Below are positions 1-64,000 of a DNA stretch of 64,000 nt, piece by piece (the stretch's first letter is position 1; every line of letters starts with the position of its first letter). The translations under genes and the position numbers were made by a program. Below the pieces are notes generated by a model, which ran no database searches, was not told the DNA's origin, and saw only the letters and a list, made by a program, of their open reading frames with translations. This DNA comes from an uncultured Alphaproteobacteria bacterium (GTDB lineage: Bacteria; Pseudomonadota; Alphaproteobacteria; HIMB59; GCA-002718135): positions 32,240 through 96,239 of the forward strand of contig CACKNC010000001.1 of the NCBI GenBank assembly GCA_902601455.1, given 5' to 3'.

Positions 1-317
1 ATTATGAAGGAACTGATTTTACCCCGGCAACATCACCACTTTACTTTTATGAAAAAGGGGGAATGCATAATTTTACTAGATGGGCAGCAAGTATGTTAGG
101 TCCATTTAACATTCGCGTGAATTGTTTGGCTCCAGGTGGTTTTCAGGTTCCCTCACACCCTCAGCGATTTGTTGAAAATTATAGTAAGAGAACACAGTTG
201 GGAAGAATGGCTAATAGCAGTGACTTAAAAGGACCAATAATTTTTTTAGCTTCGGACTCTTCAGCTTATTTAACTGGAACAATCATCGCAGTCGATGGCG
301 GATATACTGCAAAATAA
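1..317 (+). CDS. Short-chain dehydrogenase/reductase, C-terminal part (5' end outside window)
   Basis: The frame of ORF 63..317 stays open back to nt 3 (YEGTDFTPATSPLYFYEKGGMHNF...). It has Y-x-x-x-K (YFYEK), then IRVNCLAPGG and a C-terminal GTIIAVDGGY, the classical SDR pattern. Confidence 0.7.
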   Translation, partial: YEGTDFTPATSPLYFYEKGGMHNFTRWAASMLGPFNIRVNCLAPGGFQVPSHPQRFVENYSKRTQLGRMANSSDLKGPIIFLASDSSAYLTGTIIAVDGGYTAK

Positions 318-331
318 CAAAGGATAATAAA

Positions 332-1156
332 ATGACTAAATATGATGGGACTTCAACAACTAATGACTCTAAGCCTTTTAATACTTTTCGTAAAAGTAGA
401 ATTAAAAGAACAACTGATGCAGGAAAAGTTGCTACAATTTTAAAATGTAATACTGTTGATATTAAAGTAGCAGAAATTTTTGCCTTAGCACAACCAGATG
501 CGATTTGGCTTTGTATGGAACATGGATCACTTGATTATAATCAAGCTGAAAACCAGAGTAATGCTGCTAAGATATATGATGTTGATTCTTTACTTCGTGT
601 AAACAGAGGTAGTTATAGTAATTATATTAGAGGATTTGAAGTTGATTGCACGGGTTTAATTATACCTCAAATAAAAAGTTTAGCAGATGCAAAGGAAATT
701 GTAGAATTCACTAAATTTCCTCCTATTGGCAAAAGGGGAGTTGATGGTGGGAATAATGATGGTAAATATACTAAGCTTGATATGGCTGAATATATAAAGG
801 AAGCCAACCAAGAGAGATTAGTCATCTATCAAATTGAAACTCCAGAAGTAATAAATGATGTTGAAGCGATCGCTGAAATGGAAGGTGTCGATGCATTATT
901 TTTTGGTCCTGGAGATTATTCGCTTTCACTTGGAGTTCCAGGTCAAATGGATCACCCAGATGTTGTTAGTGCTAGAAAAAAAGTTGCTGAAGTAGCAAGA
1001 AAAAATAATAAAATTGCTGCCACTCCAGGCGGACCAGCTGTTGCAAAAAATTATATTGATATGGGTTATAATCTTTTAAATATTGGTGCCGATGTAATTG
1101 CTTTAGCTGATTATGCAGAAAATTTAGTTAACGAATTTGAGAAAATTAAATCTTAA
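332..1156 (+). CDS. HpcH/HpaI-family class II (pyruvate/2-oxoacid) aldolase
   Basis: 274 aa. Motifs: DAIWLCMEHG, LLRVN, GLIIPQIKS..DAKE, PPIGKRG, YQIETPE..N...IA.MEGVDALFFGPGDYSLSLG. These are typical of the HpcH/HpaI aldolase fold. Confidence 0.75.
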   Translation: MTKYDGTSTTNDSKPFNTFRKSRIKRTTDAGKVATILKCNTVDIKVAEIFALAQPDAIWLCMEHGSLDYNQAENQSNAAKIYDVDSLLRVNRGSYSNYIRGFEVDCTGLIIPQIKSLADAKEIVEFTKFPPIGKRGVDGGNNDGKYTKLDMAEYIKEANQERLVIYQIETPEVINDVEAIAEMEGVDALFFGPGDYSLSLGVPGQMDHPDVVSARKKVAEVARKNNKIAATPGGPAVAKNYIDMGYNLLNIGADVIALADYAENLVNEFEKIKS

Positions 1157-2436
1157 TGGATTTAGAAGAAATTAAAAATACTATTTTAGACAGACGTACT
1201 AAAGGTATTCCAGGTTCTGTTAAACCTTTTCCTCTAAAGGAATTAAAAAATAAAAAATGGAATATTTTAAATGAAGACATGCCCATGCCTTTAATGGTGT
1301 TAAAACAAATAAATTATATTCATAATTTAAAAACTTTTTCTAATTATCTAGAAAAGCATCATTTAGAGATTGCTCCCCACGGCAAAACTACGATGGCTCC
1401 ACAAATTTATGCGGATCAAATTAAGTACGGTGCTTGGGGAATTACTGCTGGCGCAATTAACCAAATACAAGTTATGTTTGATTTTGGTATTAATAAAGTC
1501 TTACTTGCCAACCAACTTCTTGGCAAATCACATTTAGAAACGATAGCATCATACATTAATCAAAATAAAAATTTTTCATTTTATTGTTTTGTTGACTCTA
1601 TTGATCAATTTTTAAATATGAAAAAATATCTTAGTAATCATACTTTGATTAATCCAATAAATTTGCTTCCAGAAATAGGTGCTGAAAATGGGCGAACAGG
1701 TATTCGTAAAAAAGAAGATTTTTTAACATTAGTAAATGAAATAGGAAATGATCAATCAAAAAATTTTAAGTTCGCAGGTATTTCTTCTTATGAGGGTATA
1801 GCGGCAGTTGCCATGAAGGGCTCAAATGTTGTCCATGATTTTTGTTCAAAAATTGAAAATATTATCAATGATATTCCATCCAATTTTTATTCTAATCTTG
1901 ATGAGTTACTAATAACAGCAGGTGGTTCTACTCATTTTGATATTGTTGGAGAAAGATTTTCTAAAATTAAACTTAACGTGCCTATTAAGGTTTTACTCAG
2001 AAGTGGTTGCTACATAACACATGATCATGGACCATATTTAGATGCGCTTGAAACAGCTAAAGATGATGTGAATAGACATTGGGATCAATCTTTACAACCA
2101 GCACTTGAAATTTGGTCTTATGTCCAATCAATTCCGGAGAAAAATCTAGCTTTTTTAACAATGGGCAAAAGAGATGCTCCTTATGATGCTGGTTTACCGA
2201 AACCCATTAAAAGATTCAGACCTGGTGAGGGTTTTATAGATGTTGGACATGCAGAAATATTTAGTACTAATGACCAACATGCTTTTGTCAGACTTCCTGA
2301 TAATCATGAGTGGAAAATAGGAGATATGATTTGTTCAGGAATTTCTCATCCTTGCACAGCATTTGATAAATGGAAATTTATCCCTGTTGTAGATGATGAT
2401 TACAATGTTGTTGATGGAATACTAACCTATTTTTAG
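1156..2436 (+). CDS. PLP enzyme of the DSD1 / alanine-racemase-N-terminal fold (D-serine dehydratase, D-threo-3-hydroxyaspartate dehydratase or D-threonine-aldolase-like)
   Basis: 426 aa. APHGKTTMAP looks like the PLP-lysine region, followed by GAWGITAG and VLLANQL, with a C-terminal H/C-rich end (SGISHPCTAFDKW). The start overlaps the aldolase stop by 1 nt. Confidence 0.6.
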   Translation: MDLEEIKNTILDRRTKGIPGSVKPFPLKELKNKKWNILNEDMPMPLMVLKQINYIHNLKTFSNYLEKHHLEIAPHGKTTMAPQIYADQIKYGAWGITAGAINQIQVMFDFGINKVLLANQLLGKSHLETIASYINQNKNFSFYCFVDSIDQFLNMKKYLSNHTLINPINLLPEIGAENGRTGIRKKEDFLTLVNEIGNDQSKNFKFAGISSYEGIAAVAMKGSNVVHDFCSKIENIINDIPSNFYSNLDELLITAGGSTHFDIVGERFSKIKLNVPIKVLLRSGCYITHDHGPYLDALETAKDDVNRHWDQSLQPALEIWSYVQSIPEKNLAFLTMGKRDAPYDAGLPKPIKRFRPGEGFIDVGHAEIFSTNDQHAFVRLPDNHEWKIGDMICSGISHPCTAFDKWKFIPVVDDDYNVVDGILTYF

Positions 2437-2826
2437 TTACCCTTCCTGTCTTGTGTTTGGAGCATAAGCAACACAATCAAGTTCAAATTTTAAAAAAGTT
2501 GGCAATACTTTTACAATTGTACTTCTCGTAGGTTGCGGATCTTTAAAATATTCTGGATAAATTTTGTTATATTCTTTTAAATCTTTTTGATCAGCTACAT
2601 AACTTTTTATATTAATAACATTATCAAGTGTTAATCCTGCTTCTTTTAAAATAACCTCTAAATTTTCAATTGATCTACGCATTTCTTCTTCAAACGTTCC
2701 TTCAATCACAGAACCATTTTCTCTATCAACAGAGGCTTGACCAGAAACATAAACAAAATCACCTGCTTTTATTGCAGGACTAAAAGGTAAAACTGATTTT
2801 GCTCCTGTATTTATAATTTTTATCAT
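2437..2826 (-). CDS. ridA: RidA/YjgF/L-PSP family enamine/imine deaminase
   Basis: PFSPAIKAGDFVYVSGQ..., PTRSTI and ..LDCVAY are typical RidA motifs. I place the start at the MIKIINT ATG (2826) because AGGAGA lies 6 nt upstream; the track ORF extends to 2850. Confidence 0.8.
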   Translation of the reverse strand: MIKIINTGAKSVLPFSPAIKAGDFVYVSGQASVDRENGSVIEGTFEEEMRRSIENLEVILKEAGLTLDNVINIKSYVADQKDLKEYNKIYPEYFKDPQPTRSTIVKVLPTFLKFELDCVAYAPNTRQEG

Positions 2827-2839
2827 ATTATCTCCTAAT

Positions 2840-3835
2840 TTATTTAACAAAGACCGCTGTATAGGGCTTTGGTTGGTTAGTTATTTTTCTATTATCCAAT
2901 CTTGAATAAATATCGGGTAAAATTTCTTTCATCCATTTATTTGAGTCAACAATAAACCCGGGTTTTTTTGAATCAATTAATAATGAATAAATATTTACTT
3001 GTTTGCTGGATACCTTTTCTATTAATTCATACCAGTCAGAATGAATATAGCCACATACAATATCAGGTTTAAAGCTAAGTATGGCTTTCACAATGTTATC
3101 TGTTTTTTTAACATCAAATTCTTGATCAACATTTATAAATTTTAATTTAAGGTCTTTTGATTTACTCTTAAAAACATTCTTAAAGTCAGTCAGTCTTGCA
3201 GTTTGTTTAGGTGATTTGATAATAGAGTCTAAATATAAAATATTATTTTTTTTTCCTTTTATAAATTTTAGTAACTCGCTAAATGATGGTTTAAGATTAA
3301 TACGATAGTTGCTGTTACTTAGCTTGATACTTGGAGTGTCTAGCAAACTTAATAAACAGGAAGTTTTTTTAAAATCATCAATTTCAGTTTTTTTTGTTAC
3401 CCCTGTTAATACTATTGCATCCAGATCATCCCATAACAAAACTGGTTTTTGTTTATGTGTAAAACTTCCTAATATAAATTCATGCCCATCAGAAATTACT
3501 TGTTTTTCAAAAGCAACTACCAGTTTTGTATAAAAGCTGTTATGAAATATTCCCCCGCCTACAACTTCACGATTATAAAAAAAACCTATACGTAAATGAG
3601 AAGTAAACCATGGTGCATTTTGAAGATAAGATCCTTTACCAACTTTTCTCTCAATTATTCCTTCAGCCTGTAAATCATTGAGAGTTTTAATAATAGTAAT
3701 TAACGAAAAGTCACAAAAAGTTTTGATATCATTCTGAGACTCTATTTTTTCTCCTTTTTTTAAACCTTTAGTTTTCCAATGTTTAAAAAGCATATTCCTT
3801 AATTGTAGATGTCTGCTTAGAAGTGGTTTATTCAT
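2840..3835 (-). CDS. GntR-family regulator of the AraR type (N-terminal GntR wHTH plus LacI/PBP1-like effector domain)
   Basis: The N-terminus SLITIIKTLNDLQAEGIIERKVGKGSYL is a GntR recognition helix and wing. The remaining ~250 aa (RIGFFYN..., DAIVLTG, ...) resemble a LacI-type sugar-binding domain. Confidence 0.6.
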   Translation of the reverse strand: MNKPLLSRHLQLRNMLFKHWKTKGLKKGEKIESQNDIKTFCDFSLITIIKTLNDLQAEGIIERKVGKGSYLQNAPWFTSHLRIGFFYNREVVGGGIFHNSFYTKLVVAFEKQVISDGHEFILGSFTHKQKPVLLWDDLDAIVLTGVTKKTEIDDFKKTSCLLSLLDTPSIKLSNSNYRINLKPSFSELLKFIKGKKNNILYLDSIIKSPKQTARLTDFKNVFKSKSKDLKLKFINVDQEFDVKKTDNIVKAILSFKPDIVCGYIHSDWYELIEKVSSKQVNIYSLLIDSKKPGFIVDSNKWMKEILPDIYSRLDNRKITNQPKPYTAVFVK

Positions 3836-4593
3836 AATAGAGATTCATCCCAGTTCATTTGGTTAGCTAAAATTCCACCATCGATATAGAGCATTTGACC
3901 AGTTATATATTCTGCCTCTTCAGAAGATAAGAAAACAGATGCTCCACCAATATCTTTTGGTAATCCAATTCGACCAAGAGGTATTTGTGATCTTAAAACT
4001 TGCTTGTTATTTCCTTTTTCTAATCCTTCTTTTGTTAGAGGTGTTTCTAATATTCCTGGACCAATACCATTGACCCTAATATTTTTGTCTGCAAGAGAAA
4101 TAGCAAGTGATCTAATCATCATTAACACTGCTCCTTTAGAGGTATCATATATGACACTATTTTTTTCTGCAGCTTTGGAATTGGAAGACCCAATACAAAG
4201 AATACTTTTATTTTTATTATTCTGCGATATTTTTGCAAAAGCTTGAGATGCAAACATATATCCACGAACATTTAAGTTGATCGTTTTATCAAAATCATTC
4301 TCAGATATATTTTCAAAATCTTGGTCTAAAAATGTGCCTGCATTATTTATTAAGGTATCTAAATTTCCCAATAAATCGAAAGATTTATTAACAAAATATT
4401 CAGCTCCTTGTACAGTTGATAAATCTGATTTTACATAATGGCATTCAGTTATTTCGTTTAGTTTTTTGAGTGCACCATTGTCATCAAGATGTGAATTAAT
4501 GACTATTCTTGCTCCTTTTTTTGCGAAAGCTTCAGCTATTCCGTAACCAATCCCATGAGTTGATCCTGAAATACACACACATTGATCCTTCAT
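3832..4593 (-). CDS. Short-chain dehydrogenase/reductase
   Basis: Motifs: ISGSTHGIGYGIA (TGxxxGxG-like), NNAG, S...YDTSK (YxxxK), IRVNGIGPG and a C-terminal GQMLYIDGG. There is a 4-nt overlap with the regulator gene. Confidence 0.85.
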   Translation of the reverse strand: MKDQCVCISGSTHGIGYGIAEAFAKKGARIVINSHLDDNGALKKLNEITECHYVKSDLSTVQGAEYFVNKSFDLLGNLDTLINNAGTFLDQDFENISENDFDKTINLNVRGYMFASQAFAKISQNNKNKSILCIGSSNSKAAEKNSVIYDTSKGAVLMMIRSLAISLADKNIRVNGIGPGILETPLTKEGLEKGNNKQVLRSQIPLGRIGLPKDIGGASVFLSSEEAEYITGQMLYIDGGILANQMNWDESLL

Positions 4594-4673
4594 AATTTCT
4601 TTCTTTCTTTTTGAATTCCTTGTATTTTTTGCCTACTTGATTAATATTATAACATAATAGGAAGGCTTTTTAT

Positions 4674-5852
4674 ATGCAAGCTAAACAACGTTTTACTAAT
4701 GTAACTCTTGTTACCCCAATTGGTGAAAAAAACCAAGATCTGCTGGTCAAAGATGATCTTATTGTGGATATTGTTGACAGAGATTCTTCAGTAAGCGATG
4801 ATTTTGAAATTTATGATGGGCGAGATAACTATATTTTCCCTGGGATGATTGATGTCCTTCAGCATGGTTTTTTAAACTACTTGTATGGTCATGCTGAAGA
4901 AAATTGCGCAGTTGATAATGCAAAGCTTTTACCTGAGGTAGGTGTAACAGGTTTTTTACCGTCAACACCTTGCTTGCCTCCAGAACAAACACATGAACTT
5001 CTGAATAATTTATCAAATGATATTGATAAATCAAAAGAGGGAGCAAGAATTCTCGGTATACATTCTGAAGGACCATGCTTTGCTTTACCTGGTGCACATA
5101 ATCCAAAAAATTTGCGTAATCCATCTGAAGAATTAGCAGAAGAATTAATTGATGCAACACATGGTAAATTAAAGGCAGTAACTATTGCTCCTGAGATGGA
5201 AGGATCAGAGATTTTCATTAAGAGATTAAAAAAAGATAACATATCTATTCATTTAGGTCATAGTGGAGCGAAACCTGAAGATGTTCCTATGTTTGCCGAT
5301 TGGGGAGTGGATGCAGTCACTCATATGTATGATGCATTACCAACTTATCCAGCCGATGATACAGGCGTTCATGTACTTTCTTTGACTGATGCATTAATTG
5401 CTGAGCCACGCATTGCTCTTGGGTTAATATGTGATGGCATTCATGTTCATCCACAATTAGTTGAGCTATTATCTCATCTTCCAAGTGATAGAGTTTTCTT
5501 AGAAACTGACTCTGTTAAAGGGTCTGGTTCACCTGTTCCTGTAAAATTTGAATTTTATCCTGGTCGTTGGTGTACAGTAGAAAAAGGTAAAGCATCAACT
5601 TACGATGGTCTTTTAGCAGGATCATCTTTAACTTCTATAGAAGGATTACAAAATTATCTAAAATACTCAAAAAAATCAATTAGCCAAGTTTCTATTGCAG
5701 CTAGTTTGGTTCCTGCAAGAGTAATAGGATTAGATGATAAAATGGGGAGTATTGAAAAAAATAAATTTGCTGATTTTATTTTATTAAGAAAAAATGATTT
5801 AGAAATTGCAGAAACATTTATTGCGGGAAAGTCAGTTTACAAAAGTGATTGA
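4674..5852 (+). CDS. NagA-family amidohydrolase (N-acetylglucosamine-6-phosphate-deacetylase-like)
   Basis: Order of motifs: PGMIDVLQHG, GIHSEGPCF, TIAPE, HLGHSGA, VTHMYDAL, ICDGIHVHP. This matches the NagA metal/substrate motif order. An RBS (AGGAAGG) lies upstream. Confidence 0.65.
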   Translation: MQAKQRFTNVTLVTPIGEKNQDLLVKDDLIVDIVDRDSSVSDDFEIYDGRDNYIFPGMIDVLQHGFLNYLYGHAEENCAVDNAKLLPEVGVTGFLPSTPCLPPEQTHELLNNLSNDIDKSKEGARILGIHSEGPCFALPGAHNPKNLRNPSEELAEELIDATHGKLKAVTIAPEMEGSEIFIKRLKKDNISIHLGHSGAKPEDVPMFADWGVDAVTHMYDALPTYPADDTGVHVLSLTDALIAEPRIALGLICDGIHVHPQLVELLSHLPSDRVFLETDSVKGSGSPVPVKFEFYPGRWCTVEKGKASTYDGLLAGSSLTSIEGLQNYLKYSKKSISQVSIAASLVPARVIGLDDKMGSIEKNKFADFILLRKNDLEIAETFIAGKSVYKSD

Positions 5853-5898
5853 TAAAAATCCTATATCTTTACGTTATCGCGATAAAGGAAATGTGCAT

Positions 5899-6306
5899 AT
5901 GGATTTTCATGGTGCAACAAATACTACTATAAATTTTATTATAGAAAAATATGGCATTGAAACAATGAATGACATTTTTAAAAAAGTAGGAAATGATGTT
6001 TATGCAGATATTAAGAAACATATACAGTCTGGAAATATCAATATGTTGGCTGAACATTGGCAACATTTTTTTGATCGAGAGGGTGCTGATTTTTCTATAT
6101 CCATTAAAGAGAATGAGATTATTTTAACTGTTAAAAGATGCACTGCTTATGAACATGTTAAAAAATTAGTTGGAAAAGTATCGCCAAATTTTTGTGATCA
6201 AACCATTAAAACTAATGAAGCAATTGCAGAAGGTACGCCTTATGAAATAAAAACGGAAATTTTGGGCGAAGCTTCATGTAAACAAATTATTCGTAAAAGA
6301 TTATGA
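5899..6306 (+). CDS. Hypothetical small Cys-motif protein (paralogue of the next gene)
   Basis: The track ORF starts at 5806, inside the NagA-like gene. The ATG at 5899 (MDFHGATN..., AAGGAAA upstream) aligns with the N-terminus of the paralogue at 6303. Shared pattern: xW.H...E...D...L.(K/M)..C......C......C...(I/V)(R/F)K. Confidence 0.45.
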   Translation: MDFHGATNTTINFIIEKYGIETMNDIFKKVGNDVYADIKKHIQSGNINMLAEHWQHFFDREGADFSISIKENEIILTVKRCTAYEHVKKLVGKVSPNFCDQTIKTNEAIAEGTPYEIKTEILGEASCKQIIRKRL

Positions 6307-6785
6307 TACCAAGTGACCATTTTACCCGCTTCTATAATGAAGTATTTAAATTTTTAGAAAAGCAAGGTGAAGAAGATTTAAAGAAATATTGGTTAGAGAT
6401 TAGTAAAAATCAAGAAAAACATACATTGGAATTGTTTAAAGAAAAAGGTTTACAAGGTATGTATGAATATTGGGATCATATTCGAATAGAAGAAAATTGT
6501 GATTTGGATTTAAAATTAGAAGAAGATAATCTTGAATTAAAAATGAATGTTTGTCCAAGTTTAAGTAAGGTTTTGGACAATGATGCAGAACCGATGAAGA
6601 GGTATTGTGATCATTGTGCAGGATGGATAGGTCCTATTATGGATAAGGTTGGATACCACCTAGTATATGATGTGATAGATAGAAATCAACCCCGGTGCGT
6701 AGTTAAAATTTTTAAAGATAAAAAAAAGGCTTTAGAAGAAGAGAAAAATGCAAGACTCTTGATGGATTGGCCTGGTAAAAAATGA
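6303..6785 (+). CDS. Hypothetical small Cys-motif protein (CPS...CDHC...C)
   Basis: 160 aa with a 4-nt overlap with the previous gene. The C-terminal half (MNVCPSLSKV...RYCDHCAGWIGPIM...PRCVVKIFK) aligns by eye with the previous ORF. Confidence 0.5.
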   Translation: MIPSDHFTRFYNEVFKFLEKQGEEDLKKYWLEISKNQEKHTLELFKEKGLQGMYEYWDHIRIEENCDLDLKLEEDNLELKMNVCPSLSKVLDNDAEPMKRYCDHCAGWIGPIMDKVGYHLVYDVIDRNQPRCVVKIFKDKKKALEEEKNARLLMDWPGKK

Positions 6786-6787
6786 TT

Positions 6788-8134
6788 TTAAGGAAGTTGA
6801 CGTCTTGAAAAAATTAATTGTCTTAAAAAAGTTCTCACACCCATCGCTCCTTCTTCTTTTATCAAAATAAAAGCATTCATAGATACAACAATTATAAAAG
6901 CGCAAATTGCAAAAAGAACTTCATAACTTCCAAGAGTTTTACCAAAAACAACTATGTTATTAGTATCAAGCCAGAGTACTAGATAACCAGCTAAAACTGT
7001 TGTTATTCCTGCAATTAGTCCATCTAAACTATATGCAAGTGACATAAATGATTCTTTATTATTACTCGGTACATAATTTAACATAAAAATGTATCCAATA
7101 GAGGCGCTTCCCCACATTAAGAAGCCAAATAAAAAGAAAACTATTCCTATTACATAACTTAGATAGGGAGTTTCTGAATTTATAAATGGAAGCATTAATA
7201 ATAAAATAATCTGCAAGCTTTGAAATATTACTCTAATGCCTCGGCATCCATAGTTATCAGTTATCCTTCCTACAATAAAACCACTACATGTACCACCAAT
7301 CAAAACGAGCGTAGAAGAAAATATTAATTCTCCAGTGGGTATATTCATTCTAATTTTAAAAAAAAGTGTCAGGAATATTGCTAGCACGGTAATGACTAAA
7401 TATTGAGTACCGGATGAAATTAAAAATAAATTAAAATTTTTATCTTTTGAAGCTGAAAATAAATTTTTTAAATAACCAAGATCATTGTCTCGATTAACAA
7501 TTTTTTTCCCACCTTTAATTTTTATGAGCAGTAAAGCCGAAATAAAACCAGAAATAATTGCAATTATAAAAACAGGGTAAAATCTATCTAATCCCACTCT
7601 ACTATCAAGCCACATTTTAATTGCATAAGATGCTGCAAGTGCAAAAGGTGTGCAAATAATACCATTTATTCCAATAATTCTTCCTCTCACGTCACGCGGT
7701 ATAAATTCTTGCATCCAAGGAACAAAAGCTGCTTCTGATAGGGATCGACATATTGCAAACATTAGCATTGCAAAAAACAATAAATAAAAAACTACTAATA
7801 AGTTATTTTGATAAAGAGGAACTATTAAAAAAATTAAAAGAAAAATATATCGTGTAAATAGAGTAGTTATTGATACAAGCTTACTTCCAAAATAAAGTGT
7901 AATTGGGATACTGATTAATGCTAATACTTGGCAAAAAGCCATGAGACTTCCAAGAATGCCTATTTCATCAGAGCTTAATCCTAATTCTACTGAATACAGA
8001 GTAAGGGGAGCAGCTACTGTACCTATAACAGCACACATTTGGAGTGCCGTAGAGTAATGGTAATAATTTATAACTTTTAACTTTTCAGGTTCATTGGAAA
8101 TAAGCTTAAACATTTTTATGTTACTTACTAACAA
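6788..8134 (-). CDS. MFS-type transporter
   Basis: 448 aa with about 12 hydrophobic segments and a central loop (KGGKKIVNRDND). An alternative start is at 8113 (MFKLIS). It is the last gene of the minus-strand operon. Confidence 0.7.
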   Translation of the reverse strand: MLVSNIKMFKLISNEPEKLKVINYYHYSTALQMCAVIGTVAAPLTLYSVELGLSSDEIGILGSLMAFCQVLALISIPITLYFGSKLVSITTLFTRYIFLLIFLIVPLYQNNLLVVFYLLFFAMLMFAICRSLSEAAFVPWMQEFIPRDVRGRIIGINGIICTPFALAASYAIKMWLDSRVGLDRFYPVFIIAIISGFISALLLIKIKGGKKIVNRDNDLGYLKNLFSASKDKNFNLFLISSGTQYLVITVLAIFLTLFFKIRMNIPTGELIFSSTLVLIGGTCSGFIVGRITDNYGCRGIRVIFQSLQIILLLMLPFINSETPYLSYVIGIVFFLFGFLMWGSASIGYIFMLNYVPSNNKESFMSLAYSLDGLIAGITTVLAGYLVLWLDTNNIVVFGKTLGSYEVLFAICAFIIVVSMNAFILIKEEGAMGVRTFLRQLIFSRRQLP

Positions 8135-9209
8135 TAAATGATTTAATTACGTGTTGGTTATTTTCATAACACCAACAAGTTGCTAGTATTTCATTATTTT
8201 TAAGTCTTACAAGTGATGGTTGTCCAAATTTAAGACTCCCAAATTGCTTAGTGATATTTGTTGAGTCACTACTCATATTTTCGTCTTTAAATAAATCTAG
8301 CTCTTCTAAAATTTCAAATTTATTATTTTCAATATTTACTTTTCTTATTATTAGCCCAGTGGGAAACTCTCTATGAGAGTGAATTGTTAAGATTATATTT
8401 TTATCAAGCCACATTAAATTAGATGCTTGAGCTTTAACCCCAGTATCTATTGCAGTATCAAAACTTTCTCCACCATCGTGTGAATAAACAATATGATTAT
8501 TCAAATTTATTTTTTTTACATTATCATAAGTCCAAAAGATTACTGCCACACCATTATTGTCTATTTCACAAAGTCGACATTCCCAAGTAGCAATTTCACC
8601 TTTAGGAGTATTAAAAAATTCAGATAATTTACTCCAAGTTTTTCCATTATCATCACTGTAGATGATCCATCCAGAATGACCGTTTTCTCCTAAATGAAAA
8701 GGTGGGCATGCACCAAGTATTCTGCCAGAGGATAATTGGATACATGGCCCTGATAGTTCTAGCGGTTTTTCTAAAACACTAAAACTATTTGGTATAGTCC
8801 AGCTTTCACCATTATCGTTTGAAAAACTTATTTTATTTTTTAAAGGGAGCACTTCGAAAGAAATAGGATCGACAATTGGTGTAAGAGGATCGGGTCTTAT
8901 AAATGCATATCCAGTTGCTATAAGACTTCCGTTTTGTAACAACAAAGGTTTTAGCGTATCAGTTTCTTCATGGTTATCATATATATGATTGTGAAGCTGC
9001 ATTGGTGTTGACCAAGTTCTTCCATTATCTTTGCTTTTTGTTACATATGGTCTCTGGTCTGAAGAGTCGAATGCCTGACCAATTGAAAAAATTATTAGTA
9101 GATCATTATTTGGTAATAAACTGACACCGGGAAAAATTCCTTGTCGACTTACTAAAAGAGGGTCTGGATTTTGATATACTATTATTTCTTCCTTTTTTTT
9201 CATTTCCAT
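8121..9209 (-). CDS. BNR/Asp-box repeat protein, sialidase (GH33)-like beta-propeller, no signal peptide
   Basis: Four Asp-boxes: SKDNGRTWS, SNDNGESWT, SDDNGKTWS, SHDGGESF. The N-terminus MEMKKKEEIIVYQNPD is not a signal sequence. Confidence 0.75.
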   Translation of the reverse strand: MEMKKKEEIIVYQNPDPLLVSRQGIFPGVSLLPNNDLLIIFSIGQAFDSSDQRPYVTKSKDNGRTWSTPMQLHNHIYDNHEETDTLKPLLLQNGSLIATGYAFIRPDPLTPIVDPISFEVLPLKNKISFSNDNGESWTIPNSFSVLEKPLELSGPCIQLSSGRILGACPPFHLGENGHSGWIIYSDDNGKTWSKLSEFFNTPKGEIATWECRLCEIDNNGVAVIFWTYDNVKKINLNNHIVYSHDGGESFDTAIDTGVKAQASNLMWLDKNIILTIHSHREFPTGLIIRKVNIENNKFEILEELDLFKDENMSSDSTNITKQFGSLKFGQPSLVRLKNNEILATCWCYENNQHVIKSFIVSK

Positions 9210-10015
9210 TGACTCTCAAACTCTTGATGAAATTGAAATCCTCTAATAGGTGTTGCTTCTCCGCGAGGCTTTGGAGCTACTGGATTCAAAGTGTGTTTTT
9301 TAGAGCCTCTAGCAATTTGTACTGAAAAAAAAGGCCATTTATTAAGATCTGCTTTTACATGTGAAGGAGAATATCTAAAAGTTATACCACATCTTGGTCG
9401 ATCTGAAGAATTCGCATCAGATCCGTGCAAAAGAGCATCAGAGTGAAGAGATATCTCTCCTGCTATTAAATTCATAAAAACAATTTTATTTTTATTAATT
9501 TGATCATCGTCAACTTCTTGATTAAGGATATAATCACTGTTGTTGTTCTCAGTATGCAAATATTTTTTTATCTTATGACTACCTGAAACAATCTTCATTG
9601 CTGAATTATCCTTGTCTGTATCAAAAATTGCAAGCCAAACCGTTACTGAATTTGAAGGTTTTAAAGGCCAATACTGAGAGTCTTGATGCCAAGGAACAAT
9701 ACTTTTACTCAAGGCAGGTTTATAAAAAAATTGCCCACCCCACAAATAAAAATTTGGCCCAAGTAAATCTTCTACATAATCTAAAATTTCAGGAGTGTGT
9801 GCTACATCATAAAATTTTTTACTAGCCTTATGCCACATATTTGTTTTATTGATATCGACGCTACTAGGTAAACGTGTTTTTAATTCATTAAAAAGTAATT
9901 GTAATTCTTCTACCCCTCTTTCAGAAAAAACAGGTAGGTTCTTTATAAAGCCCTCACTATCATATTGAGAAATTTCAGATTTAGTTAACCTTCGAATATT
10001 TTTACTTATTTCCAT
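9200..10015 (-). CDS. PhyH-family Fe(II)/2-oxoglutarate dioxygenase
   Basis: VPWHQDSQYW gives the HxD motif, ISLHSDALLHGSDAN the distal His, and RCGITFRY the 2OG Arg. 271 aa. Confidence 0.75.
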   Translation of the reverse strand: MEISKNIRRLTKSEISQYDSEGFIKNLPVFSERGVEELQLLFNELKTRLPSSVDINKTNMWHKASKKFYDVAHTPEILDYVEDLLGPNFYLWGGQFFYKPALSKSIVPWHQDSQYWPLKPSNSVTVWLAIFDTDKDNSAMKIVSGSHKIKKYLHTENNNSDYILNQEVDDDQINKNKIVFMNLIAGEISLHSDALLHGSDANSSDRPRCGITFRYSPSHVKADLNKWPFFSVQIARGSKKHTLNPVAPKPRGEATPIRGFQFHQEFESQWK

Positions 10016-10862
10016 TATTGTAATCTGTTATTAATTTTTTAAATTTTATTAATTCTTTTTGATCAGCTAACACAGAATGTTTTTTTAAAGGAAATTTTTT
10101 AAAACTTACATCTGCCTGATATTTTTTAAATGCTTTAATTCTTTCTTTTTGAATATCTTGAAAAATTTTATCAAAATTTCTATAACTTTTTGCATGTCTT
10201 GGTGTTTTTGAAGAGTCATTGTGATAACCTAAAATATCTTCAGAAAATAAAAACTGTACATCACTTTTGCTTCCAGAACCTATAGATATAGTTAACATGT
10301 TAGTTATTTTGTTAATTTCAGCCAATATATCTGCTGGAATACACTCTACCTCTACAGCCCAGCATCCAATGTTTTCTAGTTCTTTAATTTCTTCATAAAT
10401 TTTAATGGCTTCTTTCAGTTTTTTTCCTACCGGTTTTACACCACCTGTCCAGGTAGATTTCATTGGAACAAATCCGACATGTCCTTGAAGAGGAATATTA
10501 AATTCACTGATGTATTTTATAAAATTTATATTCCATGAATTTGTATGAATGGAGTCTACGCCTAATTCAATTAGTTTAAAACATTTTCTAGCAATACTCT
10601 CTTTTGATTCATGTTCTGTATATTTAATGCCACAAGTTAGAAATGTATTTGGAGCAGCTTCACGAATTTCTTTTAATCTATCGGCACCTGTTATTAATAA
10701 ATCAATATCTGCTAATTCTGCTGCTGCTGCTTCCTCAGGCGTAATTACATTTATTTGTGTTAGTTTCGTTCTGCCCTTAAGTTCGAGTAAATCTTTGACA
10801 GTGTAGTTCCTATAACCTGCTTGATGAGCTAGTGAATATACTTTCTTGTATTTTTTTTTCAT
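10002..10862 (-). CDS. Divergent PanB (ketopantoate hydroxymethyltransferase) family protein, paralogue 1
   Basis: GHVGFVPMKSTWTGGVKPVGKK, EVECIP, ISIGSGSKSDVQFLFSEDILG and PRHAKSY align by eye with E. coli PanB GHLGLTPQS..GGYKVQGR, LECVP, IGIGAG..DGQILV.HD..G and PKFAKNF. Confidence 0.6.
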   Translation of the reverse strand: MKKKYKKVYSLAHQAGYRNYTVKDLLELKGRTKLTQINVITPEEAAAAELADIDLLITGADRLKEIREAAPNTFLTCGIKYTEHESKESIARKCFKLIELGVDSIHTNSWNINFIKYISEFNIPLQGHVGFVPMKSTWTGGVKPVGKKLKEAIKIYEEIKELENIGCWAVEVECIPADILAEINKITNMLTISIGSGSKSDVQFLFSEDILGYHNDSSKTPRHAKSYRNFDKIFQDIQKERIKAFKKYQADVSFKKFPLKKHSVLADQKELIKFKKLITDYNNGNK

Positions 10863-10865
10863 TTA

Positions 10866-11720
10866 TTAAATATTCACCTTTTGATTATGCAAAAATTTTC
10901 TAAAATTTATCAATTCTTTTTTTTCTAATGAAATTGAATGTTTTTTTGTTGGAAATTTATTTTTTTTAACATCCAATTTAAATTCTTTGAATGCGTTTAT
11001 CCTTTCTTTTTGAAGATTTTGCATTAGATTATCAAAATTCGCATATTGTTTTGCATGTCTTGGAAATTTTATTTGACTTTGACCTAATATATCTTCCGCA
11101 AATAAAAACTGCGCATCAGCAGCATTTCCTGAACCGATAGAAATAGTTACTAAAGATGTCATTTTTGTAATTTCTGCCAAAATATTTTCAGGCACTAGTT
11201 CTACTTCAATTCCCCATGCTCCTGTGTTCTCTATATCTTTAATATCTTTTAAAAGTTCCATTGCTTCTTTTGCTGTTTTGCCAAAAGATCGAATACCGCC
11301 AATCCAAGTTGTTCGTCTTGGTATAAAACCAACATGACTTTGAAAGGGAATTCTAAATTTACTTAAATGTGTCATCCAATCTAAATTCCAATTTTGGCAC
11401 ATCAAAGAGTCTGCACCAGCTTCTATGATTTCAAAAGCTTTTTTTGTTGCCTCTCGTTTTGATGGATTTTCAATAAATGGAACACCAACGGTCATAAACG
11501 TTTTGGCGGCAGCTTTTCTTATTTTATGTAATTCAGGACCAGGACCTGTCAGCAATAAATCTATTCCTGCTTCTTCAGCTGCAGCAGCTTCTTGGGGACT
11601 GGTAACTCTTACTTGGGAGAGTTTCTTTTTACCTTTTAATTCAATGATATCACGTACTGTATAATTACGGTACCCAAGATCATTGTTGATTGAAAAAACT
11701 CTTTTGTATTTTTTGTGCAT
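10866..11720 (-). CDS. Divergent PanB family protein, paralogue 2
   Basis: Roughly half of its positions match the neighbour by eye (YRNYTV+D++ELKG, EAAAAE, SHVGFIPRRTTWIGG, EVELVP, ISIGSGNAADAQFLFAEDILG, PRHAKQY). Confidence 0.6.
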   Translation of the reverse strand: MHKKYKRVFSINNDLGYRNYTVRDIIELKGKKKLSQVRVTSPQEAAAAEEAGIDLLLTGPGPELHKIRKAAAKTFMTVGVPFIENPSKREATKKAFEIIEAGADSLMCQNWNLDWMTHLSKFRIPFQSHVGFIPRRTTWIGGIRSFGKTAKEAMELLKDIKDIENTGAWGIEVELVPENILAEITKMTSLVTISIGSGNAADAQFLFAEDILGQSQIKFPRHAKQYANFDNLMQNLQKERINAFKEFKLDVKKNKFPTKKHSISLEKKELINFRKFLHNQKVNI

Positions 11721-11767
11721 AAAAATTATTCTATATTAATTTTTAACTAGATTTATAAATTTATTAA

Positions 11768-11789
11768 GTTATCATGTAAACATAATAAC
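11768..11789. promoter_or_regulatory. Candidate operator in the divergent promoter: imperfect palindrome GTTATCATGT-AA-ACATAATAAC
   Basis: 9 of 11 arm positions pair. The core ATGT..ACAT fits the generic GntR GT-N-AC operator theme. The right half plus one base (AAACATAATAACT, 11778..11790) recurs exactly at 24546..24558. Confidence 0.3.
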
Positions 11790-11807
11790 TAAAATCAACG
11801 TAAATAT

Positions 11808-12572
11808 ATGAATTTTACTGATAATAAAATAAAAGAAGATTTTAATTCAAATGGATATGCAGCAATTTATTCATTTTTTAATAACGATAAAATTCAAGAA
11901 ATTAAGAATGAAATAGATAGATATATAATTAACATAGTTCCAGCACTACCCAATCATCACGTTTTTTATGAAGATAAATCAGATAAAAGTACTATTAAAA
12001 ACCTTCAACAAATGTTTAACTACGATGATTACTTTAAAAAATTAATTGAAGAGAGTGCAATACAAGAAGTTGCTTCGTTTCTTTTGCAAGAAAAAGCAAT
12101 TCCTAAAAATTTACAATATTTTAACAAACCAGCTGGAGTGGGCAAACCAACACCACCGCATCAAGATGGATATTATTTTATGTTAAAGAAACACAACGCC
12201 GTAACTTGTTGGCTAGCTCTCGAAAAAGTTGATGAAGAAAATGGATGTATCCATTATGTTAAAGGTTCTCATTTAAAGGAAGAATATAGACCTCATGGTA
12301 AATCAAATATACTTGGATTTTCCCAAGGTGTGACTGATTTTGGTACTAATGATGATAAGCTCAATACTGTTTCATTTCCAGGTGAAGCAGGGACTTTCCT
12401 TATACACAATGCTAAAACTATACACTGGGCGGAAGGTAATAAATCTCAAACGAGAACTAGAAAAGCTCTTGGTTTTATATATTATGGAGAGAGCGCAGAA
12501 GAAGATAAGGTAGCACATGAGGCGTATCAACTTAAATTGCGCAAAGAATTGGAACAAAAAAATTTAATATGA
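11808..12572 (+). CDS. PhyH-family Fe(II)/2-oxoglutarate dioxygenase, paralogue A
   Basis: PTPPHQDGYYF gives the HxD motif, FLIHNAKTIHWA the distal His, and RTRKALGFIY the Arg. 254 aa. Confidence 0.75.
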   Translation: MNFTDNKIKEDFNSNGYAAIYSFFNNDKIQEIKNEIDRYIINIVPALPNHHVFYEDKSDKSTIKNLQQMFNYDDYFKKLIEESAIQEVASFLLQEKAIPKNLQYFNKPAGVGKPTPPHQDGYYFMLKKHNAVTCWLALEKVDEENGCIHYVKGSHLKEEYRPHGKSNILGFSQGVTDFGTNDDKLNTVSFPGEAGTFLIHNAKTIHWAEGNKSQTRTRKALGFIYYGESAEEDKVAHEAYQLKLRKELEQKNLI

Positions 12573-13345
12573 ACCTAGAATTCAATATTCCTAACATGGT
12601 TGATTTAAAAAAATCCTATGATGAAGATGGTTATAATCACATCCCTGAATTATTCTCTGCTAGTGACATGGACATTCTTAATAAAGAGTTTAATCGATAT
12701 ATAAAAGACTGCGTCCCTATGATGAAAGACCAAGAAGTGTATTATGTTGATAAATCAAATAAAGATACTTTGATGCAAATGCAAAAATTAGAGGAGTATG
12801 ATAACTTTTTTCATGAATTATTTTTTAATAGTAAAATTAAAGATCTTGCAGCAAATGCCTTAGGGGAAGATGTTGTGCCAAGAGCGATGGAGTATTTTAA
12901 TAAACCTCCAGGTAAGAGTAATCCCACACCTCCCCATCAAGATGGATATTATTTTAATTTAGATAATGATAAAGCTGTTACTGGTTGGTTAGCATTAGAA
13001 GATGTTGATGATGAAAATGGTTGTATTCACTATGTAAAAGGCTCACACAAACATGAATATAGACCTCATGGCAGATCTGAAATATTAGGTTTTTCACAAG
13101 GTGTAACCGACTTTGGTACTGAAGAAGATAAAAAAAATACAGTAAAGTTTGAGGGAAAAGCAGGCATGTTTTTAATGCATGATGCTAAAATTATACATTT
13201 TGCCAGTTCAAACAAATCATCGGTTCGTACTAGAAGGGCTTTTGGTTTTGTTTATCATGGTGTCTCAGCAAAGCATGATGTAGAAAAAGGAAAAGCCTAT
13301 CAAAAAAAATTACATGATGAGCTGAAAGAAAAAAAAATAATCTAA
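12569..13345 (+). CDS. PhyH-family Fe(II)/2-oxoglutarate dioxygenase, paralogue B
   Basis: PTPPHQDGYYF, ENGCIHYVKGSH, GFSQGVTDFGT and FLMHDAKIIHFA closely parallel the upstream gene. 4-nt overlap. Confidence 0.75.
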   Translation: MNLEFNIPNMVDLKKSYDEDGYNHIPELFSASDMDILNKEFNRYIKDCVPMMKDQEVYYVDKSNKDTLMQMQKLEEYDNFFHELFFNSKIKDLAANALGEDVVPRAMEYFNKPPGKSNPTPPHQDGYYFNLDNDKAVTGWLALEDVDDENGCIHYVKGSHKHEYRPHGRSEILGFSQGVTDFGTEEDKKNTVKFEGKAGMFLMHDAKIIHFASSNKSSVRTRRAFGFVYHGVSAKHDVEKGKAYQKKLHDELKEKKII

Positions 13346-13348
13346 TTT

Positions 13349-14269
13349 ATGAAAAATAGAAAAGTGTATATTTCAGGAGATTTAGTGCCTGATAGTGAAG
13401 CTAAGATATCTATTTATGACAGTGCTGTTTTATTAGGTGACACAGTGACAGAATCAACACGTACATTTAATTATAAACCTTTTAAATTAATTGAGCATGT
13501 AGACCGATTATATAAATCTTTAAAATTGACCCGTATTGATCCAGGCATGACTAAAGATGAAATGATCGAAGTAAGTGAAAATTTGCTTGCAGTAAATAAA
13601 GAAACATATGGTGATAATGAAGATTGTTGGTTAGTTCATAATATCTCAAGAGGGTTATCAATTACAGGTGGCAATCCTACTCTGCAGGTAAGTAAGGCAA
13701 CTATCATGATTTATACCCAGCCAATGATTTTACTCCCTTGGGCTAAATTTTACAAAGAAGGATGTCATGCTGTTACTCCGTCAAGCAGAGTAATACCATC
13801 TCAATCTTTAGATCCACGTCTTAAAAATAGAAGTCGACTATTTTATACTTTGGGAGAGATGGAGGCTAAGCTAGTTGATCCTGATGCACAAAGTATAATG
13901 CTTGATATCCATGGAAATGTTGCTGAAAACAAGGGGGGCAATATATTTATAGTCAGAGATGGTAAATTAATTACACCTACTACAGCTAACTGCTTAGAAG
14001 GTTTAACACGTGCCACAACAATTGAAGTTGCTAAATCATTAAATATTGAGGTCATTGAAGCAGTTATTCAACCCTATGATTTATCGACTGCAGATGAGTT
14101 ATTTATGACAAGTACTCCTTATTCAATAATGCCAGCTACTAAATATAACGGTCTGACAATAGCTGATGGAAAAGTAGGCCCAATCACTAAAAAATTACTT
14201 CAAGGTTGGAGTGATAGAGTGGGATTAGATATAGTGAAGCAAGCAGAAGATCAGCTTCACATACATTAA
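13349..14269 (+). CDS. Class IV (fold type IV) aminotransferase, branched-chain / D-amino-acid aminotransferase family
   Basis: ISIYDSAVLLGDTVTE..RTF..KPFKLIEHVDRLYKS, KNRSRL, EGLTRATTIE and ADELFMTST are characteristic class IV motifs. Confidence 0.8.
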   Translation: MKNRKVYISGDLVPDSEAKISIYDSAVLLGDTVTESTRTFNYKPFKLIEHVDRLYKSLKLTRIDPGMTKDEMIEVSENLLAVNKETYGDNEDCWLVHNISRGLSITGGNPTLQVSKATIMIYTQPMILLPWAKFYKEGCHAVTPSSRVIPSQSLDPRLKNRSRLFYTLGEMEAKLVDPDAQSIMLDIHGNVAENKGGNIFIVRDGKLITPTTANCLEGLTRATTIEVAKSLNIEVIEAVIQPYDLSTADELFMTSTPYSIMPATKYNGLTIADGKVGPITKKLLQGWSDRVGLDIVKQAEDQLHIH

Positions 14270-14273
14270 CTTA

Positions 14274-15191
14274 ATGACTATTTTAGAAAGACCCGAGGGA
14301 ATTTGGGGTGCAATTTTATTACCAGTAAAAGATGATAAAATAGATTGGGTTGCTTTCGAAGAACAGGTCAATATTTTATGTGACTCAAGTGTGCATGGCA
14401 TTTATACTAATGGAACAGCAGCAGAATGTCATAATCAAACTGAAGATGAGTTTGATAAATTATCAAATATAGTTTCAACGATAGCTATAAAAAAAAATAA
14501 AAAATTTCAATTAGGTTTAAGTCACACAAATCCGCGTATTTGTCGTGAGAGAGCAAAAAGATTAACTCCGCTAAAACCTGATGGTTTTCAAATAACACTA
14601 CCTGATTGGTGGCCACCAACTTATCAAGAGTCTCTAAATTTTATTATGGGAATGCAGGAAGTTGTGGAAGATACATATCTAATTTTATACAATCCCCCGC
14701 ACGCAAAAGTATTACTTAGTCTGGAAGAAATTTCACAGATGAATGATAAAGCACCAAATCTTATAGGAATAAAATGTGCAGGTGGAGATGAGGCATGGTA
14801 TGAAAAAAGAAGATATTTATTGGGTAATTTTTCTGTTTTTGTTCCTGGCCATAGTGTAGTTTTTGGAAAACCACTTGGTGCCAATGGGTCATACTCAAAC
14901 GTTGCATGCTTTAGCCCAAATGGAGCTGTAAAGATATGGGATTTAATTGATACGGATTTTGAAAAAGCTAAACAAATTGAAAGTAGAATTGTTAATTTTA
15001 TGAAAACACACATTCTTCCGCTTGCAACTAGATTATCTAATACGGGTTTGGATAAATTACTTGCTTGTGTAGGAGGGTGGGGACCAATTTCAGAAAAAGT
15101 ACTATGGCCTTATGAAGGAGCAACATTAGACGAGGTAAATAAAATAAGAGATATTGCTAAGAAAGAACTACCAGAGTTGATGAATGACTAA
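14274..15191 (+). CDS. DapA/DHDPS-family class I (Schiff-base) lyase
   Basis: GIWGAILLPVKDD.IDW.AFEEQVN.L....VHGIYTNGTAAE and IGIKCAGGD (candidate Schiff-base Lys). 305 aa. Confidence 0.65.
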   Translation: MTILERPEGIWGAILLPVKDDKIDWVAFEEQVNILCDSSVHGIYTNGTAAECHNQTEDEFDKLSNIVSTIAIKKNKKFQLGLSHTNPRICRERAKRLTPLKPDGFQITLPDWWPPTYQESLNFIMGMQEVVEDTYLILYNPPHAKVLLSLEEISQMNDKAPNLIGIKCAGGDEAWYEKRRYLLGNFSVFVPGHSVVFGKPLGANGSYSNVACFSPNGAVKIWDLIDTDFEKAKQIESRIVNFMKTHILPLATRLSNTGLDKLLACVGGWGPISEKVLWPYEGATLDEVNKIRDIAKKELPELMND

Positions 15192-16671
15192 AAAAATTTT
15201 TCTTTCAGGAATTTATCACGAAACACATACATTTTTAAGCCAACCTACAACTTTGAATGATTTTATAATTAATATTGGTGATGATATTATTAGAGAAAAC
15301 AAAGGCAATGGCTCACCTACTGATGGTTTCATTGAGTTTGCTTTACAAAAAAACTGGGATATTATTTCAGGAATACAGATGTCTGCAAGACCTTCTGGAA
15401 TAGTAGATGAGGATGCTGAGAATTTTTTTGATACAAATTTTTTTGAAAAATTAGAGCAACATTGCGAAAATATTGATGCAATTTTTTTAATTCTTCATGG
15501 AGCTATGGTTAGTAAAAATCATGATGATTTTGAAGGTGACTTTTTAGAAAAAATTAATCATATTTTAAAGAAAAGAAAAATTACTATTCCAGTGGTGGCT
15601 GTTTTAGATCTTCACGCCAATGTATCTAATAAAATGATTGAAAATAGTAGCTGTGTATATGCTTATAGAAAAAATCCTCACAGTGATTCAAGAGATGCAG
15701 CAATTAAGGCTGCTATAATATTAAATGATTTATTTGATAATTCAAAAGTCAGTCAAGTTAACTATCAAACTAAATATATTTTACCCCCAACAGGTGTGGG
15801 AACAGCGAACGATCCTATGAAATCAGTTTTATTTGAAGCAAATAGAATAGAAAAAAGTGACAAAGATATTATTTGTATTAACGTAATGGCTGGTTACTCT
15901 TATGCTGATATTGCTGATTGTGGTTTTAGTTTAAATTGCTGCACAAAGGGAGATTTAAAAGTTGCAAAAAATTATTTAGTATCCCTTGCTAATGTTCTTG
16001 AAGAAAAAATAAATTTTGGGTACCCTAAAGAAAATACTTTAGAAGAAGTATTAGAAAAAATTAAATCACTACCTGTATTAGATAAACCAATACTACTTAT
16101 TGAGCCTGCAGATAATATTGGAGGAGGTACACCGGGAGATGCAACAGATTTACTAAGTCGTTTATTGGATTCTAACCAAGAGGGAATTGTAGCAATAATT
16201 AATGACCCTGAATCTGCTAAGTATTGTCATCAGCATAATGTAGGTTATGAAATAGGGCTTAATATTGGTGGAAAATTTGATGATTTTCATGGAGCACCAA
16301 TTAAATTAAAAGCTACAATTCAAAAATTATCAAATGGGAAATTTACTCTAAAAAATAAACAATCTCATTTGGCATCCATGATGGGAATGAATATAGATAT
16401 GGGATTATCAGCTGTGGTAAAAAACAAACAACTAACATTATTGTTAACATCAATTAAGACACCTCCAATGGATTTAGGGCAGTTAATTTCACAAGATATT
16501 TCACCAGAAGATGCAAAATTAATAGTCATCAAAGCTGCTGTATCCCATAAAGATGCTTATGATCCAATTGCCTCTCATAGTTTTTATATTGATAGTCAGG
16601 GGTTGTGCACGAGTAATCTCAAAAGATTACCATTCAAAAAAATTGGTAATAAAATTATTTCCCTAAATTAA
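15184..16671 (+). CDS. MlrC-like (M81 family) metallopeptidase
   Basis: 495 aa. The N-terminus IFLSGIYHETHTF matches the MlrC N-terminal HETNTF motif; LILHGAMV and LDLHAN are also present. 8-nt overlap with the previous gene. Confidence 0.7.
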   Translation: MTKKIFLSGIYHETHTFLSQPTTLNDFIINIGDDIIRENKGNGSPTDGFIEFALQKNWDIISGIQMSARPSGIVDEDAENFFDTNFFEKLEQHCENIDAIFLILHGAMVSKNHDDFEGDFLEKINHILKKRKITIPVVAVLDLHANVSNKMIENSSCVYAYRKNPHSDSRDAAIKAAIILNDLFDNSKVSQVNYQTKYILPPTGVGTANDPMKSVLFEANRIEKSDKDIICINVMAGYSYADIADCGFSLNCCTKGDLKVAKNYLVSLANVLEEKINFGYPKENTLEEVLEKIKSLPVLDKPILLIEPADNIGGGTPGDATDLLSRLLDSNQEGIVAIINDPESAKYCHQHNVGYEIGLNIGGKFDDFHGAPIKLKATIQKLSNGKFTLKNKQSHLASMMGMNIDMGLSAVVKNKQLTLLLTSIKTPPMDLGQLISQDISPEDAKLIVIKAAVSHKDAYDPIASHSFYIDSQGLCTSNLKRLPFKKIGNKIISLN

Positions 16672-17969
16672 TTTAGTCTTTTAAATCCATTATGAGCAAT
16701 CGGACCCTCTAATAATTCCATTACATCTCTTCCTTCTTCACACTCTTTAATCATCTGAAAAATAGGTTTTAAGTTTTCTAAATATTCTTTGATTATTGTG
16801 GGAGTATGAGCTGTACATGCATATACAGCTGTTGCAGCTAGATAACCTTTTTTTAACATTTCTTGTGTAATCAAAGTTTTATAAGCTAGAGCATTTTTAC
16901 TTTTAAAAGTGAAAGTTGTTAAAGCAGCTAGCCCATTGATTGAAATAGGTAATTCATATTCTGCAGAAAGTTTCATCCACTCTTTGTTGATATTTTCACC
17001 AATAGACGTAATTTTCTCCCAGGATTTTTCTTTTTCCATTACTTTTAATGTAGCGAGTGCCGCACTAGAACCAATTCTTTCAGTCCAAAAAGTACTACTA
17101 ATAAATGATTTCTCTGCTGCCTGCATAACTTCTCTTTTACCCAAAACAGCAGTAACGGCATAACCATTACCTAGAGCTTTTCCAAACATTGCAACATCCG
17201 GTTCAACATCATACAATTTATGTAGACCCCCATAGTTTTTCCTAAAACCTGAAGTACATTCATCAAATACTAAAACAATATTATATTCATTAGCTAATTT
17301 TCTAACTCGGTGCAGAAAATTATTCTCAGGCTCTTTATTTCGATAAACTTCCATTTTTATGATGCCAATATTTTTAGTTTTGACTAATTCTTCAAGTTTA
17401 TCAAAATTATTATATTCAAATGGATAAACACTATCTTTTAAATTTTTTGGAACTCCATGTGGATCTAAACCTGGAAGTAGATGACCATCTAAACCTTTCG
17501 TGTCAGATAGATTAGAGGCTAAGTACCAGTCATGCCAACCATGATACCCACAAAACGCAACGTTATCTTTTCCTGATGCAGCTCTTGCTAATCTGATTGC
17601 TACAGAATTTGCTTCTCCACCCGATCGAGCGAAACGCGCCATATCTGCCCAAGGATGTAATTCAACAAGTCTTTCAGTTAACTCAACTTCTTCAGGAGCA
17701 TTTAAAGTTGACATGTTGCCACTGTTAATGGTTTCTTTCACTGCGTCGTCTATTTCATCATAATTGTATCCTAGTGAATTAGTGCCTGGCATCATTAATG
17801 TATCTATATATTTCTTGCCATCAAGATCCCATACTTCACACCCTCTACTTTTTGAAAAATATGAAGGCCACTGTTCAGGCAAAAACATTTCAGGTCTTTT
17901 TGATAGTAGCATATTACCACCTGCAACAATCTGCTTTGCTTTAGAGTATAGTTTTTGACCTTTGCCCAT
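16668..17969 (-). CDS. Class III aminotransferase (glutamate-1-semialdehyde aminomutase-like)
   Basis: FARSGGEANSVAIRLAR, VFDECTSGFR and FGKALGNGY (PLP Lys). 433 aa. Its stop overlaps the convergent MlrC-like stop (TTAA). Confidence 0.85.
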   Translation of the reverse strand: MGKGQKLYSKAKQIVAGGNMLLSKRPEMFLPEQWPSYFSKSRGCEVWDLDGKKYIDTLMMPGTNSLGYNYDEIDDAVKETINSGNMSTLNAPEEVELTERLVELHPWADMARFARSGGEANSVAIRLARAASGKDNVAFCGYHGWHDWYLASNLSDTKGLDGHLLPGLDPHGVPKNLKDSVYPFEYNNFDKLEELVKTKNIGIIKMEVYRNKEPENNFLHRVRKLANEYNIVLVFDECTSGFRKNYGGLHKLYDVEPDVAMFGKALGNGYAVTAVLGKREVMQAAEKSFISSTFWTERIGSSAALATLKVMEKEKSWEKITSIGENINKEWMKLSAEYELPISINGLAALTTFTFKSKNALAYKTLITQEMLKKGYLAATAVYACTAHTPTIIKEYLENLKPIFQMIKECEEGRDVMELLEGPIAHNGFKRLN

Positions 17970-17973
17970 AATT

Positions 17974-18903
17974 TTATAACGTCTCCAAAAATTTTATTCC
18001 TGTTAAATCATTTTCTTTAGTTAGTATTTTTAATTCATTTATAATAGTTTTTTCATTCTCTGAATCAATAATACTATTAAAAGGTCTTCGAACATAACCA
18101 GAATCTAAATTAAGCCATTTTAATCCCATTTTAATAAAAGGATACCCTGATTTTTTTAGAGCAAATAAAATAATAATATTTATTTTTTCTTGGATTTTTT
18201 TTGCCTCATTTATATTGTTATTTTTTACTTGTTTGTACATTTTAACAAATAATTCAGGCATTAAATTATAGAAAGATCCAATAATTCCATCTGCTCCTGA
18301 AATTAAACCTGATAAGGCCATTTCATCCATGCCTGAATAAATTTTAAAACTTTCCCCAATTTCTTTTTTAATTTTACTGAAGTTAAAGTGTGTAGGTGCA
18401 GTATATTTTACACCTTTCACATTTTTAATGGATGCTAATCTTTTAAGCATATCTAAATCCATTAAATTTGCATGACTGATATTATATACAGTCATTGGTA
18501 AATTGGTTGACTCAGAAATATCTGCGTAATATTTAAATATTTCATCGTTAGAAAAACCGTAATAAAAAGGGGGAAGGGCAGATAAAGCATCAACGCCAAC
18601 TTTTTCAGCATATTGACCAAGGTCAGTTGTAATTTTTGTGCCAATAGATCCAATATGTGCAATTACTGGAACTCTTCCGTTTACTTCCTCTACAATAATT
18701 TCAATCGCTTGTTTTTTTTCTTCTTGAGACATTAAAAAAGTTTCACCTGTACTGCCTGTTATATAAAGCCCATTTACTCTCGCAGAAATAAGATAGTTTA
18801 CCGTTTTTCTAATGCCCTCTTTATTAATACTCTCATCTTTATTAAAAGAAGTAATCATAGCAGGTATAACACCGTTAAAATTGTTAGGATCGAATTTCGT
18901 CAT
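17974..18903 (-). CDS. N-acetylneuraminate-lyase-like member of the DapA family
   Basis: GLYITGSTGE, VIAHIGS, PPFYYGFS, MTVYNI, VKGVKYT, GADGIIGSFYN and RRPF align by eye with E. coli NanA GLYVGGSTGE, LIAHVG, PFYYPFS, VVYNIP, LKQTS, GADGGIGSTYN and RKPF. Confidence 0.7.
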   Translation of the reverse strand: MTKFDPNNFNGVIPAMITSFNKDESINKEGIRKTVNYLISARVNGLYITGSTGETFLMSQEEKKQAIEIIVEEVNGRVPVIAHIGSIGTKITTDLGQYAEKVGVDALSALPPFYYGFSNDEIFKYYADISESTNLPMTVYNISHANLMDLDMLKRLASIKNVKGVKYTAPTHFNFSKIKKEIGESFKIYSGMDEMALSGLISGADGIIGSFYNLMPELFVKMYKQVKNNNINEAKKIQEKINIIILFALKKSGYPFIKMGLKWLNLDSGYVRRPFNSIIDSENEKTIINELKILTKENDLTGIKFLETL

Positions 18904-19911
18904 TTAGTTTATTTCAGGTAAATCAATTAAATGACAAGATGCATAGTGCTCATTATCATTAGTTGTATATTTTTTTAATTTTGGTGTTTCAGATTTGCAA
19001 ATATCTTTTGCTTTTGGACACCTAGGATGAAATGGACATCCTTTAGGGGGATTTACAGGACTTGGAACATCACCCTCTAGAATTATTCTTTTTGTTTTTT
19101 TATCTAAATCAGCAACTGGTATTGCAGAAATTAGTGCTTCTGAGTAAGGATGAAGAGTGTTCTTATACAAGTCTTCAGACTTACATAACTCTACTATTCT
19201 TCCTAGATACATTACGGCGATTCGATCACATAAATATTCAGTGACACTTAGATCATGTGTAATAAACAAATAAGTTAAGTTTTTATCTTTTTTTAATTGC
19301 ATCAATAGCTGAAGAACTTGTGCTTGAATTGATACATCCAGCGCACTAACCGCTTCATCACAAACAATTAATTCTGGCTCTAAACACAAAGCTCTAACAA
19401 TCCCAATTCTTTGACGCTGCCCACCAGAAAATTCATGTGGGTATCTATCCATGTATTCTCTTCGCATATTCACGGACTCCAAAAGATCTCCAATAATTTT
19501 TCTTCTCTCTTCTTTTGATTTTATTCCAAATTTTTTAAGAGGATCTTGTAAAGAACCAAAAATTGTGAACGAAGGATTTAAGGATGAGTGAGGGTCTTGA
19601 AATACAATTTGTAATTTTTTTCTAAATTGATCCATATCTATTTTTTTTAATGATGTAATTTCAGTCTCTTCACCTTCTGTTGAAATATATTTCACTTCAC
19701 CTGCAGTAGGTTCAACAAGTCTTAGTATGGCTTTTCCTAATGTTGTTTTCCCACAACCACTTTCACCTGCAAGACCTAAAACTTCACCTCTAAAGATATC
19801 TAAATCAACTCCATCCACAGCCAATACATGGCCAACAGTTTGATTAAATATTCCTGCCTTCACAGGAAAGTGAACCTTCACTCCTTTTAATTTAAGTATC
19901 TCTTTTTCCAT
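18904..19911 (-). CDS. ABC transporter ATPase, Dpp/Opp family (DppF-like)
   Basis: Walker A GESGCGKTT, signature FSGGQRQR, Walker B LIVCDEAVSALD, and a C-terminal Cys-rich oligopeptide-ABC extension. I place the start at MEKEILKLKG (19911); the track ORF extends to 19965. Confidence 0.85.
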   Translation of the reverse strand: MEKEILKLKGVKVHFPVKAGIFNQTVGHVLAVDGVDLDIFRGEVLGLAGESGCGKTTLGKAILRLVEPTAGEVKYISTEGEETEITSLKKIDMDQFRKKLQIVFQDPHSSLNPSFTIFGSLQDPLKKFGIKSKEERRKIIGDLLESVNMRREYMDRYPHEFSGGQRQRIGIVRALCLEPELIVCDEAVSALDVSIQAQVLQLLMQLKKDKNLTYLFITHDLSVTEYLCDRIAVMYLGRIVELCKSEDLYKNTLHPYSEALISAIPVADLDKKTKRIILEGDVPSPVNPPKGCPFHPRCPKAKDICKSETPKLKKYTTNDNEHYASCHLIDLPEIN

Positions 19912-20920
19912 TATAGCTCTCAAAAAATTGTTCATATTTATGACATCGAATTTGATGTGTCTCATTAATTTGTTCTATTTCTGGCATTACATCACAACTT
20001 TCAGTTTTCCAATTACACCGAGGGGCAAATTGACAACCTACTGGCCTGTTGTATGGATCTGGAGTTGATCCTTTAATAGGGTTTATATCTTGATCTTTTC
20101 CTCTTCCAAGAACTGGAACAGATTCAAGCAAAGCTTTTGTATAAGGATGTGTTGGTCTTCTAAGAACATCATCTGCAGTTCCTGCTTCAACAATATTTCC
20201 CATATACATAACAGCAACATTATCCGCTAATTCTGCAACAACACCCATATCGTGAGTTATTAAAATAATTGCTGTATCATTTTCTTTTTTTAATTTATCC
20301 ATTAATTCAAATATTTGAGCTTGAATGGTAACATCCAAAGCTGTTGTAGGTTCATCAGCAATTAAAATTTTTGGATTACACGCCATAGCCATTGCTATCA
20401 TCGCTCTTTGACGCATTCCACCTGAATAACTATGCGGATATTCATCAACTCTTTTTTCAGGAAGCGGAATTCCCATATCACTAAGCAAAGATATGCATTT
20501 TTCTCTAATTTGTTTTTTGTTTAAATTTGTGTGATACTTGAGATTTTCACTTATTTGAAAACCAACGGTGTAAACTGGATTAAGAGCAGTCATCGGATCT
20601 TGAAAAATCATAGCAATGTCAGAGCCTCTAATAGATCTCATTTCCTTCCCATTTTTTTCAAGTTTTTCTATATTGATTTTTTTATCATCTTTTTGAAAAA
20701 TAATTTCCCCTTCTTCAATCCTTGATAAAGTAGGAAGGAGTTGCATTATCGTTGCTGCGGTTACGCTCTTGCCACAACCACTTTCACCAACGATACATAG
20801 CGTTTTCCCTTTTTTAACATCAAATGAAACTCCATTAACAGCTTTGTTACATCTGTTATTTGTATAAAAGAAAGTTTTTAAGTTTCTTACAGAAAGAGCT
20901 ATATTGTTTTTATCACTCAT
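19892..20920 (-). CDS. ABC transporter ATPase, Dpp/Opp family (DppD-like)
   Basis: GESGCGKSV, YSGGMRQR, ILIADEPTTALD and ITHDMG. Confidence 0.85.
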   Translation of the reverse strand: MSDKNNIALSVRNLKTFFYTNNRCNKAVNGVSFDVKKGKTLCIVGESGCGKSVTAATIMQLLPTLSRIEEGEIIFQKDDKKINIEKLEKNGKEMRSIRGSDIAMIFQDPMTALNPVYTVGFQISENLKYHTNLNKKQIREKCISLLSDMGIPLPEKRVDEYPHSYSGGMRQRAMIAMAMACNPKILIADEPTTALDVTIQAQIFELMDKLKKENDTAIILITHDMGVVAELADNVAVMYMGNIVEAGTADDVLRRPTHPYTKALLESVPVLGRGKDQDINPIKGSTPDPYNRPVGCQFAPRCNWKTESCDVMPEIEQINETHQIRCHKYEQFFESYNGKRDT

Positions 20921-20922
20921 AA

Positions 20923-21837
20923 TTATCCTTGTTGCGATGGATCAGTTGAATCTCGCAAACCATCTCCAATAAAATTTACACACAGTACGAATACAGAAAT
21001 TACAATACCCACAGGACCCCACATCCACCAGTAGTTTTGGAGAACTAAAATATCCTGAGCTACGTTTAAAATATTTCCCCAAGTTGGAATATTTAATGGA
21101 ACACCTAAGCCTAAAAAACTTAGCCCAGCTTCTGTCAAAATAAACATTGCAGTTGATAAAGTAATATTTACCATAATCGGGCTTAGAGCATTTGGTAACA
21201 TGTGTTTGTAGCAAATAGTAAAGGTCGATAATCCAAAACTTCTTAATGCTTGAACATATTCCTCTTCTCTTAGTGATAGCATTCGAGCTCTGGCTAACCT
21301 GTACATACCTCCCCAACCAGTTACAATAAAAATTGCCATTAAATTAAATAAGCTTTGACCTGTTATTGAGACTAGTAAGAGAACTAGAATAATTTGTGGG
21401 AAAGACATAAATATCTCAGATATTCTCAAAGCAATAACATCGATCCAGCCACCTTTATATCCTGCATAACATCCGACAGCGATACCAACTAATGCGGATA
21501 GAATAGCACTTCCTAAACCTATAAATATAGAAACTCTTCCCCCAAAAAGAACTCGCGTAAACACATCTCTACCTGTGTTATCTGTTCCAAACCAATGCTC
21601 CAGCGAAGGAGATTGTCTCATTGATCGAAGATCTACTCGCATTGGATCGTAGGGCGAAAGAAGTGGTGCAAAAATTGTTGCTAATAAAATAATACTAAAA
21701 ACAATTAAACCAAAAACTGCTAATTTGTTATTAACAAATTTGCTTATAATTCGACTTCTTTTTTTTGTAGAAAAAGATTTAGACTCTTCTATTTCTCTAA
21801 TCTTATCAAATTTTTTATCTAAAGAAGATTTTGCCAT
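20923..21837 (-). CDS. ABC transporter permease, DppC/OppC-like
   Basis: 304 aa with multiple TM segments. HWFGTDNTGRDVFTRV is the typical DppC N-terminal motif; an EAA-loop region is present (ALRSFG). Confidence 0.85.
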   Translation of the reverse strand: MAKSSLDKKFDKIREIEESKSFSTKKRSRIISKFVNNKLAVFGLIVFSIILLATIFAPLLSPYDPMRVDLRSMRQSPSLEHWFGTDNTGRDVFTRVLFGGRVSIFIGLGSAILSALVGIAVGCYAGYKGGWIDVIALRISEIFMSFPQIILVLLLVSITGQSLFNLMAIFIVTGWGGMYRLARARMLSLREEEYVQALRSFGLSTFTICYKHMLPNALSPIMVNITLSTAMFILTEAGLSFLGLGVPLNIPTWGNILNVAQDILVLQNYWWMWGPVGIVISVFVLCVNFIGDGLRDSTDPSQQG

Positions 21838-22802
21838 TATTCTTTACCTAATCTTACTCTAGGATCTATTAAAGCTGTTAAAATATCAATCACAAGACTA
21901 GCTGTTAAGACAACAAAAACATACATCAGGGATATTGTCATGACCAAAGGATAATCTGAGGCGCGAACTGATCTAATAAACATGCTGCCAATGCCAGGCC
22001 ATTGATATACTTGTTCTATTATAGTTGAACCACCTATCAAGAGTGGAAGTCTAAATCCAATTAAGACCACAACAGGCGTTAAGGCAACTCGAAAACCATG
22101 AAGTATATTAATTCGCCATTCTGGCATTCCTTTTGATCTTGCGGTTGTAATAAATTCTCTAGACAGGACATCTAGCATAGATGATCTTGCATAACGCATC
22201 GCCCCAGCAGTCATCATCAAAGCTAAAACCATTGATGGTAAAACAATATTAGGAATTCGGTCCCATACATTCTCGTAATGTGGAAGTAATCTTCCACCAA
22301 CAGGTAGCCATCTAAGTTCTATTGCGAATAAAAGTATTGCAACTAATCCAAAAAAAAACTCTGGTATAGAAACGCCTGCCATACCTGCAACTGTAAGAGA
22401 GTTATCAGTTCCGGATCCTCTTTTAAGAGCGCTTATAACACCTAATGAGCAACCTATTATTGTCGAAAAAATAAGAGCAACTATTGATAATTCTAAAGTT
22501 GCCGGAATAGTTTTTGCCATGATTTCTGAAATAGCTACTCCTCCAGCCATTGAATAGCCCATATCTCCTTGAACCATGCTAGTGAGCCATAGCCAGTAAC
22601 GTGTAAGAAAGCTCTGATTTAATCCATATGCTTCTCGCATTGCATTAAGTTGTTCTTCTGTAATTGTTGAAGCTAATTCTGGACTAATCATATGCGAGAC
22701 AGCGTCACCAGGAGCAAGTTCAAGGCCTAAGTAAACAAGGAAGCTTATGACAAGAAGCATGGGAAAGAAAATAAAAAGACGTTGAATAGTGTATGTTACC
22801 AC
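21837..22802 (-). CDS. ABC transporter permease, DppB/OppB-like
   Basis: 321 aa. N-terminus YTIQRLFIFFPMLLVISFLVY and C-terminus DILTALIDPRVR are typical of the DppB family. Confidence 0.85.
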   Translation of the reverse strand: MVTYTIQRLFIFFPMLLVISFLVYLGLELAPGDAVSHMISPELASTITEEQLNAMREAYGLNQSFLTRYWLWLTSMVQGDMGYSMAGGVAISEIMAKTIPATLELSIVALIFSTIIGCSLGVISALKRGSGTDNSLTVAGMAGVSIPEFFFGLVAILLFAIELRWLPVGGRLLPHYENVWDRIPNIVLPSMVLALMMTAGAMRYARSSMLDVLSREFITTARSKGMPEWRINILHGFRVALTPVVVLIGFRLPLLIGGSTIIEQVYQWPGIGSMFIRSVRASDYPLVMTISLMYVFVVLTASLVIDILTALIDPRVRLGKE

Positions 22803-22828
22803 GGTTTCTTCCCAGATATAAATTCAGA

Positions 22829-22855
22829 AAACTGAGGCCATGTAGGCCTCAGTTT
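22829..22855 (-). terminator. Intra-operon hairpin between the binding-protein gene and the permease genes (attenuating terminator candidate)
   Basis: Perfect 11-bp stem AAACTGAGGCC / GGCCTCAGTTT with loop ATGTA. On the coding (minus) strand the 3' arm runs into TTTTCTGAATTTAT. Confidence 0.4.
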
Positions 22856-22869
22856 ATTAGTTTTTTAAA

Positions 22870-24477
22870 CTATGGTTTTGGATACTGCATAATCCACATC
22901 ATACGAGTGTATGGGATATCAACAGCTTTAGTCATCATGTTATCCATAGCATCTAATGCAGCAACGTCGGCTACGTTTTTAGTAAATCCGTAGTCCATTT
23001 TTCCTGCAGCAGCATTTTTAATTAAGTTACCATCACCATCATAACTAGGATAAGCAATGATATCAAAACCAGCTGCTCCTCCATGATAGTTATCGAATGG
23101 TTCAAATTTAGCGTAGTCGTTCATTTTAACCTCAGTTATATGAAACGCTCCAGATCCTACTGGTTTTTGCCAGAAGTCACTTTGTTGCCATTTTAATGGG
23201 TCAGTATCACCTAATAAGTGCTCAGGTAAAATCGCAAACTGCGTGAAAGTAGTTAGAATATTAGGATCAATTTTTGATAACTCTAATGTAATAACTCTAT
23301 CAGCAATATTATATTTAATACCTGCAACATCATTAGTTGAACCATCTTTAAATGCATCAGCACCTTTTATAGATCCAACAGTGTTACCAATTAAAGCGTG
23401 CATTTGAGGAGCTTTCATCGCAGAACGAATACTGAAAGCAACATCTTCAACTGTTACAGCTTCTCCATCGTGGAAAGTAAGACCTTCTTTTAATTTAAAA
23501 GTTAAAGTCATACCATCACTAGCAAGATCAAAGCTCTCCGCCATAGATGTTCCGATTGGCTGCATTGCTCCATCAGCAACAAGAAGTCTATCAAAAACTA
23601 CTTTGTTGTGAATCCAAAGACCAAGGTTGTACCAAGGTTGTTCAAAGAACTCAACTGGACCAGTATTTGTTTGCATTGTGCCACCACTTACGTTCCAATT
23701 AGTAATATCCCAATTGTAGTTGTATTGTGCGTTTCCATATGCTCCACCATTTCTATCTACTTTGTTACTTTCGTAGATGAATAACTTTTGATAATATAAT
23801 GGGCAGATGTTCACTTGGTCCATTTGGTACTGTTGTATTTCAAAGAAATACGGTTTTAGTACTTCAGGATCTGCACTAGAATTGATCTTTTCAATCATAG
23901 CATCCATTTTTGGATCACCAGGTGTTTGTGGATTTAGACCAGTTTTAAAAGTATTGTAATACTCTTGCATAACCATTGCTGCACGTGCACCATAACCTAA
24001 GTCATAGTCAACTGCTGCAGGTCCATTCACACCATCTGCAGGAACAGAATTTAATTGAGCTCCTACATCACCTTGTAAAAGACGATATGTCATTTTAACA
24101 CCAACATCAGCAAAGTAAGCTTGAACTGCTGCCATTAGATCTGCAGTTAACTGATCTCCATAATAGAAAACCATATCAAGTTCTCTATCAGCGTCCCAAT
24201 TAGCTTCAGCCAAAAGTTGACGAGCTTTTTCAGGATTGTAACTGTAATCTGGTAAATTAGGTGCTTTAAGTGGACCGTTTGGTAATAAACTGTCCGCTGG
24301 AATAATTTGACCTTCAAATAATGTTTCACCGATTGTCTCCATGTCAATAGCCATACATAAAGCTTGTCTGACACGAGGATCGGAAAGTTGGTTACTATTA
24401 GTAGGCTGTGCTGATACAGATGAGATAAACATCAGATGAGCTAATACAGCTACTATAACCACATATAGTTTTTTCAT
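22870..24477 (-). CDS. Periplasmic solute-binding protein, family 5 (peptide/nickel/oligosaccharide type)
   Basis: 535 aa with signal peptide MKKLYVVIVAVLAHLMFISSVSA. It is the first gene of the Dpp-type operon, with family-5 size and architecture. Confidence 0.8.
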   Translation of the reverse strand: MKKLYVVIVAVLAHLMFISSVSAQPTNSNQLSDPRVRQALCMAIDMETIGETLFEGQIIPADSLLPNGPLKAPNLPDYSYNPEKARQLLAEANWDADRELDMVFYYGDQLTADLMAAVQAYFADVGVKMTYRLLQGDVGAQLNSVPADGVNGPAAVDYDLGYGARAAMVMQEYYNTFKTGLNPQTPGDPKMDAMIEKINSSADPEVLKPYFFEIQQYQMDQVNICPLYYQKLFIYESNKVDRNGGAYGNAQYNYNWDITNWNVSGGTMQTNTGPVEFFEQPWYNLGLWIHNKVVFDRLLVADGAMQPIGTSMAESFDLASDGMTLTFKLKEGLTFHDGEAVTVEDVAFSIRSAMKAPQMHALIGNTVGSIKGADAFKDGSTNDVAGIKYNIADRVITLELSKIDPNILTTFTQFAILPEHLLGDTDPLKWQQSDFWQKPVGSGAFHITEVKMNDYAKFEPFDNYHGGAAGFDIIAYPSYDGDGNLIKNAAAGKMDYGFTKNVADVAALDAMDNMMTKAVDIPYTRMMWIMQYPKP

Positions 24478-24535
24478 ATTTCCTCCAGTTAATTTAAGTA
24501 ATTTACTTTAAACATAAACTAGAGATCTAGACAAG

Positions 24536-24558
24536 CCTATATTGAAAACATAATAACT
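24536..24558. promoter_or_regulatory. Candidate operator upstream of the ABC-importer operon (second copy of the 11.77-kb motif)
   Basis: CCTATATTGAAAACATAATAAC matches 17 of 22 positions of GTTATCATGTAAACATAATAAC, and AAACATAATAACT is identical over 13 nt. A degenerate half-site AAACATAAACT lies at 24510..24520. Confidence 0.3.
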
Positions 24559-24603
24559 TTAGTTAAAATCCAATCAACAAATCAATAAGTTAAATAAGAT
24601 TTT

Positions 24604-25602
24604 TTACGTATTATCTGCTTTTTTAAGTTTCAACCTATTTTTCATTTTTTCATGTAACTCTGTTGATCCATCATGATAAGTTCCAAACCATTGATCAAAT
24701 GGTATCATAAGATTTCCATAATTAACTTCGAAATATTTATGATGGAGATAGTGATTATAGTTACTAAGATCGATTGCACGTTTATCATTTATGAGCATTT
24801 GTTTGAAACCTATATGACCATTAGCTGAGCCAAGACCTGCATGATATAAATGATAAATAGCATGAAGTGGATGGGAAAGCACAATCCAATGAATCACAAC
24901 TCCAGAAAAGTATAACAGATGTTCAATTGGATGCATTGAAAGACTAGACCAGGGTCCTGGATTAATATTTCTATGATGAACTGAGTGTGCAATTTTATAC
25001 ATAAAACTTAAATGTAAAAACCGGTGTACTAAATAAAAATGAGCATCTCTAAAAGCAGGTATTAATAAAAGTATTAATATAAAATAAAATGGAGACTCAC
25101 TAAATTTAACAAATGGTATTATTCCAGAGGCATAAAACCACAATGATAAAACTTCATAAGCTGTCCAAATAGGAACGCCCCAAAATAAACTCCAAAATAA
25201 ATTATCAAAAATTTGCCTATTAAAAGTAAATATCTTTTGTATTTTTTCAGGCCAATTAGGATTAAACTTAAATTTTATTCCTTGTATTTTACTTACATAC
25301 AGTGGGATATGTATAAGACTAAAAAAAATTGTTCCAATTACATAATTTCGTAGAAGAATTTCAGCAATCCATCCGATTGAAAATGTTTTCATCTCTGAAA
25401 TAGAAGGAGTGAAAAAGTAATATGCTATAAAAGCAACTAATAGATAGAAAAGATTCCATGAAAATATATATGAGAATACAAACCAATTAAAAATTTTTTT
25501 TATATTCAATGGCAGCAACCAGAGAGGGTTTCTATCAGCTGCTTCTTTTGGAACAAAATGGCCTCTTTTATCCCTATATCCAAATTGATTTTCTTCTATC
25601 AT
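24604..25602 (-). CDS. Fatty-acid hydroxylase / sterol desaturase superfamily membrane protein
   Basis: Histidine boxes HFYLVHRFLH, HSVHHRN and HYLHHKYFEVNYG. Several TM segments. Confidence 0.75.
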   Translation of the reverse strand: MIEENQFGYRDKRGHFVPKEAADRNPLWLLPLNIKKIFNWFVFSYIFSWNLFYLLVAFIAYYFFTPSISEMKTFSIGWIAEILLRNYVIGTIFFSLIHIPLYVSKIQGIKFKFNPNWPEKIQKIFTFNRQIFDNLFWSLFWGVPIWTAYEVLSLWFYASGIIPFVKFSESPFYFILILLLIPAFRDAHFYLVHRFLHLSFMYKIAHSVHHRNINPGPWSSLSMHPIEHLLYFSGVVIHWIVLSHPLHAIYHLYHAGLGSANGHIGFKQMLINDKRAIDLSNYNHYLHHKYFEVNYGNLMIPFDQWFGTYHDGSTELHEKMKNRLKLKKADNT

Positions 25603-25724
25603 TATTATGTTTATCTAAAGTTATTAAGAGAATATAGTAATTAAATCTTAGTTAATCAAATAGATTATTTGTTAACAAAATTGTTGTTAAAAAGATTAAT
25701 TTTGATAGTTATGCCTAATTTTAA

Positions 25725-25799
25725 TGGGGCGTCGCCAAGCGGTAAGGCATCGGTTTTTGGAGTCGACATTCGCAGGTTCGAATCCTGCCGCCCCAGCCA
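25725..25799 (+). tRNA. tRNA-Gln (anticodon UUG), CCA encoded
   Basis: Acceptor stem TGGGGCG/CGCCCCA, D-arm GCCAAGCGGTAAGGC as in E. coli tRNA-Gln, anticodon loop TTTTGGA, T-arm GCAGGTTCGAATCCTGC, then G-CCA. Confidence 0.9.
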
Positions 25800-25858
25800 G
25801 ATAATTTAATTAAAAATTCTTTTAAAAAGTTGGTCTCAAATAGGGCTAAATAATAATT

Positions 25859-26407
25859 TTAATTAAATAAATTACTATTTAATATCCTCCAATATTGGTT
25901 AACTAAGGGTTGATAAAATTTATTTTTGTAAATTTCTAAATTATAAATGCCCCATATATTTTCTTTTAATATCCACCCATTAATTTTTTTATATCTTACT
26001 TTGCACCAAAACAAAACGCATCTTTTAAGATCTAAAATATTATTTTTTTTAATTTCTCCTATGACTTTTCCATTTGGTCTGTTGAAGAGTTTTATTACAT
26101 TGTCATTTTTATAACCTGTCAGAACATATCTATCTCCTTTAATCAAACTTTTGTGCAACCAACCTACAGTTCCCATATGATCCCTTGTTTTTCTCCATGT
26201 CTCAAACTCATCAATTATTTCTACAGGTAAATTTTGTGTAACATATCTAAGGTGAATAGGATAATTTGTGCTTGGTCCAACACGTAAGTTAACTTCATTT
26301 GATTTTAGTGAAACAAATCTGGGTATTTCTAATCCGGTGACAGATCCAGATTTTGCATATAAATTATAACTAATTAAAAAAAACAAAATTAAAGAGATTA
26401 TTTTCAT
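25859..26407 (-). CDS. Secreted bacterial SH3-domain protein (DUF1058-type)
   Basis: True start at MKIISLILFFLISYNLYA (signal peptide). IPRFVSLKSNEVNLRVGPSTNYPI...PVEI..E...WRK.RD..G..GWLHKSL matches the alphaproteobacterial SH3/DUF1058 pattern. The track ORF extension to 26629 runs antisense through tRNA-Arg. Confidence 0.65.
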   Translation of the reverse strand: MKIISLILFFLISYNLYAKSGSVTGLEIPRFVSLKSNEVNLRVGPSTNYPIHLRYVTQNLPVEIIDEFETWRKTRDHMGTVGWLHKSLIKGDRYVLTGYKNDNVIKLFNRPNGKVIGEIKKNNILDLKRCVLFWCKVRYKKINGWILKENIWGIYNLEIYKNKFYQPLVNQYWRILNSNLFN

Positions 26408-26475
26408 TCTTAAATTTATCTTATAACATTTTAACCATTTGATGTTATTACTTATTGTATATATTAAAAAAATAT

Positions 26476-26552
26476 GCGCCCGTAGCTCAATTGGATAGAG
26501 CGCCAGACTACGGATCTGGAGGTTAGGAGTTCGACTCTTCTCGGGCGCGCCA
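26476..26552 (+). tRNA. tRNA-Arg (anticodon ACG), CCA encoded
   Basis: Acceptor stem GCGCCCG/CGGGCGC, D-arm GCTCAATTGGATAGAGC, anticodon stem CCAGA/TCTGG with loop CTACGGA, T-arm AGGAGTTCGACTCTTCT, then G-CCA. Confidence 0.9.
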
Positions 26553-26681
26553 GCAAACGTGCGGAATTTATCTACTGTTCCGTTTTGAAAATTCCTATTC
26601 GGAACACTTCTGGAACACTTCGCATTCAAAAATTACCTTTTAAGTCTCAACTTTTATTGTAGTTAGTGGTAAGATATTTTG

Positions 26682-27209
26682 ATGAAAAAAATACTTTTAC
26701 TAGTTCTTTTTGTTTTTTTCGTTGCTCCTTTAGCAATTTCTAAAGAGACTGTTAGTCCATTTGGTATCGAACTTGGAAAAGAATTAGATAAAAAATACAT
26801 AGATGAAAGCAAAGAAGTTTTTGGGTGGGGAGTTTGTTATGATAACATAAGTCCTCCCATTAAGAATAGCAATTTTAATAATTATATGATTTGCACCACC
26901 CCTATATCAAAAACAGTAACTGCAATATTAGCAAAAAATAAAACAATTAATGATTGTTATGGATTGTATGCTGACCTAGTTAGAATTATAAGTAAAAAAT
27001 ATAATTTAGAATATGAAGAACCTTCACATAATAATCCTGTACAAATTTTAGATAATGAATTTATCAACATTTTGGTTTCATGCTATAAAGAAGAAGTTTT
27101 AGAAGTTAGATACGAACTTAGGACTGAAGAACTTAAAAAACTTATACAAGATGAAGGGCTTGAGTTTGAAGAAAATAGATTATCTAAAATTGATCAAGAA
27201 GGTCTATAA
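26682..27209 (+). CDS. Hypothetical secreted protein (cargo of cassette 1)
   Basis: Signal peptide MKKILLLVLFVFFVAPLAISKE. I recognise no family motif. The ATG at 26682 is preferred to the TTG at 26679. Confidence 0.5.
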   Translation: MKKILLLVLFVFFVAPLAISKETVSPFGIELGKELDKKYIDESKEVFGWGVCYDNISPPIKNSNFNNYMICTTPISKTVTAILAKNKTINDCYGLYADLVRIISKKYNLEYEEPSHNNPVQILDNEFINILVSCYKEEVLEVRYELRTEELKKLIQDEGLEFEENRLSKIDQEGL

Positions 27210-27248
27210 GTAGAGTTTAATTTTTTGTGGACCACTTATGGAACACTA

Positions 27249-27282
27249 AAGAATCATTTTTTTAACTTAACGAATGATTTTT
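27249..27282 (+). terminator. Weak AT-rich hairpin after the cassette-1 gene
   Basis: AAGAATCATT / AATGATTTTT pair (one G-T wobble) around a 14-nt loop and run into a T tract. This is low-stability, so only a tentative terminator. Confidence 0.25.
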
Positions 27283-27326
27283 CCCGTAATTCCGTATATG
27301 TGTTACAATCTAGTGCACGGGTAACG

Positions 27327-27373
27327 GACTACGGATCTGGAGGTTAGGAGTTCGACTCTTCTCGGGCGCGCCA
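27327..27373 (+). repeat. Exact direct repeat of the last 47 nt of tRNA-Arg (att-like fragment 1)
   Basis: GACTACGGATCTGGAGGTTAGGAGTTCGACTCTTCTCGGGCGCGCCA is identical to 26506..26552. No matching 5' half lies upstream. Confidence 0.9.
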
Positions 27374-27487
27374 AGTATCAAGCCAAAAAGTTAATTTCAA
27401 AAAAATCATAAAGTAAAAAAAGTTGGCCGTTTGTTGACTTTCATATTCAGAAATACCGATTTGCATTCAACATTCCTCTTAGAAAAA

Positions 27488-28234
27488 TTATTTTATTTTT
27501 TTATTAAAAACCACAGGCATTTTGCCTTTCCACTGAATCCAAAGATTAGGTTGTTCAATGCACTCACACATAAAATGAGCGACGTTTGCTCGCGTAGTAG
27601 TATGTCCATTAAAAATAGTTTGAGGAGGTGTCGCTACTACTTCATAGTTCGAAATTTCAGCATTAATGAGTCCGTCTGGTCGGACCACTACCCATTCAAT
27701 AAATTCATTTTCTGAACCAATGTTATCTCTCAAAAAAGCAGCGGAGGCTTCATTATCATAATGTGGTGGTATGAGGTTGCGTAACAGAGATAAAATAATT
27801 TTTTCGCTTGTGGTTACTCTCTCACCAGGATTGCGATTACCTACGGTGTTCATTAATAAAAATTTTGTTTTATCTAGAGAATGAGTAGCCTTAATAGCTA
27901 CACATAGACGTTTGACTGCTTCCAGAACAAGCGTTCTGGGTTTGCCAAATATTCCTTTGAAACTCATTGTGTGACCTAAGCAGGAAGCCACAGCAGCACA
28001 ACCTTTTACGGCTTCCAACATTTGTTCGTCACTCAGATCAAGCAAACTTGCTTTTATGATTTTGAGCTTTGGATTTTCAAGAAGTTCTTGTGGAAATTTA
28101 TTGAGTGACCGAACAATAATTCGAAGGTTATAGCCGCGGGCAAGAAGCTGTTTTACAAGAGGGAAACCAGTATTTCCTGTGGCTCCAACCACTAAAACTG
28201 TTTTAGAATTTGAATTGGTTTTTTCGGTTGTCAT
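27488..28234 (-). CDS. NAD(P)-binding atypical SDR / NmrA-like protein (cargo of cassette 2)
   Basis: N-terminus VLVVGATGNTGFPLVKQLLARGY (GxxGxxG Rossmann). 248 aa. Visibly more G+C-rich than its surroundings. Confidence 0.7.
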   Translation of the reverse strand: MTTEKTNSNSKTVLVVGATGNTGFPLVKQLLARGYNLRIIVRSLNKFPQELLENPKLKIIKASLLDLSDEQMLEAVKGCAAVASCLGHTMSFKGIFGKPRTLVLEAVKRLCVAIKATHSLDKTKFLLMNTVGNRNPGERVTTSEKIILSLLRNLIPPHYDNEASAAFLRDNIGSENEFIEWVVVRPDGLINAEISNYEVVATPPQTIFNGHTTTRANVAHFMCECIEQPNLWIQWKGKMPVVFNKKIK

Positions 28235-28323
28235 TTACCGGGCATATAGACTAACTTAATTTTCACTTCAACCAATTACCACTAAATTTGTTTCAAAGTT
28301 AAAGGTAAAATAAAGTGTGCCGT

Positions 28324-28353
28324 TTGATTCCTTTCACATTCAAAAACTACAAT
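28324..28353 (+). promoter_or_regulatory. Sigma70-like promoter candidate reading through att fragment 2 into the GT61 gene
   Basis: TTGATT (28324..28329), an 18-nt spacer, then TACAAT (28348..28353). It lies inside the conserved junction block. Confidence 0.25.
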
Positions 28354-28406
28354 TTTTCATTTTAAATTTCTTGCAATTCCTCAGTTTTATTTCTACAAGT
28401 GATCTT

Positions 28407-28459
28407 GCGCCGCTCTACGGATCTGGAGGTTAGGAGATCGACTCTTCTCGGGCGCGCCA
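28407..28459 (+). repeat. Degenerate direct repeat of the tRNA-Arg 3' half (att-like fragment 2)
   Basis: 28415..28459 matches the tRNA 3' end with one substitution (T to A at 28437). GCGCC at 28407..28411 also matches tRNA positions upstream of three mismatches. Confidence 0.85.
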
Positions 28460-28473
28460 AAAGAGAGGTTGTA

Positions 28474-29523
28474 ATGATCGTAGATTTTGATGAGAGTGAA
28501 ATTTTAAAAGAAAAAGCTCTAAATGAGAAGTTCAAATCAGCTGTATTAAAAGATATCAGTGAAAATTGCAAAATCTTAAATACTGATTTTTATTTGGACT
28601 CTTTTAATTATTTTCCAATAACTATGGAAGACCAAACTTTTAGTAGATTATTTAAACGACAAGATGATAATTCTATAGATCATATATATTCTGAATATTT
28701 TTATAAAAATTTTCTAGATAACAAAAATAGATTTAAATTGATCAAAGATTCTTTTGTATTAGGCAGTAGCCCTTCTGATAATTATTTTTCTAACCTTATT
28801 CATTTTTTCCCACGTATTTTTTTTATTAATGAAAATAAAATTAACCTGTCAATTGAAAGAAATCTCTCAAATAAATTTAGAACATTTATTGAAAACATAT
28901 GTAAGATAAGGAACATTGAAGTATCATTTAACTTTATTGATGATGGTTTTTATAATTTTCAAAATTCTTCGATACCTCAGTTTTTTAACATTAATAAATC
29001 TATTAAAATTTTAAAGTTTTTTCTTGAAAAGATATTAATAAATATAAAAGTACCTCACTTTAAATCTAAAATTTATATTAGAAGAGAAGATGCTAATTAT
29101 AGAAAAATTTTAAACGAAGCTGATTTGATCAATAAATTGAGAAAACATAATTTTGAAATAATTAATCCTCAGCATTTTGAGATACTCGAACAAATGAAAA
29201 TTTTTTCCAATGCAGAAATAATTATTACTCCTCATGGATCAAATATGACTAACATAATATTTTGTAAAAAAGGAGCAAAAATTATTGAAATAAGTCCAAA
29301 TTTAAATGATGCTTATGAGCAAAATATTTCTACAAGGTACAGAAATATTGCATCATTTTTAGAATTAGATTTTAATACAATCAAAGCTGACAGTGTTGAT
29401 GTTAAAGAGCATTCAAAAGTCGCAAAAAAGTTCATTCATAAAAAAATTTTAGAGAATAGTAATTATTATAAAAACATGATTATAAAAATAGGTGAAATTG
29501 AAAAAAATATTAACAGCCTATAG
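28474..29523 (+). CDS. Glycosyltransferase family 61 / DUF563-like protein
   Basis: The C-terminal third has IITPHGSNMTNIIFCKKGAKIIEI (the GT61 HG(A/S)xxTN motif). The start at the MIVDFDE ATG (28474) is preceded by GAGAGG. The track ORF start at 28399 lies inside the tRNA fragment. Confidence 0.6.
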   Translation: MIVDFDESEILKEKALNEKFKSAVLKDISENCKILNTDFYLDSFNYFPITMEDQTFSRLFKRQDDNSIDHIYSEYFYKNFLDNKNRFKLIKDSFVLGSSPSDNYFSNLIHFFPRIFFINENKINLSIERNLSNKFRTFIENICKIRNIEVSFNFIDDGFYNFQNSSIPQFFNINKSIKILKFFLEKILINIKVPHFKSKIYIRREDANYRKILNEADLINKLRKHNFEIINPQHFEILEQMKIFSNAEIIITPHGSNMTNIIFCKKGAKIIEISPNLNDAYEQNISTRYRNIASFLELDFNTIKADSVDVKEHSKVAKKFIHKKILENSNYYKNMIIKIGEIEKNINSL

Positions 29524-30529
29524 TTTCATAACTAAGTATGGCTGCCATACTTGATCTTAGATTTAGGCACTTATTATTAGTATATATATTATTATTGTAT
29601 AAATTATTTATTAAAAATTCTTTTATTAATGAATTTTTAGAGGTTTGTAATTTTATAACTTTATAATTTTTTAAATCAGACTCATTAATTGTTTTTTTGA
29701 TTAAATTATCTAAATTTAATTGACCATCAATAAGATGAAAATTATCAGCGCTATTAGTTGTATAAATTAAAGCACCAATATCATTTACTATTGTTTCTAT
29801 CTCAATTTTTCTTTCTTTTGAAACTGTACTTACAAAATCGTTATAAATTTCATCAACCATACCTTGAAGATGATCTAATTCACTTTTTGATGGTTTTCTA
29901 AATGGATTAAATATATCCTTTGATTTTCCAGCTGAATTTGAAAATATTTTTATACCATTTTTTGTCTCAACTATATTTCCAAATATACCTGTTGAAATTG
30001 TTTTAGGCTCATCATAGAAAAACCAATCTGGTCCTTTTACTCCAATGCTACCAATAATAGATCCATAACTGGCATAAATTTCATCAGCAGCAGTTGCAAC
30101 CCAGTACCCTCCTGATGCCAAAAGCTGATTAGTATGAAATAATATTTTTGTATCATTATTATTTTTTTTATAATTTTTTATTATTTCATATATTTTTTTT
30201 GAAGCACCAACTGTTCCACCAGGGGAATTAATTGAAAAAATTATTGTTTTAGGTGAAATTTCCTCAAGAAATTCTAATTTTTTTTTTGTTTCTACTGGCG
30301 AGATAGAAAATATATTTGATAAATTAGCAAAATCAGTATTAGTATCAATAATAAGGCCATTTAATTCCAAAATAGCAATCACGTTGGAAGATTTTTCATC
30401 ACCAGACAGAAATGTAAATCTATCATTTTTTTCAAAAAAACTAGTAAAGATAATTGCTATTAAGATTATGGTAATAATTGAGATAAAAATGGCCGTTATC
30501 TTTAAAAAAGTATTCCAAAAAATTAACAT
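29510..30529 (-). CDS. sppA: Signal peptide peptidase SppA (S49 family, 36K type)
   Basis: N-terminal TM segment, INSPGGTV, ASGGYWVA and SIGV. 339 aa. Confidence 0.8.
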   Translation of the reverse strand: MLIFWNTFLKITAIFISIITIILIAIIFTSFFEKNDRFTFLSGDEKSSNVIAILELNGLIIDTNTDFANLSNIFSISPVETKKKLEFLEEISPKTIIFSINSPGGTVGASKKIYEIIKNYKKNNNDTKILFHTNQLLASGGYWVATAADEIYASYGSIIGSIGVKGPDWFFYDEPKTISTGIFGNIVETKNGIKIFSNSAGKSKDIFNPFRKPSKSELDHLQGMVDEIYNDFVSTVSKERKIEIETIVNDIGALIYTTNSADNFHLIDGQLNLDNLIKKTINESDLKNYKVIKLQTSKNSLIKEFLINNLYNNNIYTNNKCLNLRSSMAAILSYETIGC

Positions 30530-30571
30530 TTTTATGATTTATAGAAAAAATTAAAAAAATTAAAGCAAACT

Positions 30572-30599
30572 CTTGATTACGGTTAAATAATGCTTAAAT
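30572..30599 (+). promoter_or_regulatory. RpoH (sigma32)-type heat-shock promoter candidate for groESL
   Basis: CTTG-N17-CTTAAAT versus the alphaproteobacterial consensus CTTG-N17-CYTATNT (6 of 7 in the -10 element). It lies immediately upstream of CIRCE. Confidence 0.4.
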
Positions 30600-30601
30600 G
30601 A

Positions 30602-30628
30602 TTAGCACTCTATTAGCAAGAGTGCTAA
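30602..30628. promoter_or_regulatory. CIRCE operator (HrcA binding site)
   Basis: TTAGCACTC-TATTAGCAA-GAGTGCTAA is a perfect match to the CIRCE consensus TTAGCACTC-N9-GAGTGCTAA, 42 nt upstream of groES. Confidence 0.9.
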
Positions 30629-30669
30629 TAAAAAAATGTTAATTTTCAATAATTTAAATTGAGGAAAAT

Positions 30670-30978
30670 ATGAACTTTAAACCATTACATGACAGAGTGC
30701 TCGTATCAAGAGTAGAATCTGATCAAAAAACTGCAGGAGGAATTATCATTCCTGATACTGCTCAAGAAAAGCCTATGGAGGGCGAAGTCCTAGAAGTGGG
30801 TTCTGGAGCAAGAGATGAACTTGGTAAACTAGTTCCATTAGACGTGAAAAAAGGAGATAAAATTCTTTTTGGCAAATGGTCTGGAACAGAGGTAAAAATG
30901 AACGGTGCAGATTACCTGATAATGAAAGAGTCTGACATCATGGGAATAATTACTTCAAGTAAGAAAAAGAAAAAATAA
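30670..30978 (+). CDS. groES: Co-chaperonin GroES
   Basis: [11 protein letters not shown]...[23 protein letters not shown]; it sits upstream of groEL. Confidence 0.97.
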
Positions 30979-30982
30979 CTAA

Positions 30983-32665
<1,683 letters not shown>

Positions 32666-32687
32666 TTTTTTGTAAAAAAATAATTTT

Positions 32688-32721
32688 AAAGCCCCCAAAT
32701 TGAAATGGGGGCTTTTTTTTT
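32688..32721. terminator. Rho-independent terminator after groEL (bidirectional with the convergent gpx)
   Basis: Stem AAAGCCCCC / GGGGGCTTT with a 10-nt loop, followed by a T-run. An A-run on the other side serves the minus-strand gene. Confidence 0.7.
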
Positions 32722-33268
32722 ATAAAATTTTATTTATTTCTCTTAAAATTTTTGAATGATCTGGTTTTGTCATAGATGACCATGAAGAAGTTAATTTACC
32801 CGATCTATCAAACAAATATTTGTAAAAATTCCATTTAGGAGTTTTTCCGTAATCTTTTTTTAACCAACTAAAAATTTCGTGGGAGTTAGCTCCTCTAACA
32901 TTTAATGGTGAAGAAGTAACAAATCCAACGTCATAATTAACTAAACAAATTTTTTTAATATCTTCATTTGATGAATATTCTTGATTAAATGAATTACTTG
33001 TTAATGCCAATATTGTTAAATCAGTGTCTTTAAAGTTTACAAAAAGATTTTGAAGATTTGCATATTGAGGTGTATAACCACATCTTGAAGCAGTATTTAC
33101 CATAAGTATTGGCTTGCCTCTAAATTTCTCAAGGTTTACTTCGTTACCGTCAATATCTTCGAAAGAGAAATCATAAATTGTCATATTTTTTGTATTTCCT
33201 ATGCTAGCGTAAAAAAACATTAGTAAAAAAGTAATTATTCTAATGATTTTCATGGTAATAATATTCAT
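32720..33268 (-). CDS. gpx: Glutathione peroxidase (Cys type), with N-terminal signal/anchor
   Basis: LMVNTASRCGYTPQY, LAL(T)SNSFNQE and WNFYKYLFDR are the three GPx signature blocks. Confidence 0.85.
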   Translation of the reverse strand: MNIITMKIIRIITFLLMFFYASIGNTKNMTIYDFSFEDIDGNEVNLEKFRGKPILMVNTASRCGYTPQYANLQNLFVNFKDTDLTILALTSNSFNQEYSSNEDIKKICLVNYDVGFVTSSPLNVRGANSHEIFSWLKKDYGKTPKWNFYKYLFDRSGKLTSSWSSMTKPDHSKILREINKIL

Positions 33269-33288
33269 ATCTATTAAATAAATATAAA

Positions 33289-34422
33289 ATGGAAGCTATC
33301 AATAGGTTTAAAGAACTTTTTTTAGAAGTTTGGAAAGAGGGTGTTTTTGGCTTAAATGCCTCAGAAATTATTATTGGTGTAGTTATTTTCTTATTTTTCT
33401 ATGTATTAAGAAGACTGTTTGCAAAATTTATAATAAATAAATTAAATAAACTTGTTAGCAGAACTAAAACAAAAATAGATAATACTGTTGTTGATGTAAT
33501 CGAGGGACCATTAAAGTTTTTACCAATTGTTCTTGGTTTTTTTATATCAACATCTTACATTAAATTATCACCAGAGATTCAGGATTTTATTGATTTATTT
33601 AACAGAACCTTAATTACTATTTTTATATTTTGGTTATTACACCAATTAGTTATACCTTTTTCATTCATAATAAAAAATTTTGAAGATAAGATTTCTAAAC
33701 CTCTAGTTAATTGGACACTTAAAGGATTAGAGATAATTATTATTGTTCTTGGTGTTGTGGCTGTATTAGAGCTATGGGGTATAAAAGTAGGCCCTGTTAT
33801 TGCGGGTTTAGGATTATTTGGTGTCGCTGTGGCATTAGGAGCTCAAGATTTATTTAAAAATCTTATTAGTGGCATAATGATATTAATGGAAAAAAGATTT
33901 ACTATTGGAGATGTAATCTTGGTATCAAATGAAGTAGAGGGGGTAGTTGAACAAATTGGCTTTCGCTCAACATTAGTTAGGAGGTTTGATTCAACTCCTG
34001 TAATGATACCAAATTATAAATTTGCAGAGCAGTCGGTGACTAATTATTCTAGACGCCACCATCGCAGAATACGCTGGCTGATTGGCCTTGAATACAAAAC
34101 AAATATTGAGCAATTAAAATTAATTAGAAATTCAATTACAAAGTTGATAAACGATAACCAAGATTTTGCAAAAAATGATAAGAGTGGTTTTTTTGTTAGA
34201 ATTGACAGCTTTTCTGATAGCTCAATTGACATGTTAGTTCAGGCATTTACAGTTACTAATGATTGGTCAGAATTTCTTAGGGTTAAAGAAGATTTGGCTG
34301 TATCAATTATTGAAATTGTTGAGGCAAACAATGCTGCATTTGCTTTTCCAAGCCAGTCGCTTTATGTTGAATCTTATCCTAACGAAAAATCAGAAATTTT
34401 TAATCCTAAGGTGTCAAAGTGA
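33289..34422 (+). CDS. Small-conductance mechanosensitive channel (MscS family)
   Basis: TM segments followed by GAQDLFKNLISGIMILMEKRFTIGDVI...EGVVEQIGFRSTLVRRFD...MIPN. Confidence 0.8.
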   Translation: MEAINRFKELFLEVWKEGVFGLNASEIIIGVVIFLFFYVLRRLFAKFIINKLNKLVSRTKTKIDNTVVDVIEGPLKFLPIVLGFFISTSYIKLSPEIQDFIDLFNRTLITIFIFWLLHQLVIPFSFIIKNFEDKISKPLVNWTLKGLEIIIIVLGVVAVLELWGIKVGPVIAGLGLFGVAVALGAQDLFKNLISGIMILMEKRFTIGDVILVSNEVEGVVEQIGFRSTLVRRFDSTPVMIPNYKFAEQSVTNYSRRHHRRIRWLIGLEYKTNIEQLKLIRNSITKLINDNQDFAKNDKSGFFVRIDSFSDSSIDMLVQAFTVTNDWSEFLRVKEDLAVSIIEIVEANNAAFAFPSQSLYVESYPNEKSEIFNPKVSK

Positions 34423-35429
34423 ATAATTCTATAGAAACTAATAGAATAGTTACTGGTTCTTTATTTATCATAGCTAGTATTGCTGTTGCATTTATTTTGA
34501 ATTTTGCGCAACCATTTTTAGTTCCTCTTGTCATTGCTCTTTTAATTAGAATTTTAATTGACCCAATTATTGATTATCAGATTAATTTTTTACGTATTCA
34601 TAGAGTCGTAGCTGTTTTTGTTAGTCTTTGTTTAATAATTTTTTTATTTATTATAATTGTTCCTTTTATTGGATCTTCAGTTATTACTTTTTTACAATCT
34701 GCTGATGATTACAACAATAAAGTTTTAATATTAATCGATTTAAGCATATCAAAATTAAAAGAATTTAATATTGAAATTGATAGAGAAACTATCAGAAACT
34801 CACTCAATGACTTACCTCTTTTAGATTGGGCTTCTGCTATTTTAAGTAATAGTGCAAATTTTATATCAAAGTTTGTTTTAGTAATTATTATGACACTATT
34901 TTTGCTCTTGGGAAAAAAATCTGTAAACACTTCACTGGAATGGAATGATATTATTGGACATATTAAAAAATATATTTTTACAAAATTTATAACATCAGCA
35001 ATAACGGGTGTTATAGCGGGATTAATTTATTGGTTTTTAGGTTTGGAACTTGCTTTTATTTTTGGTTCCTTAACTTTTATATTAAATTTTATTCCTGTTG
35101 TTGGTTCTATTATTGCCGTTTTGCTTCCAATACCTATTGCTGTACTTCAGTATGGAGATCTCTCATCTGTATTATTAATAATTTTTTTACCAGCCTTTTT
35201 TCATCAAATTATTGGAAATGTAATTGAGCCAAAAATATTTGGAGATGCTTTTGGCCTTCATCCAATCACAATAATTTTATCATTAATTTTTTGGGGTATG
35301 ATATGGGGAATCATTGGGGTTTTATTAGCAGCTCCTTTAACTGCAATCATAAGAGTTACTTTTGAAAGATTTGAGTCCACAAAACAAATAGCACGATTAT
35401 TAGAAGGCAAAATTCATCTAAAAAATTAA
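34419..35429 (+). CDS. AI-2E family transporter (PerM/UPF0118)
   Basis: 336 aa, polytopic. LNFIPVVGSIIAVLLPIPIA and VIEPKIFGDAFGLHP are typical of the family. 4-nt overlap with mscS. Confidence 0.75.
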   Translation: MNNSIETNRIVTGSLFIIASIAVAFILNFAQPFLVPLVIALLIRILIDPIIDYQINFLRIHRVVAVFVSLCLIIFLFIIIVPFIGSSVITFLQSADDYNNKVLILIDLSISKLKEFNIEIDRETIRNSLNDLPLLDWASAILSNSANFISKFVLVIIMTLFLLLGKKSVNTSLEWNDIIGHIKKYIFTKFITSAITGVIAGLIYWFLGLELAFIFGSLTFILNFIPVVGSIIAVLLPIPIAVLQYGDLSSVLLIIFLPAFFHQIIGNVIEPKIFGDAFGLHPITIILSLIFWGMIWGIIGVLLAAPLTAIIRVTFERFESTKQIARLLEGKIHLKN

Positions 35430-35430
35430 A

Positions 35431-35904
35431 TTATTTTAATATTTCTTTTGCTACATCATAACTAAAACCAGCTCTCGCCATTCTAGATAGTTTCTTTTGA
35501 TAATCTATTTTATTGTCAAACAGATTTCTTTTTTTTGCAAATTTTAGTGCATTTTCTTTTTCTAGATTTTCATTATTTAAATAAAAAGCAGAAATTTGTT
35601 CGCTTACTAGCTCTTTGTTTACTCCCTTTTGAATTAGGTATTGTTTAATATAATGTTTTGATTTTGACTGATACTGAAGATTCTGTATTTTAGATTCTGT
35701 AAACAATTTATCATTTATTAGATTAAGGTTTTCTAACTTTTTTATTATGGGTTTAATTTCTTGATAAAGTTGGAATCTAATTTTTTTTTCATCACTTATT
35801 CTTTTTATTTTCTTTTTTAATATATACTCTAAATTTTTTTTACTTGAGGAATATTTACTCAAATAATAAATTGCATATTTTAATAATTTATCTTTATAAT
35901 CCAT
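35431..35904 (-). CDS. recX: RecX-like regulatory protein
   Basis: 157 aa, all-helical and basic. A..YLSKYSSSKKNLE..LKKK ... LINDKLF ... YLIQKGVNKELV ... GFSYDV follows the three-repeat RecX pattern. The call is by pattern only. Confidence 0.5.
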   Translation of the reverse strand: MDYKDKLLKYAIYYLSKYSSSKKNLEYILKKKIKRISDEKKIRFQLYQEIKPIIKKLENLNLINDKLFTESKIQNLQYQSKSKHYIKQYLIQKGVNKELVSEQISAFYLNNENLEKENALKFAKKRNLFDNKIDYQKKLSRMARAGFSYDVAKEILK

Positions 35905-35947
35905 TTATTATAATTATATCTTAAATAAATTTAAAAAATAATACACC

Positions 35948-36718
35948 ATGTTTTATTATAATTATTTATGTGTCTTTACTTTATTTAAAAAAGAGGTTTT
36001 CAGATTCTTAAAAGTTGGTATCCAAACCATAATTGGTCCTGCAATAAGCTCTTTATTGTTTTTAGCAGTATTTTCTCTTGCTCTAGGAAGATCAGTTAAT
36101 CAAATCAATAATGTTAATCTATCACAATTTATTGCTCCTGGACTTATAATGATGACTATGCTTCAAAATTCATTTGCAAATGCTGCATCAAGTATTGGTC
36201 AATCTAAATTTCAAGGTAATATAGTTGATATCTTAATGGCACCATTATCAAATTATGAACTTGCTGTTGGTTATATATTTGGAGCTATTGCAAGAGGTAT
36301 AATTTGTGGTTTAGTTACTTACTTTGGTATTCTTTTTTTTCTTCCACTAAGTATATACTCATACTCTGCTCTCTTATTTTATTCATTTATGGGATGTTTT
36401 ATGATGGGCAGTATGGGTACCATTGTTGGAATATGGGCTGATAAATGGGATCAACAACAAGGTATTACAAATTTTATTGTTTTGCCTCTAACTTTTTTAT
36501 CAGGAACATTCTATTCTATTTCAAGGTTACCAGAATTTTGGCAAAATTTCGCATTATTCAACCCTTTTTTTTATAATATCGATGGTTTTAGGTACGCCTT
36601 CATTGGACAGTCGGATGGTCAGTTATTGATAGGGGGTATTATTCTAATTATTTTAAATTTTAGTTTATTTTTTTTATGTTACTTAATGTTTGAAAAAGGT
36701 TACAAATTAAAATCTTAA
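35948..36718 (+). CDS. ABC-2 type transporter permease (YadH-like)
   Basis: 256 aa with 6 predicted TM segments and ABC-2 membrane-domain-like sequence (FIAPGLIMMTMLQNSF...). No ATPase gene is adjacent. Confidence 0.6.
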   Translation: MFYYNYLCVFTLFKKEVFRFLKVGIQTIIGPAISSLLFLAVFSLALGRSVNQINNVNLSQFIAPGLIMMTMLQNSFANAASSIGQSKFQGNIVDILMAPLSNYELAVGYIFGAIARGIICGLVTYFGILFFLPLSIYSYSALLFYSFMGCFMMGSMGTIVGIWADKWDQQQGITNFIVLPLTFLSGTFYSISRLPEFWQNFALFNPFFYNIDGFRYAFIGQSDGQLLIGGIILIILNFSLFFLCYLMFEKGYKLKS

Positions 36719-36727
36719 AAAATATTT

Positions 36728-37903
36728 ATGGAAAATTCTTCTAAAAGTAACATTATGCCTACTTATGGTGATAGAGATTTAGTATTTTCAAAAGGTAAAG
36801 GATGTTATTTGTATACACATACTGGACAAAAATATTTAGATTTTGCAGGAGGTATTGCAGTTAATTCACTCGGTCATTGTCATCCAAAATTAGTAAATGT
36901 TCTAAAAAAACAGTCAGAAATTCTTTGGCACTCATCAAATTTATATAAAAATAAAAACCAAGAATTATTTGCAAAAGAACTTTGTAAAAAAACATTTGCA
37001 GATAAAGTTTTTTTTACAAACTCAGGTGCTGAAGCAATTGAATGCGGTTTAAAAGTTGTGAAAAGTTATTGGAATTTAAAAGATAAAAGAAAAAAAAATA
37101 TAATTACTTTTAAGGGTGCCTTTCATGGAAGAACCTTTGCTGCTTTGTCTGCTCAAAAAAATAAAAAATATTCAGAAGGTTTTACCCCTCTACTCCAAGG
37201 GTTTAAAAATATAATATTCAACGATTTAATAGAATTAGATAAAAGTATAAATAGTGAAACTGCAGCTATTTTAATTGAGCCTATTCAGGGAGAGGGAGGT
37301 ATTCGTCCTGCTTCTCTCAATTTTTTAAAACATATAAGAGAAGTTTGTGATAAAAATGATATTCTTTTTTTTCTAGATGAAGTGCAGTCAGGTTTTGGTA
37401 GATCTGGGAAACTATATGCTTATGAGTGGGCAAAGATTAAACCAGATATTCTTGCAACTGCAAAAGGAATTGGCTCCGGTTTTCCTCTAGGAGCTTGCTT
37501 AGCAACAAATGAAGCATGTAAAGGTATGGTTAAAGGAAAACATGGATCAACTTACGGTGGTAATCCACTAGCTGTAGCTGTTGGTAGAGAAGTTTTAAAA
37601 ATAATTTCTGAAAAAAAATTTTTGAAAAATGTAGACTCAATATCAAGATATTTCTGGAATAAATTAAAAAAATTACAGAAAAACCATAATGAAATAATTG
37701 ATATTAGAGGTGCAGGTTTATTACTTGGTATCAAAACTCGTAAAAATAATGTAATGATAGCTGATCTATTAAAAAATCAAAAGTTATTGAGTGTTCCAGC
37801 TGCAGATAATGTAATAAGACTAGCTCCGCCATTAATAATAGCTAAAAACCATGTTGATAAGGCAATTAAAATCCTTGATAAAACTTTTAATAAATTAAAA
37901 TGA
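36728..37903 (+). CDS. argD: Acetylornithine aminotransferase
   Basis: Class III aminotransferase motifs GHCHP, FTNSGAEAIE, DEVQSGFGRSG and TAKGIGSGFPLGA. It is followed by argF. Confidence 0.85.
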   Translation: MENSSKSNIMPTYGDRDLVFSKGKGCYLYTHTGQKYLDFAGGIAVNSLGHCHPKLVNVLKKQSEILWHSSNLYKNKNQELFAKELCKKTFADKVFFTNSGAEAIECGLKVVKSYWNLKDKRKKNIITFKGAFHGRTFAALSAQKNKKYSEGFTPLLQGFKNIIFNDLIELDKSINSETAAILIEPIQGEGGIRPASLNFLKHIREVCDKNDILFFLDEVQSGFGRSGKLYAYEWAKIKPDILATAKGIGSGFPLGACLATNEACKGMVKGKHGSTYGGNPLAVAVGREVLKIISEKKFLKNVDSISRYFWNKLKKLQKNHNEIIDIRGAGLLLGIKTRKNNVMIADLLKNQKLLSVPAADNVIRLAPPLIIAKNHVDKAIKILDKTFNKLK

Positions 37904-38784
37904 AACATTTTATTGATATTTCTGATTTCACTTCAATAAAACTAGATAAAATTTTAATTAAGGCAAAACATATAAAAAAAAATCCAGAAAAATTTTCTAA
38001 TAAATGTAAAAATAAAACTTTAGGTATGATTTTGCAAAAAGAATCTACAAGAACAAGAGTTAGTTTCACTGTAGGCTTCCAAAAATTAGGAGGAAACTCA
38101 CTTGAATTAAATAGCAGTTCAATTGGATTTGGAAAAAGAGAGAGCTCTGAAGATATTCTTAAAACTCTATCACAGTATATAGATTTATTAGTAATTAGAA
38201 ATAATGATCACAAAGTTATTAAAAAACTAAGCTCTTTAAATGCTTTACCAATTATTAATGGATTATCTGATTATAGTCATCCATGTCAAATTCTATCAGA
38301 TATGCTGACTATAAATGAAACAATAGGCAACATAAGCAATAAGCAAATTACCTGGATTGGTGATTACAATAATGTTTTAAGATCTCTTATTGAGTTACAA
38401 AATTTATATGGATTTAAACTTAATATTGTGCTCCCAAGAGAAATATTGCAAAAAAATAAATTCAAAATTAAAAAACTACTTAATAAAAAAACTACTTTTA
38501 CTCATTTAATAAGAGAAGGAATTAAATATGCTGATTGTGTTATGACTGATACTTGGATATCGATGGGAGAAAAAACTCTTAAGAAAAAATATTTCAAAAA
38601 TTATCAAGTAAATTCTATGGTCATGAAACTTGCATCTAAAGATGCTATTTTTATGCACTGCTTACCAGCTCATAGAAACGAAGAAGTTTCTTCAGAACTT
38701 CTAGATAGTAAAAGATCAGTTATTTGGCAACAAGCAAAAAACAGAATGTTCGTTCAACAAGCTATAGCTTTGGATTTATTATGA
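37900..38784 (+). CDS. argF: Ornithine carbamoyltransferase
   Basis: STRTRVSF, HPCQ, DTWISMGE (OTC-specific) and HCLPA. Confidence 0.85.
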   Translation: MKHFIDISDFTSIKLDKILIKAKHIKKNPEKFSNKCKNKTLGMILQKESTRTRVSFTVGFQKLGGNSLELNSSSIGFGKRESSEDILKTLSQYIDLLVIRNNDHKVIKKLSSLNALPIINGLSDYSHPCQILSDMLTINETIGNISNKQITWIGDYNNVLRSLIELQNLYGFKLNIVLPREILQKNKFKIKKLLNKKTTFTHLIREGIKYADCVMTDTWISMGEKTLKKKYFKNYQVNSMVMKLASKDAIFMHCLPAHRNEEVSSELLDSKRSVIWQQAKNRMFVQQAIALDLL

Positions 38785-39350
38785 AAAAATTAAAAATTAT
38801 TTTATTATTTTTGTTTTTTATTTTAGCCTGTCAACCTATTGAGCAAATTGATAAAATTGTTTTTGATAATAATCAATTTGCGAATTTTAATATATTATCA
38901 TCTTCTGTTGAAATTGATGAGATTTTTGAAAAAAAAATATCTGAACCGTTTATCGGTTATACATTGCCAATAGACCCCTCACAAAGAATTGTTAATTGGG
39001 TAAATAGTAACTTTAAACCAATAGGTAATGAAAATATTTTTATTGTTTCAATTTTAGATGCATCAATAACACAAATAGAGTTTGAAAATAAACTTGCAAA
39101 AAATTTTGATGAAAAAAATAATTATAAATATGAATTATTTTATTTGTTAGAATTTAATTTGTTTGATGACTCAAAAAATTTAATTGCTTCAACATTGGTT
39201 GAAATATCTAGATCGACTACATCAGGAATGTATATTTCCATTCAAGAAAAGGAAAAAATTATTGATGATTTAATTTATCAAGGTCTTGCTGATGTGTCCA
39301 TGGAGACAAAAAAACAGCTTACTAGTTATATGGAAAACTATATATTATAA
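38781..39350 (+). CDS. Hypothetical lipoprotein
   Basis: The start at MKKLKIILLFLFFILAC (lipobox LAC) overlaps the argF stop (ATGA). The track ORF start at 38724 lies inside argF. Confidence 0.5.
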   Translation: MKKLKIILLFLFFILACQPIEQIDKIVFDNNQFANFNILSSSVEIDEIFEKKISEPFIGYTLPIDPSQRIVNWVNSNFKPIGNENIFIVSILDASITQIEFENKLAKNFDEKNNYKYELFYLLEFNLFDDSKNLIASTLVEISRSTTSGMYISIQEKEKIIDDLIYQGLADVSMETKKQLTSYMENYIL

Positions 39351-40799
39351 TTATTTTTTCCAAAAATTCTTTGAAAATAAAACTAAAATTGTAAAAATCT
39401 CTAGCCTGCCAAATATCATTGTAATAGCTAGAATCCATTTTGCTATACTATTTATTGATGAATAATTTCCATTTGGTCCAATTATATCACCAATGCCTGG
39501 ACCTACATTAGATATAGCTGATGCTGATGCTGATAAAGCTGTTAAAAAATCAATATTACACAAGCTCAAAGTAACTGCAGAAAAAATAAATAGTAAAACG
39601 TATATAAAGAAAAAACTAATGATTGAAGTGTATGTATTTTCAGTGACAGTTTTATTATTAAATTTCATTAAAAAAACAGCATGAGGTTGAGTAAGTTTTT
39701 TAATTTGTAGTCTCACCCCTCTAAATAGAATTTGAAAACGAAATATTTTAATACCACCTGTTGTAGATCCAGCGCATCCTCCTATGAACATAATCATCAA
39801 AATTATAACCAAGCCAAAGCTTCCCCAATTATTATAATTTGAAGAAGTGTAACCAGTACCAGTTAGAATAGATGTAATATTAAATGTAGCTAGTCTTAAT
39901 GCCTCAAATAAATCAATATTTAAATACCTGGTTAACCAAAATGAAGTTATTAAAATAATTAGGATTAATAAAATCAAAAAAAGTTTTATTTGATCGTCCT
40001 TAAAAATAGAAAATTTTTGTCCATGAATAAATTGAATAAATATTACAAATGGCAAGCTCCCTAAAATCATAAAGACAATAGATATATTCTCTAAAGAATA
40101 CGATTTAAAATACCCAAAAGATAAGTTGTGATTAGAAAATCCTCCAGTTGAGATAGTTGTCATGCAGTGTATTAAGGCTTCAAATGCAGTCATTCCAAAA
40201 ATATAATAAAAAAAGAAACATAAAGTCGTTAAGCTCAAATAAAGACTAATAATTTCAATAATAAATTTATTTATCTTAGGTAAGGTTTTCTCATATGGAT
40301 CATCATGTTCCATGTGTAATAGTTGCATTCCTCCAATCTGCAGAGTTGGCAGTATTGCTACAGCAAGTACAATTATTCCTATACCCCCAAACCATTGTAA
40401 TAATGATCGCCATACGAGTACTCCTTCAGATAGATTTTCTAAATTAGATATAACTGTTGAGCCAGTAGTAGTAATTCCACTAACAGCTTCAAAGAATGCA
40501 TCAGTGAAACTTAAAGATGAACTTGTATAAACAAATGGTAAAGATCCAAAAAAAGCAATTAGGATCCAAGATACAATTGTTAATAAAAACGCCTGTCTCA
40601 GATTGATTTTAATATTCTCTCTCTTAAAACCCACATATAAAACCAGACCAATAAAAAATGTTAAGCAACTTATATAAAAAAATTGTTTCCAATCTTGATT
40701 ATTATTTAATAAATCAAAAAACATTGGAATCAATAAAGCAACTGACTCTATACAGAGTAACAAGCCTAGTATGTTGAAAATTGGGCGAAAATCTCGCAT
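39351..40799 (-). CDS. trkH: Potassium uptake protein TrkH
   Basis: 482 aa, polytopic, with repeated pore-loop motifs (TTTG, STGG, GTGY, NVGPG). Confidence 0.85.
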   Translation of the reverse strand: MRDFRPIFNILGLLLCIESVALLIPMFFDLLNNNQDWKQFFYISCLTFFIGLVLYVGFKRENIKINLRQAFLLTIVSWILIAFFGSLPFVYTSSSLSFTDAFFEAVSGITTTGSTVISNLENLSEGVLVWRSLLQWFGGIGIIVLAVAILPTLQIGGMQLLHMEHDDPYEKTLPKINKFIIEIISLYLSLTTLCFFFYYIFGMTAFEALIHCMTTISTGGFSNHNLSFGYFKSYSLENISIVFMILGSLPFVIFIQFIHGQKFSIFKDDQIKLFLILLILIILITSFWLTRYLNIDLFEALRLATFNITSILTGTGYTSSNYNNWGSFGLVIILMIMFIGGCAGSTTGGIKIFRFQILFRGVRLQIKKLTQPHAVFLMKFNNKTVTENTYTSIISFFFIYVLLFIFSAVTLSLCNIDFLTALSASASAISNVGPGIGDIIGPNGNYSSINSIAKWILAITMIFGRLEIFTILVLFSKNFWKK

Positions 40800-40811
40800 T
40801 AATTTATTTTT

Positions 40812-41204
40812 TTAATTTAAGTTATTTTTAATAAAAGGGCTATCAAGGGAAAATTGAGGAATTATTACTTCAAATTTCTTACCTGATTTTGTTTCCATTA
40901 TATAATGCCCGCCCATAAAACCAGAAGGTGTTGATAAAGGTGTACCGCTCGTGTATTCAAATTTTTCACCAGGATTTAAAATAGGTTGCTCTCCAACTAC
41001 ACCCTCTCCTTTTACTTCTTGCTCTGAACCATTTGAGTCTATTATTTTCCAGTATCTATTTTTAAGCTGCACTTTTTCACTTCCTTGATTATCGATTGTA
41101 ACTTGATAAGCCCATACGAAGTGTTGTTCATCTGGTTCTGACTGGTCATCTAAAAAATACGGATTGACGGTAATATTAATTTTTCTTGTTTTTTTGGAAT
41201 ACAT
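40812..41204 (-). CDS. apaG: ApaG (DUF525) protein
   Basis: F.WAY.V.I.N.G...VQL..R.W.I.D.NG....V.GEGVVG.QP.L.PGE.F.Y.S; 130 aa. Confidence 0.8.
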   Translation of the reverse strand: MYSKKTRKINITVNPYFLDDQSEPDEQHFVWAYQVTIDNQGSEKVQLKNRYWKIIDSNGSEQEVKGEGVVGEQPILNPGEKFEYTSGTPLSTPSGFMGGHYIMETKSGKKFEVIIPQFSLDSPFIKNNLN

Positions 41205-41254
41205 AAAATATTATTTATGGAGTCCCATTATACCAAATCAATGTAAAGCAAAAG

Positions 41255-42190
41255 TTAATTTATTATTTTTACTTCAGCTCTCCTATTTACAGGATGTTTT
41301 GTATCATCAGGAGTGTCAATTAATAGATGATCCTCTCCTTTACCAACAATGGAAATATCATTAGCTACAATTCCATGATTTATTAAAGCATTTTTAACCG
41401 ACTCTGCACGTTTAATAGAGAGATCCATATTATATTGGCTTGTACCTTTTGTATCTGTATGACCAAAAATTATATATCTGTTTAGTTTCTTTTTATTTTT
41501 ATCTAAAAAATTAAATAATGTATTTTTACTAATTTCACTTAATTTTGAGTTATCAAAATCAAAATAAATAATTTGCATTACTTCTTTTTTTTCATTTTCT
41601 GTAACAATTACGACTTGAGGAGTTTTATGTTCTTTATCCTCTTTTTCAATTACCTTATTAACTTTTTTCTTTTTATCTTCTTCTTTTAAAAGGTTATAAA
41701 TATGATGCATTGCTCTATGAAAATCATTTTTGCATTTATCAATATCCCATGTTTGCCATTTTTCCTCTTCTTGTTCTGCCCAACAATCTAAAGAGCTTAT
41801 AGCTTCGGCAAGGTTTTTTGGATCTTTAACTATTGCTTCGTCATAAACAGATAATAAATTGTTATAACCTGATTGAATATCTTTCACAATTTCAGTTGGA
41901 AGCTTCCAATAAGTTATTTTTTCTGGATAAATATTTTCTCCACTGAGAGCTTTTAATGCCTTTTCTGAATAAAGTTTTGCAGAATTCCAGTCGTGCATTT
42001 TTTCTGCTTCAAAAGAAGCATTGATTTTATATTTATATAAAAGGTGTTGCTGAAAAGTTTTTGGGTTCTTTATATCTATTTCTTTAACTTGTTCATAAGC
42101 AGCAGAGCATGCCATAAGAAAAAATAGAGGTATTAATAAAATTAGTTTTAAAGCTTTCATCAGAATTTTCATATATGACCAAAATGTCAA
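41255..42190 (-). CDS. OmpA-domain lipoprotein
   Basis: The C-terminus GHTDTKGTSQYNMDLSIKRAESVKNAL...NRRAEV is an OmpA-like peptidoglycan-binding domain. N-terminal lipobox FFLMAC. The true start may be at 42172 or 42160. Confidence 0.7.
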   Translation of the reverse strand: MTFWSYMKILMKALKLILLIPLFFLMACSAAYEQVKEIDIKNPKTFQQHLLYKYKINASFEAEKMHDWNSAKLYSEKALKALSGENIYPEKITYWKLPTEIVKDIQSGYNNLLSVYDEAIVKDPKNLAEAISSLDCWAEQEEEKWQTWDIDKCKNDFHRAMHHIYNLLKEEDKKKKVNKVIEKEDKEHKTPQVVIVTENEKKEVMQIIYFDFDNSKLSEISKNTLFNFLDKNKKKLNRYIIFGHTDTKGTSQYNMDLSIKRAESVKNALINHGIVANDISIVGKGEDHLLIDTPDDTKHPVNRRAEVKIIN

Positions 42191-42322
42191 AAGTTAGGCT
42201 TAATTTAGTTTAATTTAAGCTTAACAAGCTCCCCAGTTTTTTTTATTTATAATGATTTTATTATTGCGTAGGAAAAGAAGTTTAGTTACCGCATTGGATA
42301 TATTTTTTATAAGGAGCTAAGC

Positions 42323-43660
42323 ATGATTAAACATGTTACATCAGTGGATCAATCAGACAGAAAGGTCCCATATAATCTAAGGCAGAGTGGTTCTACACCT
42401 GTACAAATGTTAATTTCTACACGAGTTAGAAAATCTCCATATTGGCATCTTTCTATGGAAGCTGGTTGTTGGAGAGCAACTGTTTATAATCGTATCTACC
42501 ACCCAAGAGGATATGTTAAGCCAGAAGATGGCGGGGCAATGGTTGAGTATGAGGCAATTAAAAATCACGTTACTATGTGGAACGTTGCAGTTGAAAGACA
42601 AATTCAAGTTAAGGGACCGGATGCGGAAGCTTTTACTGATTATGTCATCACCAGAGATGCAACGAAAATTTCTCCAATGAGAGCAAGATATGTAATTCTC
42701 TGTAATCAGTACGGAGGTGTTCTTAACGACCCGATATTGTTAAGAATTTCAAAAGATGAATTTTGGTTTAGTTTATCTGACAGTGACATTGGTTTATATC
42801 TTCAAGGCGTTAACCACGATAATAGGTTTGATGTTACTATTGATGAAATTGATGTTTCTCCTGTTCAGATACAGGGTCCAAAATCTCTTGCATTAATGAA
42901 AGATTTAATTGGCGATCAAGTAGAATTAGATAATATGCCATTTTATGGACTTGCTTCAGCTAAAGTAGGAGGTAGGGATTGTATAATATCACAATCAGGT
43001 TTCTCTGGAGAAGCGGGTTATGAGATTTATCTAAGAGACTCTACTTTATATGCTGATGATATGTGGAACGCTGTTCTTGAAGCAGGAAAAAAACACAATT
43101 TAATGGTTATTGCCCCTGCTCACCATAGAAGAATTCAAGCTGGTATATTGTCATGGGGTCAAGATATGGATAATCAACACAATCCTTTTCAGTGTAATTT
43201 AGGATATCAAGTCTCTTTATCAGGAAAAGGTGAGTGGAACAAAACTGCTGATTATGTTGGAAAAGAAGTTCTTGAGAAAATGAGAGATGATTTGAGAGCA
43301 GGAAATAAACCGTATCAATTACAGCTTGTTGGGTTATCCTTAGGTGGCAAACCAATTGAAGAATACGCCCCAGATTTTTGGTTAATTTCTGAAGATGGGA
43401 AAGATCCATGTGGCTTTATTACTTCACCTTGGTATCATCCAGAGCAAGGAAGAAATATTGCGATGGGATATGTACCATTTGATGGCTCATTGAGTAAAAA
43501 TGGTTTTCCTATTGGTAAGGTTGGGACTAAATATAAAGTTCATCTTCCTGATCAATACTGTGATACACCAGGTGTCCCTGTGGATGCTGAAGTAGTATCA
43601 GTGCCTTTCACTGAGTCTTTTAATGCTAATACAAGAGAAGTTTCAGGAGCAAACGAGTAA
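42323..43660 (+). CDS. Aminomethyltransferase (GcvT) family protein, DmdA-like tetrahydrofolate-dependent demethylase candidate
   Basis: V.VKGPDA..F......RD, GGVLNDPILLR, EFWFSLSDSD, VSPVQIQGPKS, SGFSGEAGYEIY and RRIQAGILSWGQDM. 445 aa. Confidence 0.7.
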   Translation: MIKHVTSVDQSDRKVPYNLRQSGSTPVQMLISTRVRKSPYWHLSMEAGCWRATVYNRIYHPRGYVKPEDGGAMVEYEAIKNHVTMWNVAVERQIQVKGPDAEAFTDYVITRDATKISPMRARYVILCNQYGGVLNDPILLRISKDEFWFSLSDSDIGLYLQGVNHDNRFDVTIDEIDVSPVQIQGPKSLALMKDLIGDQVELDNMPFYGLASAKVGGRDCIISQSGFSGEAGYEIYLRDSTLYADDMWNAVLEAGKKHNLMVIAPAHHRRIQAGILSWGQDMDNQHNPFQCNLGYQVSLSGKGEWNKTADYVGKEVLEKMRDDLRAGNKPYQLQLVGLSLGGKPIEEYAPDFWLISEDGKDPCGFITSPWYHPEQGRNIAMGYVPFDGSLSKNGFPIGKVGTKYKVHLPDQYCDTPGVPVDAEVVSVPFTESFNANTREVSGANE

Positions 43661-43674
43661 TTAAAATTAGATTT

Positions 43675-43704
43675 AAGCGCTTCTTTTTAGAGGCGCTTTA
43701 TTTT
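43675..43704 (+). terminator. Rho-independent terminator between the convergent GcvT-like and dsbA-like genes
   Basis: 10-bp stem AAGCGCTTCT / AGAGGCGCTT (one T-G pair), loop TTTT, followed by TATTTT. Confidence 0.55.
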
Positions 43705-44318
43705 AACATACTCTCTAACTTTTCTAAGGGGAGATAACCTCCTACAAATTCTTCATTAATAAATAAAGCTGGAGTCCCTCTAGCACCAGAGCCCATAGCT
43801 AAAAAGGAAGATAATTGCACGGTGTTATCAATTTCATCTTTACCCATATCAATCATAAGTTTAGTTTTATTAATTTGCGTTTTGTTAATAATTTGATCTA
43901 GTTTCTGCTGAGTTAAACTGCCTTTTACAGTAAATAAACCATGATGCAGATCCCATCCCTTACCTTGGAGATTTGCCGCAACAACCATTTTAGCTATTAG
44001 ATTTGAACTTTCACTTAATATTGGATGTTGAAGAAATATAACTCTCGTATCATCACGTTTTTCAACCACCGAAATAAGTTCAGAATGTATTTTTTTACAA
44101 TAACCACAAAAATAATCCATAAATTCAATGATTGTATTCTCAGCATCTTGAGGTCCAATGGCTATAATTGCACTCTCAGGAAGAGCATCTAAAACTTTAA
44201 GATAGTATGGCTTCGAGTCATCAAAAAATAATTCATTAAGAGTGATATCACTGGATAATACTTGCGTTGGGAGCATCAAAAATATAAACACAGAAATTTT
44301 TAGAAGATAATAACGCAT
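43698..44318 (-). CDS. DsbA-family thiol:disulfide oxidoreductase (periplasmic)
   Basis: Signal peptide, CxxC motif (FCGYCKK), and a C-terminal GTPALFIN cis-Pro loop region. Confidence 0.75.
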   Translation of the reverse strand: MRYYLLKISVFIFLMLPTQVLSSDITLNELFFDDSKPYYLKVLDALPESAIIAIGPQDAENTIIEFMDYFCGYCKKIHSELISVVEKRDDTRVIFLQHPILSESSNLIAKMVVAANLQGKGWDLHHGLFTVKGSLTQQKLDQIINKTQINKTKLMIDMGKDEIDNTVQLSSFLAMGSGARGTPALFINEEFVGGYLPLEKLESMLK

Positions 44319-44381
44319 GATTGACCCAATCTATTTAATATGATTTAGAAAGTACAGCATTTTTTTGGAGATTTAATTTTT

Positions 44382-46817
44382 ATGAAAGCAAAAGCAAAAG
44401 TAGTCGTAGTAGGCGGAGGTGTTGTTGGTGTTAGCGCTCTATATCATCTAGCAAAAAAAGGATGGAGCGATGTCGTTTTAATTGAAAGAAAAGAACTTAC
44501 ATCAGGTTCTACATGGCATGCAGCAGGTCTTTTACCCCTGTTCAACATGAGTTATTCAGTCGGGCAACTTCATAAATACGCTGTTAATTTTTATAAAACT
44601 TTAGAAGAAGAGACAGGTCAAAATGTTGGCTTTAGTGTTGTTAGTAACATTCGACTAGCTACAACTCAAGACCGTATGGATGAGTATTATCAATATGCAG
44701 CTGTTGCTAAAACAATAGGAGTTAAAGTAAACTTCTTAACTCCAGATGAGGTAAAGGAAATTTGGCCTTTATGTAATACAGATGGATTAATTGGAGCAAT
44801 TCAACACCCAGAAGATGGGTACATACAGCCTGCTGATTTAACTCAAGCTTTGGCAAAAGGTGCTAGAGATAAAGGTGCAGAAATTTATAGAAACACAAAT
44901 GTAACGGATATTACTCAATTAGAAAATGAAATGTGGGTTGTTGAAACTGATAAAGGAAGCATTGAATGCGAGCATATCATTTCTTGTACTGGAAATTTTG
45001 CCAGACAAACTGGAAAAATGGTTGGTTTGGACATTCCAGTTATACCTGTTGAGCATCAATATATAGTAACTGAACCTCATTCTGAAATCCAGAAAAGAAA
45101 AGAGCAAGGTTTGCCTGAGATGGGAGTTCTGCGTGATTCAGATAGTTCATGGTACATGAGAGAGGAAAGAGGAGGGCTAATTCTTGGTCCTTATGAAAAA
45201 GGAGCACCAGCATGTTATGTCGATGGCCCAAGTCAAAACTCAGAGTTTGAATTATTTCAAGAAGATATTGAAAGAATTGAACCGCATATAGAATCTGCAA
45301 TTCATAGAGTGCCAGTGTTTGGTGAGGTGGGAGTTAAAAAGGTTTATAATGGTGCTATTTGCTATACGCCTGATGGAAGTCCAATAGTAGGTCCTGCTTG
45401 GGGGTTAAAAAATTTTTGGATAAATGAAGGTCATAGTTTTGGTATTACAGCTGCTGGTGGAGCCGGCTGGCAATTAGCCGAATGGATAGTTGATGGTGAA
45501 CCCACTATTGATATGCTTGGAGTTGATCCAAGACGTTTTGGAGATTATGCAACAAAATCTTTTCTTATTAAGAAGAACGAAGAAGCTTATGCAAATGTAT
45601 TCACAATTCATTATCCTGATGAGGAGAGAGAAGAAGGTAGACCTCTAAGACAAGCTCCTTGTTATGATCGTTTGAAAGATTTGGGAGCAGTATTTGGACA
45701 AAAATTTGGCTGGGAAAGAGCAAATTGGTTTGCTCCTGAAGGTGTTGATCAAAAAGATGACTGGTCTTTTAGAAGATCAAAATGGTTTGAACATGTTGGT
45801 AATGAATCTCTTAATGTTCAAAATAATGTTGGAATTTTAGATATGACTGCATTTGCAAAATGTAGAATATCAGGACCAGGTGCAAAAGATTTTCTTGATA
45901 ATTTAGTAGCTAATAAATTGCCACAAAAGAACGGAAGAGTAAATCTATGTCACGCTTTAAATACTAAAGGTGGTGTCCACTCTGAATTTACAATTGCTAA
46001 AGAATCAGATGACTCATATTATTTAGTTTCTGCGGGAGCATTTCAAAGACTTGATCATGATTGGATTAAAAAATGGATGCCAAATGATAGATCAGTTACT
46101 TTTGAAAACTTAACAAATAGTATTGGGGTACTTGTTGTTGCAGGACCAAAATCAAGAAATCTTCTTCAAAAAATATCTAATGCTGATTTTTCTAATGAAG
46201 CCTTTCCTTGGTTATCTGCTCAAAAAATTGATGTCGGTTTAGCTCCTTCAATAGCGATGAGAATGAATTTTGTTGGTGAGCTTGGTTGGGAACTTCATCA
46301 CCCAATTGAATACCAAAATCATATCTTTGATAAATTAATGGAAGCTGGTGAGGAATTTGGAGTAAAACCATTTGGAATAAGAGCTATGGACAGCCTTAGA
46401 ATAGAAAAGACTTATAAGCTTGTTGGTACTGAAATGTCTATCGAATATGCTGCATTTGAGTCAGGTCTTGAGAGGTTTGTGCACTTAAATAAAGGTAATT
46501 TTATTGGAAGAGATGCTCTAGTAAAATGGCAACAGGAGGGTTTTAATAATAAAATGGTTACTTTAGAGGTTTTTGATGTAACTGATGCCGATGCATTAGG
46601 TAACAATGCAATTTACAAAGATGGAGTAGTTGTTGGACGTGCGACAGGAGGTAACTACGGATTTAGGGTGAAAAAATCGCTCGCAATTGCTATGATAAAA
46701 CCTGAATTTAGTGAAATTGGAACAGAATTAGAAATGGATATTTTAGATAAGAAGCATAAAGTTGTTGTTATAGAAGATAGTCCTTATGATCCAATGAATG
46801 AAAAAATTAGAGCATAG
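44382..46817 (+). CDS. Dimethylglycine (or sarcosine) dehydrogenase-type flavoprotein with C-terminal GcvT folate domain
   Basis: 811 aa. N-terminal VVVVGGGVVG FAD fold, SGSTWHAAG (covalent-FAD His region), and a C-terminal aminomethyltransferase-like domain. ETF genes are immediately downstream. Confidence 0.8.
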   Translation: MKAKAKVVVVGGGVVGVSALYHLAKKGWSDVVLIERKELTSGSTWHAAGLLPLFNMSYSVGQLHKYAVNFYKTLEEETGQNVGFSVVSNIRLATTQDRMDEYYQYAAVAKTIGVKVNFLTPDEVKEIWPLCNTDGLIGAIQHPEDGYIQPADLTQALAKGARDKGAEIYRNTNVTDITQLENEMWVVETDKGSIECEHIISCTGNFARQTGKMVGLDIPVIPVEHQYIVTEPHSEIQKRKEQGLPEMGVLRDSDSSWYMREERGGLILGPYEKGAPACYVDGPSQNSEFELFQEDIERIEPHIESAIHRVPVFGEVGVKKVYNGAICYTPDGSPIVGPAWGLKNFWINEGHSFGITAAGGAGWQLAEWIVDGEPTIDMLGVDPRRFGDYATKSFLIKKNEEAYANVFTIHYPDEEREEGRPLRQAPCYDRLKDLGAVFGQKFGWERANWFAPEGVDQKDDWSFRRSKWFEHVGNESLNVQNNVGILDMTAFAKCRISGPGAKDFLDNLVANKLPQKNGRVNLCHALNTKGGVHSEFTIAKESDDSYYLVSAGAFQRLDHDWIKKWMPNDRSVTFENLTNSIGVLVVAGPKSRNLLQKISNADFSNEAFPWLSAQKIDVGLAPSIAMRMNFVGELGWELHHPIEYQNHIFDKLMEAGEEFGVKPFGIRAMDSLRIEKTYKLVGTEMSIEYAAFESGLERFVHLNKGNFIGRDALVKWQQEGFNNKMVTLEVFDVTDADALGNNAIYKDGVVVGRATGGNYGFRVKKSLAIAMIKPEFSEIGTELEMDILDKKHKVVVIEDSPYDPMNEKIRA

Positions 46818-46820
46818 TAA

Positions 46821-47570
46821 ATGAAAATCTTAGTTACTGTAAAAAGAGTTATTGATTACAACGTTCAAGTTAGAGTTAAATCGGACAATTCTGGCGTTGA
46901 AAAAGAAAATGTTAAAATGTCAATGAATCCTCCTGATGAAAACGCAGTTGAGGAAGCATTAAGAATAAAAGAAGCTGGAAAAGCTGATGAAATAATAATT
47001 TTATCAATTGGTGATGATAAATGTCAGGAGACAATTCGTACTGCACTCGCTATGGGAGCTGATAGAGGAATATTGGTAAAAGCTAATGATGAAATTGAAC
47101 CTCTTTCTGTCTCAAAAATAGTTGCAAAAATTGCAGAAACTGAAAATCCAGGCTTAATTTTAATGGGCAAACAGGCAATTGATGATGACTCAAATCAAAC
47201 TGCTCAAATGACAAGTGCTTTACTTGATTGGCCACAAGCAACATTTGCCTCTAAAATTGAAATGGAAGAAAACACTGCAATAGTAACTAGAGAAATTGAT
47301 GAAGGTCTGGAAAGAATAAAAGTTAACATGCCTTTTATAGCTTCATGTGACTTAAGATTAAATGAACCTAGATATGCTTCATTACCAAACATAATGAAAG
47401 CAAAGAAAAAACCAATTGATATAAAATCAACTGAAGAACTAGGGATTGATACAAAACCTAGAATAGAAAATTTAAAAATATCTGAGCCACCAACTAGACA
47501 AAAAGGTGTTATGGTTTCAGATGTTGCTGAACTAGTTCAAAAATTAAAATATGAGGCAAAAGTTATATGA
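46821..47570 (+). CDS. etfB: Electron transfer flavoprotein beta subunit
   Basis: MKILV.VKRV.DY.V.VRV, NP.DE.A.EEALR.KE and [15 protein letters not shown]. Confidence 0.9.
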
Positions 47571-48520
47571 GTATCTTAATATTAGCTGAGCATAACAACG
47601 AAGAAGTAAAATCATCAACTTTAAATACAATAGGTGCTGCCTCAAAAATAAGCAGCGATATTGAGGTGTTAGTTGTTGGGTCTAATACTGAGAGTGTTTG
47701 CAAAGAAATATCAAGTTATCAACATATAAAAAAAGTACTTTCATTAAATAATATGGATTATGAACATGCAATTGCGGAAAAAATTGAACCAGTTATTATG
47801 TCTATTGCAGATAATTACTCGCATATTTTTGCACCAGCAACAACATTTGGAAAAAATGTTATGCCAAGGGTTGCAGTTAAACTTGATGTTGCTCAGATAA
47901 GTGACGTTATAAGTGTTGAGAGTGAAGATACATTTATAAGGCCAATTTATGCAGGAAACGCACTTGCTACTGTCAAATCAAATGACTTAAAAAAAGTTAT
48001 TACCATTAGACCTACCTCATTTGATGTAGTAGCGAAAGAGGGAGGTTCAGGGATTGTCGAGGATTTACAGTTTGACTCAAATAAAAGTCAATCTGAGTTT
48101 GTTGATCGCGAAGAGTCAAAATCTGATAGACCAGAACTTAGTACAGCAAGGATTGTTGTTTCAGGTGGTAGAGGTTTGCAAAGTGCTGATAATTTCAAAC
48201 TAATAAATGATATAGCAGATAAGTTAAATGCAGCTATTGGAGCCTCAAGAGCAGCAGTTGATGCTGGTTATGTAAGCAATGATTATCAGGTAGGTCAAAC
48301 AGGAAAAGTTGTAGTTCCTGATTTATATATAGCTGTCGGTATATCTGGCGCTATTCAACACCTTGCAGGTATGAAAGAAAGTAAAATAATTGTTGCAATA
48401 AATAAAGATGAAGAAGCTCCGATATTTAATATTGCAGATTATGGCCTTAGTGCTGATTTATTTGAAGCACTCCCTCAGCTTTCTTCTGAATTAGACAAGT
48501 TAAATTCAATTGAAAAATAA
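47567..48520 (+). CDS. etfA: Electron transfer flavoprotein alpha subunit
   Basis: [24 protein letters not shown]...[22 protein letters not shown]. 4-nt overlap with etfB. Confidence 0.9.
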
Positions 48521-48560
48521 TTATTATTTTTAAATAATTAAAAAAGCTTTATTATAAATT

Positions 48561-50189
48561 ATGGAAATTCAAAGAGACTCAATGGAATATGATGTTGTTA
48601 TTGTTGGAGCTGGTCCAGCAGGTTTAGCCACATCCATAAAATTAAAACAAATTAATGCAGATTTAAACATATGTATATTAGAAAAAGGATCAGAAGTGGG
48701 AGCTCATATCTTAAGTGGAAATGTTTTTGAAACAAGAGCTTTAGATGAACTTATTCCAGATTGGAAAGAAAAAAATGCACCAATTAAAACAAAAGTTAAA
48801 AAAGAAAAGTTTTTATTTTTAGGAAAAAAAAGTTCTTTAAGTTGGCCTACTTGGCTACTTCCAAGTGTGCAAAAAAATCATCACAATTATATTATTAGCC
48901 TAGCTAATCTCTGTAGATGGTTAGCCACCCAAGCAGAAGATTTAGGGGTAGAAATTTTTCCAGGATTTGCAGCTTCAAAAATATTATACAATGATGAAAA
49001 TGAAGTAATTGGTGTGCAAACTGGAGATATGGGTATTGATAAGTCTGGTGAGAATAAAGATAGTTTTGAACCTGGTTTAAATATTTTAGCTAAAGTGACA
49101 GTATTTTCTGAAGGTTGTAGAGGACACCTCGGTAAAGAAGTAATTAAAAAATTTAATCTTTCTAAAGGTAAATCACCCCAACAGTACGGAATAGGATTTA
49201 AAGAAGTTTGGGAAATTCCTGAAGAACAACATGATGAAGGATTAGTCATGCATACTGCTGGATGGCCCCTGGATAACTCTACGTATGGAGGAAGTTTCTG
49301 TTATCATGCAGAGAAAAATCAAATTTTCATTGGGTATGTAATTGGACTAGATTATCAAAACCCATATTTATCACCTTACGATGAATTTCAACGTTTTAAA
49401 ACACATTCTGCTATTTCAAAAATATTAAAAAATGGAAAAAGAATATCATATGGCGCAAGAGCTTTGATCGAAGGCGGTCTTCAGAGCTTACCAAAAATGT
49501 TTATGCCAGGTGCCTTAATAATTGGTTGTGATGCTGGAACACTTAATATGCCTAAAATTAAAGGTTCACATACCGCTATGAAAAGTGGAATGATTGCTGC
49601 AGAAACTATCAACGAACATATAACTAAAAACAAACCACTATCAGAATACGAAAATAAATTTCAAAATTCATGGGTTCATAGAGAACTTTACACAGCTCGC
49701 AATGTCAAGCCAAGTTTTCAATGGAGTTTAATTCCAGCGATAATATTTACTGGTATTGATCAAATTATATTTAGGGGCTATTTACCGTTTACTTTTAAAC
49801 ATTCTCATGCAGATCATGAGAGTTTAATGCCAGCAAAAAATGCAAAAAAAATTGATTATCCAAAATATGATGGAAAAATAACTTTTGATAAAACTAGTTC
49901 TGTTTATTTAACTGGAACGAATCATGAGGCAGATCAACCAATTCATTTAAAGCTAAAAGATCCTGATCTACCTATAAACTATACTTTAAATGAGTATGAT
50001 GAGCCTGCACAAAGATACTGCCCTGCAGGAGTTTATGAAATCGATAGAAGTGATCAGAATGATCCAAAATTTATTATTAATGCGCAAAACTGCATACACT
50101 GTAAGACATGTGATATTAAGGAACCATCACAAAATATAACTTGGGTAACTCCAGAGGGCGCGGGTGGACCAAATTACGCAAATATGTAA
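48561..50189 (+). CDS. Electron transfer flavoprotein-ubiquinone oxidoreductase
   Basis: DVVIVGAGPAGL, and a C-terminal 4Fe-4S region YCPAGVYE...CIHCKTCDIKEP...W..PEGGGGP.Y. 542 aa. Confidence 0.9.
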   Translation: MEIQRDSMEYDVVIVGAGPAGLATSIKLKQINADLNICILEKGSEVGAHILSGNVFETRALDELIPDWKEKNAPIKTKVKKEKFLFLGKKSSLSWPTWLLPSVQKNHHNYIISLANLCRWLATQAEDLGVEIFPGFAASKILYNDENEVIGVQTGDMGIDKSGENKDSFEPGLNILAKVTVFSEGCRGHLGKEVIKKFNLSKGKSPQQYGIGFKEVWEIPEEQHDEGLVMHTAGWPLDNSTYGGSFCYHAEKNQIFIGYVIGLDYQNPYLSPYDEFQRFKTHSAISKILKNGKRISYGARALIEGGLQSLPKMFMPGALIIGCDAGTLNMPKIKGSHTAMKSGMIAAETINEHITKNKPLSEYENKFQNSWVHRELYTARNVKPSFQWSLIPAIIFTGIDQIIFRGYLPFTFKHSHADHESLMPAKNAKKIDYPKYDGKITFDKTSSVYLTGTNHEADQPIHLKLKDPDLPINYTLNEYDEPAQRYCPAGVYEIDRSDQNDPKFIINAQNCIHCKTCDIKEPSQNITWVTPEGAGGPNYANM

Positions 50190-50196
50190 AAAAAAA

Positions 50197-50212
50197 GGAG
50201 CCCGGAGGCTCC
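50197..50212. terminator. GC-rich hairpin after the ETF-QO gene
   Basis: GGAGCC-CGGA-GGCTCC. It is preceded by A8 and followed only by TAATAT, so it looks like a better intrinsic terminator on the minus strand than on the plus strand. Confidence 0.35.
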
Positions 50213-50403
50213 TAATATGGATTTTAATATTAATTGGGAGGAAAAATATTAAATCTTTTATATCATATAATATTATTTTGCTGCATTTCTAGTATGTTGG
50301 ATAGATATTTAGTATGCAAATTATGCATATTAAAAAAAACTATATTAATTTTAGTATTTTTTATAATTAATAAATAATAAAAATATATATTAACCCTAAT
50401 ATA

Positions 50404-51249
50404 ATGATTGAAAAACCTAATAGTAAAGTTGCTTTTACTTTTGCCTCCGCTGAAGTAAATGTTTTAAGTCAACAATTTATTAAAATTACTGAGTTATTGA
50501 CAGGTAAAATAAAATTAAAGAAATTATATGACGAATATTTGCAGGAAAATAATCCACCAGAAAATTTTTGGCATGATGCGGTTAAAAAATTAAAATTTAA
50601 TTTACAAACTTTTTATAAAGAAGGGAGTTTTATACCTAAAAAAGGCAGGTTAATTATTGTTGCTAATCACGCTTTTGGAGTTGCCGATGGAGTATCTTTG
50701 TGCTCTGTTATTTCCAGTGTTAGGCAGGATTATAAGATGATAACACACAAAGTTTTAAGACAAGCTGATGCAGTAAAAGAAAAAATTATTCCAATTGATT
50801 TTACTCCAAATAAATCAGCCATGCTGGCAAATATCGAAGCAAGAAAAGAAGCAGAAAAAGTACTTCAAAATGATGGAGTAATAGTAATTTTTCCTTCAGG
50901 ACAAATAGCAACTAAGGAAGATCTTAAGGCAAACACAAAAGCACATGACGGTGACTGGAAACAGTTTGTCTCAAAACTAGTTATAAAAACTAAAAGCCCT
51001 GTGCTCCCATCTTATTTTGAAGGTCAAAACAGTCAACTATACCATCTCGCCAACAAGATTGGTCAAACGTTTAGATATTCATTACTCATGCATGAATTAA
51101 CAAGGAAAATAGGAGATACAATCAATCTTCATTTTGGAGAAGTTATTCCCTTCTCAGATTTTGAAAAAATAGGTAATTTAATTGAAATCACTAAGCATAT
51201 AAGATGTAAAACTTATTCTTTAGATCCTGAACCTGTGTATAATGATTAA
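50404..51249 (+). CDS. PlsC-like lysophospholipid/glycerolipid acyltransferase family protein
   Basis: IVANHAFGVADG (His-Asp acyltransferase box) and VIFPSGQIA (FPxG box). 281 aa. Confidence 0.55.
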   Translation: MIEKPNSKVAFTFASAEVNVLSQQFIKITELLTGKIKLKKLYDEYLQENNPPENFWHDAVKKLKFNLQTFYKEGSFIPKKGRLIIVANHAFGVADGVSLCSVISSVRQDYKMITHKVLRQADAVKEKIIPIDFTPNKSAMLANIEARKEAEKVLQNDGVIVIFPSGQIATKEDLKANTKAHDGDWKQFVSKLVIKTKSPVLPSYFEGQNSQLYHLANKIGQTFRYSLLMHELTRKIGDTINLHFGEVIPFSDFEKIGNLIEITKHIRCKTYSLDPEPVYND

Positions 51250-51290
51250 TAATTCTTTGACATGTTTATATAAGTAAATAAATTGTAATT

Positions 51291-51986
51291 ATGACAGGTT
51301 TTGTTGGTTCAAGAGCAAGAAGAAGACGTAGAAATATTTTCTTAAGTATAGGGTTTATTATATTATTCTCCATTATTTTTTTAATTTTCCCAACACTAGA
51401 TAATCAGAAAAGTGAAATTATTCCAAATGATAAGATTGTTCCAGATCCTATTCAAGATTTGACTAGCCTAGCTAGTAATATTGAAGAACTTGAGTTAAGT
51501 TTATTTCAAAAAGATCAAAAAATCAAATTTAGAGACAGTCAAATTAAAAATCTTCAAACTGAGTTGAAAGAAACAAAATCAAAGTATGAAAAAGTAATCT
51601 TTGAGCTTAATGAAATTAAAAATGATTTAAGTGTATTGTCATTAAATAATGAAAATCTTATTCAACCAGATAAACTAAAATCTCTACAGGATAAGTTTTC
51701 TAAATTGAATATAGAAAATGATAAGAACCTATCTCAGATTACAATTTTAAACAAAGAGATCGATAAATTAAATATTATTATTCAGTCAACTGATGACAAA
51801 ACAGAAGATATAATAAATGAAAATCAAAAACTAAAAAAAGATAACAAAAGTTTTTTTTCAAAAAATATTAAATTAGATAGTACTATTGTGGAACTAAAAG
51901 AAAAAATAATAGATCAACAGAATCTAATAGATATTTATCTTGAGGAAATAAATAAATTAAAGGATAAATCCCATCATGGAGGATAG
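51291..51986 (+). CDS. Membrane-anchored coiled-coil protein, unknown function
   Basis: N-terminal Arg-rich stretch plus one TM segment (IFLSIGFIILFSIIFLIF), then ~170 aa of heptad-like K/E/L/N-rich sequence. Confidence 0.4.
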   Translation: MTGFVGSRARRRRRNIFLSIGFIILFSIIFLIFPTLDNQKSEIIPNDKIVPDPIQDLTSLASNIEELELSLFQKDQKIKFRDSQIKNLQTELKETKSKYEKVIFELNEIKNDLSVLSLNNENLIQPDKLKSLQDKFSKLNIENDKNLSQITILNKEIDKLNIIIQSTDDKTEDIINENQKLKKDNKSFFSKNIKLDSTIVELKEKIIDQQNLIDIYLEEINKLKDKSHHGG

Positions 51987-51988
51987 TT

Positions 51989-52567
51989 TTAATCAATAAA
52001 CTGATTACAACCATCTAATAATAAATCTCTCAAATAGGTTGTATGAGATCTATTTACATGAATATCAAAACTTTGAATGTCTTTATCATGATGGTTACGA
52101 ATTATAAGTATAGGTATTTTGACAAAAATTGTTTGTGCAACTCTTAAATTACTATTTAGAGCATTATCAATGTCAATAACCATAAATTTTTTAAGCAATT
52201 CTGAAGTATTGTAACCTTCTATTCTAATAATAGTTTTATTTTCAGAAATATCTGTAACACTTGTTTTTTCAGGATTTAGCTTAATATTTAATTCTTCAAA
52301 GATTTTTAAAAAATGATCATTATTTAAAAAGCTTACAAGCCATTCATTTGGGCTTAACCATATTACTTGAAAATCTGTATTTTGAATTTTTGAATTCGGC
52401 TCTGTTGGAATTACAATGTCTAGGATGGAGCCAGTATTACTCATAAACTCCCTATCTTTTGAATTACCACGAAGATTAATTTTTCCTACAAATGGTAACT
52501 CTTTTATAGTGATGCCATTTTTTTTAATTGTTGAAACTTCTAGTACTTTGTTTCTCTTTAGATTCAT
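51989..52567 (-). CDS. soxG: Sarcosine oxidase gamma subunit
   Basis: 192 aa, immediately downstream of soxA with a 4-nt overlap. Position and size match soxG; the sequence itself is weakly diagnostic. Confidence 0.65.
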   Translation of the reverse strand: MNLKRNKVLEVSTIKKNGITIKELPFVGKINLRGNSKDREFMSNTGSILDIVIPTEPNSKIQNTDFQVIWLSPNEWLVSFLNNDHFLKIFEELNIKLNPEKTSVTDISENKTIIRIEGYNTSELLKKFMVIDIDNALNSNLRVAQTIFVKIPILIIRNHHDKDIQSFDIHVNRSHTTYLRDLLLDGCNQFID

Positions 52568-55539
52568 GCCAACAATCTTTCATTTTCGGGATCTATAAAT
52601 ACTGGACTTGTAATTTCAACTTCAATACTTTTGTTTAATGTTGGAACAATGAGCTTTGTGCCTTTTTTCTTTGTCCCACTTTTAACTAAACCAAGAGCTA
52701 TTGAACGACCTAAATTTGGTGAGTAGTAACTTGATGTGATGTGACCTACCATAGGCATAGGTAAAGAAGTTTCAACCTCAACTAGTTGAGATCCTTCCTC
52801 TAATACTATCGATGGGTCTGTTGTAAGTATGCCGACTAGTTGTTTTCTATCTTCTTTAATAGTATCACTTCTATTTAGTGCTCTTTTACCTATAAAATCA
52901 TATTTCTTTTTACTTACTATCCAACGCATATCTAAGTCAATTGGAGTTACTGAACCATCTGTTTCTTGACCAACAATTATGTAACCTTTTTCCGCCCTTA
53001 AAACATGCATTGCTTCTGTGCCATAAGGAGTAATATTATATTTTTCTCCTAAGCTCATACACATGTCCCATAAACTAAGAGCATAACTTGCTGGTATATT
53101 AATTTCGTAACAAATTTCTCCAGTAAAGCTAATCCGCATTACTCTGCATAAAATCCCATCTATTTTGAGTTCCCTGAAACTCATGTGAGGAAAGTTTTCA
53201 CTTGAAAAATTTTGAGTGGGAAAAAGTGACTCAACTATTCTTCTGCTATTTGGACCATTTAAACTTATTGTTCCAAATTGTTCAGTCACTGATGTGAGGT
53301 AAACTTCTAGTTCAGGCCATTCTGTTTGTAACCAATCTTCAAGTTTACTCATTACACTTGCCGCATTTCCAGTTGTTGTTGTCATCAGATAATGATGCTC
53401 ACCTAAACGAGTTGTTACTCCATCATCAATAACCATACCATCATCGCCCAACATCACACCATAACGACATTTGCCAATAGCTAACTTAGACCATGCATTT
53501 GTATAAACACGATTTAAAAATTCACTAACATCTCTTCCTTTCAAATCAATTTTTCCTAACGTCGATGCATCTAAAATACCAAGACTATCTCTTGTTGCTT
53601 TAACTTCACGATTGACTGCCGCATCCATTGTTTCATTGTTAATTGGGTAATACCAAGGTCTTTTCCATTGCCCAACATCTTCAAACAGAGCGTTATTATT
53701 TGTGTGCCATGAATGTATAGGTGTTGTTCTCTCAATATCAAAAAATTCTTTTACATATCTTCCTGCCATTGCCCCAAAGGTTACAGGTGTGTAAGGTAAT
53801 CTAAAAGTTGTAGTACCTAGAGTTGAAATATCTTGTCCAGAAAGTTCACTAATTATGCCTAGCGCATTAACATTACTAGTCTTACCTTGATCAGTTGCCA
53901 TACCATTGGTAGTGTATCTTTTTACATGTTCTATTGATTGGAATCCTTCAGATAAGGCAATTTTTATATCTTTAGCTGTTACATCATTCTGAAAATCAAC
54001 AAACATTTTGGATTTGCTAATACTGTCTTTATCAACTAACCAAGCATTTTCCTGATTACCATTTTTAGTTAATTCGGACTCAAATATTTCTCCATCAAAA
54101 CCACTTTTTTCATGTGTGTTTAGAAAATTGTTAACTGAATTATAAGTTTCACTTAAAATACTATTTAAATCAAAAACCCCATTACAAGAACCAATAGAGA
54201 GTGTATCCTGAAAAGGTTGATTAGGTATGAAACATGAGTCTTCTTCTCTAAACTTTAATTTTCCTCTAGATTGAGTAAACAAATGAACAGTAGGTGACCA
54301 CCCACCTGACATACATAATAAATCACAATTTAAAATTTCAATATTCTCTTGGTTAATTTTTTTGATATGAACAGTTTGTATTTTTTTTCTACCTGTAGTG
54401 TTTGATATTATTGATCCAGTGTGTATTTTGATACCTAAATTTTTAACTTTTGTAGGTAGATCTCCCTCTAAATTTTTTCTTACATCAACTATGGCAGCGA
54501 CATTTATATTCTGATTATGAAAATCTATTGCCGTTTGATATGCGCTATCATTGTTTGTAAAGATAACTATGTTTTTTCCTAAATTAACACCGTAACCATT
54601 TAAGTATTTGCTCACACTGTTAGCTAACATAATACCTGGTCTATCATTGTTATTAAAAGTAAGTGGTCTCTCAATCGATCCAGTAGCCAAAATTACCTTT
54701 TTTGCTCTGATTTTCCAAACAATCTGTCTGATTGAATTTTCTTTATCTTTACCCTTATTTGGCTGAAGGTCTTGAATTGCTAACAAATAATTGTAGTGCA
54801 TATATGCAAAAAGTGTTGTGTCTGTTATAATTTTTATATTTTCAAATTCATTTAATTCTTCTAAAATTTTGTTCTTCCAGTCAGTTTGGCTTTTCCCACT
54901 AATTTTATTGTTATGATTATTTGATGATAAAATCGATCCACCAATTACATTGTCCTGCTCAACTAGTAATACTTTTTGATTTTTTGATGCTGCTATTTTG
55001 GCAGCATATAAACCGCTTACACCACTTCCAACAATCAAGGTATCACAATGATAATGGTAGTGTTCATATTTATGTGGATCATCTTTTTTTGGAGAATTAC
55101 CTAATCCAGCGGCATGACGAATAACGTGTTCATACGTTTTCCAAAATTTTGGAGGCCACATAAATGTTTTATAATAAAAACCAGCTGGAAAAAATGGAGC
55201 AAGTAAATCATTAATTGCACCAAAGTCATACTTCACACTTGGCCATCTGTTTTGTGATTTTGCTATTAATCCGTCATATAAAATAACTTCTGTTGCCCTT
55301 CTATTAGGCTCAGTAAATTCATTAATTTCTAATTGCACAATACCATTTGGTTCTTCACATCCTGCAGAAATAATTCCTCTTGGCCTATGGTATTTAAAAC
55401 TTCTTCCAACAAGATGTACACCATTTGAGAGCAGTGCTGATGCTAGAGTATCTCCTTCGTAGCCATAATATTTTATTCCATCAAAGAAAAAACTTATTTT
55501 TTTAGTTTGATCAATATTTTTGTTATTCTGTAAACGCAT
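52564..55539 (-). CDS. soxA: Sarcosine oxidase alpha subunit
   Basis: 991 aa. N-terminal 2Fe-2S-like/NAD region, TLIVGSGVSGL, and a C-terminal GcvT-like folate domain (ISLNGP..., GYIIVGQETDG). Confidence 0.9.
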   Translation of the reverse strand: MRLQNNKNIDQTKKISFFFDGIKYYGYEGDTLASALLSNGVHLVGRSFKYHRPRGIISAGCEEPNGIVQLEINEFTEPNRRATEVILYDGLIAKSQNRWPSVKYDFGAINDLLAPFFPAGFYYKTFMWPPKFWKTYEHVIRHAAGLGNSPKKDDPHKYEHYHYHCDTLIVGSGVSGLYAAKIAASKNQKVLLVEQDNVIGGSILSSNNHNNKISGKSQTDWKNKILEELNEFENIKIITDTTLFAYMHYNYLLAIQDLQPNKGKDKENSIRQIVWKIRAKKVILATGSIERPLTFNNNDRPGIMLANSVSKYLNGYGVNLGKNIVIFTNNDSAYQTAIDFHNQNINVAAIVDVRKNLEGDLPTKVKNLGIKIHTGSIISNTTGRKKIQTVHIKKINQENIEILNCDLLCMSGGWSPTVHLFTQSRGKLKFREEDSCFIPNQPFQDTLSIGSCNGVFDLNSILSETYNSVNNFLNTHEKSGFDGEIFESELTKNGNQENAWLVDKDSISKSKMFVDFQNDVTAKDIKIALSEGFQSIEHVKRYTTNGMATDQGKTSNVNALGIISELSGQDISTLGTTTFRLPYTPVTFGAMAGRYVKEFFDIERTTPIHSWHTNNNALFEDVGQWKRPWYYPINNETMDAAVNREVKATRDSLGILDASTLGKIDLKGRDVSEFLNRVYTNAWSKLAIGKCRYGVMLGDDGMVIDDGVTTRLGEHHYLMTTTTGNAASVMSKLEDWLQTEWPELEVYLTSVTEQFGTISLNGPNSRRIVESLFPTQNFSSENFPHMSFRELKIDGILCRVMRISFTGEICYEINIPASYALSLWDMCMSLGEKYNITPYGTEAMHVLRAEKGYIIVGQETDGSVTPIDLDMRWIVSKKKYDFIGKRALNRSDTIKEDRKQLVGILTTDPSIVLEEGSQLVEVETSLPMPMVGHITSSYYSPNLGRSIALGLVKSGTKKKGTKLIVPTLNKSIEVEITSPVFIDPENERLLA

Positions 55540-55544
55540 ATCTT

Positions 55545-55892
55545 TTATTTTTTAAATGTAGAAAAATTGCCTGAACCAATAGCAGGTTCCCCACACGGAG
55601 TTACGGGATCATTAGACTTAAGCTCAGGAGGTTTTTCACCCATTTTGTATACTGCAAGAATTTCATCTGTTGCGGTATTTCTTGCTACATTAAACCATTG
55701 TCTGCAACCAAAAGAGTGATTCCATCTTTCATATTGTAATCCTTTAATATTTTGTCGAAGGAATAAATAATCAGCCCATTGATCATCATTTAATTCTGGT
55801 GGGTTTTTTGGTCTTTCAATATGTGCTTCTCCACCACATGAAAACTCTTCTTGCTCTCTTTCACCACAATAAGGACAATTTATTAGTAACAT
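55545..55892 (-). CDS. soxD: Sarcosine oxidase delta subunit
   Basis: MLLINCPYCGEREQEEF..GGEAHI.RP, ERW.H..GCRQWFN..R.T. Confidence 0.85.
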   Translation of the reverse strand: MLLINCPYCGEREQEEFSCGGEAHIERPKNPPELNDDQWADYLFLRQNIKGLQYERWNHSFGCRQWFNVARNTATDEILAVYKMGEKPPELKSNDPVTPCGEPAIGSGNFSTFKK

Positions 55893-55893
55893 T

Positions 55894-57156
55894 TTAGTGA
55901 GCTACAGCAGCTGCGCCATGTTCATCAACTAACTCACCACTTGAAAATCGATTAATACTAAATGGCGAATTAAGTGCATGTGGTTGATCATTTGCAATTG
56001 TATGTGCAAAGACCCATCCAGAGCCAGGAGTGGCTTTAAAACCACCTGTTCCCCATCCACAATTAAAGTACAGACCATTAATATGTGTTTTACTTATGAT
56101 TGGACTAGCATCAGGACATATATCAACTATACCTCCCCAATGACGAAGCATTTTCATTCTTGAAAAAAGAGGAAATAATTCAACAATTGCCATAATTGTA
56201 TCTTCAACAATATTAAAACCACCTCTTTGCGAATATGAATTGTAACCATCTGTTCCAGCACCAATTACCAACTCTCCCTTATCCGATTGAGATACATAAG
56301 CATGTATCGTGTTTGACATTACAACAGTATCAATTACTGGTTTAACTGGTTCAGACACAAGTGCTTGAAGAGGTCTGCTTTCAAGAGGAAGTTTAATACC
56401 CGCCATCTTAGCAATCACACTACTGTGACCCGCAGAGACAACACCAATTTTTTTTGAGTTAATTGTTCCTTTAGTGGTTTCAATACCAGTTACATTTCCA
56501 TTACTCATATTTATACCTGTAACTTCACAATTTTGTATTATATCTACTCCCATATCATCTGCTCCTCTTGCGTATCCCCATGCAACAGCATCATGTCGAG
56601 CAGTTCCAGCCCGTCGTTGTAAAGTGGCACCTAAAACTGGATACCGAATATTGGGTGATGTATTAATTACAGGACAGAAATTCTTAACACCTTGTGTGTC
56701 CAACCATTCACAATCAATTCCATTTAAACGGTTTGCGTGCCATCTTCTTTTTAATTCTCTTACATCATGTAAGTTATGAGCAACATTCATCACTCCTCGT
56801 TGTGAAAACATTACATTATAATTAAGTTCTTGGGACATGCCCTCCCATAATTTTAATGCGTGGTCATAGATTGCTGCACTTTGATCCCATAGATAGTTTG
56901 AGCGTATAATTGTTGTATTTCTTCCTGTATTTCCACCACCTATCCAACCTTTTTCAACAACAGCTATATTTCTGATCCCATGGTTTTTTGCTAAATAATA
57001 CGCTGTTGTTAGCCCATGTCCTCCACCACCCACAATGATGGCGTCATATTCTTTTTTTATTTCAGGATTTCGCCATGCTGGCTGCCAATTTTCATGATAA
57101 CTCATTGCATTTTTTACCAATGAAAATACAGAATATTTTTTTGATCTTTTAATCAT
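55894..57156 (-). CDS. soxB: Sarcosine oxidase beta subunit
   Basis: [33 protein letters not shown] and a DAO-type FAD domain. 420 aa. Confidence 0.9.
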
Positions 57157-57186
57157 AATAAATAAAGAATTTACTTCTTATCAGTT

Positions 57187-58845
57187 TTAAAAGAGACCTT
57201 CAATTTCTCCTTGAGGATTTAGCCTGATCGAATCTGCCGCAGGTACACTTGGTAATCCAGGCATAGTCATGATTTCACCACAAATAACAACAATGAATTC
57301 AGCTCCGCTTGATAAACGAACCTCTCTAATTGGTATTGAGTGATTTGTTGGAGCGCCTTTATTGTTAGGATCAGTTGAAAAACTATATTGAGTTTTTGCT
57401 ATACAAATTGGAAATTTTCCATACCCTGCTTCTTCAAACTGAGTCAGTTGATCCATAATTTTTTTATCAGCTATTACTTCATCGGCTCTATAAATTTCTT
57501 TTGCTATATTTTTAACCTTATCAATCAGAGGAATATCTTCTTCATATATATATTTAAAGTTGTTATCTTGTTCAGCCAATTCAACTACTTTATTTGCTAA
57601 ATCTACTGTTCCGTCACCACCTTTAGCCCAGTGCTCACAAGTAATGGCATCAATATTAAGTTTTTTACATTCATTCTTAAGAGCTTCAATTTCCTTATCT
57701 GTATCTGCAACAAAATGATTTACTGCCACAACTACTGGTAGTCCAAATTTTTGTAAATTTTCAATATGACGTTTTAAGTTAGAAGTACCCTCAATAACAG
57801 CATCAACATTTTCTTTTTGCAAATCTTTTTTATTTACCCCGCCATGCATTTTTAAAGCACGAATGGTAGCAACTAATACAACTGCACTTGGAACTAATTC
57901 ACCTTTGCGGCATTTTATATCAAGAAATTTTTCTGCTCCTAAGTCAGCTCCAAAACCTGCTTCTGTAACAACATAGTCACTAAGTTGCATGCTCGTTTTA
58001 GTTGCAATAATGCTATTACATCCGTGTGCTATATTAGCGAAAGGACCACCATGAATTATTGCAGGATTGTTTTCTAGTGTTTGGACTAAGTTAGGCATAA
58101 GAGCTTCTTTCAAAAGTACTGTCATAGGCCCGTGTGCATTTAAGTCTTTGGCAAAAACCGGTTTTTTTTCTCTTGTATAAGCCACAGTTATATTCCCTAG
58201 TCTTCTCTCTAAATCCTCTAAGTTATTAGATAGACAAAAGATTGCCATAACTTCAGATGCTACTGTAATATTAAAACCATCCACTCTAGGGTATCCATTT
58301 GCAACACCTCCAAGATTAGCAGTAATCTCTCTTAAAGCTCTATCATTAAGATCTACGCATCTCTTCCAACTTACACGTCGTGTATCGATTTGAAGTTTGT
58401 TTCCCCAATATATGTGGTTATCAATCAATGAGGCTAGTAGGTTATTTGCTGAGGTTATAGCGTGGAAATCTCCTGTAAAGTGTAAATTTATATTTTCCAT
58501 TGGAACAACTTGTGCGTACCCACCTCCAGCTGCTCCTCCTTTCATACCAAAACTTGGACCAAGACTAGGCTCACGAAGACATACTATACTTTGCTTCCCA
58601 ATCTTACATAGACCATCACTTAAACCAACAGAAGTAGTGGTCTTACCTTCTCCAGCTGGTGTCGGAGTAATTGCTGTTACTAGAATTAATTTTGAATTTT
58701 GTTTTTTTTCTTTTATTTTATTAAAATCAATTTTTGCAGTGTGGTGACCAAATGGATGTAAATCATTTTGATCTAGGTTTAATTTTTTTGCAATTTCTGA
58801 AATATTTTTTTTTGTCGCCTTACGTGCTATTTCAATGTCAGACAT
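57187..58845 (-). CDS. fhs: Formate-tetrahydrofolate ligase
   Basis: [33 protein letters not shown], and [11 protein letters not shown]. Confidence 0.95.
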
Positions 58846-58947
58846 AGAACTCCTCTTATTTGGTTGGATTTATAGATGATGTTTTTTTGTATCTAAATGT
58901 TTATTTCAGACTACGAAATAAAAATTGTTGATATATTTCACTATAAT

Positions 58948-59832
58948 CTATTCAAATTTCTGACCGTTATAGGACAAATCATGCTTATTTACTGTTTTTA
59001 ACCAATCAGTAGTTTTTTTTATTCCTCCAAAAGCATAAAAATGAATTTTTTTAAATTTTGTTTCTGGGTTTTCAATTTGATAACTAGCTAAATCATATAT
59101 TAACTTATCGGGACTTCTAGTTGTGGCTAATTTAGTTATGTTTAGAGCTTGCTTTGAAAGAAAACGGATTGAGTTTCCAATACCGCATGATGTGGCATAA
59201 CTAAGAAGAGTTTTTAATGTAGCTGGTCCAGGTATGCCAGCATGAATTTCTAGTTTATTTTCTAAACTATTCAGATGTATCTCCCATTCTTTTAAAGATT
59301 TTGCTTCAAAAAAAAATTGTGTTGCTAAATACATTTTAAAATCAGTTTTTTTTGAAAATTTATTTTTTTCAATTATAGCATTATCTAGGTCAATTTGTTT
59401 AACATCTGGGTTTCCCTCTGGATGACCTGCTAAACCTACTTCTTGAAAATTGTATTTAGATAAAAGATCTGTTTCTAAAATTTCAATTGAGCTTGTGATA
59501 CTTCCTTTCTGTTTGCCACCACCCCCAATAACTAAAATTTTTGAACAACCAGACTCTTCAGAAAGAGATTTAATATATTTTTCTAATTCATAATTATTAC
59601 TTATTGTTCTTGCTGGCAGATGAGGAATGACACTATATCCCTCAACGGTAAGTTTTTTTGCAGTATCTATTACTTTATTCATATCTTCATCAGGTAGATA
59701 TGTTACATATATGTTGCTTTCTTTATTAACTAAATCTGAAAATTTTCCATATTTTGCATAAACATTAGGGGTGGTTTCTATTGAGCAATTAGTTAATAGA
59801 TCTCTTGAGGTCTCAATATGTGTATTTGTCAT
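58948..59832 (-). CDS. Methylenetetrahydrofolate reductase family protein
   Basis: SIETTP near the N-terminus, HLPAR, a GGGG..KG region, GHPEG, ATQFFFE and GIPGP follow the MTHFR (MetF) motif order. 294 aa. Confidence 0.65.
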   Translation of the reverse strand: MTNTHIETSRDLLTNCSIETTPNVYAKYGKFSDLVNKESNIYVTYLPDEDMNKVIDTAKKLTVEGYSVIPHLPARTISNNYELEKYIKSLSEESGCSKILVIGGGGKQKGSITSSIEILETDLLSKYNFQEVGLAGHPEGNPDVKQIDLDNAIIEKNKFSKKTDFKMYLATQFFFEAKSLKEWEIHLNSLENKLEIHAGIPGPATLKTLLSYATSCGIGNSIRFLSKQALNITKLATTRSPDKLIYDLASYQIENPETKFKKIHFYAFGGIKKTTDWLKTVNKHDLSYNGQKFE

Positions 59833-59869
59833 AGAAATAGTTGTCAGGTTATTATATTTAGGTAATTAA

Positions 59870-60802
59870 ATGATAAAGTCTAAATTTACCATTATTACTT
59901 TTTATCAATTCAAGAAAATAGATAATATTTTAATAATCAAAAATGCACTAGCTCACTTTTGTAAATTTAATAAAATAAAAGGTACTATTATTTTAGCAGA
60001 AGAGGGTATTAATGGAACTATTGCTGGTCTTTACGAAAGTATCAAAAAGTTTGAGTCACATTTATTAAGCTTAGGATTTTCTAATTACAATCCCAAATAT
60101 TCTTATTTTAAATTCATGCCATTTTTTAGATTGAAAGTCAGAAATAAAAAAGAAATAGTTACCCTGAGAAGCAAGGATGTTGATCCTGAAAATATTACAG
60201 GTAAAAAAATTAGACCTAAAGATTGGAATAATCTTATATTAGACAAAGAAACTATTTTGATTGATGTGCGAAATAATTTTGAAGTTGAAATGGGAACATT
60301 TAAAAATTCTATAAATCCAAATACTAAAAGTTTTACAGAGTTTAAAAGTTATTTAAAAAATAATTTAAATAAAGCAAAAGATAAAAAAATTGCTATGTTT
60401 TGTACAGGTGGAATAAGATGTGAAAAGATTTCTTCATATATGATAAAAAAAGGGTTTAAAGATGTAAACCAACTACATGGAGGTATCTTAAGTTATTTAG
60501 AAAAAACTTCTCATGAAAACTCTTTATGGAATGGAGAATGTTTTGTGTTTGATAATAGAGTCTCCGTTAAAAATGAATTGAAAGAAGGTACTTATGAACT
60601 TTGCCATGCATGTCGATACCCACTTCCATATGATAGTCTTAAATCTGAAAATTATAAGAAAGGAATATCGTGTCCTAATTGCCATGGCAAAATAAGTGAG
60701 TCAAAGAAGCAAAGCTTAAAGGAAAGACACAAACAAATTACACTTGCAAAGAAAAAAGGACTGTATAGCCCTTATATAAAACAAACAGTTAATGATCTTT
60801 AA
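59870..60802 (+). CDS. trhO: Rhodanese-domain tRNA uridine(34) hydroxylase TrhO/YceA family
   Basis: FYQF prefix domain, ILAEEGINGT, rhodanese active site CTGGIRCEK, and a C-terminal Cys cluster. Confidence 0.8.
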   Translation: MIKSKFTIITFYQFKKIDNILIIKNALAHFCKFNKIKGTIILAEEGINGTIAGLYESIKKFESHLLSLGFSNYNPKYSYFKFMPFFRLKVRNKKEIVTLRSKDVDPENITGKKIRPKDWNNLILDKETILIDVRNNFEVEMGTFKNSINPNTKSFTEFKSYLKNNLNKAKDKKIAMFCTGGIRCEKISSYMIKKGFKDVNQLHGGILSYLEKTSHENSLWNGECFVFDNRVSVKNELKEGTYELCHACRYPLPYDSLKSENYKKGISCPNCHGKISESKKQSLKERHKQITLAKKKGLYSPYIKQTVNDL

Positions 60803-60843
60803 AAAATACTTTATTTCGATAAATTTTAATATATAGGACCCAC

Positions 60844-61038
60844 ATGGCAAAGAAAACTTCATATGCATTAAAGCAGCTTATCCCTGAAGAAAACCCTAAA
60901 ACAGGAACAAAATATATTGTTAGAAAACCAACAAAGGGTATGAAAGTTGCAGAAAAATTAAGGTTAAAAAAATATGATCCCGTTCTCAAGAAGCATGTAT
61001 GGTTTGTTGAGAAAAAAATGCCCCCACATAGTAAGTAA
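60844..61038 (+). CDS. rpmG: 50S ribosomal protein L33
   Basis: MAKK..., KLRLKKYDPVLKKHVWFVEKK matches the L33 C-terminal signature (KLELKKYDP..RKHV.F.E.K). Small and basic, 64 aa. Confidence 0.75.
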   Translation: MAKKTSYALKQLIPEENPKTGTKYIVRKPTKGMKVAEKLRLKKYDPVLKKHVWFVEKKMPPHSK

Positions 61039-61080
61039 AATTACCTTTTTTTATAAGTATTCTAACCTACCTTTATACTT

Positions 61081-62502
61081 ATGGCAGATAAAATAGGAAT
61101 TCACTGGTTTAGGCTTGATTTACGTCTCAATGATAATCCTTCACTTATTAATCTTAATAAGCAAGTTGATAAAATTATACCCGTATATATTTATGAAGAA
61201 AACATTGAATTGGGTCAGGCATCTAAGTGTTGGTTAGAAAAATCATTAGAAATTTTAAACAATGAATTAAGCAGACTTGATAGCAAGCTTTATATTTTCA
61301 AAGGAGATCCAAAAAAAATTTTTAATAAAATTATTTCAGAAAAGAACATATCCAGTGTCAGTTGGAACAGATTGTATGATAAGCATTCAATTGAAAGGGA
61401 CAAAGATATAAAATCATCTCTTATTAAAAAATCCATCGACTGCAATAGTTTTAATGGATATCTTTTATCAGAGCCATGGGATATTAAAAATAAATCTGGA
61501 AGTTTTTTTAAAGTTTTTACACCTTTTTGGAAAACCAATTTTGAAATATTAAGTAAAAAATTAATTTTAAAATCATCAAAAAAATATAACTTCTATAAAA
61601 AAGATATTATCTCTGTCTTAAAAATAGATGAACTAAAATTAAATACACCAAAAAAAGAATGGATGAATAAAATACTTTCCTATTGGGAGATTGGTGAAAG
61701 CGCTGCTAAAGTAAAACTTCAAAAGTTTATAAATAATAAATTATCTAATTATGGTACAGGTAGAGATAGGCCTGATACTGACTTTACTTCAAAATTATCC
61801 CCTCATTTGCATTTTGGTGAGATTTCTCCTAGAACAATTTTCACTGAAGTAATGAAATCTAAAATTGATGACGATAATAAAAAAAAATTTTTATCTGAAA
61901 TTGGTTGGAGAGATTTTTCATATAATCTTCTATTTAATTACCCAGAAATGACAGAGCTTCCAATACAGTCAAAATTTATAAAATTTCCATGGTTAAAAGA
62001 TAAAAAAAATTTTATGGCTTGGAAACTAGGAAAAACTGGAATTCCTATTGTTGATGCGGGAATGAAAGAACTCTATGAAATGGGTTGGATGCATAACAGG
62101 GTAAGGATGATCGTTGGTTCATTTTTAACAAAAAATCTCTTACTTCATTGGAAGGAAGGAGAGCGGTGGTTCTTCGATACTTTAGTTGATGCAGATATAG
62201 GCTCAAACTCAGCTGGATGGCAATGGATTTCAGGAAGTGGAGCGGATGCTAGTCCATACTTTAGAATATTTAACCCTATATTGCAGGGCAAGAAATTTGA
62301 TTCTAAAGGAGAATATGTGAAGAAATTTTTACCTTCTCTTAACAGAATTCCAGAGAAGTTTATTCATTCTCCATGGGAAATGTCAATTGATGAACAAGAA
62401 AAATATAATTTTAGATTAGGAAGAGATTATCCTAAACCAATTGTTGATTTAAGTGATACAAGAAAAAGAGCTTTAGCTGCCTTTAAAAAAATAAGTGTAT
62501 AA
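61081..62502 (+). CDS. phrB: Deoxyribodipyrimidine photolyase (class I CPD type)
   Basis: WFR.DLRL.DN, TSKLSPHLHFGEIS, GWMHNRVRMIVGSFL.K.L...W..GE.WF...L.DAD...N..GWQW..G.G.DA.PYFRIFNP..Q. Confidence 0.9.
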   Translation: MADKIGIHWFRLDLRLNDNPSLINLNKQVDKIIPVYIYEENIELGQASKCWLEKSLEILNNELSRLDSKLYIFKGDPKKIFNKIISEKNISSVSWNRLYDKHSIERDKDIKSSLIKKSIDCNSFNGYLLSEPWDIKNKSGSFFKVFTPFWKTNFEILSKKLILKSSKKYNFYKKDIISVLKIDELKLNTPKKEWMNKILSYWEIGESAAKVKLQKFINNKLSNYGTGRDRPDTDFTSKLSPHLHFGEISPRTIFTEVMKSKIDDDNKKKFLSEIGWRDFSYNLLFNYPEMTELPIQSKFIKFPWLKDKKNFMAWKLGKTGIPIVDAGMKELYEMGWMHNRVRMIVGSFLTKNLLLHWKEGERWFFDTLVDADIGSNSAGWQWISGSGADASPYFRIFNPILQGKKFDSKGEYVKKFLPSLNRIPEKFIHSPWEMSIDEQEKYNFRLGRDYPKPIVDLSDTRKRALAAFKKISV

Positions 62503-63790
62503 TAATCAAAAAAAAAAAATTGCAGTAATTGGATCAGGAATTGCAGGAATTAGTGCCTCTTATTTGCTTTCCTCAAAATATAATGTTCATTTATATGAAA
62601 AAAATAATTATTTAGGTGGCCATACTAGGACGGTAAAAGTATCTGCAGATAATAATCTTTCAATAGACACAGGTTTCATAGTTTTTAATGATAAAAACTA
62701 TCCAGATTTAATTAAGTTTTTTGATCATTTAGATGTGCAAACAACTAATTCTGAAATGTCTTTTGCTGTTTCAGATGTTGACTATAATATTGAGTATGGA
62801 GGAAAAAATCTAAAATCTTTATTTGCTCAATACAAGAATGTTTTTAATATTAGTTATTTAAAAATGATTTATGAAATTTATCGTTTCTATAAGTTATGTA
62901 AATTTACAAAATTAGATGGAATAACAAATAATTATACTATTGAAGATTTTCTTAAAAAAAATAATTTTTCTTCATATTTAAAAGAATTACATATCTACCC
63001 TTTAATATCATCAATTTGGTCTGCCAATCAGAGAGATATAAGTAATTTTCCCCTAAAGTTATTTTTAAATTTTTTTAATAATCATGATCTATTCAATTTT
63101 AAAGATAGACCTCAATGGAAATTTGTTCAGGGAGGAAGCAATTCATATATAAAAAAAATTATAGGCCTGAATAAATTTAGTTTTAGTCTTAACACAAAAA
63201 TAGATAAGATAATTCGTTCTGAAAATAATATCAAAATTATCAATAATGATGAAGAAGTTGTATTTGATTTCATTATTATTGCAACTCATGCAGATCAAGC
63301 TCTGCAAATAATAAGTAATCCTACAAATAATGAAAAAGAAATTTTATCAAAATTTGACTATACTAAAAATAGAGCATATCTTCACTCAGACAGATCAATG
63401 ATGCCAAAAAATTCAAAAACTTGGTCCAGTTGGAATTTTATGAAAAGTGAAAAAGCAAATTCAAACTTCACTCTAACTTATTGGATGAATAATCTTCAAA
63501 AATTAGAAACTAGAAATGAATATTTTGTTACAATCAATCCAGAAAAGATTCCTGAAAACACTCATAATGAAACATTTTTTACACATCCTAAATTTAATTT
63601 ACAAACTATGAAGTCTCAAAGTAAACTAAAAGATTTGCAAGGTATTAACAATACATTTTTTTGTGGGGCTTATCATGGTTATGGATTTCATGAAGATGGA
63701 ATTCAATCAGCTGTTTATATTTCAAAGATGTTGGGTGTTGATATACCTTGGAAAAGGGATAATAAATTTTATAATAGGTTATTCTATTAA
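62495..63790 (+). CDS. FAD/NAD-binding amine-oxidase-like oxidoreductase (COG2907 type)
   Basis: KIAVIGSGIAGISASYLL, EKNNYLGGHT and GFIVFN. 8-nt overlap with phrB. A DUF1365 gene follows, as in the conserved phr-COG2907-DUF1365-cfa arrangement. Confidence 0.7.
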   Translation: MYNNQKKKIAVIGSGIAGISASYLLSSKYNVHLYEKNNYLGGHTRTVKVSADNNLSIDTGFIVFNDKNYPDLIKFFDHLDVQTTNSEMSFAVSDVDYNIEYGGKNLKSLFAQYKNVFNISYLKMIYEIYRFYKLCKFTKLDGITNNYTIEDFLKKNNFSSYLKELHIYPLISSIWSANQRDISNFPLKLFLNFFNNHDLFNFKDRPQWKFVQGGSNSYIKKIIGLNKFSFSLNTKIDKIIRSENNIKIINNDEEVVFDFIIIATHADQALQIISNPTNNEKEILSKFDYTKNRAYLHSDRSMMPKNSKTWSSWNFMKSEKANSNFTLTYWMNNLQKLETRNEYFVTINPEKIPENTHNETFFTHPKFNLQTMKSQSKLKDLQGINNTFFCGAYHGYGFHEDGIQSAVYISKMLGVDIPWKRDNKFYNRLFY

Positions 63791-63795
63791 TTCAA

Positions 63796-64000
63796 ATGAA
63801 CACCAAGATTTTAATTTCTTCTATAGTTCATAAACGTTATGACAAAATTCAACATTTTTTTAAGTACAAAGTTCCAAGCTTATTTATCGATTTAGATGAA
63901 TTAGAGGTTTTAAGATCAAAATCAAAGATCTTTTCAATAAATTCTTTTAATATATTTTCCTTCTACGAAAAAGATCATGGATATAGGGATGGAAGATCAA
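63796..64000 (+). CDS. DUF1365 family protein, N-terminal part (3' end outside window)
   Basis: An open frame from the ATG at 63796 runs to the window end: MNTKILISSIVHKRYDKIQHFFKYKVPSLFIDLDELEVL...SFYEKDHGYRDG. It has the DUF1365 H.R....H.F.Y......DLDEL pattern. It is absent from the ORF track because no stop is reached. Confidence 0.5.
   Translation, partial: MNTKILISSIVHKRYDKIQHFFKYKVPSLFIDLDELEVLRSKSKIFSINSFNIFSFYEKDHGYRDGRS

Follow-up and report, generated by a model that had tools for sequence, protein, structure and literature searches.

The window, i.e. the whole stretch of 64,000 nucleotides analysed here, belongs to a bacterium of the Pelagibacteraceae (SAR11). Its tRNA-Arg(ACG) gene is followed by two small single-gene cassettes, which probably form an accretion array, this tRNA gene being a hot spot of integration throughout the population. 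Both units appear to be integrase-less derivatives that are still mobile. This reading relies on the structure of the repeats and arms, on the state of the same site in related loci and on the presence of one of the two cassettes in other backbones.

The tRNA-Arg(ACG) site and its two cassettes

The features of the site are given below in window coordinates (+, plus strand; −, minus strand).

25859..26407 (−): SH3-domain gene, conserved left backbone flank (Pfam SH3_4/SH3_3).
26476..26552 (+): intact tRNA-Arg(ACG) (ARAGORN, Rfam tRNA), attL of the newest cassette; 47-nt core repeat at 26506-26552.
26553..26681 (+): left (P′) arm of cassette 1; heptamers, then a promoter-like motif at its end.
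26682..27209 (+): cargo gene of cassette 1, 175 aa, secreted-looking (signal-peptide-like N-terminus); only long ORF of the interval.
27212..27326 (+): right (P) arm of cassette 1, class A; GGACCAC-TTAT-GGAACAC at 27229-27246, matching the left-arm heptamers.
27327..27373 (+): tRNA-Arg 3′ fragment 1, attR of cassette 1 and attL of cassette 2; exact 47-nt copy of 26506-26552.
27374..27476 (+): left (P′) arm of cassette 2, B type; contains AAAAAAAGTTGGCCGTTTG..CTTTCATATTCAGAAA.
27488..28234 (−): cargo gene of cassette 2, 248-aa NAD(P)-binding NmrA-like atypical SDR; only long ORF of the interval.
28275..28304 (−): promoter-like motif upstream of the SDR gene, CTTTAACTTTGAAACAAATTTAGTGGTAAT on the minus strand, read from the sequence.
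28305..28412 (+): right (P) arm of cassette 2, class B; repeats the left-arm GTGTGCCGTTTGATTCC..TTCACATTCAAAAA motif.
28413..28459 (+): tRNA-Arg 3′ fragment 2, oldest attR; three substitutions, tRNA similarity back to 28407.
28474..29523 (+): glycosyltransferase-61 (GT61) gene, conserved right backbone flank (Pfam).

The tRNA gene (Rfam, 64.7 bits) and the exact copy of its last 47 nt, both reported in a preliminary description of this DNA, are recovered by ARAGORN, Rfam and a repeat search. The outer copy had been placed at 28415-28459 with a single substitution. The repeat and the T>A change at 28437 stand, but the full 47 nt extend from 28413 to 28459 and also include CT for GA at 28413-14. 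Upstream of this fragment, identity to the tRNA resumes at GCGCC (28407-28411), the tRNA and both fragments share one orientation, and the start-to-start spacings are 821 and 1086 nt; all three points had been correctly described. A 19-mer taken from the repeat has three matches, versus 0.16 expected, and three are reached in none of 100 shuffles. No further copy of the 47-nt repeat is found elsewhere in the 64-kb window.

No 5′ tRNA half precedes the fragments, in keeping with the earlier reading: the 30-115 nt upstream of them correspond to conserved element arms, which lack acceptor or D-arm homology. In classes A and C, the block of identity with the tRNA begins at GACTACGG (anticodon loop) and continues to the 3′ end of the tRNA. 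An anticodon-loop crossover class, reportedly defined by Williams in 2002, is said to show an identity block with these same limits. Hosts vary in the anticodon stem of this tRNA (TCTAG, TCATG or TCATA versus TCTGG). The class C arm is 98.9% identical in loci L022 and L093 and continues into a 3′ part that differs with the host (TCTAG for L022, TCTGG for L093), which agrees with a crossover that would take place in the anticodon loop, 5′ of the 3′ strand of the anticodon stem.

Each cassette consists of two att arms, a promoter-like motif and a single gene, without integrase. The claim that each interval holds only one credible ORF is borne out, with 175 aa encoded on the plus strand and a 248-aa NAD_binding_10/NmrA protein on the minus strand. 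The 175-aa protein has no Pfam match and only five homologues among 5.8 billion proteins; its AlphaFold2 model is unusable (pLDDT 51). The SDR matches Pfam NAD_binding_10/NmrA (NAD_binding_10, 9e-24) and belongs to a 90%-identity cluster with 805 members, and its gene by itself shares 97-98% identity with the final gene of a SnoaL / HisD-like / NmrA operon found elsewhere. The promoter-like motif has the form TCAAC-N-GGTTAGTGGTAAGAT and is a candidate promoter; in cassette 1 it corresponds to TCAACTTTTATTGTAGTTAGTGGTAAGAT (26647-26675). The sequence TTAGTGGTA has just two occurrences in the 64 kb, one ahead of each cassette gene. A generic promoter/terminator scan of the DNA gives results no better than those obtained with shuffled sequence.

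The att arms, about 100 nt long, are conserved even where the cargo is unrelated, and they bear short repeats that match between left and right. These repeats agree between the two arms of one element and differ between elements: GGAACAC in cassette 1 of the window; CAACAC in L075, L058 and L013; CTGTCTC in L126. The B-type cassettes have the arm repeat GGCCGTTTG versus TCCTTTT. A heptamer match between the two arms is absent from one class A cassette (L058, 2342-3846). The arm repeats could in part be terminator hairpins instead of protein-binding sites; an Rfam search of the arms gives no match.

In cassette 1, the left-arm heptamers are TGTTCCG at 26576-26582 (inverted) and GGAACAC at 26601-26607 and 26612-26618 (direct). 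This layout of one inverted and two direct heptamers is that of the arm preceding the integrase start codon in L024, L081, L117, L104, L107 and L132. The same left arm is homologous to that of L091 (83%). The inner ~75 nt of the class A right arm are near-invariant in 11 cassettes with unrelated cargo. In cassette 2, the GTGTGCCGTTTGATTCC..TTCACATTCAAAAA direct repeat lies at 28308-28355 (right arm) and 27415-27462 (left arm). Its left arm is 93% identical to those of L058 and L050 and 83% identical to those of L085 and L120, the cargo differing in all of them. Its right arm is 95% identical to that of L058 and 91% identical to that of L103; over six class B cassettes with four different cargoes, the mean column identity of the right arm is 91%.

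The same site in related genomes

About 150 related loci were compared with the window. The backbone SH3 / tRNA-Arg / GT61 / SppA / groESL is conserved in relatives, and the SH3 gene adjoins tRNA-Arg in ~45 of the related loci. About half of the sites are empty, the tRNA being only 1-80 bp from GT61. This state, seen in close as well as distant relatives, is found in L001, L007, L028, L070, L124, L131 and ~30 further loci, where 13-80 bp separate the tRNA from GT61, and among informative metagenome loci the tRNA is directly followed by GT61 in 34 of 66. In the window, the GT61 gene begins 14 nt past fragment 2, as it does past the tRNA in empty sites. Occupied sites contain highly diverse cargo bounded by the same tRNA fragment (145 island ORFs representing 105 families), and arrays reach five core copies (L058). 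L013 and L058 have flanks that are more than 99% identical, yet they differ by three internal cassettes. In L123, the tRNA is followed by 3 nt and then by a full fragment. A search of genome contigs with SppA yielded a single true relative (L001) because SppA evolves fast. Among 129 core copies, 47 lie within 120 nt of a contig end; the addition and swapping of genes at this fixed site would explain such breaks of assemblies at the tRNA.

The examination of relatives had been put forward as a check, and both empty and alternative states were found between the conserved SH3 and GT61/SppA/groESL flanks. Serial site-specific integration at the 3′ half of tRNA-Arg, which makes the outermost fragment the oldest, is upheld by these empty sites, by the alternative cargo and by the distal fragment, which is the degenerate one in both the window and L127.

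An HMM built from cognate integrases and run on the six frames of the 64-kb window for tyrosine recombinases detects none, even at E<=10. The reported absence of integrase thus holds for tyrosine recombinases in the window. It does not extend beyond it: cognate integrases occur at the same site in other genomes, where 11 loci encode a Phage_integrase protein at a distance of 61-86 bp on the 3′ side of the tRNA or of a fragment. The proteins of this family have ~335 aa; seven of the 11 are near full length and are 60-82% identical to one another, and the family comprises 454 homologue clusters. One integrase allele (P0010), preceded by an identical left arm, follows three variants of the tRNA 5′ half as well as one fragment, with different cargo each time; active integrase alleles are demonstrably spreading at the tRNA-Arg site. 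The first codons of int are kept in the sister cassettes of L085, L049, L041/L113, L126 and L127. More distant homologues (P0045, P0072, P0068) are found at other loci, one of them adjoining tRNA-Phe; no complete element with both ends was obtained around any of the three. Among the loci sampled, no integrase-bearing element has B-type or GGAACAC arms, and no class A or class B right arm was seen on a complete autonomous element. A class C relative (L107) encodes an HTH_17 protein and a VapE/DUF5906 protein, which together resemble a replication module; Pfam finds no primase or helicase in the window cassettes.

These data suggest the following scheme. The target would be the anticodon loop and 3′ half of tRNA-Arg(ACG) of a SAR11 (Pelagibacteraceae) genome, and the integrating elements would encode a ~335-aa tyrosine integrase immediately 3′ of attL. 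Each integration would regenerate the tRNA and push the older 3′ half outward, which would give the order seen in the window: tRNA / cassette 1 / perfect fragment / cassette 2 / decayed fragment / GT61. Both units of the window would have lost int by deletion while keeping the ~100-nt att arms with arm-type repeats, the promoter-like motif and one cargo gene. Their excision and integration would be catalysed by the integrase of a co-resident element, either in trans or by accretion followed by composite excision.

Spread of cassette 2 and alternative explanations

Copies of cassette 2, both arms included, occur at 95-97.6% identity in three other genomes, where backbone identity to the window is only 66-82%. 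Region 27327-28460 is 97.4% identical to L127 over 1134 nt (backbones, 82%); identity of the cassette is 95.2% with L147 (backbone, 66%) and 95.1% with L148. Its position in the array differs among the window and these three loci. Since the cassette is far more alike than the backbones, it spreads as an integrase-less unit. On the basis of these alignments, cassette 2 is regarded as a unit that circulates among different SAR11 species, is bounded exactly by tRNA cores and is not a dead fossil. Its mobilization by the integrase of a co-resident element would be of the CIME (cis-mobilizable element) type.

The cassettes could also owe only their origin to an integrase, RecA-dependent exchange now being the sole means by which they spread or disappear; the cores (47-53 nt) and the ~100-nt arms would then act as portable homology. 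The window is devoid of tyrosine recombinase, SAR11 recombines very frequently, and the boundaries of the nearly identical copies of cassette 2 coincide with the 47-nt cores, as such exchange predicts. The difference between L013 and L058 maps to a stretch where the class A arm and core are ~92% alike, and the arrangement of L123 is hard to obtain by site-specific recombination. However, at 47 nt a core lies near the lower length limit for efficient homologous recombination, and L127 and the window share no arm homology outside the cassette. Exchange alone leaves unexplained both the conservation of arms across unrelated cargo and the covariation of left and right repeats, and active integrase alleles are spreading at this very site. 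Homologous recombination as the sole current route is rather unlikely.

The preliminary description had proposed two origins for the units, extreme decay or a trans-mobilized minimal cassette system. As pure fossils, they would be what is left, no longer mobile, of two larger islands or prophages that carried an integrase, entered this lineage and then shrank at the site. DNA loss is rapid in streamlined genomes, the outer fragment has degenerated, and the int start codons left in sister cassettes do indicate descent from integrase-bearing elements; this part of the decay proposal stands. The other part is contradicted for cassette 2, which has spread without integrase: with its arms, it is nearly identical in four backbones and occupies different array positions, so that decay in place would need the identical deletion product to have arisen independently each time. 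Immobile fossils are thus very unlikely. The second proposal is also right in part, cassette 2 having reached at least three other backbones without integrase; this gives indirect support for its mobilization by an integrase that another element would supply.

Scars left by HTVC019P-type podoviruses, as known for HTVC120P, are even harder to reconcile with the site. Integration of pelagiphages into tRNA-Arg of SAR11 is on record (Zhao et al., 10.1101/410191), but HTVC120P complements the 5′ side of the tRNA, not its 3′ side, and no cassette contains phage genes. Searches of IMG/VR with the exact 47-mer, a degenerate 32-mer core, the class A and class B arm motifs and the integrase give no match, and blastn against INPHARED phages returns only unrelated tRNA-Arg matches. 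The closest phage integrases, from Ralstonia and Pseudomonas phages, are ~40% identical. In the absence of phage genes and of phage att matches in these two databases, this origin is rejected as highly improbable.

Duplication of the tRNA gene with decay of the 5′ halves, which the 6-14 further nt shared by class B arms and the tRNA (GCGCCA; weakly GGAT) might evoke, and an assembly artefact are both rejected as hardly credible, given the conserved arms upstream of the fragments and the recurrence of this organization of cassettes and repeats in independent assemblies from single cells, MAGs and metagenomes, including L127, L147 and L148, a check that had been asked of the structure at the outset.

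Related systems and significance for SAR11

The small size of the units and their lack of mobility genes had been presented as unusual. The phenomenon has precedents in SAR11: partial-tRNA cassettes and tycheposon-like elements have already been published in SAR11 (PMC11796062; PMC11876622), and the window is a clear small-scale example. In the SAR11 gMED genomospecies, additive flexible genomic islands are marked by partial tRNA repeats (PMC11796062); Methylopumilus fGI-2 shows the same pattern with repeats of the tRNA-Lys 3′ end (PMC10872708). The SAR11 islands resemble the window by their host clade, their position next to a tRNA, the delimitation of cassettes by partial tRNA repeats and the near absence of integrases from the genomes. 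The additive-island reports note the repeats briefly and do not include the ~100-nt arms, the cognate integrases, the int remnants or the spread of one cassette across species.

Tycheposons and "cryptic" integrase elements are described in Prochlorococcus (Hackl et al., 10.1101/2020.12.28.424599), and tycheposon-like elements in Pelagibacter (PMC11876622). As at the tRNA-Arg site of relatives, they have a tyrosine integrase by the island tRNA and partial tRNA repeats between tandem elements, the newer pushing the older outward; degenerate remnants, ecologically relevant cargo and, in class C relatives, the HTH_17 and VapE/DUF5906 pair that resembles a replication module are further common traits. 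In the window the repeats are present, and the tyrosine recombinase by the tRNA is found in relatives only. The window units differ from tycheposons by their size (~0.8-1.1 kb), their single gene and their lack of integrase and replication module. With respect to tRNA-targeting elements in general, the direct repeats and the empty attB state are found, and the window cassettes lack an integrase of their own.

CIMEs, known from the accretion-mobilization of ICESt1/ICESt3 in Streptococcus thermophilus, are integrase-less derivatives that keep functional att sites of a related element with an integrase and are found in tandem at the same tRNA-type site. They can travel when an autonomous element integrates beside them. 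The window cassettes likewise have a left-arm layout common to integrase-bearing elements, conserved right arms, no recombination or transfer genes and a single cargo ORF in each unit. Conjugative elements gave rise to CIMEs, as relics of several kb, whereas the window units are single-gene, have no conjugation genes and are candidates for mobilization.

The closeness to integron cassettes that had been pointed out is valid as an analogy. Both are ordered arrays of small, mostly single-gene units with diverse cargo, each bounded by a recombination site, the newest being nearest to the primary site, and in both an integrase would act in trans on units encoding none. Membership is rejected: the 64 kb contain no tyrosine recombinase, the array starts at a tRNA, and the boundaries are tRNA 3′ halves with long asymmetric arms. 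Neither IntI nor an attI with the Pc promoter adjoins the array, and attC sites, the imperfect palindromes that integrons recombine as folded single strands, are absent. Recombination here would use a tRNA 3′ half that is double-stranded and has lambda-type arms, and window-type cassettes have their own promoter-like motif and either orientation. HTVC120P (10.1101/410191) has in common with the site a SAR11 host, a tRNA-Arg target and a tyrosine integrase. It is a podovirus with a core in mid-tRNA whose 5′ part is complemented, whereas neither phage genes nor phage att matches are found here.

A broader possibility is put forward tentatively: SAR11 may have a tRNA-anchored cassette system, integron-like in function, in which standard left and right att arms of about 100 nt and a small promoter frame almost any single gene in either orientation and a pool of integrases stacks the cassettes across species. 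If so, tRNA-Arg-specific and related tRNA-Phe-specific integrases would form a population-level pool that excises, exchanges and stacks recombinase-less mini-cassettes, and the pairing of integrases with cassettes would depend on matching arm repeats. A genome famous for lacking mobile elements would then build its open pangenome to a large extent by a route that has been overlooked.

No bacterial clade of the ocean is more abundant than SAR11, whose genomes are generally portrayed as nearly devoid of mobile elements. Together with the related loci, the proposed accretion array illustrates how single genes can be added and swapped at a fixed tRNA site, where integrase-bearing elements would seed units that lose int and keep their att arms. 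The cores, arms and heptamers are defined DNA sites, and candidate integrases are available for experiments. One-gene units still moving between species would provide a concrete, testable mechanism for the "additive island" pangenome of SAR11.

tRNA-Arg array and its cassettes

ARAGORN finds two tRNA genes in the 64-kb window, both on the plus strand. The 47-nt 3' part of tRNA-Arg(ACG), the core, recurs twice downstream as fragments 1 and 2. Cassette 1 lies between the tRNA and fragment 1; cassette 2 lies between the two fragments.

25725-25799, +, tRNA-Gln (ARAGORN; Rfam agrees)
26476-26552, +, tRNA-Arg(ACG) (ARAGORN; Rfam agrees)
26663-26671, +, promoter-like motif of cassette 1 (sequence)
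26682-27209, +, cassette 1 ORF, 175 aa, signal-peptide-like N-terminus (no Pfam match)
27488-28234, -, cassette 2 ORF, 248 aa, NAD_binding_10/NmrA (SDR) (Pfam)
28277-28285, -, promoter-like motif of cassette 2 (sequence)

Fragment 1 (27327-27373) is an exact repeat of the last 47 nt of the tRNA gene (26506-26552). Fragment 2 (28413-28459) carries three substitutions, and identity picks up again at GCGCC (28407-28411). The start-to-start distances of the cores are 821 and 1086 nt, with one long ORF per interval. A repeat-derived 19-mer has three matches in the window (0.16 expected; three reached in 0/100 shuffles). The preliminary description of the tRNA, its repeats and the one-ORF intervals was accurate (ARAGORN, Rfam, repeat comparison, ORF and Pfam search).

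In both cassettes, TCAAC-N-TTAGTGGTAAGAT is found just upstream of the cargo gene on the coding strand; TTAGTGGTA occurs only twice within the 64 kb, once per cassette. The motif also precedes cargo genes in many related loci (L numbers: loci from other genomes or metagenomes). TCAAC-N-GGTTAGTGGTA(A/G)GAT lies 10-45 nt 5' of cassette cargo genes on the coding strand, also in L031, L035, L058, L085, L091, L092, L120, L142 and L145. It looks like a promoter carried by the cassette, of the extended -10 type; some cassette transcripts may be leaderless.

States of the hot spot in related loci

Related loci were obtained from a protein scan of GTDB genomes (L001), a metagenome scan with a T-arm/acceptor 32-mer (at least 120 loci, L003-L122), exact-protein look-ups with GroES (L123-L131) and exact-protein look-ups with other proteins. 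The collected loci share the backbone SH3 / tRNA-Arg / GT61 / SppA / groES / groEL. The window has a G+C content of ~30%, and its GroES is identical to proteins under the NCBI name 'Pelagibacteraceae bacterium', which places the host in SAR11. GT61 and SppA, beside the hot spot (28474-30529 in the window, and in related loci), evolve very fast: amino-acid identity is 40-74% for GT61 and 42-65% for SppA among loci whose GroES are 89-100% identical. This explains the near-absence of relatives in the protein-based genome scan.

The locus is a hot spot: some relatives are empty here, others carry alternative content. Among the loci listed, 66 intact tRNAs have at least 400 nt of downstream sequence; GT61 follows directly (empty site) in 34/66, an integrase gene in 5/66 and other cargo in 27/66. 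Both empty sites and different cargo between conserved flanks are thus present in the relatives. The closest relatives listed by GT61/GroES identity (L007, L028, L070, L124, L131) are empty, with a tRNA-GT61 gap of 13-15 nt; in the window, the 14-nt junction to GT61 typical of empty sites follows fragment 2. The repeats are tRNA 3' halves: fragments lacking a 5' half occur at least about 35 times in related loci, and the largest array among the loci listed has five core copies (L058). At least 145 ORFs in island position fall into 105 families (loci listed), including methyltransferases, sulfotransferases, transporters, sugar enzymes, SOD and many proteins of unknown function. L013 and L058 are >99% identical in their flanks and one cassette and differ in three internal cassettes, which indicates array turnover within a population. 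Among the loci listed, 47/129 core copies lie at most 120 nt from a contig end, which is what a repeat with variable surroundings should produce.

Two assemblies are atypical. L123 (5668-5794) has an intact tRNA-Arg, 3 nt (GCT), a complete 47-nt fragment, then GT61. Such an 'empty cassette' would not be expected as a leftover of site-specific recombination and may be a sequencing error, the contig having many broken genes. In L125 (228-5786), tRNA-Arg is present in full three times, parts of SH3, GT61 and SppA are duplicated, and the sequence contains runs of N; scaffolding has probably merged strain variants of the hot spot into one chimeric contig.

Integrases, arms and probable crossover site

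Cognate integrases exist. A tyrosine recombinase (Pfam Phage_integrase) is found at the tRNA-Arg site in at least 11 loci. Members of the main family (about 332-346 aa) are mutually 60-82% identical; the gene starts 61-86 bp 3' of an intact tRNA or fragment and is transcribed away from it. Two further integrases (L006, L056), with an Arm-DNA-bind_3 domain, lie on the opposite side of a fragment. A search at E<=1e-20 yields 454 clusters of homologues for the family, and the nearest phage integrases are ~40% identical. Integrases, cores and arms were searched for in IMG/VR and none was found. An HMM built from the cognate integrases has no match in any frame of the 64-kb window, in agreement with the earlier claim that no integrase lies in or beside the array. 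One integrase allele, P0010, occurs behind three tRNA 5'-half variants and behind a fragment, with different cargo each time and an unchanged left (P') arm, the stretch 3' of tRNA or fragment; this element is currently spreading. A relative with 60% identity to the tRNA-Arg integrases lies immediately 3' of tRNA-Phe(GAA) in L150 (9858-10996), so the family also targets a second tRNA; a recent preprint lists tRNA-Phe among the anchors of the Pelagibacter hypervariable region.

The tRNA identity of the fragments starts at GACTACGG, the anticodon loop. L022 and L093 have very different backbones and share one class C right arm (98.9% identical), which continues into TCTAG in L022 and TCTGG in L093. 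An attR composed of an element arm and a 3' part from the host, with crossover in the anticodon loop, would give this pattern; the evidence is supportive rather than conclusive, since the tRNA also has wobble variants.

The fragments are preceded by conserved right (P) arms of ~100 nt (classes A, B, C) and by no tRNA 5' halves, as previously noted; tRNA gene duplication was rejected on these grounds. Class A, 5' of fragment 1 in the window: inner ~75 nt near-invariant in 11 cassettes with unrelated cargo. Class B, 5' of fragment 2: mean column identity of 91% in six cassettes with four different cargoes. Class C: none in the window. None of the loci recovered contains a full autonomous element whose right arm is of class A or B. 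Class C elements (L107, original coordinates 5692-8372 (-); L104) encode an excisionase-like HTH_17 protein together with a VapE/DUF5906 protein of 692 aa; the pair looks like an excision/integration and replication module of tycheposon or satellite type.

Left arms share a layout: an AGTAT-like stretch, one inverted and two direct heptamers, then CACTTTCAGAAAGAGAGTG, immediately followed by the integrase ATG. The heptamer varies by element (GTTGCAC, GTAACAG, TGTCAC, GTCAC, TCGCTAC and others) and each element repeats its own heptamer in its right arm, at a distance of about 85-100 nt from the core. Repeats common to both arms are GGAACAC in cassette 1 of the window (26601-26618 and 27229-27246), CAACAC in L075/L058/L013, CTGTCTC in L126, and GGCCGTTTG or TCCTTTT in B-type cassettes. 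The arms are conserved and co-varying; their repeats are putative arm-type binding sites that would co-vary with their integrase.

The integrase leader and first codons are retained in the integrase-less cassettes of L085, L049, L041/L113, L126 and L127 (19 codons in L127); the cassettes thus descend from integrase-bearing elements through deletion. In P0010-type elements (L132-L138; L132 about 1237-1311), a 25-aa hydrophobic mini-ORF overlaps the integrase stop codon, and sequences diverge beyond it. L075 (oriented 10800-10920) has apparently lost the integrase in a deletion between ATGGCTACT at the integrase start and TTGGCTACT in the mini-ORF, which suggests microhomology-mediated gene loss.

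Spread of cassette 2, cargo and relation to known islands

Cassette 2, although integrase-less, spreads across species. The segment comprising it and both cores (27327-28460) has close matches in three other genomes: L127 (GCA_902511015.1), 97.4% over 1134 nt with a flanking backbone at 82%; L147, 95.2% with an adjoining GT61 gene only 66% identical; L148, 95.1%, behind an intact tRNA. In L127, cassette 2 directly adjoins the tRNA; beyond it come another cassette, with PdxA and a remnant of the integrase, and then a fragment that is strongly decayed. The 90%-identity cluster of the SDR protein has 805 members, most of them from contigs roughly 1-2 kb long. Taken by itself, the SDR gene (27474-28237) shares 97-98% identity with the NmrA-like gene that closes a three-gene operon (SnoaL-like, HisD-like or histidinol-dehydrogenase-like, NmrA-like) without cassette arms (L143, L144, L145, L146); since it also occurs in this armless context, it seems to have been captured from the operon into the arm framework, or the reverse. 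Cassette 1 has nearly unique cargo: the sole notable relative (L142 519-1044, 82% DNA identity) lies in another island, which shares the promoter-like motif, lacks a tRNA-Arg core and also has an HTH_17 gene and a gene for a 775-aa protein whose function is unknown.

The array would have been built by serial integrase-mediated integration, with the newest unit closest to the tRNA. The distal fragment is the decayed one both in the window and in L127, which is consistent with the earlier proposal that the outermost fragment is the oldest. Integrase-less units would then have been moved by the integrase of a co-resident element; no excised form was seen in the loci recovered. The main rival is RecA-mediated exchange, in which cores and arms serve as portable homology; as it also predicts identity boundaries at the cores, the two kinds of movement are inseparable on present data. 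The preliminary description left a choice between decay products and trans-mobilised units. The integrase remnants bear out derivation by integrase deletion, and decay in place alone is contradicted for cassette 2 by its spread across species. An assembly artefact, an integron and a pelagiphage scar were each rejected.

Islands of this kind are already known. One proposal has the hypervariable region of Pelagibacter anchored at tRNA genes, tRNA-Arg among them (10.64898/2026.04.03.716430), and the Pelagibacter mobilome includes tyrosine-recombinase elements near tRNAs, some tycheposon-like (PMC11876622). Prochlorococcus tycheposons form tandem elements with partial tRNAs between them and degenerate remnants (10.1101/2020.12.28.424599), the same tandem logic as in the window. 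In Methylopumilus, repeats of the tRNA-Lys end mark an additive island (PMC10872708). Added here are defined arm modules, co-varying arm repeats, a cassette promoter-like motif and the integrase family, together with direct evidence for the movement between species of a ~1-kb, single-gene, integrase-less unit.
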